Assembly: GCA_004431415.1 (NCBI GenBank)
Contig: QPMI01000432.1
Span: 394,134-458,133, forward strand
Direction of reading: 5' to 3'
DNA from: Cyanophora paradoxa CCMP329
Taxonomy: Eukaryota; Plantae; Glaucophyta
DNA length: 64,000 nucleotides
The first letter of the stretch is position 1. Every line of letters begins with the position of its first letter. Below, piece after piece: positions 1 to 64,000 of the stretch. The translations under genes were made by a program, and so were the position numbers. The notes under the pieces were generated by a model. The model was not told the origin of the DNA and ran no database searches. It saw nothing but the letters and a program-made list of their open reading frames with translations.

Positions 1-6
1 CTCTGA

Positions 7-930
7 ATGCTAGTCCAGATGGCGATCGGCACTGTGGAGAAGTTCGTCAAGAAGTCCTCGGCGAACTTCGCGAGGTGCCGCTTTCTCGAGATTCCATACT
101 AGCACATGCACTGAACTTACCCGCGCCCGCGCCCTTCGCACCGACACCACCCGTCGCAGTGAGATCTCCGTCTTCAGCATCTGTAGGAAGCACCAGTGGT
201 ATTTTTGACATTGGTGCGCAAGGGCGCCTTTTCTGCACAGAGATACGTGGCAGTCCGACTGATGGACCCCCCTCGCAACAGGCTCGAAGTTGGGGGAGCG
301 TGGATTCACAAAGAATCTCGTGCGCGGCCGCCGCCGCCCTCCGCCCGCAACCGGCACGTGTATCATATGTCTCATGTGCTGCGCAGCCCAACTTCGGACC
401 GTCGGTCACCGTGACTGCTCAGTCTGGCGCTGACTACTCGTTCTATCGTCGTCTCTTCAACACTGGAGTGGACGAGGAGAAGGATGAGATCTCTGTTCTT
501 GACTGGAACACCGCCAACGAGCAGCAGGAGGTACGCTCGAGGCGCTCCCCGGGTCCACAGCCGCGCTGATCTCTCGCTAGACCGTCGCGCACTGGAACGC
601 GTTCATGACGCACAAGGATCTGAACTTCTTCATTGAGGCTCCGTCTATGCTCACTCCGCCTTCCAAGGAGTCTTTGGTGACGCTCCTCGAGCTCGCCGAG
701 GATCTTGGCTGCCGGAACGCCTTCATCTGTGTGGAGAAATCCAACCCGAAGCTCAGTGCGTGGCGTCGGGCCACGCGATCTCTTTATTTCGCCTTCTTAC
801 TCGTTTCGCAGGCGAGCTCCTCAGGGTGTTCATGTACCTTGGCTTCCATCTCTGCGACCCTTCTGTCATGCAGAAGGTCGTGAAGAAGGAGGTGAAGGAC
901 TACATCCTCCTGGGGTACGACCTTGAGTAA
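7..930 (+). CDS. OAZ: Ornithine decarboxylase antizyme, decoded by +1 programmed ribosomal frameshift
   Basis: Exons 7-74, 160-213, 282-319, 387-530, 581-755, 812-930, all with GT-AG introns. ORF1 MLVQMAIGTVEKFVKKSSANFASEISVFSICRKHQWYF* (38 codons). The +1 ORF2 contains SKESLVTLLELAEDLGCRNAFICVEKSNPKLSELLRVFMYLGFHL, the antizyme signature (human OAZ1 has SKDSFAVLLEFAE...VFICFHK...LLRTFSFLGF). Confidence 0.93.
197..209 (+). promoter_or_regulatory. +1 frameshift site TGG TAT TTT TGA C
   Basis: ORF1 ends W-Y-F-stop (TGA 206-208). The +1 frame starts GAC (207-209) and is continuous with the antizyme domain. The layout matches antizyme W-x-S/F-UGA sites. Confidence 0.85.
282..400 (+). promoter_or_regulatory. 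Putative 3' frameshift-stimulatory stem-loop in spliced antizyme mRNA
   Basis: CGAAGTTGGGG (285-295) pairs with C319 + CCCAACTTCG (387-396). Inner stem GGATTC (302-307)/GAATCT (313-318) with an ACAAA loop. Confidence 0.7.
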
Positions 931-1752
931 GGACCAGGTGATGGCGGTTGTGGGCGTGGGCGCGCCGGTGCGTTTGCCCTTATGAAGTGCTGGTTGCTAG
1001 GTGTAACGTGTTCTTTGCAGGTTGCCGCCTTCAGCTCGTCGTGCCGCGCGAAAGCTGCCGCTGACGAGATTGAGGACGGCGCTGGTAGCTGCCGCTTTGC
1101 AAGTCAAGTGCCGTTGGAGTGGGAGGCCTGGACGGGCGATTGTTTGGACTGAGCTTGACGAGGGGGTGCTTGAGGGGTGGGCAGAAGTAGCCCTTTTCTT
1201 CGGAATTGGCGTGAATGCCCCAATACCCTGATGCTTTTGTGTGAACCCCAGTAGCGACTCAGTCTTCTCATCGTTTGTTCGCCTTTTCATTTCGACGTAG
1301 GCCCTTGTACGCGCATTGAATGCGTCTGCTTCCCTTGTACTTTCATTTCTATCCGCCTGATCAAGCAGGCAATGTAACAGTAGCTCAAAGCACAACTTCG
1401 GCGCACGCATTGATCATAAGGGCATCATGTGCGGGTGCATGCACAATGCATGCGCGGCCCTGAAACCTGAATCCAAACCCAAGCGACACCCTCGCGTGGC
1501 TCCCGTGCACTCAAGCTCAAGTAACTTGCTGATCATGAAACTCGAAGAAAAAAACCTTTAACGCGGATGGGCGTGGCCGGGCGAAGGGCGCGTCCGGGAG
1601 GTCCCGTGAGAAGAGGGGACCCCGGGCGCGGGGAGGGCAGAGGTCGGCATCCTTTGGAAGGGCGTCCGGATCCGACGAGAAAGCGAACGAAGGGCCACGG
1701 CGGGAGGCGGAGGTAAGACTAAGCTACTGGATGATGATGACGATGACGCGGC

Positions 1753-1782
1753 GGGGCCGGGGCCGGGGCCGGGGCCGGGGCC
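1753..1782. repeat. (GGGGCC)5 microsatellite downstream of the PTB stop (probable 3' UTR)
   Basis: Five exact GGGGCC units; a shorter array occurs near 57557. Confidence 0.9.
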
Positions 1783-1908
1783 GGACTACGAAGGGCGGCG
1801 AGTGTGTGACGAGACGTCGCGAGAGGTGCGCAAGGATGACGAGAAGCGGAGGGTCGAGAGGCGGCGGCAGGGGCCGGGGAGCGGCGGGCGCCGCGCCGGG
1901 TGGACTGC

Positions 1909-4339
1909 TTAGATGGTGTTCTTGGAGAAGGCCACACGGATGTTCTGGCCATCCACCGGCTTGTTGTGCATGCTGCGCGGCCGCGTCAGGCGCGGCACGG
2001 CGGGGCGGGCCGGGCGGCGGGCGGCGGCACCTGCAGAGGGCGTCGACGGCGGGGCTCGTCTCGTAGTACTGCAGCAGGCACTGCCGCCGGTTGTTCGTCC
2101 TGCGCGGGCGCGTCAGGCACAGGCGCAGCGGGCCGGGCCGGGCTGGGCGGTGCGCACTCGAAGAACTTGAGGTTGGCGCAGTTGCCGAAGGGCGCGAACG
2201 CCTCCATGATAGACTCCTTGGTGATCGACGGGGCGAGGTTGGAGAGGTGGAGCATCGGGCCCGGCGCGCAGATGTGCTTGTACTGCGTGCTGACGTCGGC
2301 TTGGGCGCCGCGAAGGGGCGCGGGGCCGCGAACGTTCTTCTGCGCGTTCTTGACGAAGCGATTGAGAGGGGAGTGAGTGTAATCGCGGGTGTTGGTGTCC
2401 TGGCCGGAGGCGTCGGGGCCGGACTGGATGTACGAGTACTTGGAGTAATTCACGTCGATCTGCCGTGCCGAGGCGCGACGAGTAAGTAAGAGACGAAGGC
2501 GCGGGGTCGCGCGCGGCCGGCCGGCGCGGGGCGGGGCGACGGCAGCAGACCTGGTGGCCGAACATGGTGACGTTCTTGAGGTAGGTGAGCGCGAAGGTGG
2601 ACTGGAGGTTGTCGCCCATCTGCCGAGCGGGTCAGAAGGCGGAGCCGGCGGGGCGGAGCCGGCGGGGCGGGCGTGCCTGGATCAGGGCGTGGTCGCGCTT
2701 GTTGTGGAGGATCTTGATGCGGACGATGTTGCCGTAGTTGGAGAAGAGGTTGAAGAGGGCGTCGCAGTCGGTCTTCTCGGCGTTCAGGTTCGACACGAGC
2801 AGGGTGGAGCGGTCGGTGCCGAAGAGGGGCGACGTCATGAGCTGCGGGGCGATGTTGGCGCCCGGCGGGCCCATTGAGGCCGTGCTGAACGTCTGGGCCG
2901 TGAGCAGCTGCTGCATGAGCTGCGGGTTGATCACGCCCGAGGCCGCCAGCTGAGTCAGCTGCTGGACCTGGAGCGGGTTCAGCTGCCCCACCGCCAGCTG
3001 GCACGCGCGTCAGGAGGAAGGCGCTCACGTGTTGCGGGGATGCGCTCACGGGGTTGAAGAGGCCCGTGTTGCCAGCGACGCCGGCCGCGGCGGCCGCGGC
3101 GGCAGCGGCGGCCGCGTTGGCGTTCTGGCCCTGGGAGCCCTGGCCACCGCCGCCTCCCTGCTGGCGCGGGGGGGCCTCGGTGGGCAGATTCGGGTTCGTG
3201 AAGTCCCTGGATGGACCATCAGACAAAGGCGCTGCGATCGCGGCCGGAGCAGGGCGGACCGAGTCTTGTCCGTGTTGTGGTGCACGGTGAGCTGCTGGAG
3301 GTTGGAGAACTGGATGTGGAGGGTGCAGGAGCCAGCGTAGATGTTCTGGCCCTGCAAGCGCAGCGTCAGCGGCGTCGCGGAACGCACGGAAGGCGATGCG
3401 GACCTGGAGACGGTTCTTAGCCTCGACAGCGCTCTGGAGAACGGAGTACTGAACGAGCGCCTGGAGGCCTGCACGGGGATTCAGCGCAGGCGGAGGGGCT
3501 CGGGCTGGAAAACGACTCGGTCGGACCAGCGCTCTTCTGGAAGATGACGATCTTCTCAATGCTGCCGTACGGCGAGAAGACCTGGTTGAGAACATCGACA
3601 GTGATGGGGTAGAGGGGGTTCGAGATGGTGACGAGGAGGATGCGATTCGGCGGCGCCTCCTGCTGCTGCCCACGCGGGCCGCCCTGCTCCTGCCATCGGG
3701 TTGAGAAAATAGCACGAGCGGGTACGATTCATGAATGTCTCACATCAGACGGGGCGCTGGACGGGTTGCGCGACTCGCCAGTGAGCTCCTGGTGCGAGCT
3801 GTACTGCGCATACACGACGCGACCACTGCACGCGGACGTAAGCGTCGAACGGCCAGGAGACGGATCATACAAGCTAACCGGATGGACGCAGGCACGTTGG
3901 AGTAGTAGGTGATGAGGTTCACAGCCGAGTTGAGATCCGCCATCTGAACCAGCGCCTGGCCCTTGGTGCGGAGCAGGAGCACTTGCTGCGGGTCGCCAAG
4001 ATACGTCAGGAATCGACCGTGACACGGCAAAATCGCCACGGGCTCGCGGCGGGAAGCATATTTGGCCGACGGACCTGCACAGCGCCGAATGGAGCGCAGA
4101 GCGCCGTGAGCTCGGCCTGCGGGGGGCGGGCGGGAAAGCCCATGTCAGGAGATGCCTAGACTATCGATCGGGCAGGGGCTCGCGCGTGTCCGACGTAAGC
4201 GGCGGCGAGTCGGTGACGCGAGCGGATTAGGGCGACCGGAGGCAGCCATTCGCACCTGAGTAACATCCGGACCGATCGAACGCCAATGCACCACGCGGCT
4301 GGGGACGTTGGCGCTGGCCTTCTCAGCGGGGGCAGCCAT
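1909..4339 (-). CDS. PTB: Polypyrimidine tract-binding protein / hnRNP L family, 4 RRMs
   Basis: Spliced motifs PSRVVH..., PPNRILLVTISNPLYPITVDVLNQVFSPYG, QGQNIYAGSCTLHIQFS, TLLVSNLNAEKTDCDALFNLFSNYGNIVRIKIL, MLHLSNL...IRVAFSKNTI*. Confidence 0.93.
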
Positions 4340-4589
4340 TGTTCAGAGAAGGGGATGGAGAAGAAGGGAAAAGGCCCGCGGGAGGTTGCGGGACCAAGAG
4401 CAGCTGGGAGGAGGGGGCCAGAGGCCTGGAAACCAGCCGCTCACACCACACCGACTGGGGTACACCGAGCAGTCAGTCTTGCGTACCCCTCGCCGACGGG
4501 TTCCGAGGGTTCGAGGCTCCGCTCGGAATCGTTTCCTGCATGAAGGAACTGTTCCGCTCGTGCGTTTGAAGCAACGCCACGCGGTCCAT

Positions 4590-6908
4590 ATGGTGCGGCC
4601 CCGCGCGCCAGCGATCAAATGCCGTCCCTCGAAGTTCCCCGTTCGTCCGCGCGTCCTCTCTGACGCGCATTCGCAGTCCTGGGACTGGGCTGGTCGCTTC
4701 CTGTATGGCGCGAACGAGGATCTCGGCCTTGCATGCGGGCAGCTCCAGGACGGCACGCCGGTGGCGCTCGCTCAGTTGTCCGTGTCGCGCCCTCCACGCG
4801 CGCTCGCGCATTGATTAGACCGACGGCGCGGTCGGCGCACGTCGCGCGGAGCGCTTGCGCCCCCCCATCCCGTCACCGCCCGCTCAGCGCCGCGTGCATT
4901 CAACCCCGCCTTCGCGCAGACCATACGTCCTCTCCATCTCCGGAACATGCGGATTTGGCGAACTCCTGGTACGATGCGCCGGCGCCCCGAACCAGTCCCT
5001 TGAGGGACAGCGGCGGGATGACATCGCTTCATTTAATTTCTCGCTTTTTATTTCGCAGGCGTACCTACGCTCAGAGGACACTCACATTGGCTTCACGCTA
5101 ACGCTCCACTTCGTTCCGAGTGACTCCAGTCTAGCTGATGTGCGCTGATCGGACTGCGCGGCGCGGCGCCCCCGCCCACGTGCGAGGCGCGGCTCAGGTG
5201 TTCGTCCACCGACTGGAGGCGAAAGAGGAGGCGGCGGCCGTCGAGCTGCTGACGGGAGAGAAGCTGTACTTGGTCCCTACCCCGCTGCTGGCCGCTGAGA
5301 TTCCGTTCCTCGGGGACGAGGTGCGATCCCCCGCGCCCCGCGCCGTGGAGTCGAAATTTGATCCGAGCGCGCGCGGGGGGGCAGCTGCAAAGGAGACCGG
5401 CGCACCATCGCCCGCACCTCATCGCCGTCGCGGCCGCCCGCAAGGCGGGGCGGTCGGTCGCGCGGCCCGCCACGCCGCCCCCGCCGCACGCCGGCCACGT
5501 GCGGCCCGAGGATGCATATGGCGACTATGCATACGAGGTGGCCTTGCTCGCGCTACCGCCCCCTCGCATGGCTGCTCAGCTTTCCCGCGCCGCAGGACAC
5601 CGCAGCGGAGGCAGAGGCGGCGGCGCGGGAGCAGACGTACGCGAAGCCGGCGGGGCTGCAGGCGGCTTCCCCGCTGGGGACTCCGCTGGAGGGGCCCGGC
5701 GAAGGCGAAGGCGACGGGGACGGCGAGGGGGACGGGGAGTACATGGAAGGGTTCGAGGAGGGCACCTGCTCCCCCGCCTACGCCCTGGGCGAGAGCGCCG
5801 GGGACGACGTCGACGGGCCCCACACGCCCTCGCCCCCGCCGATGCCCTTCGCGCGCCCCGCCGTGGTCATCCCGGAGTCGGTCGCCAAGCCGCGGCCGCT
5901 CCCGCGCGCGCCCCACCCCGCCTTCCGCAGCCCTTCCCCCGCTCGCGAGCGCGAGCGCCGCCCGTCCTCGCCCCCGCCCCCGCCCGAGCGGAAGCTTTCC
6001 TCCGGCCCCGCGCCGGGCTCGGATGCCCCCGTTCACGTCACGGGTACAGTCACGTTCCGGCATTCTGCGGGCCGCTTCGTGCGTGGGTCCTACCCCTCTA
6101 GATCTCGCGTCGTGCCGCCCCCGACGTGCCCCGCCCCGCCACGGGCCCCGCAGGCCTTCGTCGAGTGCGACAAAGACTCGCCGTGCGCGCCTCCTGCTCG
6201 CCCGCCCCTTAGCGGAGCGCGGCGCGACTCGGCGGCGGCGCAGGCGGCCGGCGCCGCGCTTCGTGTTCGTGCCGGGGCCCGTCGTCTCGCGCTTCCGGCT
6301 CAGCGTGGGGGACCGCGTCGAGGGCGAGGCCAGCCGCCGCGCCCGGGACGACAAGGGGTACCCCCTCCTCCAGTTCGTCCGCGAGGTCGGCCGGGCTCGC
6401 CGGCACTCGCCGCCCCCGCCCCGCCGCCCCCGCCCCGCCCCCGGCTCCCGCTCCCGCTCCCGCTCCCGCTCCCGCTCCCCGCCCCGCCTCCGGAAGGGCC
6501 TCCGGCGCTCCCGCCGCCCCCGCGCCGGCCCCGCAGCCGGAGCCGCAGCCGGAGCCGCGGGAGCAGCCGCGGGCGCTTCGGAAAGCGCTCGCGCAGCCCG
6601 CGGCGCTCTGCCTCGCCGCCCCTCCGGTGCCCGCCCGCCCGGGCCCGCCCCGCACCGCTCTCGATCCCGCCGCTGACCCGCCTTCCCGCCACTTCGTGCG
6701 CAGGGACCGAGGCCGATCGCCCCCGCGGCCCGCAGCCGCTCGCCGCCCCTCAGGCGGCGCGAGGGCGGCCCGCCGCCGGCGCGGGCCCGGCCCGGGCCCC
6801 GCTCGCCGCCCCCGCCGCGACGGGCCCACAGCCCGATCGACAGCCGCTGAGTCCTCCATGTACAGTCGCGCCATAGTATCATCGTGCTTGCTTGAGCTCG
6901 CCCTGTAA
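4590..6908 (+). CDS. Putative RNA-processing protein: N-terminal SPOC-like domain, cold-shock/OB-like domain, RS-rich tail
   Basis: Spliced N-terminus SWDWAGRFL...LPYVLSISG...LLAYL...LHFVPSD...FVHRLEAKEEAAAVELLTGEKLYLVP resembles the FPA/Spen SPOC pattern. VTGTVTFRHSAGRF|AFVECD...FVFVPGPVVSRFRLSVGDRVEGE is OB-like. RSRSRS runs follow. The 3' end is approximate. Confidence 0.65.
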
Positions 6909-6964
6909 ATTACTAGGACACTAGTACTCTACTACCCGCACGATCGCGAGCAAGGGGCGCCGCC

Positions 6965-7941
6965 TCAGTCGTCGTAGTCCTCCCTGCGAACGAAGCGAGC
7001 GGCGTGAGCCTCGAGCTCGGAGAAGGCTGTAGCCCGCTGGGGCGGGCCCGGGGCGGGCCCGGGGGGGGGCGGGGGCACCAGCGCTCGGCGTCGAGGTCCT
7101 CGAAGAGGGCGGGGTTCCCCTTGTGCTTGTGGAAGAAGTTGATGAAGCCGCCCTGCTTACACGAGGCGGCGGTCAGAGCTAGGAGTTAGGAGGTAGGCGG
7201 GTCTCGGCAGGCGGATCCGAAGCTTAAGCCAGCTGCAGAAGGGGTGGAGCATGCGCAGGGCGGAGCTCGAGCTATAATTAGCGGGGGGTGGTTGGGCTTG
7301 CCCGTACGTACCTTTAGGATGGCGGTCTGGACCTTGGCGCTGGGCGCGCGTGCGGAGAGCTCGCGGGCGAAGCGCATGGCGCAGGAGGGCCCGCGCTGCT
7401 GCGAGTACATGCAGTGGAAGACCAGAACGTCGTGGTTCTGCGGGGGCGGGGCGAGATTAGCTGAATTAGCTGAGTTAGCCGCGCATGCGGCGTTCGTCCT
7501 CTTGTGCGCGGCCTCTGGGCCGGGCGCCGCGCGTGCGTGCCTTGAACCGCTCCACAAGGTTCGAAACCCTGCGCCGCGCGCGCGCCGCACTTCGATCAGG
7601 GCGGTGGCAGAGCGATGGATGGAGGGACGCGCGTGCGCACTTATCGTCGAACTCTTGGGAAGGCACCTGCACATTGCGGCGGTGCGGGTCAGCGCGCCGC
7701 GCGGCCCGGCGGATTGCCACGTTGAGGAGCGCGCGCGGAGAGCGGGGGGCTCACGTGCAAGCTGCCGCGGATGTGGCCACCGACCCGGTCGTAGTCGCGC
7801 ACATCAATGATCTTCGATGAGAGCCTCAGACAAGGCCGTCGCGCGGCGCCGCTCGGCCGCGAGCGCAGCGCTCACCGCAAAGCGCCGGCTCCCGCCGCTC
7901 GCCACGAGGTCCGCAACCTCCTCTGGTGTAACATACGACAT
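6965..7941 (-). CDS. Cdc25-like rhodanese phosphatase / ACR2-type arsenate reductase
   Basis: IIDVRDYDRVGGHIRGS, NVPSQEF, active-site VFHCMYSQQRGPSCA (HCX5R), GGFINF; ends WEDYDD*. Confidence 0.9.
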
Positions 7942-8343
7942 CGCCTGCGCACGGGCGATCGGTCGGTCGGCCCCGGCGCCGAGGCTGCCGCCGCTTGGAT
8001 TGGGTGCCAGCTGAGCGCTGAGCGGAGCAGTGGCTGCGCGCTGGCCGCGCTCACGACCCTCTAGAGACGCCAAACAACCCCCGCGCGCGCCGCCGCACCA
8101 TCTGCGTCTGCTGGGGCCAGCGGGCGGGCGCGCCACGCACGACGGGCGATACCCGACGAAGAGAACTTCCTAGATGCGGCAATGCACCTACGAAGAGGGC
8201 GCTCTGCTGCGGCTGCGGGGCGCGGCGCATCCACTCGCGGGGGGTAGGGCCGCCAAGGCTCCCTCATACGACCTTCGGCGGACTTCTCTGATATAGGCTT
8301 CTCCGATCGGCAAGTGCGCTGTTGAAGCGTGCGGGAGGCTCGC

Positions 8344-10896
8344 ATGCAGCCGCGGGTCTTCAAGTCCAGCCTCTTCGGGGACGTGCGGCGCTTTGCCCTC
8401 GAGCAGCCGACCTACGCGAACCTGCGGGCAACGATTGAGCGCATTCACGGGCTTCAGCAGAATGGACTTCAAATTAAGGTTCGGGGCTCCTGTGCTTCGG
8501 CTCTGCGCGCTTGATCAATTTCTCGGCGGGTCGCCTGACGCTCACTGCCGCCTCGCAGTACGTTGATGAGGAGGGAGACGAGGTACGCATTAAATGAGTA
8601 TTTCCTCGCACTCTTAGCGCGCCCCGCGCTCGATCGGCTGCGTACGTCGCCGGACGGCACTGGCTTCGTCTGAAACTTGCCTCCGCGCGCGCCCCCAGGT
8701 CCTTATCTCTTCCGAGGAGGAACTTGTTGAGGCTATTCGCATCAGCGAGGTCCTTTCCAACGGCGTGGTGAAGCTCAAGCTGGAACCCGCCCAGCAAGCC
8801 GCCCGAGATGCACAAGGCCCTCAGCAGCAACCCGCGGCCGTTCCCGCAGCTCCTCAGCCAGCACCCGCAACCGCTTCCACGGCTCCTGGAGACCAAGCCA
8901 CGGGTTCGGCCGCGCGGCCTCAGCAGTCCGTCGGGGCTAGCCTCGACGGCCTGCGCGAGAGCATCTCTGCCGCATACGGCTCTCTCTCCGACGAGCTGAC
9001 GCGGCAAATCAACATGTCCAGCCTCGGCCCGGCCGTCTCGCACGTGCAGGCGTCCATGCGCGCCATCCAGAATGCGGCGCCGGGCCTCGTGCAGGGCGCC
9101 ATCGCCGCCGCCAGCGCCGCCGCCGCGGACTCGTCGGCACCGCAGCGGGCGGCGCACCTGGCGCAGGCGGCGCAGCTGCTGGGCCAGGTTCCCGCTCTTG
9201 TAGGAGCCGTCGCCGGCCCCGCCATCAACAACGTCCTCTCGAGCCTCCCAAACGTCCGCCCGCCCTCCATGCGCGCCCTGCTCTCCGCTTCGCGCACGCG
9301 CTGATCTTTTCCGGCCGGCTGCGTCAGACGCAAGAGGGGTGGCGCCAGCTCGCCCAGCAGTCCGCGGAGCAAGCGCAGGTGCGCCTGCGCTTGCTCTTGC
9401 TTGCCCCAAGCGCGCGCCACCGCGCGCCCACGCCCACGCCGGCTCGCGCAGCGCCTCTCGGCGGCGGCAAACACGATCGCGGCGGAGGCGGGGGAGGCGG
9501 CGCGCCGCGCCGCCGGCGCCGCGGGGCCCGTCGCTCTGGAGGCCCTCGGCCGCGTCACCGCGGCGGCCGCCGCCTCCCCCGCCGTACGCCCGCGCCCCTT
9601 CTCTCCACGCTCTTGGTTTAGGTCTCTGACGGGCCGCGCGCGCGCAGGCGCGGGCGGGCCTGGCGGCGGCCGCGCCCTCCATCGCGAGCCTCCTCGCCGG
9701 CGTCATGGGCGCCATGCAGCCTCAGCCGCAGCCTCAGCCGGCTCAGCCGGCTCAGCCGGCTCAGGCGGCGGCCTTCCACCCGGCTGCCCCCGCGGCTCCA
9801 CCGGCCCCGGCTCCTGCCCCGGCGCCGGCGGCGGGGCTGTACCCGCAGCTGGGCGCGCGGGCGGAGGCGATGCGGGCGCGCCCCTCGGACGACGCGCTGA
9901 TCGAGGAGGCCTTTGCCGAGCTCCTCCGCGCACAGTGCGCGGCCGCCCCCGCCCCGCCCCTCTAAGCAACGCTTTGGTCTGGCCTAGCCTTTGACCTAGC
10001 CTAGGCGGCCCCCGCCCCACCCCGCCACGCCCCGCCACGCCACGCCACGCAGCGCAAAGCTTTTGCCTGGCGTAGCTCACTTTGCTTTGCGCCATGCAGG
10101 AACGCAGCCGCGGCGGTGGCGGCCCCGGCGGCTGCGGCGGCGCCACCCGCCGCGGGATCTGCGCCGGCTGCGGGCGGCCCCGGGGCGCCCATGTGCTCCT
10201 TCCGGGCCGACGTCACCATCCCCGACGGAACCACCCTCTCCCCAGGCCAAGAGTTCACCAAGGCACGCGCCGCCTGTACCCCCCCTCGCGCCTTACCCCG
10301 CCCAGCGGCGCCGGCTTACCTACCCCCTCCCCTCGCAGATCTGGCGCCTTGCGAACACGGGCCCCTGCGACTGGGCGGCCGACTGGGCCCTTACTTTTTC
10401 GGGGGGGCACCCGTTAGGTGCGCGCGCGTGTGTGTACCCCCTCCCTTGGACCGTCCCCCGACCCTGCGCAGGCGCCGAGGTCGGGGCGAGGGTGCCGCTG
10501 GGGCGGGTCGTACCCCCCGGCCAAGAGATCGAGGTACCTGTCTGCCTCCGAGCGCCCCTCACCCCAGGCTCGCCCACATCCTCCCAACGCCTCTTCCGCC
10601 CCTCCAATCTGAGCGGGGCGCGCGCAGGGGAGTACCGGGGCGAGTGGCGGATGTCGACGGCCGCTGGCCCCGCGCAGCCGTTCGGCGCGCGCGTCTGGGT
10701 CTCCGTCCGCGTCGCCCCTGGCGGCAACGTTAACGCGAGGCCGGCCCCTCCGCCGGGGACGAGCGCGGTGGTCTTCGAGGCGCTGCTGGGGCAGCTGGCG
10801 GCGATGGGCTTCGAGGACGCGGCGGCCAACGCGGAGGCGCTGCGGACCACGGGCTGCGACCTCGCCGCCGCCGTCGACCGCCTCGCCGGGCCCTGA
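8344..10896 (+). CDS. NBR1: NBR1-like selective autophagy receptor (PB1 - FW/NBR1 - UBA)
   Basis: PB1: FKSSLFGDVRRF...IK|YVDEEGDE|VLISSEEELVEAI. FW domain: DVTIPDGTTLSPGQEFTK|IWRLANTGPCDW...PGEYRGEWRM...PFGARVWVSVRV. UBA: QLAAMGFEDAAANAEALRTTGCDLAAAVDRL. Confidence 0.85.
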
Positions 10897-11280
10897 GCCG
10901 CCCCTGCGCCGCGCGCTGCGAGCCCGGCCCGGCCCCCTGACCCTTGAAGGCTTCAGGCTTGATAATCCGATGATCGATATCAATGAATCTGTACAGCCGG
11001 GTAGCCTTCGGGCCGCCCTTCCTCTGCCTTGTAACCCTGCGCCCCCCCCCCGCCCGCGCCCTATGGTCCCCCCACGATCCCGCGCTTTTTGCATCAAAGA
11101 AAGCGCGTCGCGTTGATCAGAGTAAGCACAGAGCGGCGAGAGAAGGCTACCTACAGCTACGCGCGAGCCGCTAAACCGCGGAGAACCTACGGGCTAGAGG
11201 GGGTCCGATGTCCGGAAACGAAATGTAAAGATGACGCTACAAAGCGGGAAGCCCAGCTATAGCGGTCTTGGAAAACTCTC

Positions 11281-14200
11281 CTACGAGGAGACCTCGACGG
11301 GGGCCGGGGCCGGGCTCGGGGAGGTGGCCGGGGCGGCGGCGCGGCTCGCGCTGCTGGCGCGGCTGCTGCTCCCCGCGCCGCCGCCGGCGCCCGAGGCGGA
11401 GGCGGCGCTGGAGTCGGCGCGGGGTCCGGGGGCGGCCGAGCCGTCCTCGCCCAGCTCCGCCCGGAGCGCGGAGGCCCCCGCGTCGTTGCCGACGGCCTCG
11501 TAGGCCTCGAGGAGGGCGCGGAGGATGGGCTCGCCGCCGGGCCCGCCGCACTGGCGCGCCGCCTCGGCCGCCTCCTCGGCGTGCTTGATGAAGGCCGCCG
11601 AGTCGCCGGCCTCGAGGTGCGTCTCCGCGAGGGCGAGGAGGCAGCGGGCGACGGGGAGCGAGGCGGGGCCGCGCAGGGCGCGGAGCGCGGCCAGCTGCTG
11701 GCGGTAGGAGCGGAGGGCCTCCGCGTGGCGCCCGAGCTGGCGCTGGAGCTCGGCGACGGCGCCGAGGGACGAGGCCGTCTCCTCGTGCTGCTCGCCTAGG
11801 CTCCGCTGGCGGGCGCGCAGGGCCATGAGGTGCGTGGTGAGGGAGCGCGCCGGGTCGCCCCGCCCGCGGTGCAGCGCCGCGACGAGGAAGTTGGCCGAGG
11901 CGACGCGGGGGTGGTCCTTGGATAGCGCCCCCTTGCAGATGCGCTGCGCCCGCTTGGCGAGCTTCATCGCCCGGTCCAAGTCCTGCAGGTCGGCGGCCAC
12001 GACGCCGGCCATGTCGTGCAGGCACTGCGCGACCCGCAGGCTCTCCTTCCCGCAGGCCGCCTCCAGCACGTGCGCGCGCTCCTGGAGCGCGGAGAGGACG
12101 CCGGCCGTGTCGCCGCGGGCGTGGCACGCCCGCGCCAGCGCCGTGAGAAGGTCGCCGACGGCGAGGTGGCGGGCGCCGTGGGAGCGCTTGACGAGGGCGA
12201 GGGCCTTGTGAGCGGCCGCGAGGGCCGCCTCCGAGTCGCCCGCCGCGAGGTGCGCGGCGACCGTCTTCTCGTGGAGCCAGGGGCCCTCGGCGCCGCCCTC
12301 CTCGCCCAGGCCCAGCGCCTTCAGCCGCGCCGCGATCGCCGCGAGCGCCCCCGCCGCGTCGCCGCGCGCGAGGAGCAGCGAGACGGTCGCCTGCGCGGTG
12401 CGGGCGACCGTCGGGTGCCCGACGCCGAGGCGGCCGAGCTGCTCGGCGGCGGCGGCCTCGAGGACGGCGGACGCCTTGTCGAACTCGCCGCGCTCCGTGT
12501 GGGCGACGGCCTGCCAGTGGGCGACCTCGTCGGCCATGGAGGCGGCGGCGAGGCCGGCGCCCTCGGCCACGCCGGCCCGCAGCGCGTCCCGCGCCTTCTC
12601 CAGCACCGCCAGCGCCCGGTCGTGCTCCCGCTGGGCCACGTGACTACAGAATGAAGTCAGCTAAGAGGAAGGATAAGGTGGAAGAAGGAGCTAGGCACCA
12701 TGCGGCGGTGGTGGCCATCGTCTGCGCGACGTCGCTGTGGAGGCTCCCCAGGACCTTGCGCTTCAAGGTCACCGCCAGGAAGAGCAGCGAGAGGGCGCCC
12801 TTCTGCATCTGCCCGCCGGCCGCCGCCAGGAGCGCGCCGGCCTGGGCGAGGGCGTCACCGGCCTGCGCCGCCTCCACCTCGCCGGCGTGCACCGCGCCGC
12901 CCAGGGCCGCCTCGAGCAGCTCGGGCACGTCGCAGCCGTGCGCGGCGGCCGCCGAGAGGTACGCGACGGCCGCCCAGCGGTGCCGCGGGGCGTGCAGCGC
13001 CGACAGCGCCGCCGGCTCGGCCAGCAGCCGCACGACGCGCTCGTGCATGCCGGCCCTGTGCGCGTGGTAGGCGCCCTCGGTGGCGCGCCGCTCCGAGGGC
13101 GGCTGGGCGAGGAAGTGGGCGGCGAGCTCCTCGTGGGCCTTGCGGAGGCCGAGGGAGCCCTCCTCGAGGCCGCACTCGGCGCGGGCCGCCTCGGCGAGCT
13201 GCCGGTCGGCGAGGCAGAGGCAGCCGGCGCGCTGGGCGAGCGCCGGGCCCAGGGCGAGGCGCAGGGCGGCCCAGCGCGAGGGGGCGGCGGAGAGGGCGAG
13301 GAGGGCCTGCAGGTCGCCCTCCGTGAGGCCCTCCCGCGTGACGAGGAGGTACCCCAGCAGCCGCTGCACCACTGGGGGGGGGGTTAGGGATGGGGGGGCG
13401 GAGCGAGGGCGGGGTACGGACGCACGCGCTGGGGTGAACTCGGCGCGCCAGCGGGCGATGGCGAGGGCGTAGAGGCGCGGGGCGCCGCCCTTGAGGGCCT
13501 CGGCGCCCATCGACGCGCCGGCGTCGCGGGCCGGCGAGCGCATCGCCTCGGCGAGGAGGCGCGCGCAGAGCGGGGTCATCTCGGGGGCGGCTGCGACGGC
13601 GGCGTCGAGGGCCGCGCGGTCGGCGCGGGCGGCGAGGGGCCCCATGTGGGCGAGGGCGACGCGGGCCGTCTCGGCCGGCTCGAGGGGCGCGATCTCGAGG
13701 CGGCGCCAGCCGAGCTCGCCGGCGCGCTCGACGAGGGCCGCCGAGGCGGGGCCCGCGCTGGACGAGGCGGTGAAGACGACGCGGACGTTGCGGGGGGCCT
13801 TGGGCGGCATCCAGGAGAGCCCGCCGGCGACGCCCGTGCCGTCCTGCACCTCGTCCAGGCCATCGATGGCGAGGATGAGGCGCGGGGCGCCGGCCGCCGC
13901 GAGGAGCGCCGCGGCGCGCTGGAGGAACCCGGCGAAGCCGACCACGACGTCTTCGTCCGAGGGGACGGGCTCGGGCTCGGCGGGGAGCGACGGGGAGCCG
14001 ACGGCCGCGGCGATCTCGGCGGCGGCGCGGCGGAGGATGGCGGAGAGCGAGGCGTCCTCGGAGCCGCCGCCCCCGGCGTAGTGGACGTGGAGGACCTCGC
14101 CCGCGGCGCCCGGCGACTGCCGCCGCCGCGCCGCCCACGCCGCCAGCAGCGCTGCCGCACCGAACCGCGTAAGCCAAGCCGAGGATTCGAATTCAAATTT

Positions 14201-15909
14201 GAATTCAAACTCGAACCGCTCTTGCCGGAGCCGGGCTCGCCGGTGACGAGGAGCGGGGTGGAGCTCTTGGAGTCGGCGTAGGCGTCGAGGGAGCGGAGGA
14301 CGGCGTCGCCGCCCACGAGGATCTTCCGCCGCGCCTTCGCGAAGGCCTCGTGGCGCAGCCGCTCGACCTCGAGCCAGGTGCGGGGCGCCGCCGCGGGGGG
14401 GTAGTCGCGCTCCAGAGCCGCCTCGAGGTCTCGGAGGACGGCCCCGCCGAGCTCGCCGATGCTCCCGAACTCGCGGCAGGCGGCCCCGGACTCGCCCACC
14501 TCCCGCTTCAGCGCCGCCAGCTGCCGCGCCGCGCTCGCACCCTGCAGCCCCGAGGCCGCCGGCGGCGTCGCCCCGCGCCCGCCGCCGCCGCCGCCCGAGC
14601 GCCGCAAGTAAAAGAACGAGCGCTTGAGGCCCGGGCGCGCCTGCGCCGCCCGCCGCCTTAGAAAAGGAAGCGAAAGGAGCGCAAAGGAGCGCTCGCCTTG
14701 GGCATGAGGGCGGCGAAGCGGGCCTCGATGTCCGTCACTGCGCGGTCCGCGAACTTGGCGATGGCGGGGAAGCGAGCCGCCGCCTCCTCGCGGGACGCGG
14801 CCCCGAAGACCTCCGCCTCCTCCGTCTCGACCGCCGCCGCCGCCGCCTCCATCGCCACCGCCGCCGCGCCCGAGCCGCGGAGCGGCGGGAGCGCCACGCG
14901 CGCGTTGCCGCCGAGGCCACCGCCCGACGACGTGCGGCGCAGCGGCGCGGAGGACGCGGAGGAGGAGGAAGGGCCGGCGGAGGGCGCATCGGGCCCGTCG
15001 GGCCCCTCCTCCTCGTCGTCGGGGCGCGGGAGCGAGCCGTCGCCGAGGAGGCAGACGAAGTACTGCGCGCGCTCGACCTCGGAGAGCGCCGCCTCCAGCA
15101 GCGCCCCGCTCTCCAGCTCCTGCTCGCTCACGCCCAGGCGCAGGTCGCACGGCCTGCTCGCGAGGGGCGCGCCGGCCCGTCAGCCGCAGAGGCGGGCGTG
15201 GGAAGGAAGAGGAGAGGGAGCGCACGCGAAGTAGAGGCCGCGGGCGGCGGCGAGGCGCTGGAGCTTCGGGTAGAGGAAGCGGCGCAGCTCCACGCGCTCC
15301 CGCTGGAACTCGGCGTGGCTGCTCGAGAAGTAGACCCGCAGCGTGCGGTCCAGCGGGAACGCCGCCCGCGGCTCCTTCGCCTCCGCCCCTGGCACCGGGC
15401 TGCTCCGCGCGGGGCTCGTGTGCGGCGAAGAGTTCGCGGAGCCGGCGCGTGACGACGGCCGCGATCCGCTCTTGGCCGGCGCGCTCCCGTCCAGGCCCGT
15501 CGCGGGGGCCGTCGGCGGAGTCTGCGCACCGTCAGGAAAGCGCTTCCTTGCTCGCCAAAAGCAAGCCAACGGACCTGGCCGCGGTCCCGGATGGCCAGGT
15601 TGCTCGCGTCGCCAGGGCCCTCGAGGACGATCAGCCTCCCTTCGGCGGGCTTGGAGCGCGACGTGACAACGGCGCTGGGCGGCCGCGGCGGCCGCTGAGA
15701 TGACGAGGCCGACGGTGCCTCCTCAAGCTTCTTTTCCTTGAAGCCCGAGACCGCCGCCTTGCCGCCTGTCCGCCCAAATTAGCTTCGGCCGCTTGGTGCG
15801 GGCCGCGCAGCTCGGCGGCGCGCGCCGCCTGGGCTCTTAAAGCGGCAGGGATAGCACCATTAGGATCTTCCACGTGCACACGCGCGCCCACAGCGCAAGC
15901 CGCGCCCAT
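11281..15909 (-). CDS. Nephrocystin-3/TEP1-like STAND protein: DUF4062-like domain - NACHT-type NTPase - TPR array
   Basis: LRVYFSSSHAEFQRERVEL...DLRLGV...LSEVERAQYFVCLLG; Walker A LLVTGEPGSGKS; Walker B LILAIDGLDEV; kinesin-light-chain-type TPRs (LGSLHSDVAQT, LGVGHPTVART, DHPRVAS). Predicted start MGAAC. Confidence 0.8.
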
Positions 15910-16171
15910 CTTGCGAGATGCGCCAGAAAGGGTGCGGTTGCAAGGACTAGTTGAGAGGGTCGGAGACTCGCAGCAACCGGCTGGAGTTGTCAGTCGATGC
16001 TAGCGCTCCCTACCGAGCACACTCGCGGCTGTCGGCCGTGAACCCAACCGACGCACACAACGTTAATTTAGATGCGGCAAGTCTTCTTCTCGTACCCCGG
16101 CCGAGCGAGTCCCCCCAAAACTTGCTCGAGCTCGTGCTAGGAACGTGCCTCCGCTACGCAAGCGCAGCGCG

Positions 16172-18028
16172 ATGCTCTCGGTGTCGATGCGCCCCGCCGA
16201 TGTGGCGTGGTCCTTGCTCAACGTCGCGGCCAGCTTCGTGTTTTTCCTTCCCGGCCTTCTGATCGACGTCCTCCTCGATCTGCTCTACAGGCGGCGCATC
16301 GATCCCACGGGGAAGGCGGTGCTCATTACCGGCGCCTCGCGAGGTGCCAGAGCCGCGCCAGGTCGGCGCGTACGCAGGTCCCGACCTTCAGCGCGCGCAG
16401 GAATCGGGGAACGAATGGCGCTCGATCTGGCTCAGCTCGGATTTCACGGCGTGCCTGCGCGGGCCCGCTGCTGCGCCTGCGCATGCCTGCGTTGACGAGT
16501 CAAATTGCGCTCACCTCCGGATCTATGAGCCATAACTTGCTACAGCATTCCAACCAGCAAATGCATCTGGATAATCTGGAATTCTACGCAGTGATCGGCA
16601 CGGCGGAGAGCTTGGAGGACGGCGATGAGATACGGCGGCTCTCTGAGCGCCTCCAATCATCCATGTCCGGCCAAGTGGGTGAGCCTGCCTCCTTTCTCCG
16701 GCTCACGCTCCTAATCGGCGTCGCTCGCAGACGTCATAGTGATGGACACGCGGTCGGACCAGAGCGTGCAGGACGCGAAGAGAATCGTGGAGGACATCGT
16801 GGGCGACAACGGGCTGTACGCCGTGTGCGCCGCCGCCCCGCCCGCTCCGACGCCCGTCGCCCTCAGCCTGCTGACGCGTGCGACGTGCGCGCAGGGTCAA
16901 CAACGCAGCTGTGCAGGTCCGCGGCCCTCGGAGCGTATCCGCGTGCGCGTTACGCCTCGCGCCTGCAACGTCGGCTCCGCAGCGCTGGGGCGCCGCCGAA
17001 GGGGACGACATCGCCGCCTGCCGGGACCTCTTCGAGGTGCACCGCGAGCCGCGGGCCTCGGAGCCGCGCGCGCGACCGGCAACATCGCCGCCGCGCGCGC
17101 AGACGAACTTTTGGGGATACGTGCGCGTGACGCGGGCGTTCCTGCCGCTGCTGCGGAAGAACCGGGCGGCGGCGCGGCACGTCGTCTTCATGAGCTCCGT
17201 CGAGGCGTTCCTCCACCAGCCGGGGTGACCGCGCGCGCGCTCCGCAGACGAAGAAGAACGTTCCCCGGCGCTCGCCCTCTCGTTTCCCCGACTCCGCTCT
17301 CTCGCGCGCGCGGGCGCGCAGCTGGGGCTTCTACTCGGCGAGCAAGGCGGCGGTGGAGGCGTGGGCGGACGCCCTCCGCCGCGAGGTCTCCCGCCTCGGC
17401 ATCCGCGTCCGCCCTCCTCGCCTCGGCCCGCCCCGCATTCCCGGCCCGAGGCCCGCCCCCGCGCAGGTCAGCCTCGTCAGGCCCGGCTTCACCGCCACCC
17501 GCATGGCCCGCCTGCCCGCCCGCCTGCCGCCCCGCGCGGATCAAATTAAATTCGATCCCGCAATTAGATCTGGGGCCAGCTGGCTGCGCTGGACACGGTG
17601 CAGAAGGAGGTCGCCTCGGGCAAGCCGACCGCCCCCGTCGCCGGTGACACCGCCAAGTACAAGGGTCCGCCCCGATTCGATCCGCTCCGATCCAATCCGA
17701 TTCGATTTGATCGGGTTGAAGGGCTGGAGCCCTCGGTGGTGATGGCCTACTCCGACCTGGAACGTGACCTCATCCGCAACTTCCAGGGGCCCGGTGCGCG
17801 TACCCCCCGCCGCGCCCCCGTCCCGAACCCCTCCTGAAGGCTGGCTTACTCGCAGGGGCGCGCTTCCTGCGGGCGGACCCGCGGGTTCCCGTGGCGGCGG
17901 TTGTGGACGCGCTGCTCCACACGCGGCCGCGCCCGCGCTACGAGACGGGCCTCGACGCCCGCATCATGGCCGCCGCCTCCCGCGCCCCGGACGCCCTCCA
18001 GGACACTTACTTCCGCGCCCTCATCTGA
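16172..18028 (+). CDS. Short-chain dehydrogenase/reductase (RDH/BDH1-like, N-terminal membrane anchor)
   Basis: AVLITGASR|[34 protein letters not shown] catalytic motif, [21 protein letters not shown]. Confidence 0.9.
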
Positions 18029-18180
18029 GCCGCCGGCGCCCCAGCCCGCTCACCTGAGCACGCCCCGCCTCCTTCCCGGGCCCCGGCCCGGCGGGCCCCG
18101 CGTCACACTTCACTCAGGCTTGGTAAATGTGCTGTACAGAGAAAGGACAAAGAGAGGGCCGCTGCGGCCTGGCTTCGGCG

Positions 18181-19003
18181 CTACCAGTCGCCGGTGATCT
18201 TCGTGTCGACATTCGCGTAGTTTGGGTTCAGCGACTGCTCCTGCGGCGGAAAAGTCAGCTCAAACGGGCAGCTCCGGGGTTGGGGCGGGGGTCGGGGCCG
18301 GGGCGTGGGAGTGGGCGAGCCTGGTAGTACTCGGAGGTGGTTTCGGTGTGGACGACGTTGCCCAGCTTCTCCTCGATCTCCCTCGTGACCTCCGCGCACG
18401 AGCGGCCCACGATCCCCGTCACCTGCGAATGGGACTCGCCGAGTCGGCCGCGGAAGTCGATAGGGGCGCGCCGGCCGCGCCGCGCCGGCGGCGCGGCGAC
18501 GTCCCCGTCGCACCTTCTCCTCGACGCGGCCATCCGGGTGGATGATGAACCTGCGCCCGCTTCAGACCGGGCCGCGCGGCGACGCCCGCCGCGACGCCGG
18601 CGCACTCGAGGGTCTCGATCTTGTTCACGCTGCCGTTGTCGCCGCTGCTGGAGCTGCTCCAGCTGCTCTCGCTCGACGAAGAGCTACTGGAGTTGCTCCA
18701 TTCGCTGCGCCCGGTGCCCTGCAGCTAAGCCGCTGCGGCCACGTGCAACATGCATTGCTGGCGGCGGCGCCAACGGGCGCACCTGCTGCCGAAGACGGTG
18801 AAAGGCACACCTGCCTCAAAGCGGACGCAAGGGCCTGCCGCGGCGCCGTCAACGCGGACCGGGGGATGGCCAATCATGTACGCACGGGTCTGGCGCGTTG
18901 ACCGGTTGAGATTGCCGCCGACGTTCACTCGACGCGCAACGATGAGCGGCGACGCCTGGGTGCGCCCAGGGAGGCTGCAGGGGGCGAGGAACGCGGCCGA
19001 CAT
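18181..19003 (-). CDS. Plastid-targeted DUF2997 protein of cyanobacterial type
   Basis: IETLE|FIIHPDGRVEEK|VTGIVGRSCAEVTREIEEKLGNVVHTETTSEYYQ; N-terminus MSAAFLAP is transit-peptide-like. Confidence 0.85.
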
Positions 19004-19150
19004 CGTTGCGGCTGTACCCGTCCCGTCCTGCAAAATAGCTTCCGTAGTTCCCGAAACCCACCCTAGCACGCAGCCTGCTACTCTTTTAGCACTCGCCCCG
19101 ACCCAGCCAGCGCGCACCGCCGATCCGCCAGCGCTCCAGGGATCGGCCCA

Positions 19151-20289
19151 ATGGAAAGCCCGGAGCCGGCGCCGGGGGATCTAAGGAGAGCCAAGAGCGT
19201 GCAGGAGCTAGCACAAGACTTCTTGAACGAGCAGAAGAGACGCACCCGAAAGCACCGACACAAGCACCACAAGAGCAGGGGCCCCGGGCTCAAGGGCCTG
19301 GTCTCGCCCACGCCGGACTACAAGCGTGACGTGCGCGAGCGCGGCGCTCTGCTTGTGTGCGGGGCGGCCTCAGCTGACGTCCCGGCGCAGGTCGCGTACC
19401 AGGTTCGCGGATGCGCTGGCACGGGGCACTTAGCTGGGCGCCCGCGGGGCCCCGGCCCGCCCCCGCGCGGCTCTTTCTCGTCCCGTCATCATCGATATCG
19501 CGCAAGACAGCGCCTTTGACGCTCGGGGCGGCGGCAGATCTCGAGGTACAGGAGTGACGGGGGCGTGCCCTACCAATCGGCGGCGGCGCGCGGGTTCGGG
19601 GAGCTCGAGCGCTCCCTCAGCAGGACGCTGCCCGAGGTCGAGGTTCGGTACCGGCGCGAGGAGATGCAGAGTGCGGCTACGCCCCCCCGCCTCCCCCGCC
19701 TGGCCCTGCGATGCGATCCGCTAAGCGGCGGCCGGCCGGGGCAGACGTCATCATGTCGAAGGTGGGGAGCGGCCACTGGAACAAGGACGCCGACGTGGTC
19801 GCTGCGATTCAAGGGAAGTCGCCGACCCGCGAGGACATCCTCGCCAGCGTCGCCACCATGCGGCGCGCCGGCGCCGGCCCTCCCGCCTTGCATTGCAATT
19901 GCAAGCCCGCCTTACACCTCGTCCTCCAGGGCCGAGCGGCTGTCGAGGGCAACCAAATCGCTACCGAAGCTCCCCTACGTCCACATCGGCGACGGCGGGG
20001 GGATGACCATGGACTCGTGCGCCCCCGCCCGCGGCCCGCCCGCCCCGCCCCCGCCCACCTGAGCTGCCCCCGGCCCCGCAGGTTCCGGGGGTACATGCCG
20101 AAGGTGCCGAAGGTGTACAAGGACACGATCCGGGAGCTCTCGAAGGAGGTCGAGATCCCCCACGCGAACCAGTCACTCGTCGGGGAGGGCTTCGCCCGCA
20201 CAGCGTACGGTACGTCCCGCCCCATCAGGGGCCAGGGCGCAGCCCGTCCCGCAGCTGAAGCCCGCCCAGGTGGTGTGTACGTGCGCTGA
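19151..20289 (+). CDS. Hypothetical protein
   Basis: Consistent exon chain with coding-like composition (MESPEPAPGDLRRAKSVQEL..., DVIMSKVGSGHWNKDADVV..., FRGYMPKVPKVYKDTIRELSKEVEIPH). No family recognised. Confidence 0.6.
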
Positions 20290-21418
20290 ACCGGCTCCCC
20301 AGCCCACTGCACCCACCCATGCCCTGGACCTAATTAGACCTTGGAGCTGGCCCCTTGTCCAGCTTGGCCAGCACGTCGAATCCCACACTCGCATGTACAT
20401 AATCGTACATGAGACGCTCTTCTGATACAGCCTACGTTTTGCAGTCGACTGCACATCACTACGAGCCTAAGTGCACTTAGGAACTCTAAGCGCGCGGCTG
20501 CCATGCCCTGGGGACCCGCCATGCAAGTGGCGCCCCGCCTGTTGCCCGGCCCTGTGTCAGTAAGAGCTCGCCGCAAGCGTTAGCAGCGCGTAAGCGTTCG
20601 TCGCCGCCGCCGCCGACGCCGGTTGCAATTGAGTGCGCGCCACCGCCGTCGCCGCGCCGTCGGGCCCGGGGGATGGCATGCTGTTCAGGCCCAACTTCTG
20701 GGTCCTTCGCTCACGCTGCTCACCGCAGACTTGGGACCGACTCAGCGCGTTGTGCGCCGCCGCCGCCGCGCCGCCGGGGATGTTCTGGGTCCTTCGCTCG
20801 CGCTGCTTCTGCATCGTCTGCGTCGGCATAGCTAAGTCTTCTCCTGCGATACATGGCTGCAGGCAGGCTGCAGGCTGGAAGCTTCTGGGCGGGCTGGCCG
20901 CCCTGGCCTCAGATCCCGGCGGCCAGTCCTTCGCTCGCGCTGCTTCGGATCGGAACGGCTCGAGGGACTAGAGACTTCCCGAATTCGAGCCGCCGCCGGT
21001 TGTGCGCCGCCGCCACCGCGCCGACGAGCTTCTAGCAGCTGCTCCGGCCGCGCATACGCTCCTTCGTCCGTCGCTCGCGCTGCTCGCCGCAGATAGTTCG
21101 GCCGTGCTTTTGGCCATGCTCTGGCAGCTCTGCTGATTTTGCTTTTCTCGGCTTGGCTCGCGAGACTTCGATTCTAGACGACTCAGACGACTCTGAGACG
21201 AGCTCCGTGGGGGTAGGGCTCCCTTCGTTCGCGATGGGCAATTTGACGCACTGAAATCCGGGGTACGGCCACGATTGCGTTTGAGGCCTGCGGGGTTAAC
21301 GTCACGGTTCCTCTTACCTCCCCCGCGCGCGCCCAGCACGCGCATTCTTGCAGTTGTCTTCTGCCTCCTGCCTTCTGCAGTTCTGCTCGCCTCGCCTCCC
21401 GCCGACCCAAAGACAACA

Positions 21419-22304
21419 ATGGCCGCCCTCTTCAAGGCTTTCGTCAAGGGTGCGCCGCGCCTCCGTCGCCGAATCCGCCCGCCTCCGCCGTCTCTTTCCG
21501 ATAAGATCAGCCCTATCCGCGCGGCCCGCGCGCAACTCCCGCCGGCCGTCAGCCGCGCCATCGCCGCCGCAGCGGCCGCCGGCGGCGTCGGCATCTAGAT
21601 CGCGCAAGCGCGGGCCGCCGGCCGTGCAAGTGGACTTTTCCGCGCGCACCTCGCAACCAAGCGCCGACCTCACTAGGCCTTACAGCTGCCGCCACTCCCG
21701 AACTGGCACACCACCTAGCGCACGCGCGCGAGCGACCGCCGATGGCGGACGCTGATCGCGAGTTTCTTGCGATGCGCAGACGTCGCTCACGCGCCGGAGC
21801 TCGTCCCCCTCATCATCCCCGTTGCCCTCGCCTCGGGCATCGGCACCTACGTCGCCCTCCGCAAGGTCACCGGCTCCGAGGCGAACGACATCTCGGTCCG
21901 CCCGCCCGCCCGCCGCTCTTTGCTTCACGAATCGCAACCGTCTAACGCGCGTGCGCCCGCAGTTCACCAAGGACATGCAGTTCGCCAACAACCAGTACGC
22001 CCACATCGCCCCCAGTGCGTCCTTCCCTCCCGCCCCTCGCGCGATCCCGACCTTGGTCGATTCGGCGGCGCTGACGGTCTTCTCCCCTTGCAGTGAAGGA
22101 GCTGCGCGGCTACTCGGGCCGCTGGTTCGGCATCATGTCCTCCATCCCCGAGGTGCGAACGAAGCGCGGCGGCCCGCGCCTTCGATTCGATCTGAGCTGA
22201 TCTGAGCTCACTCGCCCCGCGCCCCGCAGGAGTTCCAGGAGGAGAACATGGCCAAGCTCCGTGCCGAGGCCGCGGCCAAGCGCGCCGCCAAGGCGAACCT
22301 GTAA
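21419..22304 (+). CDS. B12D/NDUFA4 (MLRQ)-family small mitochondrial membrane protein
   Basis: MAALFKAFVK|DVAHAPELVPLIIPVALASGIGTYVALRKV: P-E-L-x-P-L followed by a single TM helix and R-K; ends KRAAKANL*. Confidence 0.7.
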
Positions 22305-23388
22305 GCTCTGGCAGGCCTGGCCTTTCCAAACCCCTTTCGTATTTCAGCTGCAGCAGTGCCCAGCACCAGCGCCACGTGCGCTCGGCTTCTTTCCTAGGCC
22401 TTTCCTCAGCCAGCGTCGACGTCCGGCCTGGCAGCAGTCCAGTTCAGCATCAGTTGCGATGCCGCCGTGATTCATGATCGTCAGTGCAGTAGGGTTGAGT
22501 TTGGAGTCAACCGTTCCTTGAAATCTAGATGTTCGCAGGCCTAGACTCATCAGATTTTGAGACTCGAGAGAGTAGAGTAGAGTAGTTTCCAGAATTTCTA
22601 GGCTGGTTTCATTCAATGGTTAGGAAAGACCATCGGAAGCTTAGAAGCTAGCATCGAAGCAGAGGAGGTCAATGTCAACGAGTCGCAGTCTTTAATTATA
22701 ATGTAATTCAAAAAAGATTCGTAACCTCGCATGGCCCAGTGGCGGTCTAGACTCGGAGATCTGGGGCCCGGGGTCGCCGAGTCGCGACCGAGTCTGACGC
22801 CGGCGCCGTGTGACGGCTGCATAGCGGTGCGGAGCGAGTACGTATACACGAGTACTGCAGCCGTCAGACCGACGGACTCCGGGATGCACGGTCGCGACCG
22901 AGCTCGAGTCATGCATGATCATGATCGGGATGATCAGCTGCAGTGGCGCCGCCTCGCCGAGTCGATCGAGCTCGTCCCCCGCCGCTTTCTGTATCATGAT
23001 ATCTAGATCTAGAGCCCGATCGCGATCGCGATTCCGAGTCTCGAGCTCGGAGTTCTCCGCGGGGTCGAGGGGCCGGGCGCCGGGGCCGGCTCCTGCGTGT
23101 CCGCGCCTCAGAACAGCGAATTCGAATTCAATGATTGCCAGTCATCATCGAGTCATCAGGCTGGAACTTCAAGGCTTGAATTCGAATGCGAAGCCCTGGC
23201 CCGGCGGCGCCGGGGTTTTGCGAGCCTCGGAGCTCGAGCCAGCCTACTATGCTAGCCAGACTTTGAGATGTATACGTTCAGCCTAAGGGCCTCAGGGCCT
23301 CAGGGCCTCATGATCATGATCCGATGATCAGGCCGCCGGGCCCTGATTATGAGGCCTAGGGCCCCGCCTATAGCTACCAGGGGTCTTC

Positions 23389-25927
23389 TTAGGCCTCGTC
23401 TTCCGAGCTGCTTATGGCATATGCATGGCCATGGCCTTGATGCCGGGCGAACCGGGACACTGGGACGCAGTCGACGCATGCGCACACACCCCGCGCCTCC
23501 AGCCCCCGCAGCAGGCGCGGCCCCGCCGCCTCCGGATCCCCGTCGCCCGCAAGAATTCTGCAGAGAGTTGCATTGGTATCGGGAGGCAAAGGGGGGCGGG
23601 AGGGGTACGTGGGGGCGTACTTCTCGAGCTAGTCAGCGCCGCCCGGCCGAACGCCGCGCCACGTCAGCAAAAGCCTCTCCAGAGGCTCAGGGGGTCAGGC
23701 GGCACCGTACCCCGATGCAATCGTGGGCGACGAACTTCTGGAGGGCGGGAAGGGTGGCGACAAGGCCGAGGAGGCTGGCGGCGTCCGCTTCCTCGAACCA
23801 GCAGTCCCTTAGGGAGAGGGAGCGGAGTGCGGGGGCCGAGCCGGAGGCGCGCAGGGCTCCCAGCAGGCGCCCCGCGTCTTCCATAGAAGCCAGCGAGAGC
23901 TGCGGCGGATTTCAGGTCGGGTTGAGCGTGGAAGTTGGCGGATCGGAGATAGGCGCACCCTCTCGAGGCGGGCGCCGGCGGGGGAGGCGAGGGCGGCGGC
24001 CCACCAGCCGGATGGTGCGCGGAGGGCGCGGAGGGCGCGGAGGGCGGGGAAGGGTTCCCCGCCCCACGAGCCCTCGCAATCAGTCATCGCGGCGCTGCCG
24101 TCGTCTCAGCCGCACGGCCGGCGCAGGGAAAGGGGAGAAGAGGGGGGGAGAGTTGGGCGCGGGCGTGTACCCTTCCCCACACTGCGGGCCCCGCGACCGG
24201 GTCGACAGAAGGTCGAAGGGCGCGAGATCTAGAGGGGTACGACGGCACCTCGTCGTCGCGAACGATGGAGAGGGTCTCGAGGGCGGGAAGGCGGGCGAGG
24301 AGGTGGGCGAGGCGGGCGGGGCGGGGGGCGTCGGCCGCGCCGGCGGCCGCGGGGCACCGCGCGAGGGAGAGGGCGCGCAGGGCGGGGGGCGGGCCGGAGG
24401 CGTGCAGGGCCTCCAGGAGGCGCTCCGCGTCGTCCAGCGAATCTAAAGAAAGCTGGAGGGGGGGGGGGGGGGGGCTGTGAAAACGAGGGGGGAGGGGGGG
24501 GGGGGGGGGGGCGCCTCACCTCCTGAAGGGCGGCCCCCGCGGACGAGGCGAGGACGGCGACCCACCAGTCGGAGAGTGTGGAGGGCCCCTCGAGAGCGAG
24601 GGTGCGGAGGGCGGGGAAGGAGCCCTCGGGGGGCGGAGGGAGCTCGGGCCGCGCGGAAACCGGGTCAAAGGATCGGAGCACAAGGTCAGGCTCGATAGGG
24701 CCGGCAGGGCGGCGAGGGCCCGGGCCGAGTCCGGCGCGCCCGGCCCGGCGATCACTTCGTCTCCCAAGATGTAGAGGGTCGTGATGCTTGCGGCCGCCCC
24801 GCTCCGCTCCAGGCCGCCGAGGGCGACAGGGCGGGGCCGGGCTGTACGCATCGAAGGAGGCGCAGCTCGCGCAGGCCGGTTGAGGGGAACACGTCCCCCC
24901 AGCGGCCTGCCGCGCAGCGTGAGGGCGCGGGAGTGCGTGCGAGGGCGAAACGGGAGGCGCCACCGATTGAGGAGATTTCCGACAGCTCGAGGGTACGAAG
25001 CGACGAGGCGCAGCGCCGAACGATTGCGCCGACCAGAGCCGCGGCTTCCTCGCTGACAGAGTCGCTGTTCGAATTCGAGCTCCACGAATCGACCTGCGAA
25101 GCGGTTCTCTGCGAAGTGGGCGGGCGGGCGGGGCGGGCGCGGCGTGCCCGGAAGCTTAAGAGTTCCAGATTGGGGGCGCCGGCCGGGACGGCGGCGAGGG
25201 CGTCGGAGCAGGCGCGGAGCTCGCCCACGGCGGTGGGGAGGAGGGATAGGAGGCGTAGAGAGACAAGGAAAGGCCAGCAGGGGAGGGCCGCCAGGAAGCG
25301 GGCCCCGTGCTGGGCTTCGGCGCCTCCCACCACCGTCACCTCGCGGAGGTTGGTGAGGCGCGGGGCGCGCTCCGCGAGGAACGCGTCGACGCCGCCGGGG
25401 CGCCCCGCCAGCCAGCGCTCGACGCTTGGGTCCCAGCCAGCGGACTCGAAGAGCGCGAGCGGCCCGCCCGCCGCGTCGATCTCCGCCTTGAACCGCTTGC
25501 AGACGGCGCGGAGCCCGTAGGCGTTGCGCAGCGCCGCGGACCAACGCGTACGGCAGCTGTATGCATTAGCGGCTTCGTCCGCACGAAGCTGCCGCCGCCC
25601 AGCTCCGCGTGAGACCGGGCTCGTAAGCACAGCCGCGGCCGCGGGCGCGCGCCGACCTCGCGCGAGACGGCCCGCAGGATCTGCACGAGCAGCTCGTCGG
25701 CGAGCACAGCGAACCGCGAGGACTCGTCCTCGAGCTCCTGCGCGCACGATCGATTAGCGGCATGCATATGCTCACCCGCGGCCGGCCCTAGGCCTAGCAG
25801 GCCTCGCGCGGGCGCGCGAGAGCGCGCGCGCCCGCACCGCTGCCGCACGCTTCGAGTTCGCCGCGCCCTGGTCTTCGGCTCCGCTCGAGGCCGCGAGCTC
25901 GATGGCCCGCTTCCCGTTGCGCGCCAT
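23389..25927 (-). CDS. F-box / leucine-rich repeat protein
   Basis: F-box-like FAVLADELLVQILRAV...LRAVCKRF. LRRs PRLTNLREV, PNLELLS, FPALRTLAL, ALRSLSLRDC. A duplicated LRR module lies at ~23700-24100 vs ~24270-24620. Confidence 0.75.
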
Positions 25928-26319
25928 CCTCGCCTTAGCAAAACGCGCACGATATGCGTCGTCAGCTAAACCTCGTACATGTACATATGTTCGGCTCGCA
26001 GCCGGCCGACCAGCTGCTAGTCGCCTGGAGCTGCTAGGAGATCGCGGGTTCGACTCCCGGAACCCAGCAGACCAAGCAAGCTTCGGGGCTTAGCTACGCG
26101 CCCTCGGCTCTGCAGGGGGCGATCCACCCAGCAAGCTCTCGAAGGTGTTGTCCAGCGCGGCTTTTAGCGCTGCCTGCGTGTGCGGCGAGGGGCCACATGG
26201 CGGCAGGCGGTAGCGCGGCGGGTTCCAGCAGTTCAAGCAGATAGCCACCGTCTCAGCGCCGCCGTTGTACTCGGGCTAAGCGCTAGACGATTGAGGACTG
26301 AGTGCGGGGCCGAGCGGAG

Positions 26320-29300
26320 ATGTGGTTGCCGAGCGCAGCGCATGGGCAGCGCCCGCCGCCGTCTCCCTCGTCTTCGGCGAGCCCCGCCGCGCCGAAGACG
26401 ACCGAAGCCCCGGGGCGCATCAGGCCGAAGACGGCGGGGGCGCTGCGGCGGAGCCTCTCGGGCCCCAAGGTCTCGGACGACGCGCTCTCCTCCCAGCTGG
26501 AGCCGCACACGACGGACTTCCACATGGTGCGGAACGCCCACCAGCGCATCGTCGTCAGCAAGAAGCGCTGCCCGGTGCGCCTCCCCGCTCCGAAGGGAAG
26601 CGCTCCCCGCTCGTTCCGAGCGCGGCCTCGGCGGCAGGTGCACCTCCAGTTCGCGAACCTCTTCCGGAAGCGCTTCGAGGGCATCAAGAGCCTCGTGACG
26701 CGCAAGGGCAAGATCCGGCACCTCGACCCCCTCGGTGCGTGCAATTTGATCCGGCGGCCGCCGCGGGGCGGCGCGCGGCGCGTGGCCGCTGGGCGCCCCT
26801 CTCGCCTGACGGGCGGCGGCAGCGGCGCTCAACGAGGCGCAGGAATACTGCGTTCTCTTCGCGGAGGCCGCCGGCACTGTGCGGCCTGTACCCCGGCCCC
26901 CGCCCCCGCCCGCCCTCCCGCCCGCCCGCCTCACGCCCGGGCCCCGCCCGCAGCTCTCCATCCACTGGTGCGGGGGGCAGAGCCGTGGCCCCTGGGCATA
27001 GCCACCACAGCTAGACTCGCCTCGGGCTCCGGACCTCTGACCGCGCGCCCTCCTCGCCCCCGCCCCCGCCCCGGCGCAGCGGGGACATCGCGGACGTGGT
27101 CGCAGTGCTCTGGCAGCGCCTCATCGACCTCCTCGAGGTGCTCTCGCAGAGCTTCCTGAAGCATTCGCCGCTCTGAAGCGCGCCCCTCGCGCCGCCAGGT
27201 CGCCGCGACCTCCCTCGCCGACGAGCGCGAGTCCCGTGCGTCTAATTCGAAGCCTTCTCTCCTTCCCGCGCCTTCGCCCACCGCCTCGGCCCGCGGGCAG
27301 TGCGGGGGCGGGTGGCGGAGGCGCACAAGGCGGTCCTCAAGGAGCTCAAGGAGCAGGAGACCCTGCGCGCCTCCTGCCGCCAGTGCGCCCCGCCCCGTCC
27401 CCGCACCCGCCCCGCTCCGCCCCGCCAGCGAGGGCGTGCGCCCCTGCCCCCGGCTCCTAGCGCCTCCCTTCGCCTAGCCCTCGGTCTAAATGCTGCAGCC
27501 GAGGGCGGAAAGCCGACCTCCCCCCGCAGGCTGCAGGAGCAGCTGCGGATGCTGGACGAGGGGGCGCGGGTGCGGCAGGAGGAGGTGCGGCGCATGGCGG
27601 AGGAGGAGAAGCGGCGCGCCCGCTCCCTCCAGCAGGCCCGCGACGCCGCCGCCGCCGCCCAGCGCCGCGTGCGCCCGCGTACCCCTCCTCCCTCCCGCCC
27701 CCTCCGCCTCCTCCTTTCGATCTGGATGGAGCAGGAGGGCCGGCTGCTGGGGACGCTGGGGGCCCAGCAGGCCCTCATCGTCAAGCTGCGCGCCGTCATC
27801 GACGAAGCGGGTGCCCACGCCACGCCACGCCACGCCGCGCCCTCCACCCCATCTTCTTCGAGGCTCTTTTAACGCCCACCCCTCCTCAGGCGTGAGCACG
27901 GAGGCGCTGGGGCCGATCGCGGCGCTGATGGGCCCCCTGGGGGCCGGGGATCACTCTGAGGGGGAGGAGGGGGAGGGCGCCGCCCCGCCCCGCTCCCCCG
28001 CCGCCGTCGCCGCTGAAGGTGCTTGCCTGCTCTTTCTTTGGCTCTCTTCGGATCCGGGGCGACTACTCGTGTGCGGCACCGCGGCCCAATGCGGTCCCTC
28101 GCGGGGGGGGGAGCCGCGACCGCACGCACGCTGCGCTCTCGGCCGTCCCTCACGCTCACTCGTTCACCCGCTCGCTGGGTGTGGGCAGAGCACGCGGCGA
28201 TGCGGCGGAGCGCGACCGAGCTCGAGGGCCTCCTCTCCCGCATGGCCAAAGGTCCGCCCGGGACCCCGTCCCCGCCCGGGACGTCGACCCCGCCCCTTCC
28301 TGGGGCTCTAAGCTCTGCGCTTCTGCTGATCGGAAGAGCAGAGCGGAAGGCGCGGGCGAAGGTGCTGGCGCGGGCGGGGGACCTGGTCAGCGCCACCGCC
28401 GCCATCGAGGTGAGGGGGATCGCGCTGCCCGGGGCAGAGACCGGGCGAGCCAGCTAAGCCTAGGCGACGCATAAGCCCCGGCCTTCCTTCTGTACCTTCT
28501 TCGTTCTGAGGCGGGGGCGGGGCGGCAGGCGGGGATCGCGCGGGAGGCGCGGGCGCGGACGCGGGCGGAGCTCTCGCACGCGGCCGCCGACGTCGTCCTC
28601 GAGCGCGCCCGCCGCCACCTCTTCGCCGAGGGAGGGGCGGGGGCCGGGGCCGGGGCGGAGGCCGGGCGGTGCGCGCCGCCCCCGGGCCGTCCGTCCGAGA
28701 TGTTTCCGAGGGGAGGAGGAGGGGGAGGGGGCGGGCTCCTCCCGCCGGGGTACCGCGTCGACCCGCGCCTCATGTTCGACATGCCCCGACGGAGGCCGAG
28801 GCGGAGGCGGCAGCGGCGGCCGCGGGTCCGCCCGAGGGCGGCGGCGGCGGGCCGCCGGGCGGCCCAGCTGCGGGTGCCCCAGGCGCACTTCCTCCGTCTC
28901 CGTCTCCGTCTCCGTCTCCGTCTCCGGCGCCGGGGCCGGCGGGGGCGGGGCGGGGCGGCCGCGCCAGCCAAGTCTTGGCGCTACTGGAAGCCCGCGGCGC
29001 GCCTCCGGCGGGCGGCCGGCGCCGCCGCCGGGCGCGGTCCCGTGCGCTCCCCTAGTCCTAGTCCTAGGCCTAAGCCTGCCCTGCTCCCCCTCTGATCCGC
29101 TGCAGCTGCGGGAGGTACCCGGGGAGCTGGGCGAGTGGACGCCCCGGGGTACGCGGCGGGCTGGCGAGCCGGCCCGCGCGCCCTCCGAGGAGCCCCTCGT
29201 CGTGGGCGGGCCGGGGGGGTACGACGAGGATGAGGAGGAGGAGGAGGACGCGGTGAGCGATGCGTTCCTGCGGGCCCCCGCCCGCTCCGGTGCGTTCTTC

Positions 29301-32300
29301 CCTCCCCTTCCCCCCCCCCCCCCCCCCCCGCCCCCCCCCCCTCCCCCTTCTGCTCGGCCTGACCTCAGTCGACTCCAGCGACGCCCTCGAGGGGCGGCGG
29401 CTCCCGCCGCGGGAGCGCCGCGACGGGGCCCCTGCACGCCCTCACGGGCACCGCGCCGGCCTCGCTCGCGCGCGCCGCTTCGCCCTCACCCTCTCCCTCG
29501 CGCGGGGGTGGCTCGGGGGCCGGCCTCTCGACCCTCTCGAGCTTCATGCGCGTGCCCAACGCGAGCTTCAAGGTGGGCAGGAGGGCCGCCCCAGAGACGG
29601 GCCGCCCCGCCCTCCTCACCTCGTCTCGCCTCGCCCCCGCCTCAGATGCGCAAGCCGAGCGACAGCGGCCTCCTCCTCGGCCGCGGGGCCGCCTCGCCCC
29701 CAGACGCCGCCCAGCCCCGCCCGCCCCCTCCCAGCTCGTGCGCCGAAGCCGAAAAAGCCGAAACCACCGCCCCGCCCCTCTCATCCTCTCACTCCTGCCT
29801 GCGGCAGGCCGCACCGGCGGGGCGGGGGCGGCGGAGAGTCGAGCCGCGAGCTGGGCGCCGGCCCGCCCTCCCCACTGCCCTCGCCCTCTCCCTCGCGCAT
29901 CGCGCCGCCCTCCCCGCTCCAGTCGTCCCTCCTCAGCCCCGCCGCCGTGCGCCCGTACCGCGCCCCCTCCCCTCCCGCCCCTCCCTCTCTCCCTCACTTG
30001 CTCGCTCGCTCCGCGGCAGGTCCCGCTGCTCTCTTCCTCGGGGCCGCGGCGGATGCAGGCGGGCTCCCCCGTGGGCGACCCGCAGCAAAGGCACCGCGGG
30101 CCCGGAGCCGCCGCTGCGGCGCCGCTGAACGCGGGGGCCGCCTGGTGGGACGAGGGGGGAGGCCCCGGCGGGGACGGGGGCGGGAGCGACTGGGGCTCTC
30201 AGGCAGGCTCGGATGGCGGCGGGGGCGGGGGCGGGGGCGGGGCGTGGGGCGGCCCGGCCCCCCTGGACCTCTCCCTCGAAGCTCTGGACGAGTGGGAGGC
30301 CCGACGCCCCGCCCCGCACCTGCACCCGCACGCCCACGCGCACGTACCCCCCCAAGAAGGGGAGGGCTCCGAAGAAGAAGAAGGCGACTCCGACAGCGAC
30401 CGTGCGTGCCCCTGCCCCCCCTCCTCTCCCACTCCTTCCTCACTCACCCCCGGGCAGGGGCCGACGTCGTGCGGGGGGCGGTGGAGGCGGCGGCGGCGCG
30501 GGCGCCCCTGCCCGGCCTCGACGCCACGCTCCGCCTCTGCACGCGCGCCCTGATCGCCATGGCCGCCGAGGGGCCCGCCCCCCGCGCCTTCTGGGAGGAG
30601 AGAGGGGTAGGCGAGGCGGCCCTGGGGAGCGGGGCGCCCCCGGGTATGGCCGCGTTCCTCGTGGACTTCTTCGTACCCCTCTGGGGCACCCTCGGGGCGG
30701 CCCGGGAGCGGGCGCTCGAGCTGCTCTCTGCGGCGCGGCGCTGGGCGGGGGCGCACCCCCGCATCGCCGCCTTCGCGCTCCTCGCCGGGGTCGACCCCGC
30801 TCGGTGCCCTTTTCCCCTTCTTCCTCCTCCTTCTGCTCCTCCTCGCCTCCTCAAGCTCTCTCTTCTTCTTCTTCGTTCGCAGGCGGCCGGCCCCGGGCCC
30901 CGAGGCCCTTGCCGCGTACCTGTGCGTACCCCTCCCCAATTCTCCCCCTCCCCCTCTCCGCCCTTGAGCTTACAACTCCCCCCCCCCCTCCCCCCCGCTC
31001 GCAGGGCGGCCCTGCCGGCCCTCATCGAGCCCTACAGCAACCCGCTCCGCCCGCCCGCCCCTGCCGCCGCCTCCGCCCCCACCGGCGCGCGGACCGCCGC
31101 GGGCCCCGCTCCCGTGCGCCCCGCCCCTCTTCGCCGACGAGCCGTGACTCACGCGCGGCTTCCAGGTACCCCTCGAGGACGCGGAGGACCTGTGGGGCCG
31201 CATCTTCCCCCCCGGCTCCGGCCTCGTGCGATACCCCCCTTTCCTTTCCCATACCCCTACTCTTCGGACCTTAACGCGCCGCAGACGCTCCGGGGCGCCT
31301 GGCGCACGCGCGGGCGGCGGCCGCGCCCCGGCGCGAGTCGCGGAGCCCGTCGATCCTCGCCCCGCGCTGCCGGCCTCGCCGCCGCACCACCCGCCCTCCG
31401 GGGCCCTCGGCGTCCCCCCTCCCCCACGGGCACGGGTACAGGCGAGGAGGAGGTGGGCGTGGACGCGCTGCTCGAGGCGGTCGTGGCCGAGGCGGCGGAG
31501 CGGGCGGCCGGCGCCCGCCGCCGCCTCGCCGCTGCCTTCGAGGAGGGCCCGGAGGCCCCGCAGGACGGGTACGGCGATTTCGCGGCGCGGCTGCGGAGCG
31601 CCGCCCGCGGCTGCCGGAGACGCGCGCCGCCGCCCTCTACCGCGCGGCCCTCGCGCGCACCTCCTCCGATCGCGACGATCGCGACGATCGCGAGCCGGGG
31701 TACGGGGTCCACCCCGAGCGGCCGCACCCGGCCGCCTGCGCCGCCGCCGTCCTCGCCGCCGCCCCCCTCGAGCCCTTCTTGGCCCCCGAGGTCCTCCTCC
31801 CCCCGACCGGCCCCCTCCGCCCTTCTTCCCCCGCCCCCGCCCCCGCCTCGCCCGCCGCCTGGCGCCCCGGCCGCCTCCGCCCCGCCGCCGACTCCCCCGC
31901 CTTCGACGTGGTGCGCCGTACCCCCCTCGGAGCGCCGTACCCCCTGCCGGGAGCGAGCCGTACCCCCGCAGGGCTGGAGCGTGCCGCTGGAGGACGGACT
32001 CTCGCGAATCCTCTACCCGTGCCTCGACGCCGCGTGCGCCCCCAACGTCCCTCTGGCTTAAGCTTAGGCTTCTTCTTTCTTTCGGTCGCTCACGCTTCGA
32101 AGGCTGCGGGCGATGGTCGGGGGCCGCGGGGCGGCGCAGCGGGGCCCCGCGCTGGAGGAGGCGCGGGGCCGGCTGCAGAGGGCGCTCGAGGAGGGGCGCT
32201 GCGAGCTGGCGGCCCTGTACGCCCGCGAGCTCGCCCGCGAGCTCGAGCTCGGGGCGGGGCGGCCCGCCGCCGGCCCCGGCGCCCCGCCCTGACAGCGCTA

Positions 32301-32337
32301 GCGCTGAAGCGTTCCCGTCAACGCGATATGATGAACG
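26320..32337 (+). CDS. Large coiled-coil protein, C-terminal part reminiscent of TSNAXIP1-like ciliary proteins (may be more than one gene)
   Basis: Coiled-coil exons (LQEQLRMLDEGARVRQEEVRRMAEEEKRR) and motif AFLVDFFVPLWGTLGAARERALELLSAARRWAGAHPRIAAFALLAG. Exon model uncertain. Confidence 0.45.
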
Positions 32338-32909
32338 AGATTGGACTTGGGCTCACTTAGCTACTCATGATCAGTGACTTCGAACTCTGATGCTCCATTG
32401 GCCATGGAGGGTTGCCACTGCTTGCCAGCACTAGATGCCAGGCTGCAGGCTGGCCTGCTAGGCTGGGCTCCTAATTGAGTCGGAACGTCGAATCCGGGGG
32501 TTGCAAGTTGATCACATCACTCAATGAATGAGTGAATTCGAATCAGTGAATTCGAGTCCTGCCCGGGACCGACCGTCGGACGCCCTTAAGCTGTCACCCC
32601 GAGTCTGATTTATCGATGCTGGCCGACTCGACCACTGGACTTCGAATTCAAGATCTCGATCTTGCAAGCCACGGGGGCCGCCTCATGATCAGGACTTTCA
32701 ATCGGTCCCCAATGGGCCCCCAATTAACACGTGCGCACGTACGCACGTACGTAACTCTAGATCTCCCTCCTTTCCGCCCTAAGCTCTCTCTGGTATCCAT
32801 TTTTCCTGAAAAGGGCATCCAAAAATGATTCCGAAGCCCCATTAATATTCTTTGCATGCATCCCACGCGCTGAGAGTATATTGCATGCTTTGCGCCCCCT
32901 GGGCGGCGG

Positions 32910-35900
32910 CTACATAACCGTGCAAGCCTTGGAGCCCGAGGGCGCCGGTCGAGGAATCGAGGGAGCGGTGATCATGACGGGCACGGGGGCGCGCGGGGGT
33001 GCACGTGCACCCCGGGCCGCCTCGCTCGCTCTCCGCTCCCGGACCCGGGCCTCCAGCTGGGGGATGCGGGTCAGGCCGCCGGCGCGGGTCGAATGTCATG
33101 ATCACGGGGCGGGCGCGCCTGCTCATTCCGCCGCCTCCTCTCCGCGAGGTCGTGCTCCAGATCCAGCTGTTCGTCTTCGGAGGGGCTTCGGGCCGCCTCC
33201 GCAGGCGCGGCCACCGACGGGGGCGGGGGCGGCGCCGCGCCGGCCGCGAGGCCCGGGACCGAGGCAAAGAGCCGATCGAGGTTCTGCGGCTCAATTGACT
33301 CGCGGCAGGTCCCTTGTCGGACGGACCCCGGGTGGGGGGGTGGGGGGTGGGGGGGGGTGGGGGTGGGGGGGTGGGGGTGGGGGGGGGGGGGGGGGGGCCG
33401 GGGTCGCACGGCGAGAAGGGCCACGTTTCCGGCCGTGACGAAAGAGAAGGGTACGGACCCGCGGGGCAGGTCCTCGGGGGCCTGGGGGTACAGGGATCGT
33501 GGCGGAAGGGCGGAGGTGCGCAGGGACGGCGCACGGGGAACTCGGAGGGAAGGATGGGGAGGATGGGGCGCTTGTTGAGCTCGACGAGCTGCAGGGAGCA
33601 GCGTGGGGGGGCGGCGCGGGGGCGAGGCGAGAAGGGGGGTACGGGTACCTGGACGCGGTCCCGGAGGAGGGGGTCCCCGATGGAGTCGGGCGAGAGGAGG
33701 GGCAGGAAGGCGGCGCAGCGGACCTGCACGCGGGCCGGGGCTAGCGAAGGGCGCGCGAAGGAGCGGGAGGGGCCTCGTCCGCACCGCCGCGCGGGCGCCA
33801 AGGTCGGAGGGTCCGGGGCCGGCGGGGGCGTCTTGCATTTGGGAGTGGGCCCCCTGCGCCCGCTCAGCGGCGGTCGCCCGGGCGGTGCGGCGCGGAGGGG
33901 GGGATACCGAGCACTCGGTCCAGCAGCGCACGCGGCGCCGGGAGAGGGCGCGCACGACGCGCGCGGCGGCCGCCGCGTCCTGCGGCGGGTCGATGGGGCC
34001 GGGTGGAAGCAGAGGGCGGGCGCGGGCGCCGAGGCTCGGACCGCAGCGCAGCACCAGAGGAAGACGAAGGGCCCCTCCGCGTCGGAGTCCACGTCGCACC
34101 TGGGCGCGGCCTCGGCGGCTGCTCGCGGGGCCGGCGGGATTCGAACCGGGACTCGGGGAGGGCGGCCAGCTGCTCGGCGGCGGCGGAGGCGGCGGCGCCG
34201 CCGCCCGAGGCCGCAACTCCCACCTGCGGCGAGTTGGGAGGGGGCGGCGAGGGGCTGGGGCCAGCCGGCGCGGGCCTTCTGAGCCACTGTGAGGGCGAAG
34301 GCGGGGAGGCCAGAGGCGAGCAGCTCGGGGGTCGAGAAGTCAGCTGCACTCGGTAAGCTTGGCACGAATGTGAGGCGCGCGGCCGGAGGCCCGGGGGTAC
34401 ACGCACCGAACTGTTGCTTGAGGAGGAACCCCTGCGCATGCGCGGGCTCGCGTGAGGGCAGCTCGGGCCGCGCGGAGAGGCGCCAGCGCGCGCCTGAAGC
34501 TCGTCATCCAGCTCCGCGCGCTCGCGCCAGACAGGCAGCAAGACCCTGCGCATGCGCGCCCTAGGCCTCAGCACGGGCCGGCTTGAGGCGGCGGCGCCGG
34601 CGCACCTCCCGAGGGCGCGGGCGGCCGAGAGCTCCGATCGGCAGCGCTCCGACGAGCACGAGGCTCGTGACGCGACGAACACCACCGCGCCGACGCGCTT
34701 GAGGTGCTCGGATCCGGACGGCTGCCGCAGAGAAGCGCGTGAGCATGAGCAGGCCGCGGCGGGTTAGAGGAGGGGTACGTATACGTCTCACCGCAGCGTT
34801 CCCCGTCTCCCCCTCGGATCCCCTCATCAGGCACTGCCGGCGCTCCTCTGGGTACGGCCGGCCAAGAGGGAAGAGGAGGGGTACCGTGACGTGGGCGGCC
34901 TCGAGCCCGTCGCGGAGCTTCGCGGCGAACTCGGCCTCCCCCCCCGCATCCCCGTGGCTGGCCCCCTCTCAAGGACGGAACGGCTGCTCCGAAAGGACGG
35001 AAGGGCACCAGATGTAAGTGTCGCGGAAGCCCGAGGCGCGCTTGAGGGCGGCCCGAAAGGCCACGTCGCGGTGTGCCTGAAGGACAGTTCGGCGGGCGGT
35101 CCCCTCGCCAACCCATCGGCCCGCGTCCGCCCCTGCGGAAGCGGCTGCAGGCGGCAACGGATGAACACAGACAGCCAGTACACGGCGTACCCCTGGCGAT
35201 GAGGGCCGCGCAGGCGTCGAGCATCTCTGGGCCGAAGGCGACGGCGTGGTAGAGGGGGGTACGGCCCTCTGCGTCCGCCTCGCTGCGGGTGCGATTGCTG
35301 TGAGCTCGAGGCGGAGAGGGTCGGGTCGGGGCGGGGCGGAGGGGAGGGCACTCGATGGCGGAGGGCGGGGCCGAGGCGGCGAATCGCACGGCGGTCAGGC
35401 GGAGGCCGAGGCGGCACGCCTGCGCGAGCCGGCTCAGGGGCGGCTCCCGCCTACGAAACTCGACGCGACGGCGCCAGGGGAAAGGGATCATATGACTCGC
35501 CTCGCGCAGGGGGAACGCCTCATCGACGGGCCCGGGGTCGCCCTCGTCGTCGGCGCCAGCGTCCTTGCGACCTTGCACCCGTCTCTGCATGAGGAAGAGG
35601 GCCTCCGCCGCTTGGTAGAGTTCTGAGACGGGGCTCTGGAGGTTGCCCGTCGCATTCGCGGGCTGGAGCATGCTCGAGAACCGAACGTCGACGCCCTCGC
35701 TCAAGGCGAGGTCCAGGCACAGTCTGCAGAAGCAGGTGCACATGTCAGGAAGGGAAATTAAAGACTGCGCCCGCGAATTAGAAGCGGATCGCACCTGAAG
35801 TACTGCAGGAGGGCAGTCGACGTCGGGCTCTTCATGGCATCCATGTAAGCGAAGTTCACCGTCGTCTGGACCCTGCACCAGCCTCATGATCAGGAGCCCC

Positions 35901-38900
35901 CCAAGGCCCTCCTAAACCCTAGGGCCTGCAGCGCACGTTTTCTTCCTTTCTTCCCGCTTGTTTTCCTGGATGTCTTTTGGGACGGGGTCTAGCCCCCTTC
36001 GCGCGCTGGCGTCGAGCTCCCACTGCACCACCCACCTGCCGGCGCGTCAGCATGCGCAGAAGGGATTATGGCCCCAGTGGGGAAGGAAGAATTCGAAAGC
36101 GGGGACGGACCGCTGAAATTCGAGCGCGCTCACGGCATTCCCCTGCTTTTTTCTTAGAGCGGCTCCCTCCATCTGCAGTGCGTATGCTTACGGTGTCAGC
36201 GATGGAGGGCGTGGCGGGGTACAGGGAAGCACGTGATGTAGAATCAATCCGCCCTCAAGCACCGCATCGCCCGCAAGGTCTCGCAGCATCTGATGGGGGA
36301 TTTCGATAAATTTCCCAGCGATGCGAGAAAGTTTGATGACGAATATTTTAGAGCTCGAGCGTTCACGGGCCGCACCTGCAGTATGGGCTGCGGGCTGGGA
36401 TCACTGAAGCGGAAATCTTGGAGCATCCCGTTCGCCACTTCCGCCGCCTTGTTTTTGAGTTCGGACAGCTACGAGCACGTCAGATCTAGAGCCCGCGCGC
36501 TTGCGATAGCTAGACCCGCGGAGCCCTCGAGCTCCCCCGCACCGTCTCTGCAGATGCCCGCTCGAAAGCGGCCCGCACGACCGGCTCGCTGCGCGATCGC
36601 ACAGCAGCTTCCAGGGCCCCAGAGTCCACAGTCGCGCCTTTCTCGATGAGGAGCAGCGCCAGAGGGAGGCCCAAAGGCGATTCCAGGGCGGCCTGCAGCG
36701 CCGCGCGCGCCCTGCTCTCTCTGCCCCCGCGCCCGCGCGACGCCTCGCCATCTTGATCTCCCTTCCCTTCGTCGGGCAGCGCGCCCGCGTCCAGCAGAAT
36801 GCGGGCCATTTCTATCGCCCTGCGCCGGGGGCCGCGCTCGAAGTGGTCCCGGAGCCCATCGAAAGCGAAAACAGAGAGCGCGCACTCGCGATCGTGACCG
36901 TCCGCCACCGGTACCCCTTCGGGAGGTTTGCCCCCGGACCTGGCACGACCGCTCGCACCGAATCGCAGAAGGCTCCGGCGCGCAGAAACGAGCTGTCGCA
37001 CCGGCCGGCCCTCTCCTGCCCCCAGCCGCGTGGGAGGCACATTGCCGCCGCGAAAAGAGGCACGTCTTCAAGCCTAGGAGCCTTGGCGCCTTGGAGGGAA
37101 AAAGAGGGGCATGCGCCGAGCTCGAGGGCCATCCTGCAGCAAGGTGAATTTCGAAAGCCATCACACACGTGGAAGAGAGACGAAAGCACTTGAGAAACGG
37201 AATGTTGCGGCTAGAGACGGCCTTCGATATCGCGGCAGTTGTGTCGGCGTTCTTTGGCACGGCGTTCCCCGACTCCTTCAGCACTCTGCAAGAGTATGAA
37301 TACGCGGGACAGCCTTTTTAGCTTAAAAACGGGAGATCTAGAGGCTTTGAGGCACCGCAAAAAGGTGGTCCCCTCTTCGCCACTGGTAGCCGCACGCGAA
37401 AAACAACTCTCCGTCGGGTCACGGCTGCGTGCCTGCACCGGGGCGTTGGTGGCGTCAAAGGCGTCCGCGCCAGCCGCCAGCAGCAGCCTCGCGGCCGACT
37501 CGACAAAGGACGGCCCGTCCGCCGCGCCGGCGCTTGATCGCGAGCTCCTGGCCAGGGTCTGGTAGAGGCAGCTCTGCCTGTCGCTCCCCTTGGCGTTCAC
37601 AGCCTCCGCCAGCTTCGCCGAGGGGACTTTGTCCAGCAGAGCCCGCAGAAGGGGCAGGTCTCCGCGCAGGACGGCCGTGTGCAGAGCGGAGCGACCTACG
37701 ACTTGGTTGCGCGACTCCCACGCCACCGCGATTGGATTCGTGGGGTCGGCCCCCAGCGCGAGGAGCGCGCGGGCCGACGCCAGCGCTGTGGCAGCTGTGC
37801 TGGAGGCCGCCAGGCCCAATGCCGAGCTGTGCGAGAAACGGCCCGTGCCGGGCGGATCCGCTGGACGTCGACGCTCCGGCTGTGCTCCGCGACGCACCAG
37901 CAGACGGACGAGCGGCGCCGATCCAACAAGTGCAGCAAACTCGAGAGCAGAGGGTCCCGCCTTGGCTTGCATCTCTCGCTCCTCCCGTCCCCCGTTCTTG
38001 CCGCCTTGCATCCCGCCTTCCACCTTGACCGCCGTCTGCTTGTCCTCCGGACCTAGCTCAGGATCCGGAGAAGCACCCAGGGCGACAAGGTGGGAGGAGT
38101 TTGCATCGGTTGTATGCACAGCACAATCGGAGCACGCCTCGCGCGGATCTGCCCCAGCATCGAGCAGCAGGGCTGCGCATCCGTAGTCGCCGGCTGCGCA
38201 CGCTGCCACTAGCGGAGTTGTGGTAAACAGATGAGGGTTGCGACCAGGGCCAGGGCCGGGTTCCGAGATGCCGGCGACTCGGGCCGACGCGCGTGCACCC
38301 CGTTCTAGCAGAAGGCTGCTTGCGAGCTGAGTGTCGGTTTAAGGTAAGCTGCTCGTCGGAGCATCGCACCGGACGCAGTTGGCTGAGGCTGCGCGGGCCG
38401 CGAGGGCGAGGCAGATGTCCAAAAAGCCGGCGGGTGGTGCCGGGCACCAGTCGAGCAGCAACGTCTGCAAAAAGCTTCGTGAGAAAAGTGAAAAAAAGAG
38501 AGGGAAAGGAGGAGAGGGCGGGGAAGGGGGTCGACGGTTAAGGAATAGAATCCGAAATTTATGGGGAAGCAGGAACCAGGAGAATGGGGTCTCCCTGGGC
38601 GGCCGCGATCTCGAGCGGGCTGCCGAGCTCCCCGCGTCGGGCTTCGGGGGGGGAGGGGCAGCGCTCCAGGAGCAGCTTTGCGATGGCAGCACGCCCCTCC
38701 ATCACGGCGAGCTGCAGTGCCGAGCACTGCGCGAAGCGGCCCTGCAAAGAGAGAGATCGCAGCCGTCAGACCGGCCACGGGTTTCGCGCTCTAAAACAGG
38801 CAGCTTGCCCGCAAATCCGCGCCGTCGCAACCCTGGCGTTGCAGTTGGCGGGCAGTCCGCCAGCGGTCAGGTGCCGTTCTACGCATGTGTGCTGCTTATA

Positions 38901-39537
38901 ATTACCCGATCGAGAAGAAGAGAGACCACCTCCGCGCTGCCGGCTGCTGCCGCCGCCTCCAGCGCGCGCACTGCCACCTGCACAGGGATTCATTGCAATC
39001 GGAAGGGGAGGGGGCCATAAGCATGAACTGCAAGAGCGAGCCTCCTTCTCTCGTGCGCTTTTGAGCGGGACGTGGAGGAATCCTGGAATCGGTGCGCTCG
39101 CTTTGTCGGTGGTCGTGGGGTCCTTCTCGAAACGCTCGAAGTCGTCGTCCCAGAGCCTCGGCGCGGCCCGGCGGAGGTCGATCTTCGCCGCGCAGGGCGT
39201 GTCGAGCTTCGCGCCAGCGTCCAGAAGCTCCATCACGACCTCGACGTGGCCGCCCCCGGCGGCCGCATAGAGCGCAGTCCTGCAGTCGGATGCTGCGTCG
39301 ACCCTTGCGCCAGCCCTTAGCAGGAATCTGCGGGGCCACTGATCATGAGACATGTAAATGCGAAACGTCCGCCGTGCGATCAACTGACTGCACGGAGGCC
39401 GTGTCACCCCTCTCAGCGGCGTGCAAGAGCGGGGGTGATCCATTCCAGGGCCAAGTGGCGGCGTTGCGGGCGGCGGGTACGCCCCTCTCCTCGAGAAACC
39501 TGAGCGGGGTGTCGGCTGGCGGATTCACGGTGGTGCA

Positions 39538-39604
<67 letters not shown>

Positions 39605-40608
39605 CCCCGGCCCCCGGCCCCCCTGATCGTACCTCACGGCGCGCTCGTGGGAAAGCAGCACGGCGCAACGGCTCAGCAATGTGCCACCGGCTCTGAGGCC
39701 GCTACTGACGACGGCGAGCGAGGCGACGTCTGCGCCCCGCTCCGCCAGCGCCAGGAAAGCGTCGACGTGCCCTGCCTCTGCAGCCTCCGATAGGGCGCTC
39801 CGCATCCGCTCGAGCTCCTCGTCCTCCGGATCCCGGCCAAGGGCCGTGCACGTGCCTCCGATGGCGCAGGCGCGGGCGCGGGACACAGGGCTCCGATGTC
39901 TGCACCCAGATCGAGGAGGGCGCGGATGACTTCCACGTGCCCCGCTCGGGCGGCGGCATGCAGGGCGACGCCTCTAGCTCCGGGTCCGGCGCGTCGACGT
40001 CGCCATCCCCCCGGTAGCCGTGCAAAGGGGCGCCCAGCTCGGCAAGCGCTCGCACAGCCCCGCATGGCCGCACGCCGCCGCCAGGCGGATCAGCGACGTC
40101 AACTTGAGGTTCTTGCGGCCCGCGGTGCTCTCGAGCTCCTCCTGAAGGGGCGCAGCGCTAACCGGAGCGCTCACGTCGAGTCCCGCTGCCGCGAGGGCCC
40201 TGCGATCATAATTATATAAGCGAGCAGATGTTAGAAATACGTACGGTCATCAATCGACAGGCGGCAGCCGAGGACAGCGTGGCAGATCGCGCACCTCAGA
40301 ACATCTACGGCGCCCGCCTCAGCTGCGGCGTGTCCAGCGGCGGAGAGCAGTTTTCGATATCGATCAGGAGGCGTGCTTGGGTCTGAATTCGCGAGAAGAT
40401 CCCTGTGCGAGTGATTGGCGCCAGCGCGGCGGGCCGCTAATCAAAAGCTCAAGCAGCGGTACCTCATCCGAGACACGTCGCCTGCGGCTGCGGATCGGAC
40501 GAAGCTGAGTCGCGCGTCCTCCTGTGCTGCAGCTGGCGACACCTTCGAGTCCGCCTCGTAGTCGGAAGGAACGTAGTCCGGGCTTTCCTCGGACTGCATC
40601 GATATCAT
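32910..40608 (-). CDS. Ankyrin-repeat - TIR - degenerate TIR - CaaX protein (paralog A)
   Basis: ANK repeats (TALYAAAGGGHVEVVMELLDAGA, GRSALHTAVLRGDLPLLRALL, EGRTPLYHAV). TIR ~35020-34320: TYICHGDAGGEAEFAAKLRDGLEAAHVT...AVVFVASRASCSSERCRSELSAARALGRVLLPVWRERAELDDELQGFLLKQQFADF. Last exon ends GSKACTVM* (TAG 32912-32910). Start approximate. Confidence 0.82.
39540..39602. repeat. Poly-C tract (~63 nt) within paralog A, probably intronic
   Basis: Uninterrupted C run; exact length may be an assembly artefact. Confidence 0.85.
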
Positions 40609-41470
40609 AGTATCGCTGGACTGGCGCCGCGGCCGGCGTCCAGATCAGAGGAACCGGTGTTATGCGATGCTGGCGTCGCCTAGCTATATAGCGGCCTATA
40701 TAGCTAGGCCTGCCGACTGCGCATGCATATCACCGCAGCATCATGGCATATGCCGCGCTAGGCAGCTGAGGCAACCTCAGCCTGCCTAGGCCTCATTGTT
40801 TTTCTGCCGCAGTGCCTTGCTGAAATTAAATTGGTGTCGACGTCTTGGAAACGATCTTATATATATACTATATGATAACTGTTTTATTGTGCACTGTAAT
40901 TATAAGAATATAAGCAGTTGATCTTATCACCCCACCCCCTCAAGCCCCACTCCTAGCCTGGAGCCGACCCCCCAGCCAGTGTCACCGACCGGCTGGCCGT
41001 CCGATAAAGCCGAAAAGGCTGGCCCGGCTGGTCAACAAATCGGGCGGCTGGGCCATGGCCAGCCTAAAAGTCCAAAACCAGCCAGCCAGCTGTTCGGCCG
41101 GGCCGCTGGCCAGTGCCCTAGTCGGCGCCGGCCCGGCGCCGGGCCGCCGGGCCGGGCCGGGCCGCCCGGCCGGTGGTCCGGCGGTGGATCGATATCGCCG
41201 AGTCGGATCGATATCGGAGCCTCGGAGGTCCGACGGACTCCGGGAGGTCCCCGGGAGGATCATCGTCGATTCATCGATATCCGATATGATCGCCCATTGA
41301 TCGGGAGGATGATGCCGGCACCGGGCAGCCGGCGTCCGGACGGTCATGCCGCCATATGCATACTGTAGAACTAGTTAAATTAGTACAGGAAAATAATTAG
41401 TACTTTGCCAAAACTGCTTGTATGGGCGGTAATATTGGGGGTATACTGTATGGAACGACCTCTCAGCACG

Positions 41471-41586
41471 TAATTACCGCGGTACCAAATTACCGCGTTT
41501 AACAAATTCTCGGCGCGGTAATTTGGTACCGCGGTAATTAAGTGAGCGCGGTATTATAGTGCCACACCAGCGTACCGTACTACGGT
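41471..41586. mobile_element. Diverged, inverted partial copy of the 42112-42366 MITE family with a perfect 27-bp hairpin
   Basis: TAATTACCGCGGTACCAAATTACCGCG (41471-41497) and its exact reverse complement (41514-41540). Aligns by eye to the reverse complement of 42112-42220. Confidence 0.7.
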
Positions 41587-41589
41587 ACT

Positions 41590-42043
41590 TAGGGTTCCGG
41601 GCCGAAATTTCGGCCAGCCGAAATTTCCGAAAGATTCCGAATTTTGGCCATGGGGGTTGGGGACCTTCTGGCCAGTTCAGGGGGCCCTGAGGGGGAAGGA
41701 CTCCGGAGGAGCACGTGAGTGAGGCCCTAAGGGGCCCGGGCGCCGGGCGGCGGGCGCCGGGCGGCGGCGGCCGCGGCGCCGGCGGCCCGGCGGGCCGGCA
41801 CCAACTTGGGGTGCGCGCGCGGGGGCGGGGAGTCGGGGACTGGCTAACTTCGTCCGTAGGCACTGCTAGACACACTAGTAGGCCGTCTGTCTTGGATTAA
41901 AGGGGACTGTGCATGTTATTAAGACTAGTACTTCCGGAGGGCAGGGACATACCGAAATTTCGGCCGAATTTCGGCGAATTTCGGCGGGCCGATTTCGAAA
42001 TTCGGCGCTCTAAAATCCGAATTTCCAAAATTCGGCAACCCTA
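41590..42043. mobile_element. Putative non-autonomous hAT-like element
   Basis: Ends TAGGGTTCCG ... CGGCAACCCTA, with clustered subterminal CCGAA(A)TTTCGG motifs at both ends. No 8-bp TSD seen. Confidence 0.55.
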
Positions 42044-42111
42044 AAGTCTACGGTACGGTCGCGTACGGTCAGCGTCGGTCACCGGGTAGGCCGGGGTAGC
42101 TATAGCTACTA

Positions 42112-42366
42112 CCGTAGACGACTTATATACCGCGCTGACTTAACTACTGCGCTACCAAATTACCGCGCTCAAAATTGTTATAACGCGGTAATTTAAAAAA
42201 ATTGGTAGCGCGGTAATTGTCTTTTGCTTAGATTTGCTAACACTTTTTGTATGACCGTACCCCAAATTGATGAAAACGCGCTAATTTGGTGCCGCGCTAA
42301 AGCGCCTACCGGCGCCGAAATTTTAGAACGCGGTAATATGTGGCGCGGTATTTAAGTCGTCTACGG
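42112..42366. mobile_element. 255-bp MITE, Tc1/mariner (Tc2/pogo-like) type
   Basis: 24-bp TIRs CCGTAGACGACTTA(T/A)ATACCGCGC with one mismatch, flanked by TA at 42110-42111 and 42367-42368. Internal ATTACCGCG/CGCGGTAAT repeats. Confidence 0.85.
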
Positions 42367-42718
42367 TAGCTAGGCGTGCCACGGTGCACGTATACGGTAT
42401 ACCGTTTATCCACTTTATAATTACCGTACGCGTACGCGTACCGGTAGTACCGTTACTACCGTAGTACGTAGTACGTACGTGTTCAGAAGCTTGAGCCTTG
42501 AGCAATTGCGCGAAGGAGGCCTAGGGCCGCGGTTCGCGCATGCGGATCATGATCATCGGATTTCGATCGCCGGCGCGGCCGCGGGCCTTCGCGGCCGCCG
42601 GGTCGGTCTCGCCGCGGCCGTCTAGATCTTTAAATTTGCACTTCAAGGCTTGAACGTCAATTTAGCGCTAGCTATAGAACGGCTTCGACCAGCAGCGCGC
42701 TAGCGCGCTCTTAGATCG

Positions 42719-45700
42719 ATGGGCAACGTGATCGGCGATCCAATGGCGGGGCGGCAGAAGAAGCCCAGGGGCCCCGTCCCCGCCGCCGGTCGTTCTGGCG
42801 GCCGTCGCTGGCGATGAGGACGAAGTCAGGTACGCGACTGGACTCCGGGAGCTCGTATCTGCTCTGCACCACGGCCACGTGCACATCGAGAGCGTTAACG
42901 TTAAAACAGGCGGCTGCTGGCGGTGGCGTGCGCAGAGGCGGAACCATTGATCCCGAGGCGGCTGCGAAGGCTGCCGCGGATGAGGCGCGGTACGTACATA
43001 CGCTCTATGGATTCGTTGCTCTAGATCTGCCAGGCTGCACCAGACCAACGTTAGCCAATCGTGGTGCAGGAAGCAGATGGACGGCGCTGGCCCTGACACA
43101 ACAATTCCCATGATGGATTTGGCCGCTCGCATGGCCGCTACTCAAGCACGGTGCGCGCCGCGCGTCTTGAGATCCTGCTCAGCGGCCGCTCCACGCGCTG
43201 GCGATCCGCGCGCGCGCACCCTATAGCTAGCGCTCCAGCTTGGCGGCCGACGATGACAGCGCAGGGAGACGGCCGAGACCGCAAGGGCAGCCATCTTCGG
43301 AGATATATTGGCAGCCTCCGCGCGCTTCTGCAGCCTCTCGCTGGTCAAGTGTGCACGTGCTATCAGAGGAAGCTTAAGAATTTGCTTAGAGCTCGAGGCG
43401 GATCCGGAGCTGAGCGCCGCGAATTCGAATGCGCAGGCACGTCCTGGAGACCATTCCAGAGCTGCGGAAGCCAGTGCAGGCGCCGGATGCACACACGGAG
43501 CTGCATTGGGGGTATGGTAGCCTTGAATGGGGCGCAAAATCCCTGCTGGCTGCGGCGTGCGCGGCGGCCGAGGGCGGGCGGACGGACGTCCTGAAGCACC
43601 TCCTGTCGCTTCCCGACGCTCGGTCGACGTCCAGGCAGCCTTTCGATCATCCCGACGTCCTTACCCACGCTATCCACGGCGGCTCGATGCCCGTCGTCCG
43701 GTTCGTCCACCGACGCGCTGTGCCGCGCGCGTCATGATCATTTATCCAGCGCGCCAAATTAAATCCCCCGCACGTGCACAGCTTTCTGCTGGAGGAACGT
43801 AACGTGAATGCTGCACGCTGGGCGCCCGTGCCAGCGTTCCTCGCTCGCAGGTGCGCCGTGAGCGAAGACGCGAAGAAGCTCAAGATATTCTCGTCCGCCA
43901 ACTGCTTCGTGGACTCCGTCGAACTCCCGTGCGCCGCGCAGCGGCCGCCACGCACATCCCGTCGTTTCACGCACCCCCGGCCCGCAGCGTGCCCATCTGG
44001 CATCTTTTGAAAGAAGACATCGCCAGTTTACACGAGCGCAATTATCCCCTCGACACGGCAGCATGGCGCGGCCACATCGAAATCCTCCGGTCCGCACTTG
44101 CGCCTCGCTCGGGCCCACTAGTACTAGTACTGGGCCAACCATTGAATTCTCATGATCAGCCGTCGACGCGTGAATTTTCTGTATCGCAGGATGCTTTTAG
44201 ACGCTGGGGAATGGGACGCGAAAGCGAACGCAAAGAGAGCATATTCCGCCAAGACTTACGGCATCAAATATGCCTTCTGCGCTGCAGCGATTCACGGTCG
44301 AGTCGACGCATGCAGGCATGCATTCGATATCATGGTTTTTCGGAACCTGATTATGATACCTTTCAATTGCAAGATCAGTGATATTGACGTGCTGTGGCGC
44401 AGGCTCCTGGTTTCGGTGGCCGGTGGTCTACCCGAATTCGAATTCCAATTGCAATCTCATCATGACAAGCTTATCCGGATCTGCGCGGCACTGGGACAGC
44501 TGGGCTCTCTTCGGTGCGCGTGCGCATGCGGCCACCCATTACCGATTGAGCGATTGTTCGTCTTGTGATCGGATGTGCTCGAACTTCGGAAGGTACCTGG
44601 TGGACGAGTTGCAATTGGCGGCCGCTGCTGGCAGCGACGAGCTTCATCTAGCAATGCTTTGGGCTGTGCGCGCAGGGCACGCGGACTGCCTGCGATTCTT
44701 CGTGGAACACGGAGCGCCTCTGAGCTCCTCCAAGGCGAGCAGGCTGGCAAGATATCGATCTCCCCGCACATGTGCATCGTCGATTCCTTCTCTCAGAATA
44801 AGAACAGAGCCGACCACAACTGGACGGTGTCAACCAATCCGGATCCCATGTACGGAGAGCCGAGGGACTTGATGCAGGCGGCGGGGTCAGCCGCCAGTCC
44901 CGAGTGCCTGCGGCTGGTCTGTCCAGCGCGAATTTCGAAGGCCGTGCGCCTCCGCCGGCACGAGAGCCCACTCTCCCTCTTCTACCTCAGATCGCCGAGC
45001 TGGATGCAGCCGCCTTCGAAAACGGGCGGGACGAGGCGCTGCTGCGGGCGGCCGCCGCGAAGCCCCCCCTGCGGGGCCCCGACCGGCGAGCGGAGGCCGT
45101 GCGGTTGCTCCTCGATCTCGGGGCCGGGATCGGCGACCCCGCCCTCTTCGACCCGTCCCGGCCCGTGCGGCACCGGTGCCTCCACACCCCCTCCACGCCG
45201 CATGCGCCCAGGCCCGCACCCCCATCCGCATTCCTGTCATCGATGTCGTTCTTCTGACGTCCGGGCAGCTGGAGCCTAACCTCGACGTGATCCGGTGGGC
45301 TCCTCGCGATCGCCACCCCGACCTGCGCATGCTGCAGCCGCAGCTGCCGCTCGCCGCTGACTTCGGAGTGTCGAGCAGGCTGCTCATTGAGGCGAAGAGC
45401 GACCTCTCCGCTCTGGACAAGGGGGGACGCACGCCCCTTCATGCCGCCGCCGCCCTGAATTCCGTGGCGCTCGTCCGGTCAGTTCGCGATCGGCCTGCAG
45501 CTGCTTGCGCAACCGAAAGTCCCAATTGCAACCGATGCTTCTTGCCATGGCGCGGTCGCAGCGCGCTGCTGGACGCCGGGGCGGACCCGACGGATCCGGA
45601 GCTCGAGCCGGGCGAAAGGCACCGCTGCATCTCGCGTGCGAGGCGCTGGCAGTGGACACGGCCCTCCTGCTCCTCGAGCGCGGCGCCGACCCGCATCGCG

Positions 45701-48700
45701 CGGCCGCGGGCGGCGCGCGGCCGCTCCACTGCTGCGCCTGGCCGAGGCACAACTCCTCCGATCCAGTTCGCGAGGCCGAAGAGGCGCGAAACAACCTCGA
45801 GGTCGAGGAGGTGCGGGCGAGGATCCTCGCCATCGCCGACGCGCTTCTCGCGGCGGGCGCCGAGATCGACGCCGCCGACGACGATGGGGCCACCTTCTTC
45901 ACCATTGCGGCGGCGTCCGCGGACGGGCGCGACGCCGCCTTCCTCGGCGCCCTTCTGGAGCGCGGCGCGGACGTGAACGCCGCCTCGAAGAAGGCTCTGC
46001 CCCCCCCCCCCCCCCCCCCCCCGCCCCCGGCCCCTGCACGCCGAGCTGAGGCGAGGCCGCAGGGGACCGCGCTGGCCGCCGTGGCCGGGGGCCCAGTTGA
46101 GGACGCCCTCCCCCTCGTCCGCTTCCTCCTCTCGAAAGGGGCCGACCCGAACGCCGGCCGGCGCCTCGCCCGCCCCATCGCGTCCGCCGCTCTGGCCGCC
46201 GGAGGCAGGACGGATGTCCTAAAGGTTCAAGTTTTCATTTCTGCCGCGGTCGTGATCATGAATTCGCTGCCGACGCGCGCCCTCCTCACAGGTGCTTCTG
46301 GACGCGGGCGCCACGCTCGACGCCGAGCACGTGGTGGAACAAGAAAGGGGCGCCGGCCCCCCGCGGCCGCTGCCCGTCGCGGCCCTCACGAAAGGCGCCA
46401 CCCGGATGTGAGCGCATCGAATTCGCCGCCGGCCACGCCGGCGCCCACGTCGATGTTCCGCCGCGCAGGTTCCTGCTCCAGCGCGAGTTCGATCGGCTCT
46501 CCGCGCCAGGCGCACCGCGCCCGCCCGTCGAGCGCGCCAGAACGGTCTACCTCCTCAGCGGGAAGCGCGTGCGCCCATGCCATCCCCCAGTAGCGGTCGG
46601 GCTCGTGATCGGCCGCGCCGCTCATGATCACCCCGCCACGCAAGGACGACGGGGCGCTCTCCGGCGCCGCCGCCAGGTGCGGCCTCCGCTCTGAGGAGAT
46701 CTATAGCTAGAAGCCCTTGGATTTCCCTGACCCTCGAGCCCTCCAGGTTCCTCCTCACAGCTTTCATCGCCACTCTCGAGGGCACGGAACCAGAGGCCGC
46801 CCGGCGCGTCCCGCGCGCGCCCGCGCCCGCGCCCAGAGGAGCTCGATGCGACCCGTGCGCGCGCCGCAGGCTCGCCATCGATCTCCTCCTCGCCTGCGAC
46901 GGCCGGCTGCGCGTCCGGGACTTCCTCGTCACAGACCCGAAGGTCGATCCCGGCGCCAGCCCCGCCCGCCTGCAGCTGCCCGCCCGCCCCCGGGCCCTCG
47001 GCCCTCTGACGTGCTTCTCGCGATCGGCAGTTTGCGGAGCGCTTCGCGAGCGAAGCGGGGGCGGCGGAGGAGGGGATGCGCGTGTGGCGCGGCGCGGTGC
47101 GCCTCGCGGCCCTCGAGGGCCGCCTCGACCTCGACGGCCGCGGGCCCGGCGAGCTCGCGATCGAGGAGGGCCCCCTCGAGCTCCCCGAACCCGATCTCTC
47201 CGCCGCCCTCCGCGAGGTCCGGATCCCGCACGACCTCGCACCCGAGCGCCGGCTCGCCCCGCGACGACCCCGACCCCGACCCCGACCCCGACGCCGACGC
47301 GGCGCAGGCGTGCCTCCTCGGGCTGCGCCTGACGGCCCTCCGCCTCGCCCGCGCCGCCCCCAGCGTCCAGTCAGCCCGCCGGCGCCGGCCCCCCCCCCGC
47401 CGCCCCTCGAGCTCCCCATCTAACGCGCCCCGCCCCGGCCCGTGCAGCACACCCGCGGCCGACGCCCTAGGGCGCGCGCCGCTGTACCACGCGGCGGCCC
47501 GGGGGCCCGCCATGCTGGACGTCTGCGGGGCGCTCCTGGACCGAGGTACCCCCCCCCGAGCCCGGCCGAGCCCGGAATCCACTCTCAATCTGCGCCGGCT
47601 TTAATTTCGAGCTCGCTGCGCCCGCGCAGGCGCCGAGCTGACGCCGGCGGTGCTGAACGCGACGCGGGACGGCGAGTTCCGGCGGGCCCTCAAGGAGCGC
47701 GCCGCCCTCCGCCAGGTCTTCATCAGGTCTGCTGCACCCGCCCTAGGCCTCGCCCTCGATCGCGAGAGCTCGCGCTCGCGCTCGGGTCCCGCCGACGCCT
47801 CGCAGCTACGGGCACCACCCCGTCGACGTCGCGCGCTTCGCCCTCCGCCTCCGCGACCGACTCCAATCCGACGGCGTAATGGCGCGGCCCCGCCGCCCCT
47901 CGAGCTCCGATCCCACCCCTCTCTGCTGCGGCTGAACGTTCTGCGCAGTGCTGGGTGCGGTTCGACTGGCCGGGAGGAGGCGCTCCGCCCCGCTAAAAAG
48001 CAGCGCAGATGGACGAGATGAAGGCTACGGGCATCGAGGCCGGCACCGAGGTCTCCCCCGCCCCCTCCCTCTCGGTGCGGGTCTGACTCGGTGATCATGA
48101 CGCCCGCGGCAGTGGCGGGAGGAGATCGGCCGCGGGCTCCGAATGGCCAAAGCCGTCGTCTTCGTCGCCTCCCCGGTGCCTTCGATTTCGGCGCCAGATC
48201 TTTCTCCTCGGCGCTTTCTCCGTCTCACCGAGCCGCCCGCCCGCAGCACTCCTGCGCCTCGGACTGGTGGCGCGTGGACCCCGCACCCCGCGAAAAACCC
48301 CGACCTTGAGCTTATGATCACGGCGACCGCAGCATGCTGGAGCTGAGCCGGGCGCTGGACCTCGGGAAAGCCGTTGTCCCCGCCTGGCGCCTCCGCACTG
48401 AGCTGGACCCCCGCGCCGCGGTCCGGCCCCCTTCTTCCACTTCCTCCGAGCCGGCTCGGCGAGCCGACGTATACGTATCCCCCCGGCAGGGGCTCCTCCG
48501 TGGCCTCGCCATCGCGGACTTCACGACGCGCGCACCCCGTACCCCCTCTCCTTCATCGGCTCTTTGACGCCACGGCGCCCGCGGCCGCAGCGACGAGCTC
48601 TTCGAGTCCGGGTACAGCTCCTTCCTGGCTGGCCTGAAAGCCGCCCTCGCGGCCGTCCCCTCCGAAGGCGCCCCGCGTCCCCCACCGCGGTGTGATCGGT

Positions 48701-49927
48701 GCCGCGCTGATCATGAGCGCTTGCCGGCAGACGGCGGGGGGGAGGGGGCGGAGGGGGCCCTAGGCCTGCTCGCCCACCCGAACGCGCGCTGCGACCCCGC
48801 CGCCGGCCCCTTCTGCTTCGTCTGGAGCAGCCCCGAGGTCCGCCCCGCCCGCCCGGGCCGCCCCCGCCCCCGCCCCGCGCCGCCCCGCCGCCGAGCCCGG
48901 CCGGCCTGCAGGACGCGCCCCACGCGGCGGCCGCCGTCGGCGCGGCGGCGCTGCGCGGCGTCCGCTGCTTCGTCGACTGCTCCGTGCCGCCCTCGCTCTT
49001 TTTCTCGTTCTCGCCGCACCCTCGCGCGCGGCCTCTGATCGAGAGTACGTCTCGCAGGACGGCCCGCCGGAGGAGGGGGCCTCCCGCGCCCTCGCCGCCT
49101 GCGCCGCCTTCGTGCCCCTCCTAGGAGCCTCGAGCTCCTCCTCCCCCGCCCTGGCCTCCCGCCTCAAGGTGCCCGGCGGCCCGCCCCGCCCTTTGATTTC
49201 TCTCGTAGAGTCGAGAGTCGAGCCGGCGCCCGCGGCCGCAGGCGGCCGCCGCCCACTCCGTACCCGTCCGCCCGCTCGTCCTCTCCGGCACGCGGGCGCG
49301 TTCCCTTCCTCTCGCGTTGGATCTATGTATCTCCCGTTGCGATCCGAGCCAAACCCGCTGCCAGGTGCCTTTCGCGCTGGAGTACACCCTCGCGAGGACG
49401 CGGGGCTTCCCCCTCGTACCCCGCGGCGGCGCCGCGGACGACGTCGACGTCGACCCTGCCGTCCGCCCCTGCAGGCCCCCCGATCGCGAGCCCTCCGAAC
49501 CTGACCGCACTCAGGTTCTCGACGCTCTGCTGGCGGATATCGATGCGAGGGGCCCGCGGCCGGACGCCGCGCCGGCGGCTGCGCCCGTCTGGCACGATCA
49601 CTCCGCCGTGCCGGGGGCGCCCTCCTCTCGCGATCGCGATCGCGAGGCACTCAGGGCCGCGATCGCGAAGCTCGACGCCGAGCACGCGCGGGTACGAATA
49701 TTAATCCCGAGATTGGGCCCTCCCTCCCTTTCACCTGCTGATCATGACTTCCTCTGGCGCAGTTGGAGGCGGAGCTGGTGGAGCTCGACCGTGCCGGCGC
49801 CACGCGGGCTAGCGCTATAGCTACCAGCGCTCCCGCGGCCCCTGCACGGGATGTGCAGCCCTTGGGTGCAGCGGCGGACCCCAGGCAGCCGGCAGCCCGT
49901 TCTTCGAGAGCTTGTAGCATGATGTAG
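42719..49927 (+). CDS. Ankyrin-repeat - TIR - degenerate TIR - CaaX protein (paralog B)
   Basis: ANK repeats (YPLDTAAWRGHIEILR, WAVRAGHADCLRFFVEHGA, GRTPLHAAAALNS, LGRAPLYHAA). TIR 47716-48523: VFISYGHHPVDVARFALRLRDRLQSDG(VM)CWMDEMKATGIEAGTEWREEIGRGLRMAKAVVFVASPHSCASDWCMLELSRALDLGKAVVPAWRLRTELD...IADF. Ends SSRACSMM*. Start codon uncertain (probable indel). Confidence 0.85.
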
Positions 49928-50251
49928 TGGCTTCACACCGTACAGGTACGGCGCAGGGAAAATAGCGGGGTCTCGAGCTCCATGCGACCTCAATTGCCGT
50001 GTATAAATAATGAATAGTTGGCTATAGTTACGTACGTTCCCCTCAACTGCATGTGTACATGTACTCATGATCATGACGTCGACTCGCGATCGCGATCGGC
50101 GACTCATGATGCGCCTCGAGCTCGCGATATCCGGTATCGATATCGATTGACTCAGTGAGCTCGCGCGCGCCGGAACAAAAGAACCGGAACAGGCCCTAGC
50201 TAGCTATAGGCCGTAGGTCTGAAGGCAGGGAGCGGCTACATCCAGCCACAG

Positions 50252-52702
50252 CTAGCGGGAGCCGGAGCCGGAGACGGTCCCCGCGAGGCGCACGTACTTC
50301 TCCAGGTCCCCGTAGATCTGAGGGAGGCGTGGGCGAGGCGGAAAGCTTAAGGTGCGGGGCGGGGCAGGGCAGGAGGCTGGTAGGGGCCGGGAGCTCGCGG
50401 GGCGCACGCGCGGGGGCCAGCGATCTAGATAGAGGTCCAGGCCCGACTAGGCAGATCGAGGGCCGGGAGCGGGGCAGCTGCAGGACAGGGCAGGGCAGGA
50501 GGCCTAGGCTGGAAGGGCCGCGCGCACGCGCGGGGGCCAGCGGCGGACGGTCCGCAGGGGGGGGGGGGGGGGGGGGGATATTTAGATAGAGGGCCAGGCC
50601 GACTAGGCTAGAAGGCCAGGCCCGACTAGGCGGATCGGGCGAGGGGAAAGGAGAGGGGCAGCTGCAGGGCCTGCGGGGCTGGAAGGCAGGACCGGGCGGG
50701 GCAGCTGCAGGGCAGGGCAGGCAGGGCGCCTAGGCTGGAAGGGCGCGCGCACGCGCGGGGGCCAGCGGCGGACGGTCCGCAGGGGGGGGGGGGGGGGGGA
50801 TATTTAGATAGAGGGCAGGCCCGACTAGGCTAGAAGGCCAGGCCCGACTAGGCGGATCGGGCGAGGGGAAAGGAGAGGGGCAGCTGCAGGGCCTGCGGGG
50901 GCTGGAAGGGCAGGACCGGGCGGGCAGCTGCAGGGCAGGGCAGGGCAGGCGCCTAGGCTGGAAGGGGCGCGCGCACGCGCGGGGGCCAGCGGCGGACAGT
51001 GCGGAGCCAGTCGAGGTCGGCGTAGCGCGGGTCGGTGCTCAGCGCCGCCTCCCACTGGCGATCCGCCTCGTCCAGCTGCCCCGAGCCGCCAGCCCCGCCG
51101 CCAGCGCCGCGCTCATGTCCGCGAAGCCCTAAGTCCGGATCAAATCCGGATCGAATCCGGATCAAATCCGGATCAAATCTGGAAGCTCGCCTGGTATTTC
51201 GCGGTGAGGCCGCGGAAGATGCCGACCGCCTCGCCCGTCCTGCCCGTCTCGTAGAGCGCAAGCGCGTAGTTCGCCGCGCGAAGACAAAGTCCTTGTAGGA
51301 GACGTTTAGATTTAGATCAGTTAGTTAGATTAGTAGCTGTAGGCTGCCGACCTTGGCGATCTTGGTGGCCCGCTCGTAGTCCGAGAGTGCCTTCTCCCAG
51401 CGCCCGAGGCCGGCGTTCGCGTTGCCCCGGTTGTTCACGCCTGCAGAGGAAGAAGAAGAAGACGAGTCAGATAGGGAGGGGGGGGGGCAGAGGGGGAGAG
51501 GGGAGAGAGGGTGTGTGGAGGAGTGAGAGAGAGGCGGGTTGGGGGGGGGGGGGGGGGGGGGGGACAGGAGAGGTGGATGGAGAGGGGGGAGGGAGGGAAG
51601 GGGGAGGGGAGAGGGAGAGGTATGGCGGGGGGAGAGGAGAGGCCTAGGGTAGGGTGGTGGGGGCGGGGGCGCACGACGGGGTCGTTCGAGTCCATTGAAA
51701 GAACCTGCGCGGTGCGGGGGTAGATTTAACGAGCCGTTCAAGGGGGGGGAGGGAAGGGGGGTACGGGCCTTGTCGTAGCTTTTGATCGCCTGCGCACGCG
51801 GAACCCGGGGTTGTCAACCGTGCAAACGAAACGCGCGGTTGTACCCCCATCCAGGAGACAAGGTAGGGCCGGGGTGGAAGAAAGGGGGGGGGGACGGGGG
51901 GGGGTAGCACCTCCTCGAAGCGGCCGAGTCCCTCGAGGGCAACGCCGCGGTTGAGGTAAGGATCGATGGCTCCGGGCTCCAGCTCGATGGCTTTTGCTGT
52001 AGTCGGCCAGCGCCAGCTCGAGCTTGTTCTGCGACGTCCGCGCGTTCCGCGGTTGCTGTAGCCCTCCGCCCGGTCCGGCACCATCCCGATGATCTCCGTC
52101 CACACCTCTGCCGCGCCGCATCATCAGAGGGCTGCGCCCGCGCCCGCGAGAGAGAGAGCGTGCGCACTCTCAGCCTCCTCGAAGTTCCCGACGTTCGTCA
52201 GGCTGCGGGCCGACACTTCAGAGAGTGCGGCATGCAATTGAATGAAGAACGCACTCGAACGCGCGGTCGAAAAGCTTGCGCAGCTGCGGCAGAGAGTGGG
52301 AGCGCGTGCACGTGAGGCGTGGGGCGTGGCTGCGGCGCCCTGGCGCGGCGCACCTTAAGCAGGTCGTCAACGGACAAGTTCAAGGGAGAGTTGGGATCGA
52401 CGGGCCCGACACCGCGGGGGGTGCGCTTGCGGCGGCGAGTGCGGGGCGGACGTCGCCAGAGGCGCCGCGGCCAAAGCAGCAGCGGCCAGAGCAGCGGCCA
52501 GACCTTGTCGTAGAGATGAAGCTACCGCATACTTTCTATCCGACCCGGCGGCGCTCGTGCTGGGCTCGCCGGAGCACGTGGCGCCCTCGCTGCGTGCTGG
52601 GCGGGACGGGGAAGCCCGCGGGAGCGGGCAGATCGTCCCTCTCCATCCAACCGCTTGCCTCTGCACGGGCGTGGCGAGTGCGCTTGCTGCGAAGCTGGCC
52701 AT
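50252..52702 (-). CDS. Plastid-targeted cyanobacterial-type TPR protein (Pitt/Slr1644-like, tentative)
   Basis: TPRs AEGYSNRG, DPYLNRGVALEGLGRFEEA, NNRGNANAGLGRWEKALSDY, RANYALALYETG; C-terminal DPRYADLDWLRTVRRWPPR|IYGDLEKY; N-terminus MASFAASAL. Contains indels. Confidence 0.75.
50403..50998. repeat. ~225-bp tandem repeat expanding the last intron of the TPR gene
   Basis: CGCACGCGCGGGGGCCAGCG recurs at 50403, 50523, 50748 and 50972, with near-identical intervening blocks. Confidence 0.9.
51134..51183. repeat. Intronic 11-mer tandem repeat (TCCGGATCAAA)n
   Basis: About 4.5 copies. Confidence 0.85.
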
Positions 52703-52771
52703 GACGCGGTGCTGGTCAACTAAGTGTGCCACTACCCCCGCGACCAGCTTGCTGCTTGCTTGCCACGCTTC

Positions 52772-54103
52772 ATGCAAGCATTCGCTGCGGCCGCGGCACT
52801 CGCATACGCGCGCACGCCAGCCAGACTGACGCCGCGACCAGCCGCATCCGTCCGGCGCGCCGCCCGCTCTCCTTCGTCCGCCGTCCACACCGGCGCCCTC
52901 TCCCGCCCGTCGGCGAGCTTCTTCGGACAGCAGCCGCGATACGCATTCGCATCGCGCGGACGTCAGCTACCTCAGCGCACCGTTACCATGGCGTCCGGCA
53001 GCGGAGCGCCGATCAAGTACCTCTCGCAGACGGAGGCCCAGAAGATCGATGAGGAGCTCATGGGCCCTCTTGGTTTCTCTGTCGATCAGCTGATGGAGCT
53101 CGTGCGTTCCGCCCCCGGCGCTGTTCGCATACGCGTCGCTTACAAGCGCCGCCGCTCGCACGTCGGGATGTTGGCGCAGGCCGGCCAAGCGTGCGCCCTC
53201 TCGGTCGCGCGCGCCTACCCTTTGGAGAAGCACCCTCGCGTGCTCGTGATATGCGGGTTCGTCGGGCGACTCGCCGGGCTGTCGCGGGCGCCGACGACGC
53301 GTGCCTGCGGCAGGCCTGGTAACAACGGTGGGACGGCCTGGTGGCCGCGCGGCACCTGGCGCACTTCGGATACAAGCCGTGCGATTCTCGCTTCTCTGTC
53401 TGCGTTCCGCTCCGCGCGGCCGACGCCGACGGCAGGGCGATCGTGTACCCGAAACGGACGGCGAAGCCGCTGTACGCGAACCTCGTCGTCACGTGCGAGT
53501 CGCTGGGCATACCCGTCCTCGACGCCCTCCCCGCTGACTTCGAGGCCGCATTTGACGTGCGCCCGCGCCCGCCCCGGCCCGCGACCGTAGGCTAGGCCCC
53601 CTCACGACCAGCCGCCCCTGGGTACAGGTCGTGGTGGACGCGATCTTCGGATTCAGCTTCATGAGCGGGGGCGTGCGGCCGCCCTTCGACGCCATCCTCG
53701 CCGCCCTCGCCCGCACCAAGCTCCCCGTCGCCTCCATCGACGTACCCTCCGTCCGCCCCCTGCCCCGCCCCCTCCGTTCCCCCTCCCCCCTCTCATGTTT
53801 CGCCCCTCCTGACTGTCCGCGGGACATGCAGGGATGGGACCTCGAGAAGGGTGTGTACCCCCCGCGCAGCTAGAGCCAGCCCCTGCTAAGGTTAAACTCA
53901 CCGACGCGGGCGTGCAGGACCGACGGGCCCGGACGCGATCCGGCCGGACGTGCTGATCAGCCTGACGGCCCCGAAGGCCTGCTCCCGCCACTTCGCGGGG
54001 CGCCTCCACTTCCTCGGGGCCGCTTCGTGCCCCCCGCCATCGCCCAGAAGTACCAGCTCGCGCTGCCCCGTACCCAGGCCTCGACTACATCCTCCAGCTC
54101 TAG
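52772..54103 (+). CDS. NAXE: NAD(P)HX epimerase (YjeF_N), stand-alone, with transit peptide
   Basis: [29 protein letters not shown]|[38 protein letters not shown]|[11 protein letters not shown]. Single-base indels present. Confidence 0.93.
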
Positions 54104-54208
54104 CCGCCCGGCCGCCCCGCCGCCCGCCCCGCCCCACTCCCGCTGTGGTTGCTCGCCGAGCATGTCAAGTATCTGCATGGCGCACACGTCCCTCCCTCCG
54201 CCGCCGTC

Positions 54209-55346
54209 CTACATCATGAAGCCGAAATCGAGGTTCTTCTCGCCGTAGCCGAAGTAGACGTGCCCGAAGTTGCGCGTGCCGGCCATGTGGTAGAACAGGA
54301 AGCCCGGCCACAGGAAGTTGCGCAGCGTCGCCACCTGCGTCAGCGGCTCGAACTGCACCGACCAGCAGCCTGCGGGCCCTCGTCAGCGGGGCGCGGCGGG
54401 GCGGGCGCGAAGCGAGGGCGCGCGGGCGCACCCTTCGGGACGTCCTTGGAGATGGGGGGGAAGAAGTCCTTGTCGAAGGAGGGCTTCTCTTCGATGTCCT
54501 CCACCTGGGTGAAGTGCCCGTAGTTCGCCATGTTCTGCGACCCGCCGATGCTGAGGCCTGCGGCCCCCGCTCAGCGCCCCGAGCCCCGCGAAAAGGAAAG
54601 GAGCGGAGCGCCGGTCGTGCGCACCCTCGAACTTCTTGTTGAAGGCGGCGTAGTGCGTCACGCTCAGCGCGATGGCGCCCGGGGCACTATCGAGCACTCC
54701 AGATCGATTTGCTCCACCAGCGTCGCTAGCCGCTGCTCCTCCGTGATCTTGTACTCGCCGGGCGCGAGCTCCCCCTCGACGGGCTCCGCCGGCGGCTCCG
54801 GCTCCGCGGCTTCCTCCTTCGGCTCCGCGCCCTCTTCCTCCTCCGGCTCCGGAGCTAAGGGGCGGCCGCACGTCAGCGGCAGCGGCGGCTCCGGCGGGGA
54901 AGGCGGCGCACGGGGCGGCGGCGGCGGGTCCTTCCCCATGTACTCGAAGAGCGGGTCCCCGCAGAAGAGATTTGTCAGCTGCTCAACGCGATCCTTCGTT
55001 ACTTGGTCCACCGCAGGCAGCGGCTTGAAGGACATGCCGCCGTTCGCACTGCAGACGGTCAGCCTCGGCGTCCTTCTCGGCGCAGGGCAGCGCGGCGTGC
55101 TAACCTGTAAAAGCTCGTGCGGACATTCTTGTCCTGCAACCGCAGAATCTTCGGAAAGCCTTGCGCCACGATGTAGTCCACAGGGCCGGTGGTCATCACT
55201 TTGCCCCAGAAGTGCACTCTGTCGAAGTTGTGCTCCAGCTTCAGCAGCATGAGAGAGGACTCCAGGGTTGCCCGCTCATGGTCTGTGAGCGTGTAGCCGT
55301 AGGCTGCTATGTGTGGGAGGTTCAGGAGCAAATCCTCGGACTCCAT
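54209..55346 (-). CDS. RSPH9: Radial spoke head protein 9
   Basis: LESSLMLLK...VHFWGKV...[23 protein letters not shown]...[29 protein letters not shown]...[18 protein letters not shown]. Confidence 0.92.
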
Positions 55347-55689
55347 CCCTAGCTACGCGCGTCCTGACGCGCCGCCGCGGTGTTCTGTCGCTCTATCTAT
55401 CGCCTCCGAGCTCGCCGCTGTGCTGCTTCGCCTGTTTTCGTCGCCTGCAAAAGGTGCAATTCTTGTCGCAATGCGGTAGCCCCTCAAGCGGCGACTCGGC
55501 GGCGAGTCGGCGGCGACTTGGCGGCCAGCTCATCGCACGCAGGCTTCCTGCTCGCTGCGCGGTTTCTTGAACCGCTCCAAGCTCTCCGGAAGCTTTCGGG
55601 GCCGACGCTCGACACGCGGTCGCCGCGGCCACAGCTTTAAGCCTTGACTTAGCTAGGGCAGCCCGTGGCGCGCACTTGGCGGAGCTGGA

Positions 55690-57938
55690 GGTCTGCGGTC
55701 GCTCTAGGTAGCTATCCGGGCGGCGCGACGAAGGAGGATGTTCGGTGAGAACCTAGCGCTGCTCGGGTCGCGCCTCCGCCGAGCCGCAGTGCGCAGCGCC
55801 TCAGGCTCGGGGACGAGGACTCAGACTTGACGGACGAAGAGTGGGATGAGGCGCGTTCCACCCGCAGCATCTTGCTCGAAGCTGGAGGCTGAACGCGCCG
55901 CAGGACGTCGAGTTCAAGACGGACGACAGCGCGGACACGACGGGGATGCGAGTGTACATACGGAAGTGCGAGGAGTTCAAGATCGTCCCCGTCAGCCAGC
56001 TCGTGGAGCGGATCGAGGAGGACTGTGCGCGCCGCTGCTCTCCTCTCTTTCCTGCCATGCCCCCGCGCGCTGACGCGACGGCAGACATCGACCTGCACCA
56101 CTACGGACTTGGCGAGAAGGGCGGGCGGGCGGTAGCCGAGTGCCTCAAGGTGCGCGCTCGCGCCGAGCGCTCCGACTCGGGGCGCGCGGCGTCGGCGCGG
56201 GCCCGGCTTGCGCGACGCGGCCGCGCAGGTGAACAAGACCATCAAGGGGATCAACCTCGGGGACAACAACATCGTGCGGCCCCGGTTGCGGCGCCCAGCG
56301 GGCGTCTACCGCGCTCGCCCGCTTGCGGTCCGAGCCGGGGCGGGGCGGGGCCGCAGGGGGACGAGGGCGGGCTGGCGCTGGCGCAGGCCCTGGGCCAGAA
56401 CGCGGCGCTGACGCAGGCGGACCTCAGCGAGAACCGCTTTGCGTCGCGCTTCTCGTGGGCGATGGGCGAGACGCTGGCGAGCCACACGTGCGCCCTCGTC
56501 GAGCTCTGCCTGCGCGGCAACCGCCTCGGCGACAAGGACATCGGCATGCTCTGCTCCGCCCTCGTGGCGTGCCCGGCCGTCCTTCCCCGCCCCGTCCCAC
56601 CGCTCCGCCGCGCTCCTCTGAAGCCCCCCGCGCAGAAGAACAACGTGCTGCTGAAGCTGGACATCTCGCACAATTCTCTCGGCGAACGGTGCGCGTTTCG
56701 CGTACCCTCCGCCCCGCGCCGCCGTCGCCGCCCTCCTCACGCCTGCAGCGGGGCGAGGCGGTGGGGGAGATGCTGGGCGGCAACTCGACGCTCACGGACG
56801 TCGACGTCTCGTGGAACCAGATCGTCCGCCGCGGCGCCGTCGCCCTCGCGAACGTGCGCCTCCGTCCGGCCTCCATCCTCGCTTCTTCTTACTACGCCCC
56901 GCAGGTGCTGAAGGTCAACTCGGCCTCACACGCTTCCGCATGGTGCGTGCGGGCGGGCGCCCCGCGCGCCCCTCGGCCCCGCCCCTCGCCTCTGACCCCC
57001 GCCCGCAGGGCTGGAACTCGCTGGGGGACCCCGGGGCGGCGGTGCTGGGGGAGGCCTGGGCATGAACCAGAGCCTGAAGCTCCTCGACATCTCCCACAAC
57101 CGCATCGGCGCGAGGGCATCCGCATGATCTCCACCGTGCCCGCCTCTCCACGCCACGCCACGCCTGATGAGGGCCTGACTCTCGCGCTGCAGGGCCTGAT
57201 GAGCACAGCACGCTGCTGGTGCTGCACGCGCAGCACAACCTGATCAAGGACTCCGGGTCGCGCCCGCTGGCGGAGGCGATCTAGGGGTGCGTCCTGCCTC
57301 ACCGACGTCGACTTCCGCTCCTGCGAGATGCCCCCCGAGATCGTGCGCCCGCCCGCCCTATAGCTAGAGCAGAGCACGGCTAGAGCACGGCGAGGGCTCG
57401 GCGAGCGGGCCCGCCGGCCAGCGCCCTCTAGCTATAGCCTAGCTAGAGTACTAGAGCCCTAGCTTAGAGTATGGACAGGGCTCGGCTCGTGCGCCCGCCG
57501 TCCCGGCCCGCCCGCGCCCGGGCCCGCGCCCGCTGCTCTACGGCTTTTTCTGAGCCGGGGCCGGGGCCGGGGCCGGGGGCGCGGTAGGAGCGGGAGATCA
57601 TGCTGACTGTGATGGAGCGCCGCCGGCGCTACCTCGACGACCTCGAAGCGGTACCCCCCCCCCCCCCCCCCCCTTCTATCCGATCCAATTCATCTCTGAG
57701 GCACGCTCCGGCCCGCGCTTGTTTGCAGGAGCAAGCGGCGCGGGAGACCTGGACCGGCGGCGCGAGGCGGCGGAGCGGGAGCAGGCCCGCGCCGCTCCTG
57801 AGGGCAGGGCCGGCCCTCCCCTCCGCGCAGAGCAGCAGGATATCGATGCACCTACTATCGTTAATTAAACCTATGCAACTACTACTACAATATGCGCCGC
57901 TATCTGTAAAGCATCATCACGTGTACCTCCTGTCCTAG
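55690..57938 (+). CDS. RNI-like leucine-rich repeat protein (LRRC74-like)
   Basis: VYIRKCEEFKIVPVSQL, IDLHHYGLGEKGGRAVAECLK|VNKTIKGINLGDNNI|GDEGGLALAQAL, LCLRGNRLGDK, LDISHN, VDVSWNQI. Termini approximate. Confidence 0.75.
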
Positions 57939-57965
57939 ATCTCACTAACGCTCTCGAGCTCCCGC

Positions 57966-59004
57966 CTACGCGGATGCGGGCTGGGCCTCAGCCTCCTGGG
58001 CGGGGCCCGCCTGCGCGGCCTCCTCGGGCTTGGCGCCGGCCGGGCCGTCCGTCTCCATCGCCTCGCCCTCGCTCGAGGCACCCTCGCCGCCCACCTCCTC
58101 GCCCGCCGCCGCCTCCGCCGCCGCCTCGCGCTCGCCTTCCCGTCGATGTCCTGCCAAGCGAAGCCAACCCGTCAGCATGCAAGGCGGGCCGAAGGCCTGC
58201 GGCAGGCGCACGGGGAGCTTCTCGTCGTCGAGTCATCGCTGAAGTTGTCGCCGCCGAAGTCGCCGCCGCCGAAGTCGCCCCGCCGAAGTCGAAGTCGTTG
58301 TCGTACGCCCCGCTCGACGCTGCGCGCGCGCTCGGGTCAGCGACGCCTAACCCGCGCGCGCCCGCGCGCAGATTCGATTCGGGAAGGTTCGAGATTCGGC
58401 GCACCGCGGGTGTCGTCGAACTTCCAGTCGTCCTCCTCGATCCAGAGGTCCCAGTCGCACTTCACGAACGGCTTCTTCTCCTTCAGCAGCCGCGGCCACG
58501 CCCCGTGCGTCTTCTCGGCACTGCGCCCCGGGATCAAATTCGACCGAAGGTTCGCGAAGGACGGCGAACTCACCCGTGAGACGCCACCGGCCGGCGATAA
58601 CGCTCCATTTGGCTCCTCAGCGACGACCTGCAGAGCGCGGAGGCGGAGGTGAGAAGAGGGCGGCGGCCCGGCGCGCGCGTACGTACGCGCGCGAGCGCGC
58701 CGGCCAGCGCACCTCGTCGTGCAGCTGGCACTCGACGGCGTAGGACTTGCCGTTGGACGAGCCGGCGAACTTGAACGTGCCGTCGGCCGCGACGCTCTTC
58801 CCGTCCTCTGCGATGACCGGCTCCTTCACGTCGACTGTGACGTAGAGCGCCTTCTTGCGCTGAGCCCAGAGAAGGGTCGGAACGATGGACGAGCTGCGCG
58901 ACCGCGGCAGGGGTCAGCGCGGCCCTCGCAACACGGCGCGCGGGCCGCGCGGCGCGCTGGCAGGCCGCGCGGCCTGTTAGCGGCTCGCGCCGGGCTCACC
59001 TCAT
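57966..59004 (-). CDS. Hsp90 co-chaperone p23 (CS domain)
   Basis: PTLLWAQRKKALYVTVDV, WPRLLKEKKPFVKCDWDLWIEEDD, acidic DFGG tail. Confidence 0.9.
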
Positions 59005-59288
59005 TTGATTGAAGTGTGCCGCTTGATGAGCGCGAGAGAATGGACCGGAAGCGTGGCCAGGCGACTAAATTGGCGAAGAAACTTTCTGGAAGCGCTTCTG
59101 CCGGGTACACGCAATGATGAAGGGGTGCAAGTTACGTCTGGGTACATAGTCACGCAACGAAACAAAATAGTCGACGGCCCAAAGCGCCCGGAGGCGAGCA
59201 GCACGCGACCAGCGAAGCTCTTTGAAGACCAGGAGCACAACGCACAATCGGCAGCCCGCAGCCACGCGCGGGCGGCTACACGGCAGGC

Positions 59289-62200
59289 ATGGACGCTATC
59301 CAGAAAGTCGTGCGCGCTATACAGACCCGGTGCAAGGCGGAGAATGTGGACGCCTCAGAGACCCTGTGCGCCTTCATGGCGCGGGCGATTGTCCTGGAGC
59401 ACTCGGACCGCTTCCACCTCGACCGCCCGCTCAGCGAGGACGACATGAGCGAGTTGGTTGTGGTGCGCAGCGCTTAGCTAGGCACGGCCTGGACCGGCGG
59501 GGCCGCCTGATCGACCGCCCCGCAGATGTGTGTCAACCGGCTGAAGGACGTGGACAGCCCCTCGCTCGCCTCGGTGAAGCTGCAGGTGGAGTTTGATGCG
59601 CAGTACTCCGCCGAGCTGGGGCGCGTGGAGCGCGAGAAGACGATGCGCGAGAAGAAGATCAACGCCATGCTCTCCGACATCGCCAGCATCAAGGCCAAGA
59701 ACGACAACGACTTTGACGGTGCGGCCGCGCCCCGCAGCGCCATCCCGCGTTGTCTGCTTGCGCGCTGACCGGCCGGGGCGCACCAGCGCTGACCTCCATC
59801 TACCGAAAGGTCTTCGCGTACCTCGTGAGCATGTCGGGGACCGCCGCCGAGGGCGGCACCGTCGACCGCGCGGTCGAGCTCGAGGTCAGTCCGGCGCCGT
59901 GGCCCTCTCTGCGGGACGCGGCGAGAGCGAGCGGGCGGGCGCGCGGGGCGCAGGTCGCGGCGGCGCTGGAGAGCGTCTTCCCGAAGATCGGCCTGCGCGC
60001 CTTCGTCGCGATGCCGACGGACGAGAAGAAGACGCAGCTGCGCGAGCTGGCGAGCATCGTGCTGGGCATCCGCCTCTTCAACAAGGACATCGGGAAGGGC
60101 GGGGCGGGCCTGGAGGAGATCCCGGCCCTGGCCCAGGAGGAGGCGCGCGCCATGGAGGGCCGCGTCCGCGCCGACAAGGAGGAGCTCCGCGCCCAGGTCC
60201 TCCAGTACCTCGAGGTCGTCAACCACGGCGCCCTCCCCGAGAAGGCCCGCCCTCTTCGTCGTAACCCCCCTCCCTTCTTCCCCCCCACTGACGCCCGCCC
60301 GCCCGTGCAGGCGATGCGGCACCTGCGGACGGAGCTGATCAACAGGCGGCAGGTGGGCTCCTGCCTGGACACCGTCGAGCAGGACCTCTCGGGCATGCTC
60401 TCGCACGTGGACGAGTGCGTCGCCGGCTTCGACCGGGAGATGGCCGAGCTGAAGGCCCTCGTCGGCTCCAAGACCTCGGTGCCGAAGGAGCAGGTCTACC
60501 CCAAGTTCGACTCGCTGGCGCACCTCTGGCACTCCCTCTCGGACGAGCGCCAGGCGGTCGCCTGCCTCGCCCGCGTCCTCGAGACCGTCGAGCGCTTCCG
60601 CGCGCTCCGGCGCACGGAGCTCACGCCCAAGGCCCTCGAGGCCGCCCGCGCCGCCCGCGCCGCGGACGCCGCCGCCGCGCGGCAGCTGAAGGACTTCGAG
60701 GCGGCCGAGGCGGCGGCCGCGGGCTTCCAGGCCCTGGCCGCGGGCCCCGCCCAGGACGCCCGCACTTTCGCCCGCGCAGCCGAGGAGGCGGCCGCCTCCT
60801 CCTCGTCCCCCCCGCCGCCGCCCCCCGCCGCCCCCGAGCGGCCCCCGAGCGCCCCGGCGCCCGCGGCGGAGCCGTCGACCGCGTCGGCGGCGGTGCAGGC
60901 GGAGGAGGAGCCGGCGGCGGCGGCGGCGGCGCCGGCGGGCGAGCCGACAGACGAGGCGGACGAGACGGGCGTCTCGTCCATCGTGCGCGAGGCCGGCGCC
61001 CAGGCGGCCGCCGAGGAGGCCGCCGAGCCGGCCCCGGAGGAGGCCCCCGCCGCAGAGGCCGCTGCGGAGGCCCCGGCCGCCGCCGCCGCTGACGGCGAGG
61101 CGGCTGCCGCCCCGGAGGAGCCGGCTCCTGCGGAGGCGCCGGCGGCGGAGGGCGAGGCGGCGGCGGCTCCCGCCGAGGGCGAGGCGGCGGCGGCGGGTGA
61201 GCGGCCGCTGAGCCGGCAGGCGAGCGCCGCGGGGAGCCAGAAGGGGAGCCAGCGGGGCAGCTTCAAGGCCGCCCCCGCGTCGGACGAGGCGGCGCCGGCG
61301 CCGGCCGAGGCCGCCCCGGCCGAGGCCGCTGCCGAGCGGCCGCCCTCAGCGGCGGCGGCGGAGAGGCCGCCCTCGGCCGCGGGGGCGGCGCCCGCTGCGG
61401 GCGAGGGCGAGCGGGAGGGACGGCCGGCGTCGGGGCGGCGGCGGCGGCCGCGCGCCCGTCCTCGGCGGCGGCGCGGCCGGCTTCGGGCGAGGCGCGGCCT
61501 GCGTCGGGCGGGGCGCGGCCGGCTTCGGGCGAGGCGCGGCCTGCGTCGGGCGGGGCGCGGCCTGCGTCGGGCGAGGCGCGGCCTGCGTCGGGCGAGGCGC
61601 CGGCGGAGGAGGCGGCGGCGGCGACCGCAGGGTCGGCGAGGAGCGCGGAGAAGGCGCCGAGCGCGGCCGGCTCGCGGCCGCCGAGCACGGGGGCGGCCGC
61701 CAAGCCGGCGACGCCCACCGGCTCCAAGCCCGGGACCCCCACAGGCTCGGCCTCCGCCGCGGCGGCGCGGCCGCCCTCGGGGGCGCCCTCGGCAGCTGGG
61801 TCGCGGCGGGGTCGCGGCCGGGCTCGCGGGGCGTGGCGGAGGCTGCGGCGGCGGCGGCGGCGTCGGGCTCGCGGCCCGCGAGCGCCGTCGCCCTCGCGGC
61901 CGTCGAGGCCGCCAAGCCGCCATCCGCCCCGGGCTCCGTCCGCTCTGAGCGCGCCGGCTCCGCGGCGGCGGCGGCCCCCGCGGCGGCGCGCCCGCCCTCA
62001 GGGGCGGCGAGCGCGGGGCGGGCGCCCTCGGCGACCGGGTCGGCCTCGGGCGCGGCGGCGGCGGCCGGGGACGCGGGCGCGGCTGCGGCGGCAGCTGCGG
62101 CGGCCGCACGAGAGGCGAGGAAGCCGGTGCGGATCGGGCGGGGGGATCCCGAGTTCGCCCACGCGAGGGCCGAGTTCAGGGTGCGCGCCCCGTTATTTCC

Positions 62201-63085
62201 CTTCCCTCGCCCCCCGCTTTGGCGCCTCATATCCCCCCTTTCCCCCCGCAGGGCTTCTGCCCGGTGACGCTGGTGGAGCGGGACGCGCTGCTGATCCCGG
62301 GGAACCCCAACCTGGGGTACGTCAAGTTCGCGGACGCGTACTACGCCATCTCCGGCGAGGAGGCGATCTGGCGCTTCATGGCCACCCCCGAGCGGTAGCC
62401 CCTGCCCCCTTCTGAAACTTAGCGCGCCGCTCACGCCGGCCGGGGTACAGGTACGTGGAGGGGGTGCTGCAGGCGGTGCGGCGGGCGCCGGAGCTGGTGC
62501 GGCTACTGCGGCTCCAGCAGCGGGTCGTGGGGGCGGGCCTGGGGGCCGGCGGGGCCGGCGGCGCGAACCTCGCCTTCGCGCTGCTCGGCTCGTTCTTCGC
62601 CGAGGGGCAGGAGGCGGGCAAGGGCCCCGCCAAGGCCGACGCCGACTGCCAGACCTCCACGCACCCCATCGAGAAGCACATCGACCCCAAGGTCGGCTCC
62701 CCCGCGCTTCCCTGCCCGCCCGGCTCTGAGGCGGGCCGGGGGGCCGGGGGCGCAGTACACGTGGAACGAGTGGGAGCTGCGGCGGCGGGCGCTGCAGCTG
62801 ACGAACCTGCGCTACAAGAAGACGCACTCGGCGCAGACGGTCTTCAGCCACTTCCGGCGCGACAACGAGACGCAGCACTACCCCCCCAAGGACTCGGGCA
62901 CGCAGACGCGCGTCGACGCCGGCACCAACGGGCCCCGCATGCACAACTACATCGCCGGGCTCCGGTGCGGCCCCCGCCGCCTCCACTCCTTCAGTCTCTC
63001 GGGCCTGACCGACCGCCGCCTCGTGCGCTGCAGGGGCGACCCGGACTCGAAGATGCACGTCGTCAACCTGACGCTGGAGCTGTAG
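59289..63085 (+). CDS. CFAP206: Cilia- and flagella-associated protein 206 with a long Ala/Pro/Glu insertion
   Basis: SETLCAFMARAIV, SPSLASVKLQVEFD, AALESVFP, QLRELASIVLGIRLFNK, ELINRRQ, SVPKEQVYPKF, THPIEKHIDPK|YTWNEWELRRRALQL, SHFRRDNETQ. Confidence 0.95.
61470..61600 (+). repeat. 21-bp coding minisatellite (RPASG[E/G]A)n in the CFAP206 insertion
   Basis: About six units of CGGCC(G/T)GC(T/G)TCGGGCG(A/G)GGCG. Confidence 0.8.
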
Positions 63086-64000
63086 GCGGCCCCGGCCCCC
63101 GCGGCGCCCGGCTGTTCAATCTGCCATTACGCGCGATTGCGATGGGGGTGAGGCCAGCGGCCTCGGCGGTGCGGGGCGCGCAAGGGGAAGCCAGGGCGGA
63201 AAGGGCGGCTGCTGGCCCTGTTGCAATAGCAACTCTGATAGCAACAAGGAGGGATTGCACAGAAACATAAATAATATGAACGGAACAGGGACACTGCAGT
63301 TGCACTGCCCCTGTTGGAGGGGAAGGACCTCTAAAGGTCAAGCAGGAAAGTTCACCCCTGTAGCTGGTCACGTTAGCTTTGAGCCGAGATAGTGTGGACT
63401 CTGATAACAGCTCGGTGCTTTTTTCAGAAGTGGGGGAGGACGAGATCTAGCTCAGCGGAGGACTAGAGCTTGAGAAGCGCCGCCGCCCGCCGCGCCTCCG
63501 CCGCGGCGCCCCGCCCTGCGAGCTGCGCCGGCGTCGCCCCCGCGGCAGAACGCGCCTCCGCCCTGCCCGTCGAGACGCGCCGCCGCCCGCCGTGCCTCCG
63601 CCCCGCCCGGATAGCCGCCTGCCGCCCGAAGCGCTCCCGTCCCGCCGGCGAGCTGCGCCGCCGCCCGCCGCGCTCCGCCCGCCCGGCGAGCCGCGCCGGC
63701 GCCGCGCCCGCCGCGCCTCCGCCTCGAGCGGCGAGCCGCGCCGCCGCCCGCTGCGCCTCCGCCCCCGAAGCGGGAGGAGCCCGGCGGCCGCGCCGCCGCG
63801 CCGGCGTTGGCCGGCGTCGGCGCGGGGAGGCTAGCTATAGGCGCAGCGCTAGCGGCAGGCGCTTAGCGCGTACGCGGCGGAGGCCGAGGTCTTGGAGGTG
63901 ATGTGATGCTTGCTGTGGTTCGACCCGGTCGATTGCATGCGGGTGCAAGACTGAGGGTGGCAAGCAGAGTCGTGCAATTGCAACCGGACCCTTCCCCCGC

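What the first reader, a model, noticed from the sequence alone, without database searches (positions are those of the whole stretch)
32910..49927. Head-to-head pair of ankyrin-TIR-pseudoTIR-CaaX genes: candidate membrane-anchored TIR signalling/immune system
Seen: two divergently transcribed ~7-kb paralogs with collinear C-terminal blocks (AC[R/L]LGLRLTA; DAxGRxPLYHA...GPxMLDxCxALxxRG; FRxALK; TIR; GPFxFxW...CAAFxPLL; coiled coil; CaaX). Their TIR domains are split over 6-8 tiny exons and are barely visible in the ORF track. Paralog B is a textbook TIR_2-like domain (VFISY...CWMD...GIEAGTEWREEI...AVVFVASPHSCASDWCMLEL, Glu codon 48340-48342); A keeps C-R-S-E-L (Glu 34634-34632). No NB-ARC or NACHT motif was seen. 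Known: TIRs with this Glu are NAD+ hydrolases in SARM1, plant TNLs and bacterial Thoeris; ankyrin arrays act as ligand sensors; plant paired receptors such as RPS4/RRS1 are head-to-head. Inference: a repeat-sensor/TIR-enzyme pair acting at a membrane in an early-branching archaeplastid. I do not recognise this architecture as described.
Basis: partly seen in the sequence, partly recalled or inferred. Interest (0 to 1): 0.92.

Follow-up and report, generated by a model that had tools for sequence, protein, structure and literature searches.

The report
Paired ankyrin-TIR-TIR-CaaX genes, Cyanophora
Two neighbouring, oppositely oriented genes of the alga Cyanophora paradoxa each encode a long ankyrin-repeat array, two TIR domains, a coiled coil and a lipid-anchor signal. 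One gene has a fully equipped NAD-cleaving-type TIR and the other a degraded one, which resembles plant paired immune receptors built from other parts, but no function has been tested.

Summary
Gene A (minus strand, 32910-40608) and gene B (plus strand, 42719 or 43429 to 49927) are divergent paralogs in Cyanophora paradoxa contig tig00020610. Both encode an ankyrin array, a conserved LGLRLTA helix, TIR1, a degenerate TIR2, a coiled coil and a CaaX box (CTVM in A, CSMM in B).

A's TIR1 passes Pfam TIR_2 and its model matches the SARM1 TIR fold (Z 15.4). TIR2 is a diverged TIR with Arg at the catalytic Glu position. B's TIR1 is spread over nine small exons, including a 6-nt micro-exon and three GC donors. 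It keeps the catalytic Glu, the alpha-C Trp and the BB-loop Gly. A keeps the Glu but has lost the Trp and the BB-loop motif.

The family has about 19 public gene models, all from Cyanophora, in an A-type and a B-type clade. A/B neighbours recur on at least three other contigs. No NB-ARC is present.

Public models of both window genes are truncated. No RNA contig covers B itself, although transcripts of paralogs confirm two of its exon edges. NADase activity, prenylation, A-B cooperation and an immune role are all inferred.

This scan had already reported the same family at several other loci of this genome.

The parts
32910..40608 (-). Gene A (A-type): ANK array, linker, TIR1, TIR2, coiled coil, CaaX
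   Evidence: The public model P0133 (tig00020610_g12086.t1, 676 aa) maps from 36172 to 32913. A-type paralog models P0123 and P0012 map collinearly from about 40200 to about 33400. The N-terminal exon MISMQSEESPDY at 40608 is homologous to the N-termini of P0012 and P0123.
36540..40440 (-). A: ankyrin-repeat array (many exons)
   Evidence: Pfam Ank, Ank_2 and Ank_4 score above cut-off in ORF pieces 37211-38209, 38766-39443 and 39673-40065. The region is collinear with the ANK regions of P0123 and P0012.
35441..36539 (-). A: linker that joins the ANK part to the TIR part. Exons include 36377-36468 (LSELKNK...DPSPQPILQ) and the exon beginning at 36172 (MEGAALRK...), which follows a CTGCAG acceptor.
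   Evidence: Phase-0 GT-AG junctions are visible. The linker is homologous to the continuous linker of the single-gene paralog model P0123 (DPSPLPVLQ, HWLLAWEVEA, FLRMALDLALNEG).
35183..35440 (-). A: conserved QACRLGLRLTA helix, an in-frame intron, and the last ankyrin repeat (GRTPLYHAVAFGPEMLDACAALIARG)
   Evidence: This is the best A-versus-B match: 54% identity over 84 aa, E 2.6e-12. See also the alignment A1.
34285..35031 (-). A: TIR1
   Evidence: Pfam TIR_2 scores 45.9 bits against a cut-off of 28, E 9.5e-12, on P0133 residues 284-399. The AF2 model residues 33-185 match the SARM1 TIR at Z 15.4, rmsd 1.9 A over 115 residues.
34632..34634 (-). A: Glu codon at the catalytic position of TIR1 (ERCRSEL). 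The alpha-C Trp position is Arg.
   Evidence: The family's E column aligns with AbTir E208 and its W/R column with AbTir W204.
33248..34160 (-). A: TIR2 (degenerate TIR, with Arg at the Glu position in LLRDRV)
   Evidence: Pfam TIR_2 is sub-threshold (23 bits, E 1.2e-4) but covers profile positions 1-107 of 122. hhalign of TIR1 against TIR2 gives probability 96.6%, E 6e-10. The AF2 model of TIR2 alone (pTM 0.76) has TIR domains as its top seven hits among 48,161 chains, Z 10.3-11.9.
33009..33181 (-). A: coiled-coil helix (SEDEQLDLEHDLAERRRRNEQ | LEARVRERRASEAARG)
   Evidence: One long helix in the AF2 model, residues 374-409, pLDDT about 95.
32910..32924 (-). A: CaaX box CTVM plus stop
   Evidence: It is conserved in paralogs (CALM, CSLM, CTVA, CSIS, CSVS).
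40609..42718 (.). Intergenic region between the two 5' ends. It holds two clusters of the palindromic motif TACCGCG[GC]TA (41467-41554 and 42109-42370) that form 68-nt inverted arms.
   Evidence: Fourteen of the 16 matches in the 64-kb window lie within 40751-42350, against 5.6 expected for the whole window.
42719..49927 (+). Gene B (B-type): ANK array, TIR1, TIR2, coiled coil, CaaX
   Evidence: The public model P0006 (tig00020610_g12088.t1, 850 aa) maps from 43429 to 47932 at about 100% identity and stops inside TIR1. The upstream exon at 42719 matches the sister-contig model P0004.
43540..47545 (+). B: ankyrin-repeat array, LGLRLTA exon (47308-47369) and last ankyrin exon (47448-47545)
   Evidence: Pfam Ank families are found on the ORF pieces and on P0006.
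47630..48691 (+). B: TIR1 in nine exons. These are 47630-47726, 47806-47881, 47949-47954, 48009-48050, 48113-48175, 48247-48269, 48333-48420, 48490-48527 and 48591-48691.
   Evidence: Four exon pieces give collinear hits to a TIR1 profile that does not contain B, with i-E from 1.6e-3 to 2.9e-8. Each of the eight exons compared (the 6-nt one was too short) is 70-95% identical to P0014, whose TIR_2 hit has E 3.5e-24. Spliced RNA contigs of a paralog end or continue exactly at 48009 and 48050.
47949..47954 (+). B: 6-nt micro-exon TGCTGG (Cys-Trp of the CWMDE motif)
   Evidence: It is flanked by AG and GT. Paralog RNA contigs read ...TCCTGCTGG|ATGGAC.... All B-type proteins have CW at this position.
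48340..48342 (+). B: catalytic-position Glu codon (SDWCMLEL), with the alpha-C Trp kept
   Evidence: and the alignment to AbTir DWTNYEL.
48731..49430 (+). B: TIR2 (exons 48731-48837, 48912-48983, 48058-49168 read as 49058-49168, and the first part of 49242-49691). Arg sits at the Glu position (SPALASRLK).
   Evidence: Exon pieces give collinear hits to the TIR2 profile, with i-E down to 6e-10.
49644..49798 (+). B: coiled-coil segment across the last intron (EALRAAIAKLDAEHAR | LEAELVELDRAG)
   Evidence: It is homologous to the helix modelled in A.
49913..49927 (+). B: CaaX box CSMM plus stop

Best explanation
Shown: this is one A-type/B-type gene pair of a family found only in Cyanophora paradoxa. 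Each protein has a long ankyrin array, a conserved linker, TIR1, a diverged TIR2 with Arg at the catalytic Glu position, a coiled coil, a disordered tail and a CaaX box ending in Met.

Shown: B's TIR1 has every sequence hallmark of enzyme-type TIRs. These are FISY, CWMDE, the BB-loop GIEAGTEW and SDWCMLEL with both Trp and Glu. A's TIR1 has the TIR fold and the Glu but lacks the Trp and the BB-loop motif.

Inferred mechanism: both proteins are farnesylated and sit on a membrane. The ankyrin arrays hold the TIRs apart or bind a ligand. On a trigger, the coiled coils and TIR-TIR contacts cluster the TIRs head to tail, so that B's TIR1 cleaves NAD+, probably into a cyclic ADPR-type signal. The degenerate TIRs (A's TIR1 and both TIR2s) serve as non-catalytic assembly or regulatory surfaces. 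The A and B types work together, with A as sensor or regulator and B as executor, under a shared divergent promoter. This is analogous to head-to-head plant pairs such as RPS4/RRS1, but without an NB-ARC.
For: Architecture: Pfam ANK in both genes. TIR_2 above cut-off in A's own model P0133. TIR fold for A's TIR1 at Z 15.4 to SARM1. TIR2 homologous to TIR1 and best matched by TIR structures in an unbiased search. Long C-terminal helix. CaaX in both genes and in most complete paralogs of both clades.

B: a stop-free 16-exon chain, 69% identical to P0014, with collinear exon hits to profiles that exclude B.

Enzyme hallmarks: the family's W and E columns align with AbTir W204 and E208, and its BB-loop Gly with G174. 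In AbTir, E208A is inactive, W204A loses activity and cyclisation, an intact BB loop is required, and the active site forms between two TIRs across the BE interface (bioRxiv 10.1101/2022.05.07.491051). Only the B-type TIR1 hits bacterial defence TIR models such as SPARTA-type, SAVED-TIR and ThsB.

Pairing: the A and B clades are separated with 100/100 support. A-type and B-type models are neighbours on tig00021178 (g19209/g19210), tig00001098 (g7051/g7053), tig00020611 (g12096/g12098) and here (g12086/g12088). The window's A is close to P0008 (which shares long identical stretches with P0012) and to P0123, and the window's B is closest to P0014. P0012 and P0014 are themselves neighbours, which fits duplication of the pair as a unit.
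Against: - No enzyme, lipid, localisation or interaction data exist.
- No RNA contig of four runs covers B's own exons, and expression of A was not examined.
- B's candidate first exon is frameshifted in this assembly.
- B's TIR1 has everything needed to act alone, so a partner is not required by sequence.
- Several family members have no known partner in the models I retrieved.
- Orientation at the other loci was not checked, because their DNA could not be fetched.
- A keeps its Glu, so it may still hydrolyse NAD+.
- The ANK-TIR continuity of A rests on splice-site reading and paralog models, not on RNA.
Confidence: 0.4

Rival explanations
1. The two genes are independent paralogs. Each protein works on its own, as homo-oligomers through its coiled coil and tandem TIRs. 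The head-to-head layout is left over from an old inverted duplication that was later copied by segmental duplication, with no functional coupling.
For: B's TIR1 is complete in itself. Each protein already carries two TIRs and a coiled coil, so a head-to-tail TIR pair can form within or between copies of one protein. More B-type (about 12) than A-type (about 7) models were found, and several have no identified neighbour of the other type.
Against: The two types are old (about 38% identity in the TIR-to-C-terminus part), yet they are still adjacent at four loci by gene numbering. The relationships in the two clades look congruent.
Confidence: 0.3
2. The TIR domains act as non-enzymatic scaffolds or adaptors at a membrane, as in animal TLR adaptors. 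The ankyrin arrays act as protein-binding platforms, and NAD+ is not cleaved.
For: Three of the four TIR domains in the pair lack one or more catalytic hallmarks. MyD88, MAL and TRR-2 TIRs are among the good structural matches.
Against: B-type TIR1 conserves Glu, Trp and the BB-loop Gly across all B-type members. This is unexpected for a pure scaffold. Its nearest sequence relatives are bacterial TIR_2 domains of the enzyme type, including AbTir and the TIRs of STAND NTPases.
Confidence: 0.12
3. This particular copy is silent or decaying. The family is real, but B (and perhaps A) at this locus is a pseudogene or an unexpressed spare.
For: No contig from four RNA-type runs lies on B's unique ankyrin exons, while paralog transcripts are present. 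The MGNVIGD exon has a frameshift relative to P0004. There is an in-frame 72-nt insert in TIR2 relative to P0014.
Against: About 1.6 kb of B's C-terminal half in 16 exons, and the parts of A covered by P0133, have no stops, and their splice sites and motifs are conserved. The frameshift lies in C/G homopolymer runs of a long-read assembly and may be an error. Contigs cannot show absence of expression.
Confidence: 0.12

Closest known systems
Bacterial TIR_2 NADases (AbTir, PdTIR; TIR domains of nSTAND1/WD40 or TPR NTPases)
   Same: These are the best sequence relatives of B-type TIR1: AbTir at E 4e-5 with the family profile, and Geodermatophilus TIR-nSTAND1 proteins at about 35% identity. The Glu, Trp and BB-loop Gly columns are shared.
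   Different: They have no ankyrin array, no second TIR and no CaaX. They are bacterial, whereas these are intron-rich eukaryotic genes.
SARM1 / TIR-1 (ARM repeats, SAM, TIR NADase)
   Same: The logic is similar: a helical-repeat regulatory array, an oligomerisation module and a C-terminal TIR. SARM1 is the best structural match of A's TIR1 (Z 15.4) and TIR-1 that of TIR2 (Z 11.9).
   Different: These proteins have ankyrin rather than ARM repeats, a coiled coil rather than SAM domains, tandem TIRs, and a C-terminal CaaX. No sequence-level orthology was seen.
Plant head-to-head paired TIR-NLRs (RPS4/RRS1)
   Same: Both are divergently oriented paralog pairs in which one TIR looks competent and the other degraded. 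The RPS4/RRS1 TIR heterodimer is among the structural matches.
   Different: There is no NB-ARC, no LRR and no integrated decoy domain. Here the sensor would be the ankyrin array, and the pairing is inferred only from synteny.
Ankyrin repeat-TIR proteins of oomycetes (mentioned as uncharacterised in PMC9153377)
   Same: Ankyrin repeats are fused to a TIR in a microbial eukaryote.
   Different: No sequences were compared here. A tandem TIR, coiled coil, CaaX box or paired genes are not reported there.
CaaX-prenylated proteins (Ras/Rho type)
   Same: Both have a C-terminal Cys-a-a-X with X = M, S or A, which by established knowledge makes a farnesyltransferase-type substrate. The box follows a flexible tail and is conserved in both clades.
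   Different: No TIR protein with a CaaX anchor is known to me. Prenylation was not tested.

Membership tests
TIR domain (Pfam TIR_2, PF13676) | Profile match above the gathering score | tested here: met
   A TIR1 scores 45.9 bits against 28. B cannot be scanned whole because its spliced product has no reference, and its single exons give no Pfam hit. B's exons do match a family TIR1 profile collinearly and are 70-95% identical to P0014, whose TIR_2 hit has E 3.5e-24.
TIR domain (Pfam TIR_2, PF13676) | Flavodoxin-like TIR fold | tested here: met
   A TIR1: Z 15.4, rmsd 1.9 A over 115 residues, to SARM1 TIR. A TIR2 folded alone: the top seven of 48,161 chains are TIRs, Z 10.3-11.9, with a modest margin over deoxyribosyltransferases at about 10. 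B was not folded.
Enzyme-type (NADase) TIR | Catalytic Glu in alpha-C | tested here: met
   TIR1 of B (48340-48342) and of A (34634-32) both have GAG, aligned to AbTir E208. TIR2 of both has Arg there.
Enzyme-type (NADase) TIR | Aromatic residue four positions before the Glu (AbTir W204) and an intact BB-loop Gly (AbTir G174) | tested here: met
   This is met in B only (SDWCMLEL, GIEAGTEW). It is not met in A (SERCRSEL, GSEGETGNAA).
Enzyme-type (NADase) TIR | Glu-dependent NAD+ cleavage | not testable with these tools
   This needs a biochemical assay.
Paired plant NLR (RPS4/RRS1 type) | NB-ARC and LRR domains | tested here: not met
   Pfam finds only Ank families and TIR_2 on P0133, P0006 and the full-length paralogs P0123, P0033 and P0014.
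Paired plant NLR (RPS4/RRS1 type) | Head-to-head genes whose products work as a hetero-complex | tested here: inconclusive
   The head-to-head layout is shown here. Adjacency of an A-type and a B-type model recurs on three other contigs by gene numbering. Complex formation was not tested.
SARM1 family | ARM and tandem SAM domains N-terminal of the TIR | tested here: not met
   There are no ARM or SAM hits. The proteins have ankyrin repeats and a C-terminal coiled coil instead.
CaaX-prenylated proteins | C-terminal Cys-aliphatic-aliphatic-X directly before the stop | tested here: met
   CTVM in A and CSMM in B. Paralogs of both clades have CALM, CSLM, CTVA, CSIS and CSVS. Lipid attachment itself is not testable here.
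Thoeris ThsB | ThsB-type TIR together with a ThsA effector | tested here: not met
   There are only weak ThsB model hits for B-type TIR1 (E 1.4e-5). No SIR2/SLOG-type neighbour was seen among the flanking ORFs I checked. The flanks were only partly surveyed.

The most novel reading that the evidence does not exclude
A-type and B-type proteins form an obligate, farnesyl-anchored hetero-complex. In it, a TIR-degraded sensor (A) controls a catalytic TIR executor (B). That would be a paired immune-receptor system without an NLR module, which arose independently in glaucophytes and signals through NAD+-derived nucleotides from a membrane.
Probability: 0.22. Interest if true: 0.85.

Novelty: new variant of a known kind. 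Interest (0 to 1): 0.62.

Why it matters
TIR domains are the shared enzymatic core of bacterial, plant and animal immunity. How they were wired before or without NLR modules in early-branching algae is poorly known.

A family restricted (as far as seen) to this glaucophyte couples a large ankyrin sensor-like array to tandem TIRs and a lipid anchor. It is kept as live-type/degraded-type neighbour pairs. That makes it a natural test case for three questions: whether paired sensor/executor logic arose more than once, whether degenerate TIRs serve as assembly partners for catalytic ones, and whether TIR signalling can be organised on membranes by prenylation.

There is also a practical point. Both public gene models at this locus are truncated because of micro-exons and GC donors, so domain surveys based on that gene set will undercount these proteins.

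Tried and rejected
- HMMER search of 1.84 billion representatives with the LGLRLTA and last-ANK block. The list was dominated by generic ankyrin proteins. It was useful only because a few Cyanophora models surfaced.
- Exon-by-exon Pfam scan of five B exons and one A exon gave no hits, because the exons are too short.
- The joined spliced product of B, and of A's ankyrin half, was not sent to any search or folding tool, because it has no reference. B was judged exon by exon and through its closest paralog P0014.
- RNA evidence: contigs of four runs gave no piece on B's unique exons, only cross-matching paralog transcripts. This is not proof of silence.
- The look-up of encoding contigs for P0014 found nothing on record, so the other loci's DNA, orientation and intergenic motifs could not be checked.
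- Foldseek with the whole two-TIR model ranked SIS-domain sugar isomerases first (TM about 0.2, rmsd about 18 A). I rejected these as spurious two-domain matches. Single-domain alignment gave TIRs.
- Complex prediction was not run. B has no reference, a TIR-TIR pass would not separate specific pairing from generic TIR self-association, and I do not claim that binding is shown.
- Literature searches for Cyanophora or glaucophyte TIR, and for ANK-TIR, found nothing relevant.
- No Rfam family is present in the window.
- Bacterial-type promoter and terminator scans of the intergenic region were at chance level and do not apply to a eukaryote.
- The earlier scan reading that each partner keeps only half of the enzyme surfaces does not fit this locus as written, because B's TIR1 keeps all the hallmarks I could score.

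Full report
**Organism and locus.** The window has about 70% G+C and holds short-intron eukaryotic genes. Proteins recovered with window exons carry EukProt names of Cyanophora paradoxa (EP00741, gene models tig..._g....t1). Two of them map at about 100% identity on the window:
- P0006 = tig00020610_g12088.t1 (850 aa) maps to 43429-47932 on the plus strand.
- P0133 = tig00020610_g12086.t1 (676 aa) maps to 36172-32913 on the minus strand.

A sister contig, tig00020611, carries near-identical models (P0004 and P0021).

**Check of the observation.** The two Glu codons are GAG at the stated coordinates, and both genes end in CaaX plus stop: A in CTVM and B in CSMM. Ankyrin families pass Pfam cut-offs in ORF pieces of both genes.

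After composition correction, only the LGLRLTA and last-ankyrin block is significant between A and B at the ORF level (54% over 84 aa, E 2.6e-12). The other exons are too small for that test, and the ankyrin arrays have diverged.

**Gene B.** The public model stops inside TIR1. By reading the three frames and checking phases in a script, I obtained 16 exons from 47308 to 49927. They total 1599 nt with no internal stop. All acceptors are AG (nearly all GCAG), 12 donors are GT and 3 are GC (GCGCG...). Introns are 39-84 nt. The exon parts are 69% identical to the B-type paralog P0014 overall, and 70-95% identical across the TIR1 exons that could be compared.

TIR1 is spread over nine exons. One is a 6-nt exon, TGCTGG, that encodes the Cys-Trp of CWMDE.

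RNA-type contigs of two runs do not cover B itself. They do contain spliced transcripts of a close paralog that read ...TCCTGCTGG|ATGGAC... and ...ACCGAG|TGGCGGGAGCAG..., so they break or continue exactly at my exon edges 48009 and 48050.

Profiles built from family TIR1 and TIR2 alignments that do not include B hit B's exon pieces in collinear order, and hit nothing else on the plus strand of the window.

The joined product of B has no reference, so it was not searched or folded as a whole. Single exons give no Pfam hit.

**Gene A.** P0133 carries Pfam TIR_2 above threshold at residues 284-399, and a second, sub-threshold TIR_2 match at about 452-562. The model retains an in-frame 51-nt GT...AG stretch (VPLLFPLGRPYPEERRQ) that no other A-type member has.

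P0133 starts at a Met that directly follows a CTGCAG acceptor. Upstream, phase-0 GT-AG junctions link the last ankyrin exon (...SAETV, 36540) to an exon LSELKNK...DPSPQPILQ (36468-36377) and then to MEGAALRK (36172). This linker is homologous to the uninterrupted linker of the single-gene paralog model P0123. P0123 and P0012 map collinearly over the whole stretch from about 40200 to about 33400.

So A is most likely one gene, from 40608 to 32910, with the ANK and TIR parts together. This is inferred, not shown by RNA.

**Domains.**
- An AlphaFold model of P0133:236-676, built with 13 family sequences (mean pLDDT 72.8), has two well-modelled alpha/beta domains and a long C-terminal helix.
- TIR1 aligns to SARM1 TIR at Z 15.4 (rmsd 1.9 A over 115 residues). 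It also aligns to the Hydra TRR-2 TIR, SPARTA TIR-APAZ, SNC1, RUN1, RPS4 and AbTir.
- TIR2 folded alone (pTM 0.76) was compared with 48,161 chains without Foldseek. The seven best are all TIR domains: TIR-1 at 11.9, TRR-2 and SARM1 at 11.1, RPS4/RRS1 and ThsB at 10.9, then IL-1RAcPb (10.8) and MyD88 (10.3).
- Profile-profile comparison of TIR1 with TIR2 gives 96.6% probability. It places Arg of TIR2 (LLRDRV in A, ALASRLK in B) at the catalytic Glu column.
- The family TIR1 profile finds AbTir, PdTIR and RPV1 in the PDB by sequence. The family's W and E columns lie on AbTir W204 and E208, and the BB-loop Gly lies on G174.

In AbTir, E208A is dead, W204A loses activity and cyclisation, an intact BB loop is needed, and the active site forms between two TIRs across the BE interface (bioRxiv 10.1101/2022.05.07.491051).

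B-type TIR1 keeps all three features. A-type TIR1 keeps Glu here (Gln in P0033 and P0135) but has Arg for the Trp and no BB-loop motif. Only B-type TIR1 hits bacterial defence TIR models.

**Family.** Searches returned about 19 models, all from Cyanophora. A tree of the TIR1-to-C-terminus part separates an A-type clade (5 rows) from a B-type clade (8 rows) with 100/100 support.

A-type and B-type models are neighbours by gene number on tig00021178 (g19209/10), tig00001098 (g7051/53), tig00020611 (g12096/98) and here (g12086/88). The window's A groups with P0123 and P0008, which shares long identical stretches with P0012. The window's B is closest to P0014. P0012 and P0014 are neighbours of each other, so the pair may have been duplicated as a unit. 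That is only three or four pairs, and orientation elsewhere is unchecked.

CaaX boxes with X = M, A or S are kept in both clades, while the tail before them is not conserved.

Outside Cyanophora, the nearest TIR1 relatives found were bacterial TIR_2-nSTAND1 NTPases, at about 35% identity.

**Mechanism.** What is shown is the architecture and the pattern of residues. What is inferred is the following sequence:
- farnesyl anchoring at a membrane;
- control or ligand sensing by the ankyrin array;
- clustering through the coiled coil and TIR-TIR contacts;
- NAD+ cleavage by B's TIR1;
- the degenerate TIRs acting as assembly or regulatory surfaces;
- A and B acting together.

The main rival is that the two act independently. 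Others are a scaffold-only role, or that this copy is silent.

**Known or new.** I found no paper on TIR proteins of Cyanophora or glaucophytes. A review notes uncharacterised ankyrin-TIR proteins in oomycetes (PMC9153377).

The genes are in the public gene set, but here both are truncated. This scan had already reported the same family, including head-to-head pairs, at several other loci of this genome. My results agree with those notes on architecture, family and the Arg in TIR2. They differ in that, at this locus, both TIR1 domains keep the Glu and B's TIR1 is complete.

I class it as a new variant of a known kind: a repeat-plus-TIR signalling protein with tandem TIRs, a CaaX box and type-A/type-B pairing.

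Noticed in passing
window 40751-42350 (clusters at 41467-41554 and 42109-42370): The region between the two 5' ends holds about ten copies of the palindromic motif TACCGCG[GC]TA, often as AATTACCGCGGTA. They are partly arranged as 68-nt inverted arms 572 nt apart. Fourteen of the 16 window matches lie here. This could be a shared regulatory array or a small inverted-repeat element.
   Followed up: partly
window 47882, 48270, 48528; gene A near 34494 and 33122: GC-AG introns with the donor GCGCG recur. There are three in B's TIR1, each needed to keep family-conserved residues (GVM|CW, DWC|MLEL, DFT|T). There are two in A, and the public model P0133 uses them.
   Followed up: partly
window 48092, 48315, 48708, 49739; 30 sites in the whole window: The palindrome TGATCA, often as CTGATCATGA, is about sevenfold over a rough expectation. 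In B's C-terminal half it lies only in introns, 15-25 nt before the GCAG acceptor. It looks like a branch-site motif.
   Followed up: partly
window 42719-42826: B's candidate first exon begins MGNVIGDPMAGRQKKP, which has a Gly-2 as in N-myristoylation signals. It loses frame in a C/G homopolymer run compared with the sister contig's model P0004. A-type paralogs P0033 and P0135 start MGGSQS and MGASFGS, so some members may carry lipid signals at both ends.
   Followed up: partly
window 34836-34886 and 47882-47932: The public gene models are flawed at this locus. g12086 keeps a 51-nt in-frame intron inside TIR1 and starts at an internal Met. g12088 reads into the intron after 47881 and ends there, so it lacks most of TIR1, TIR2, the coiled coil and the CaaX box.
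   Followed up: yes
window 49290-49361: There is an in-frame, stop-free 72-nt insert in B's TIR2 (TRARSLPLALDLCISRCDPSQTRC) relative to P0014, at a place where P0134 also has an insert. I found no canonical splice sites that would remove it in frame.
   Followed up: partly
window 53556-53870 (+), with 53323-53592: A neighbouring gene fragment matches YjeF_N (NAD(P)HX epimerase type; Pfam E 7.7e-7). It is probably an unrelated housekeeping gene.
   Followed up: partly
window 33330-33420 and 39530-39600: Long C-rich or G-rich runs lie within gene A's span and read as poly-Pro or poly-Gly in some frames. They seem to lie in introns.
   Followed up: no
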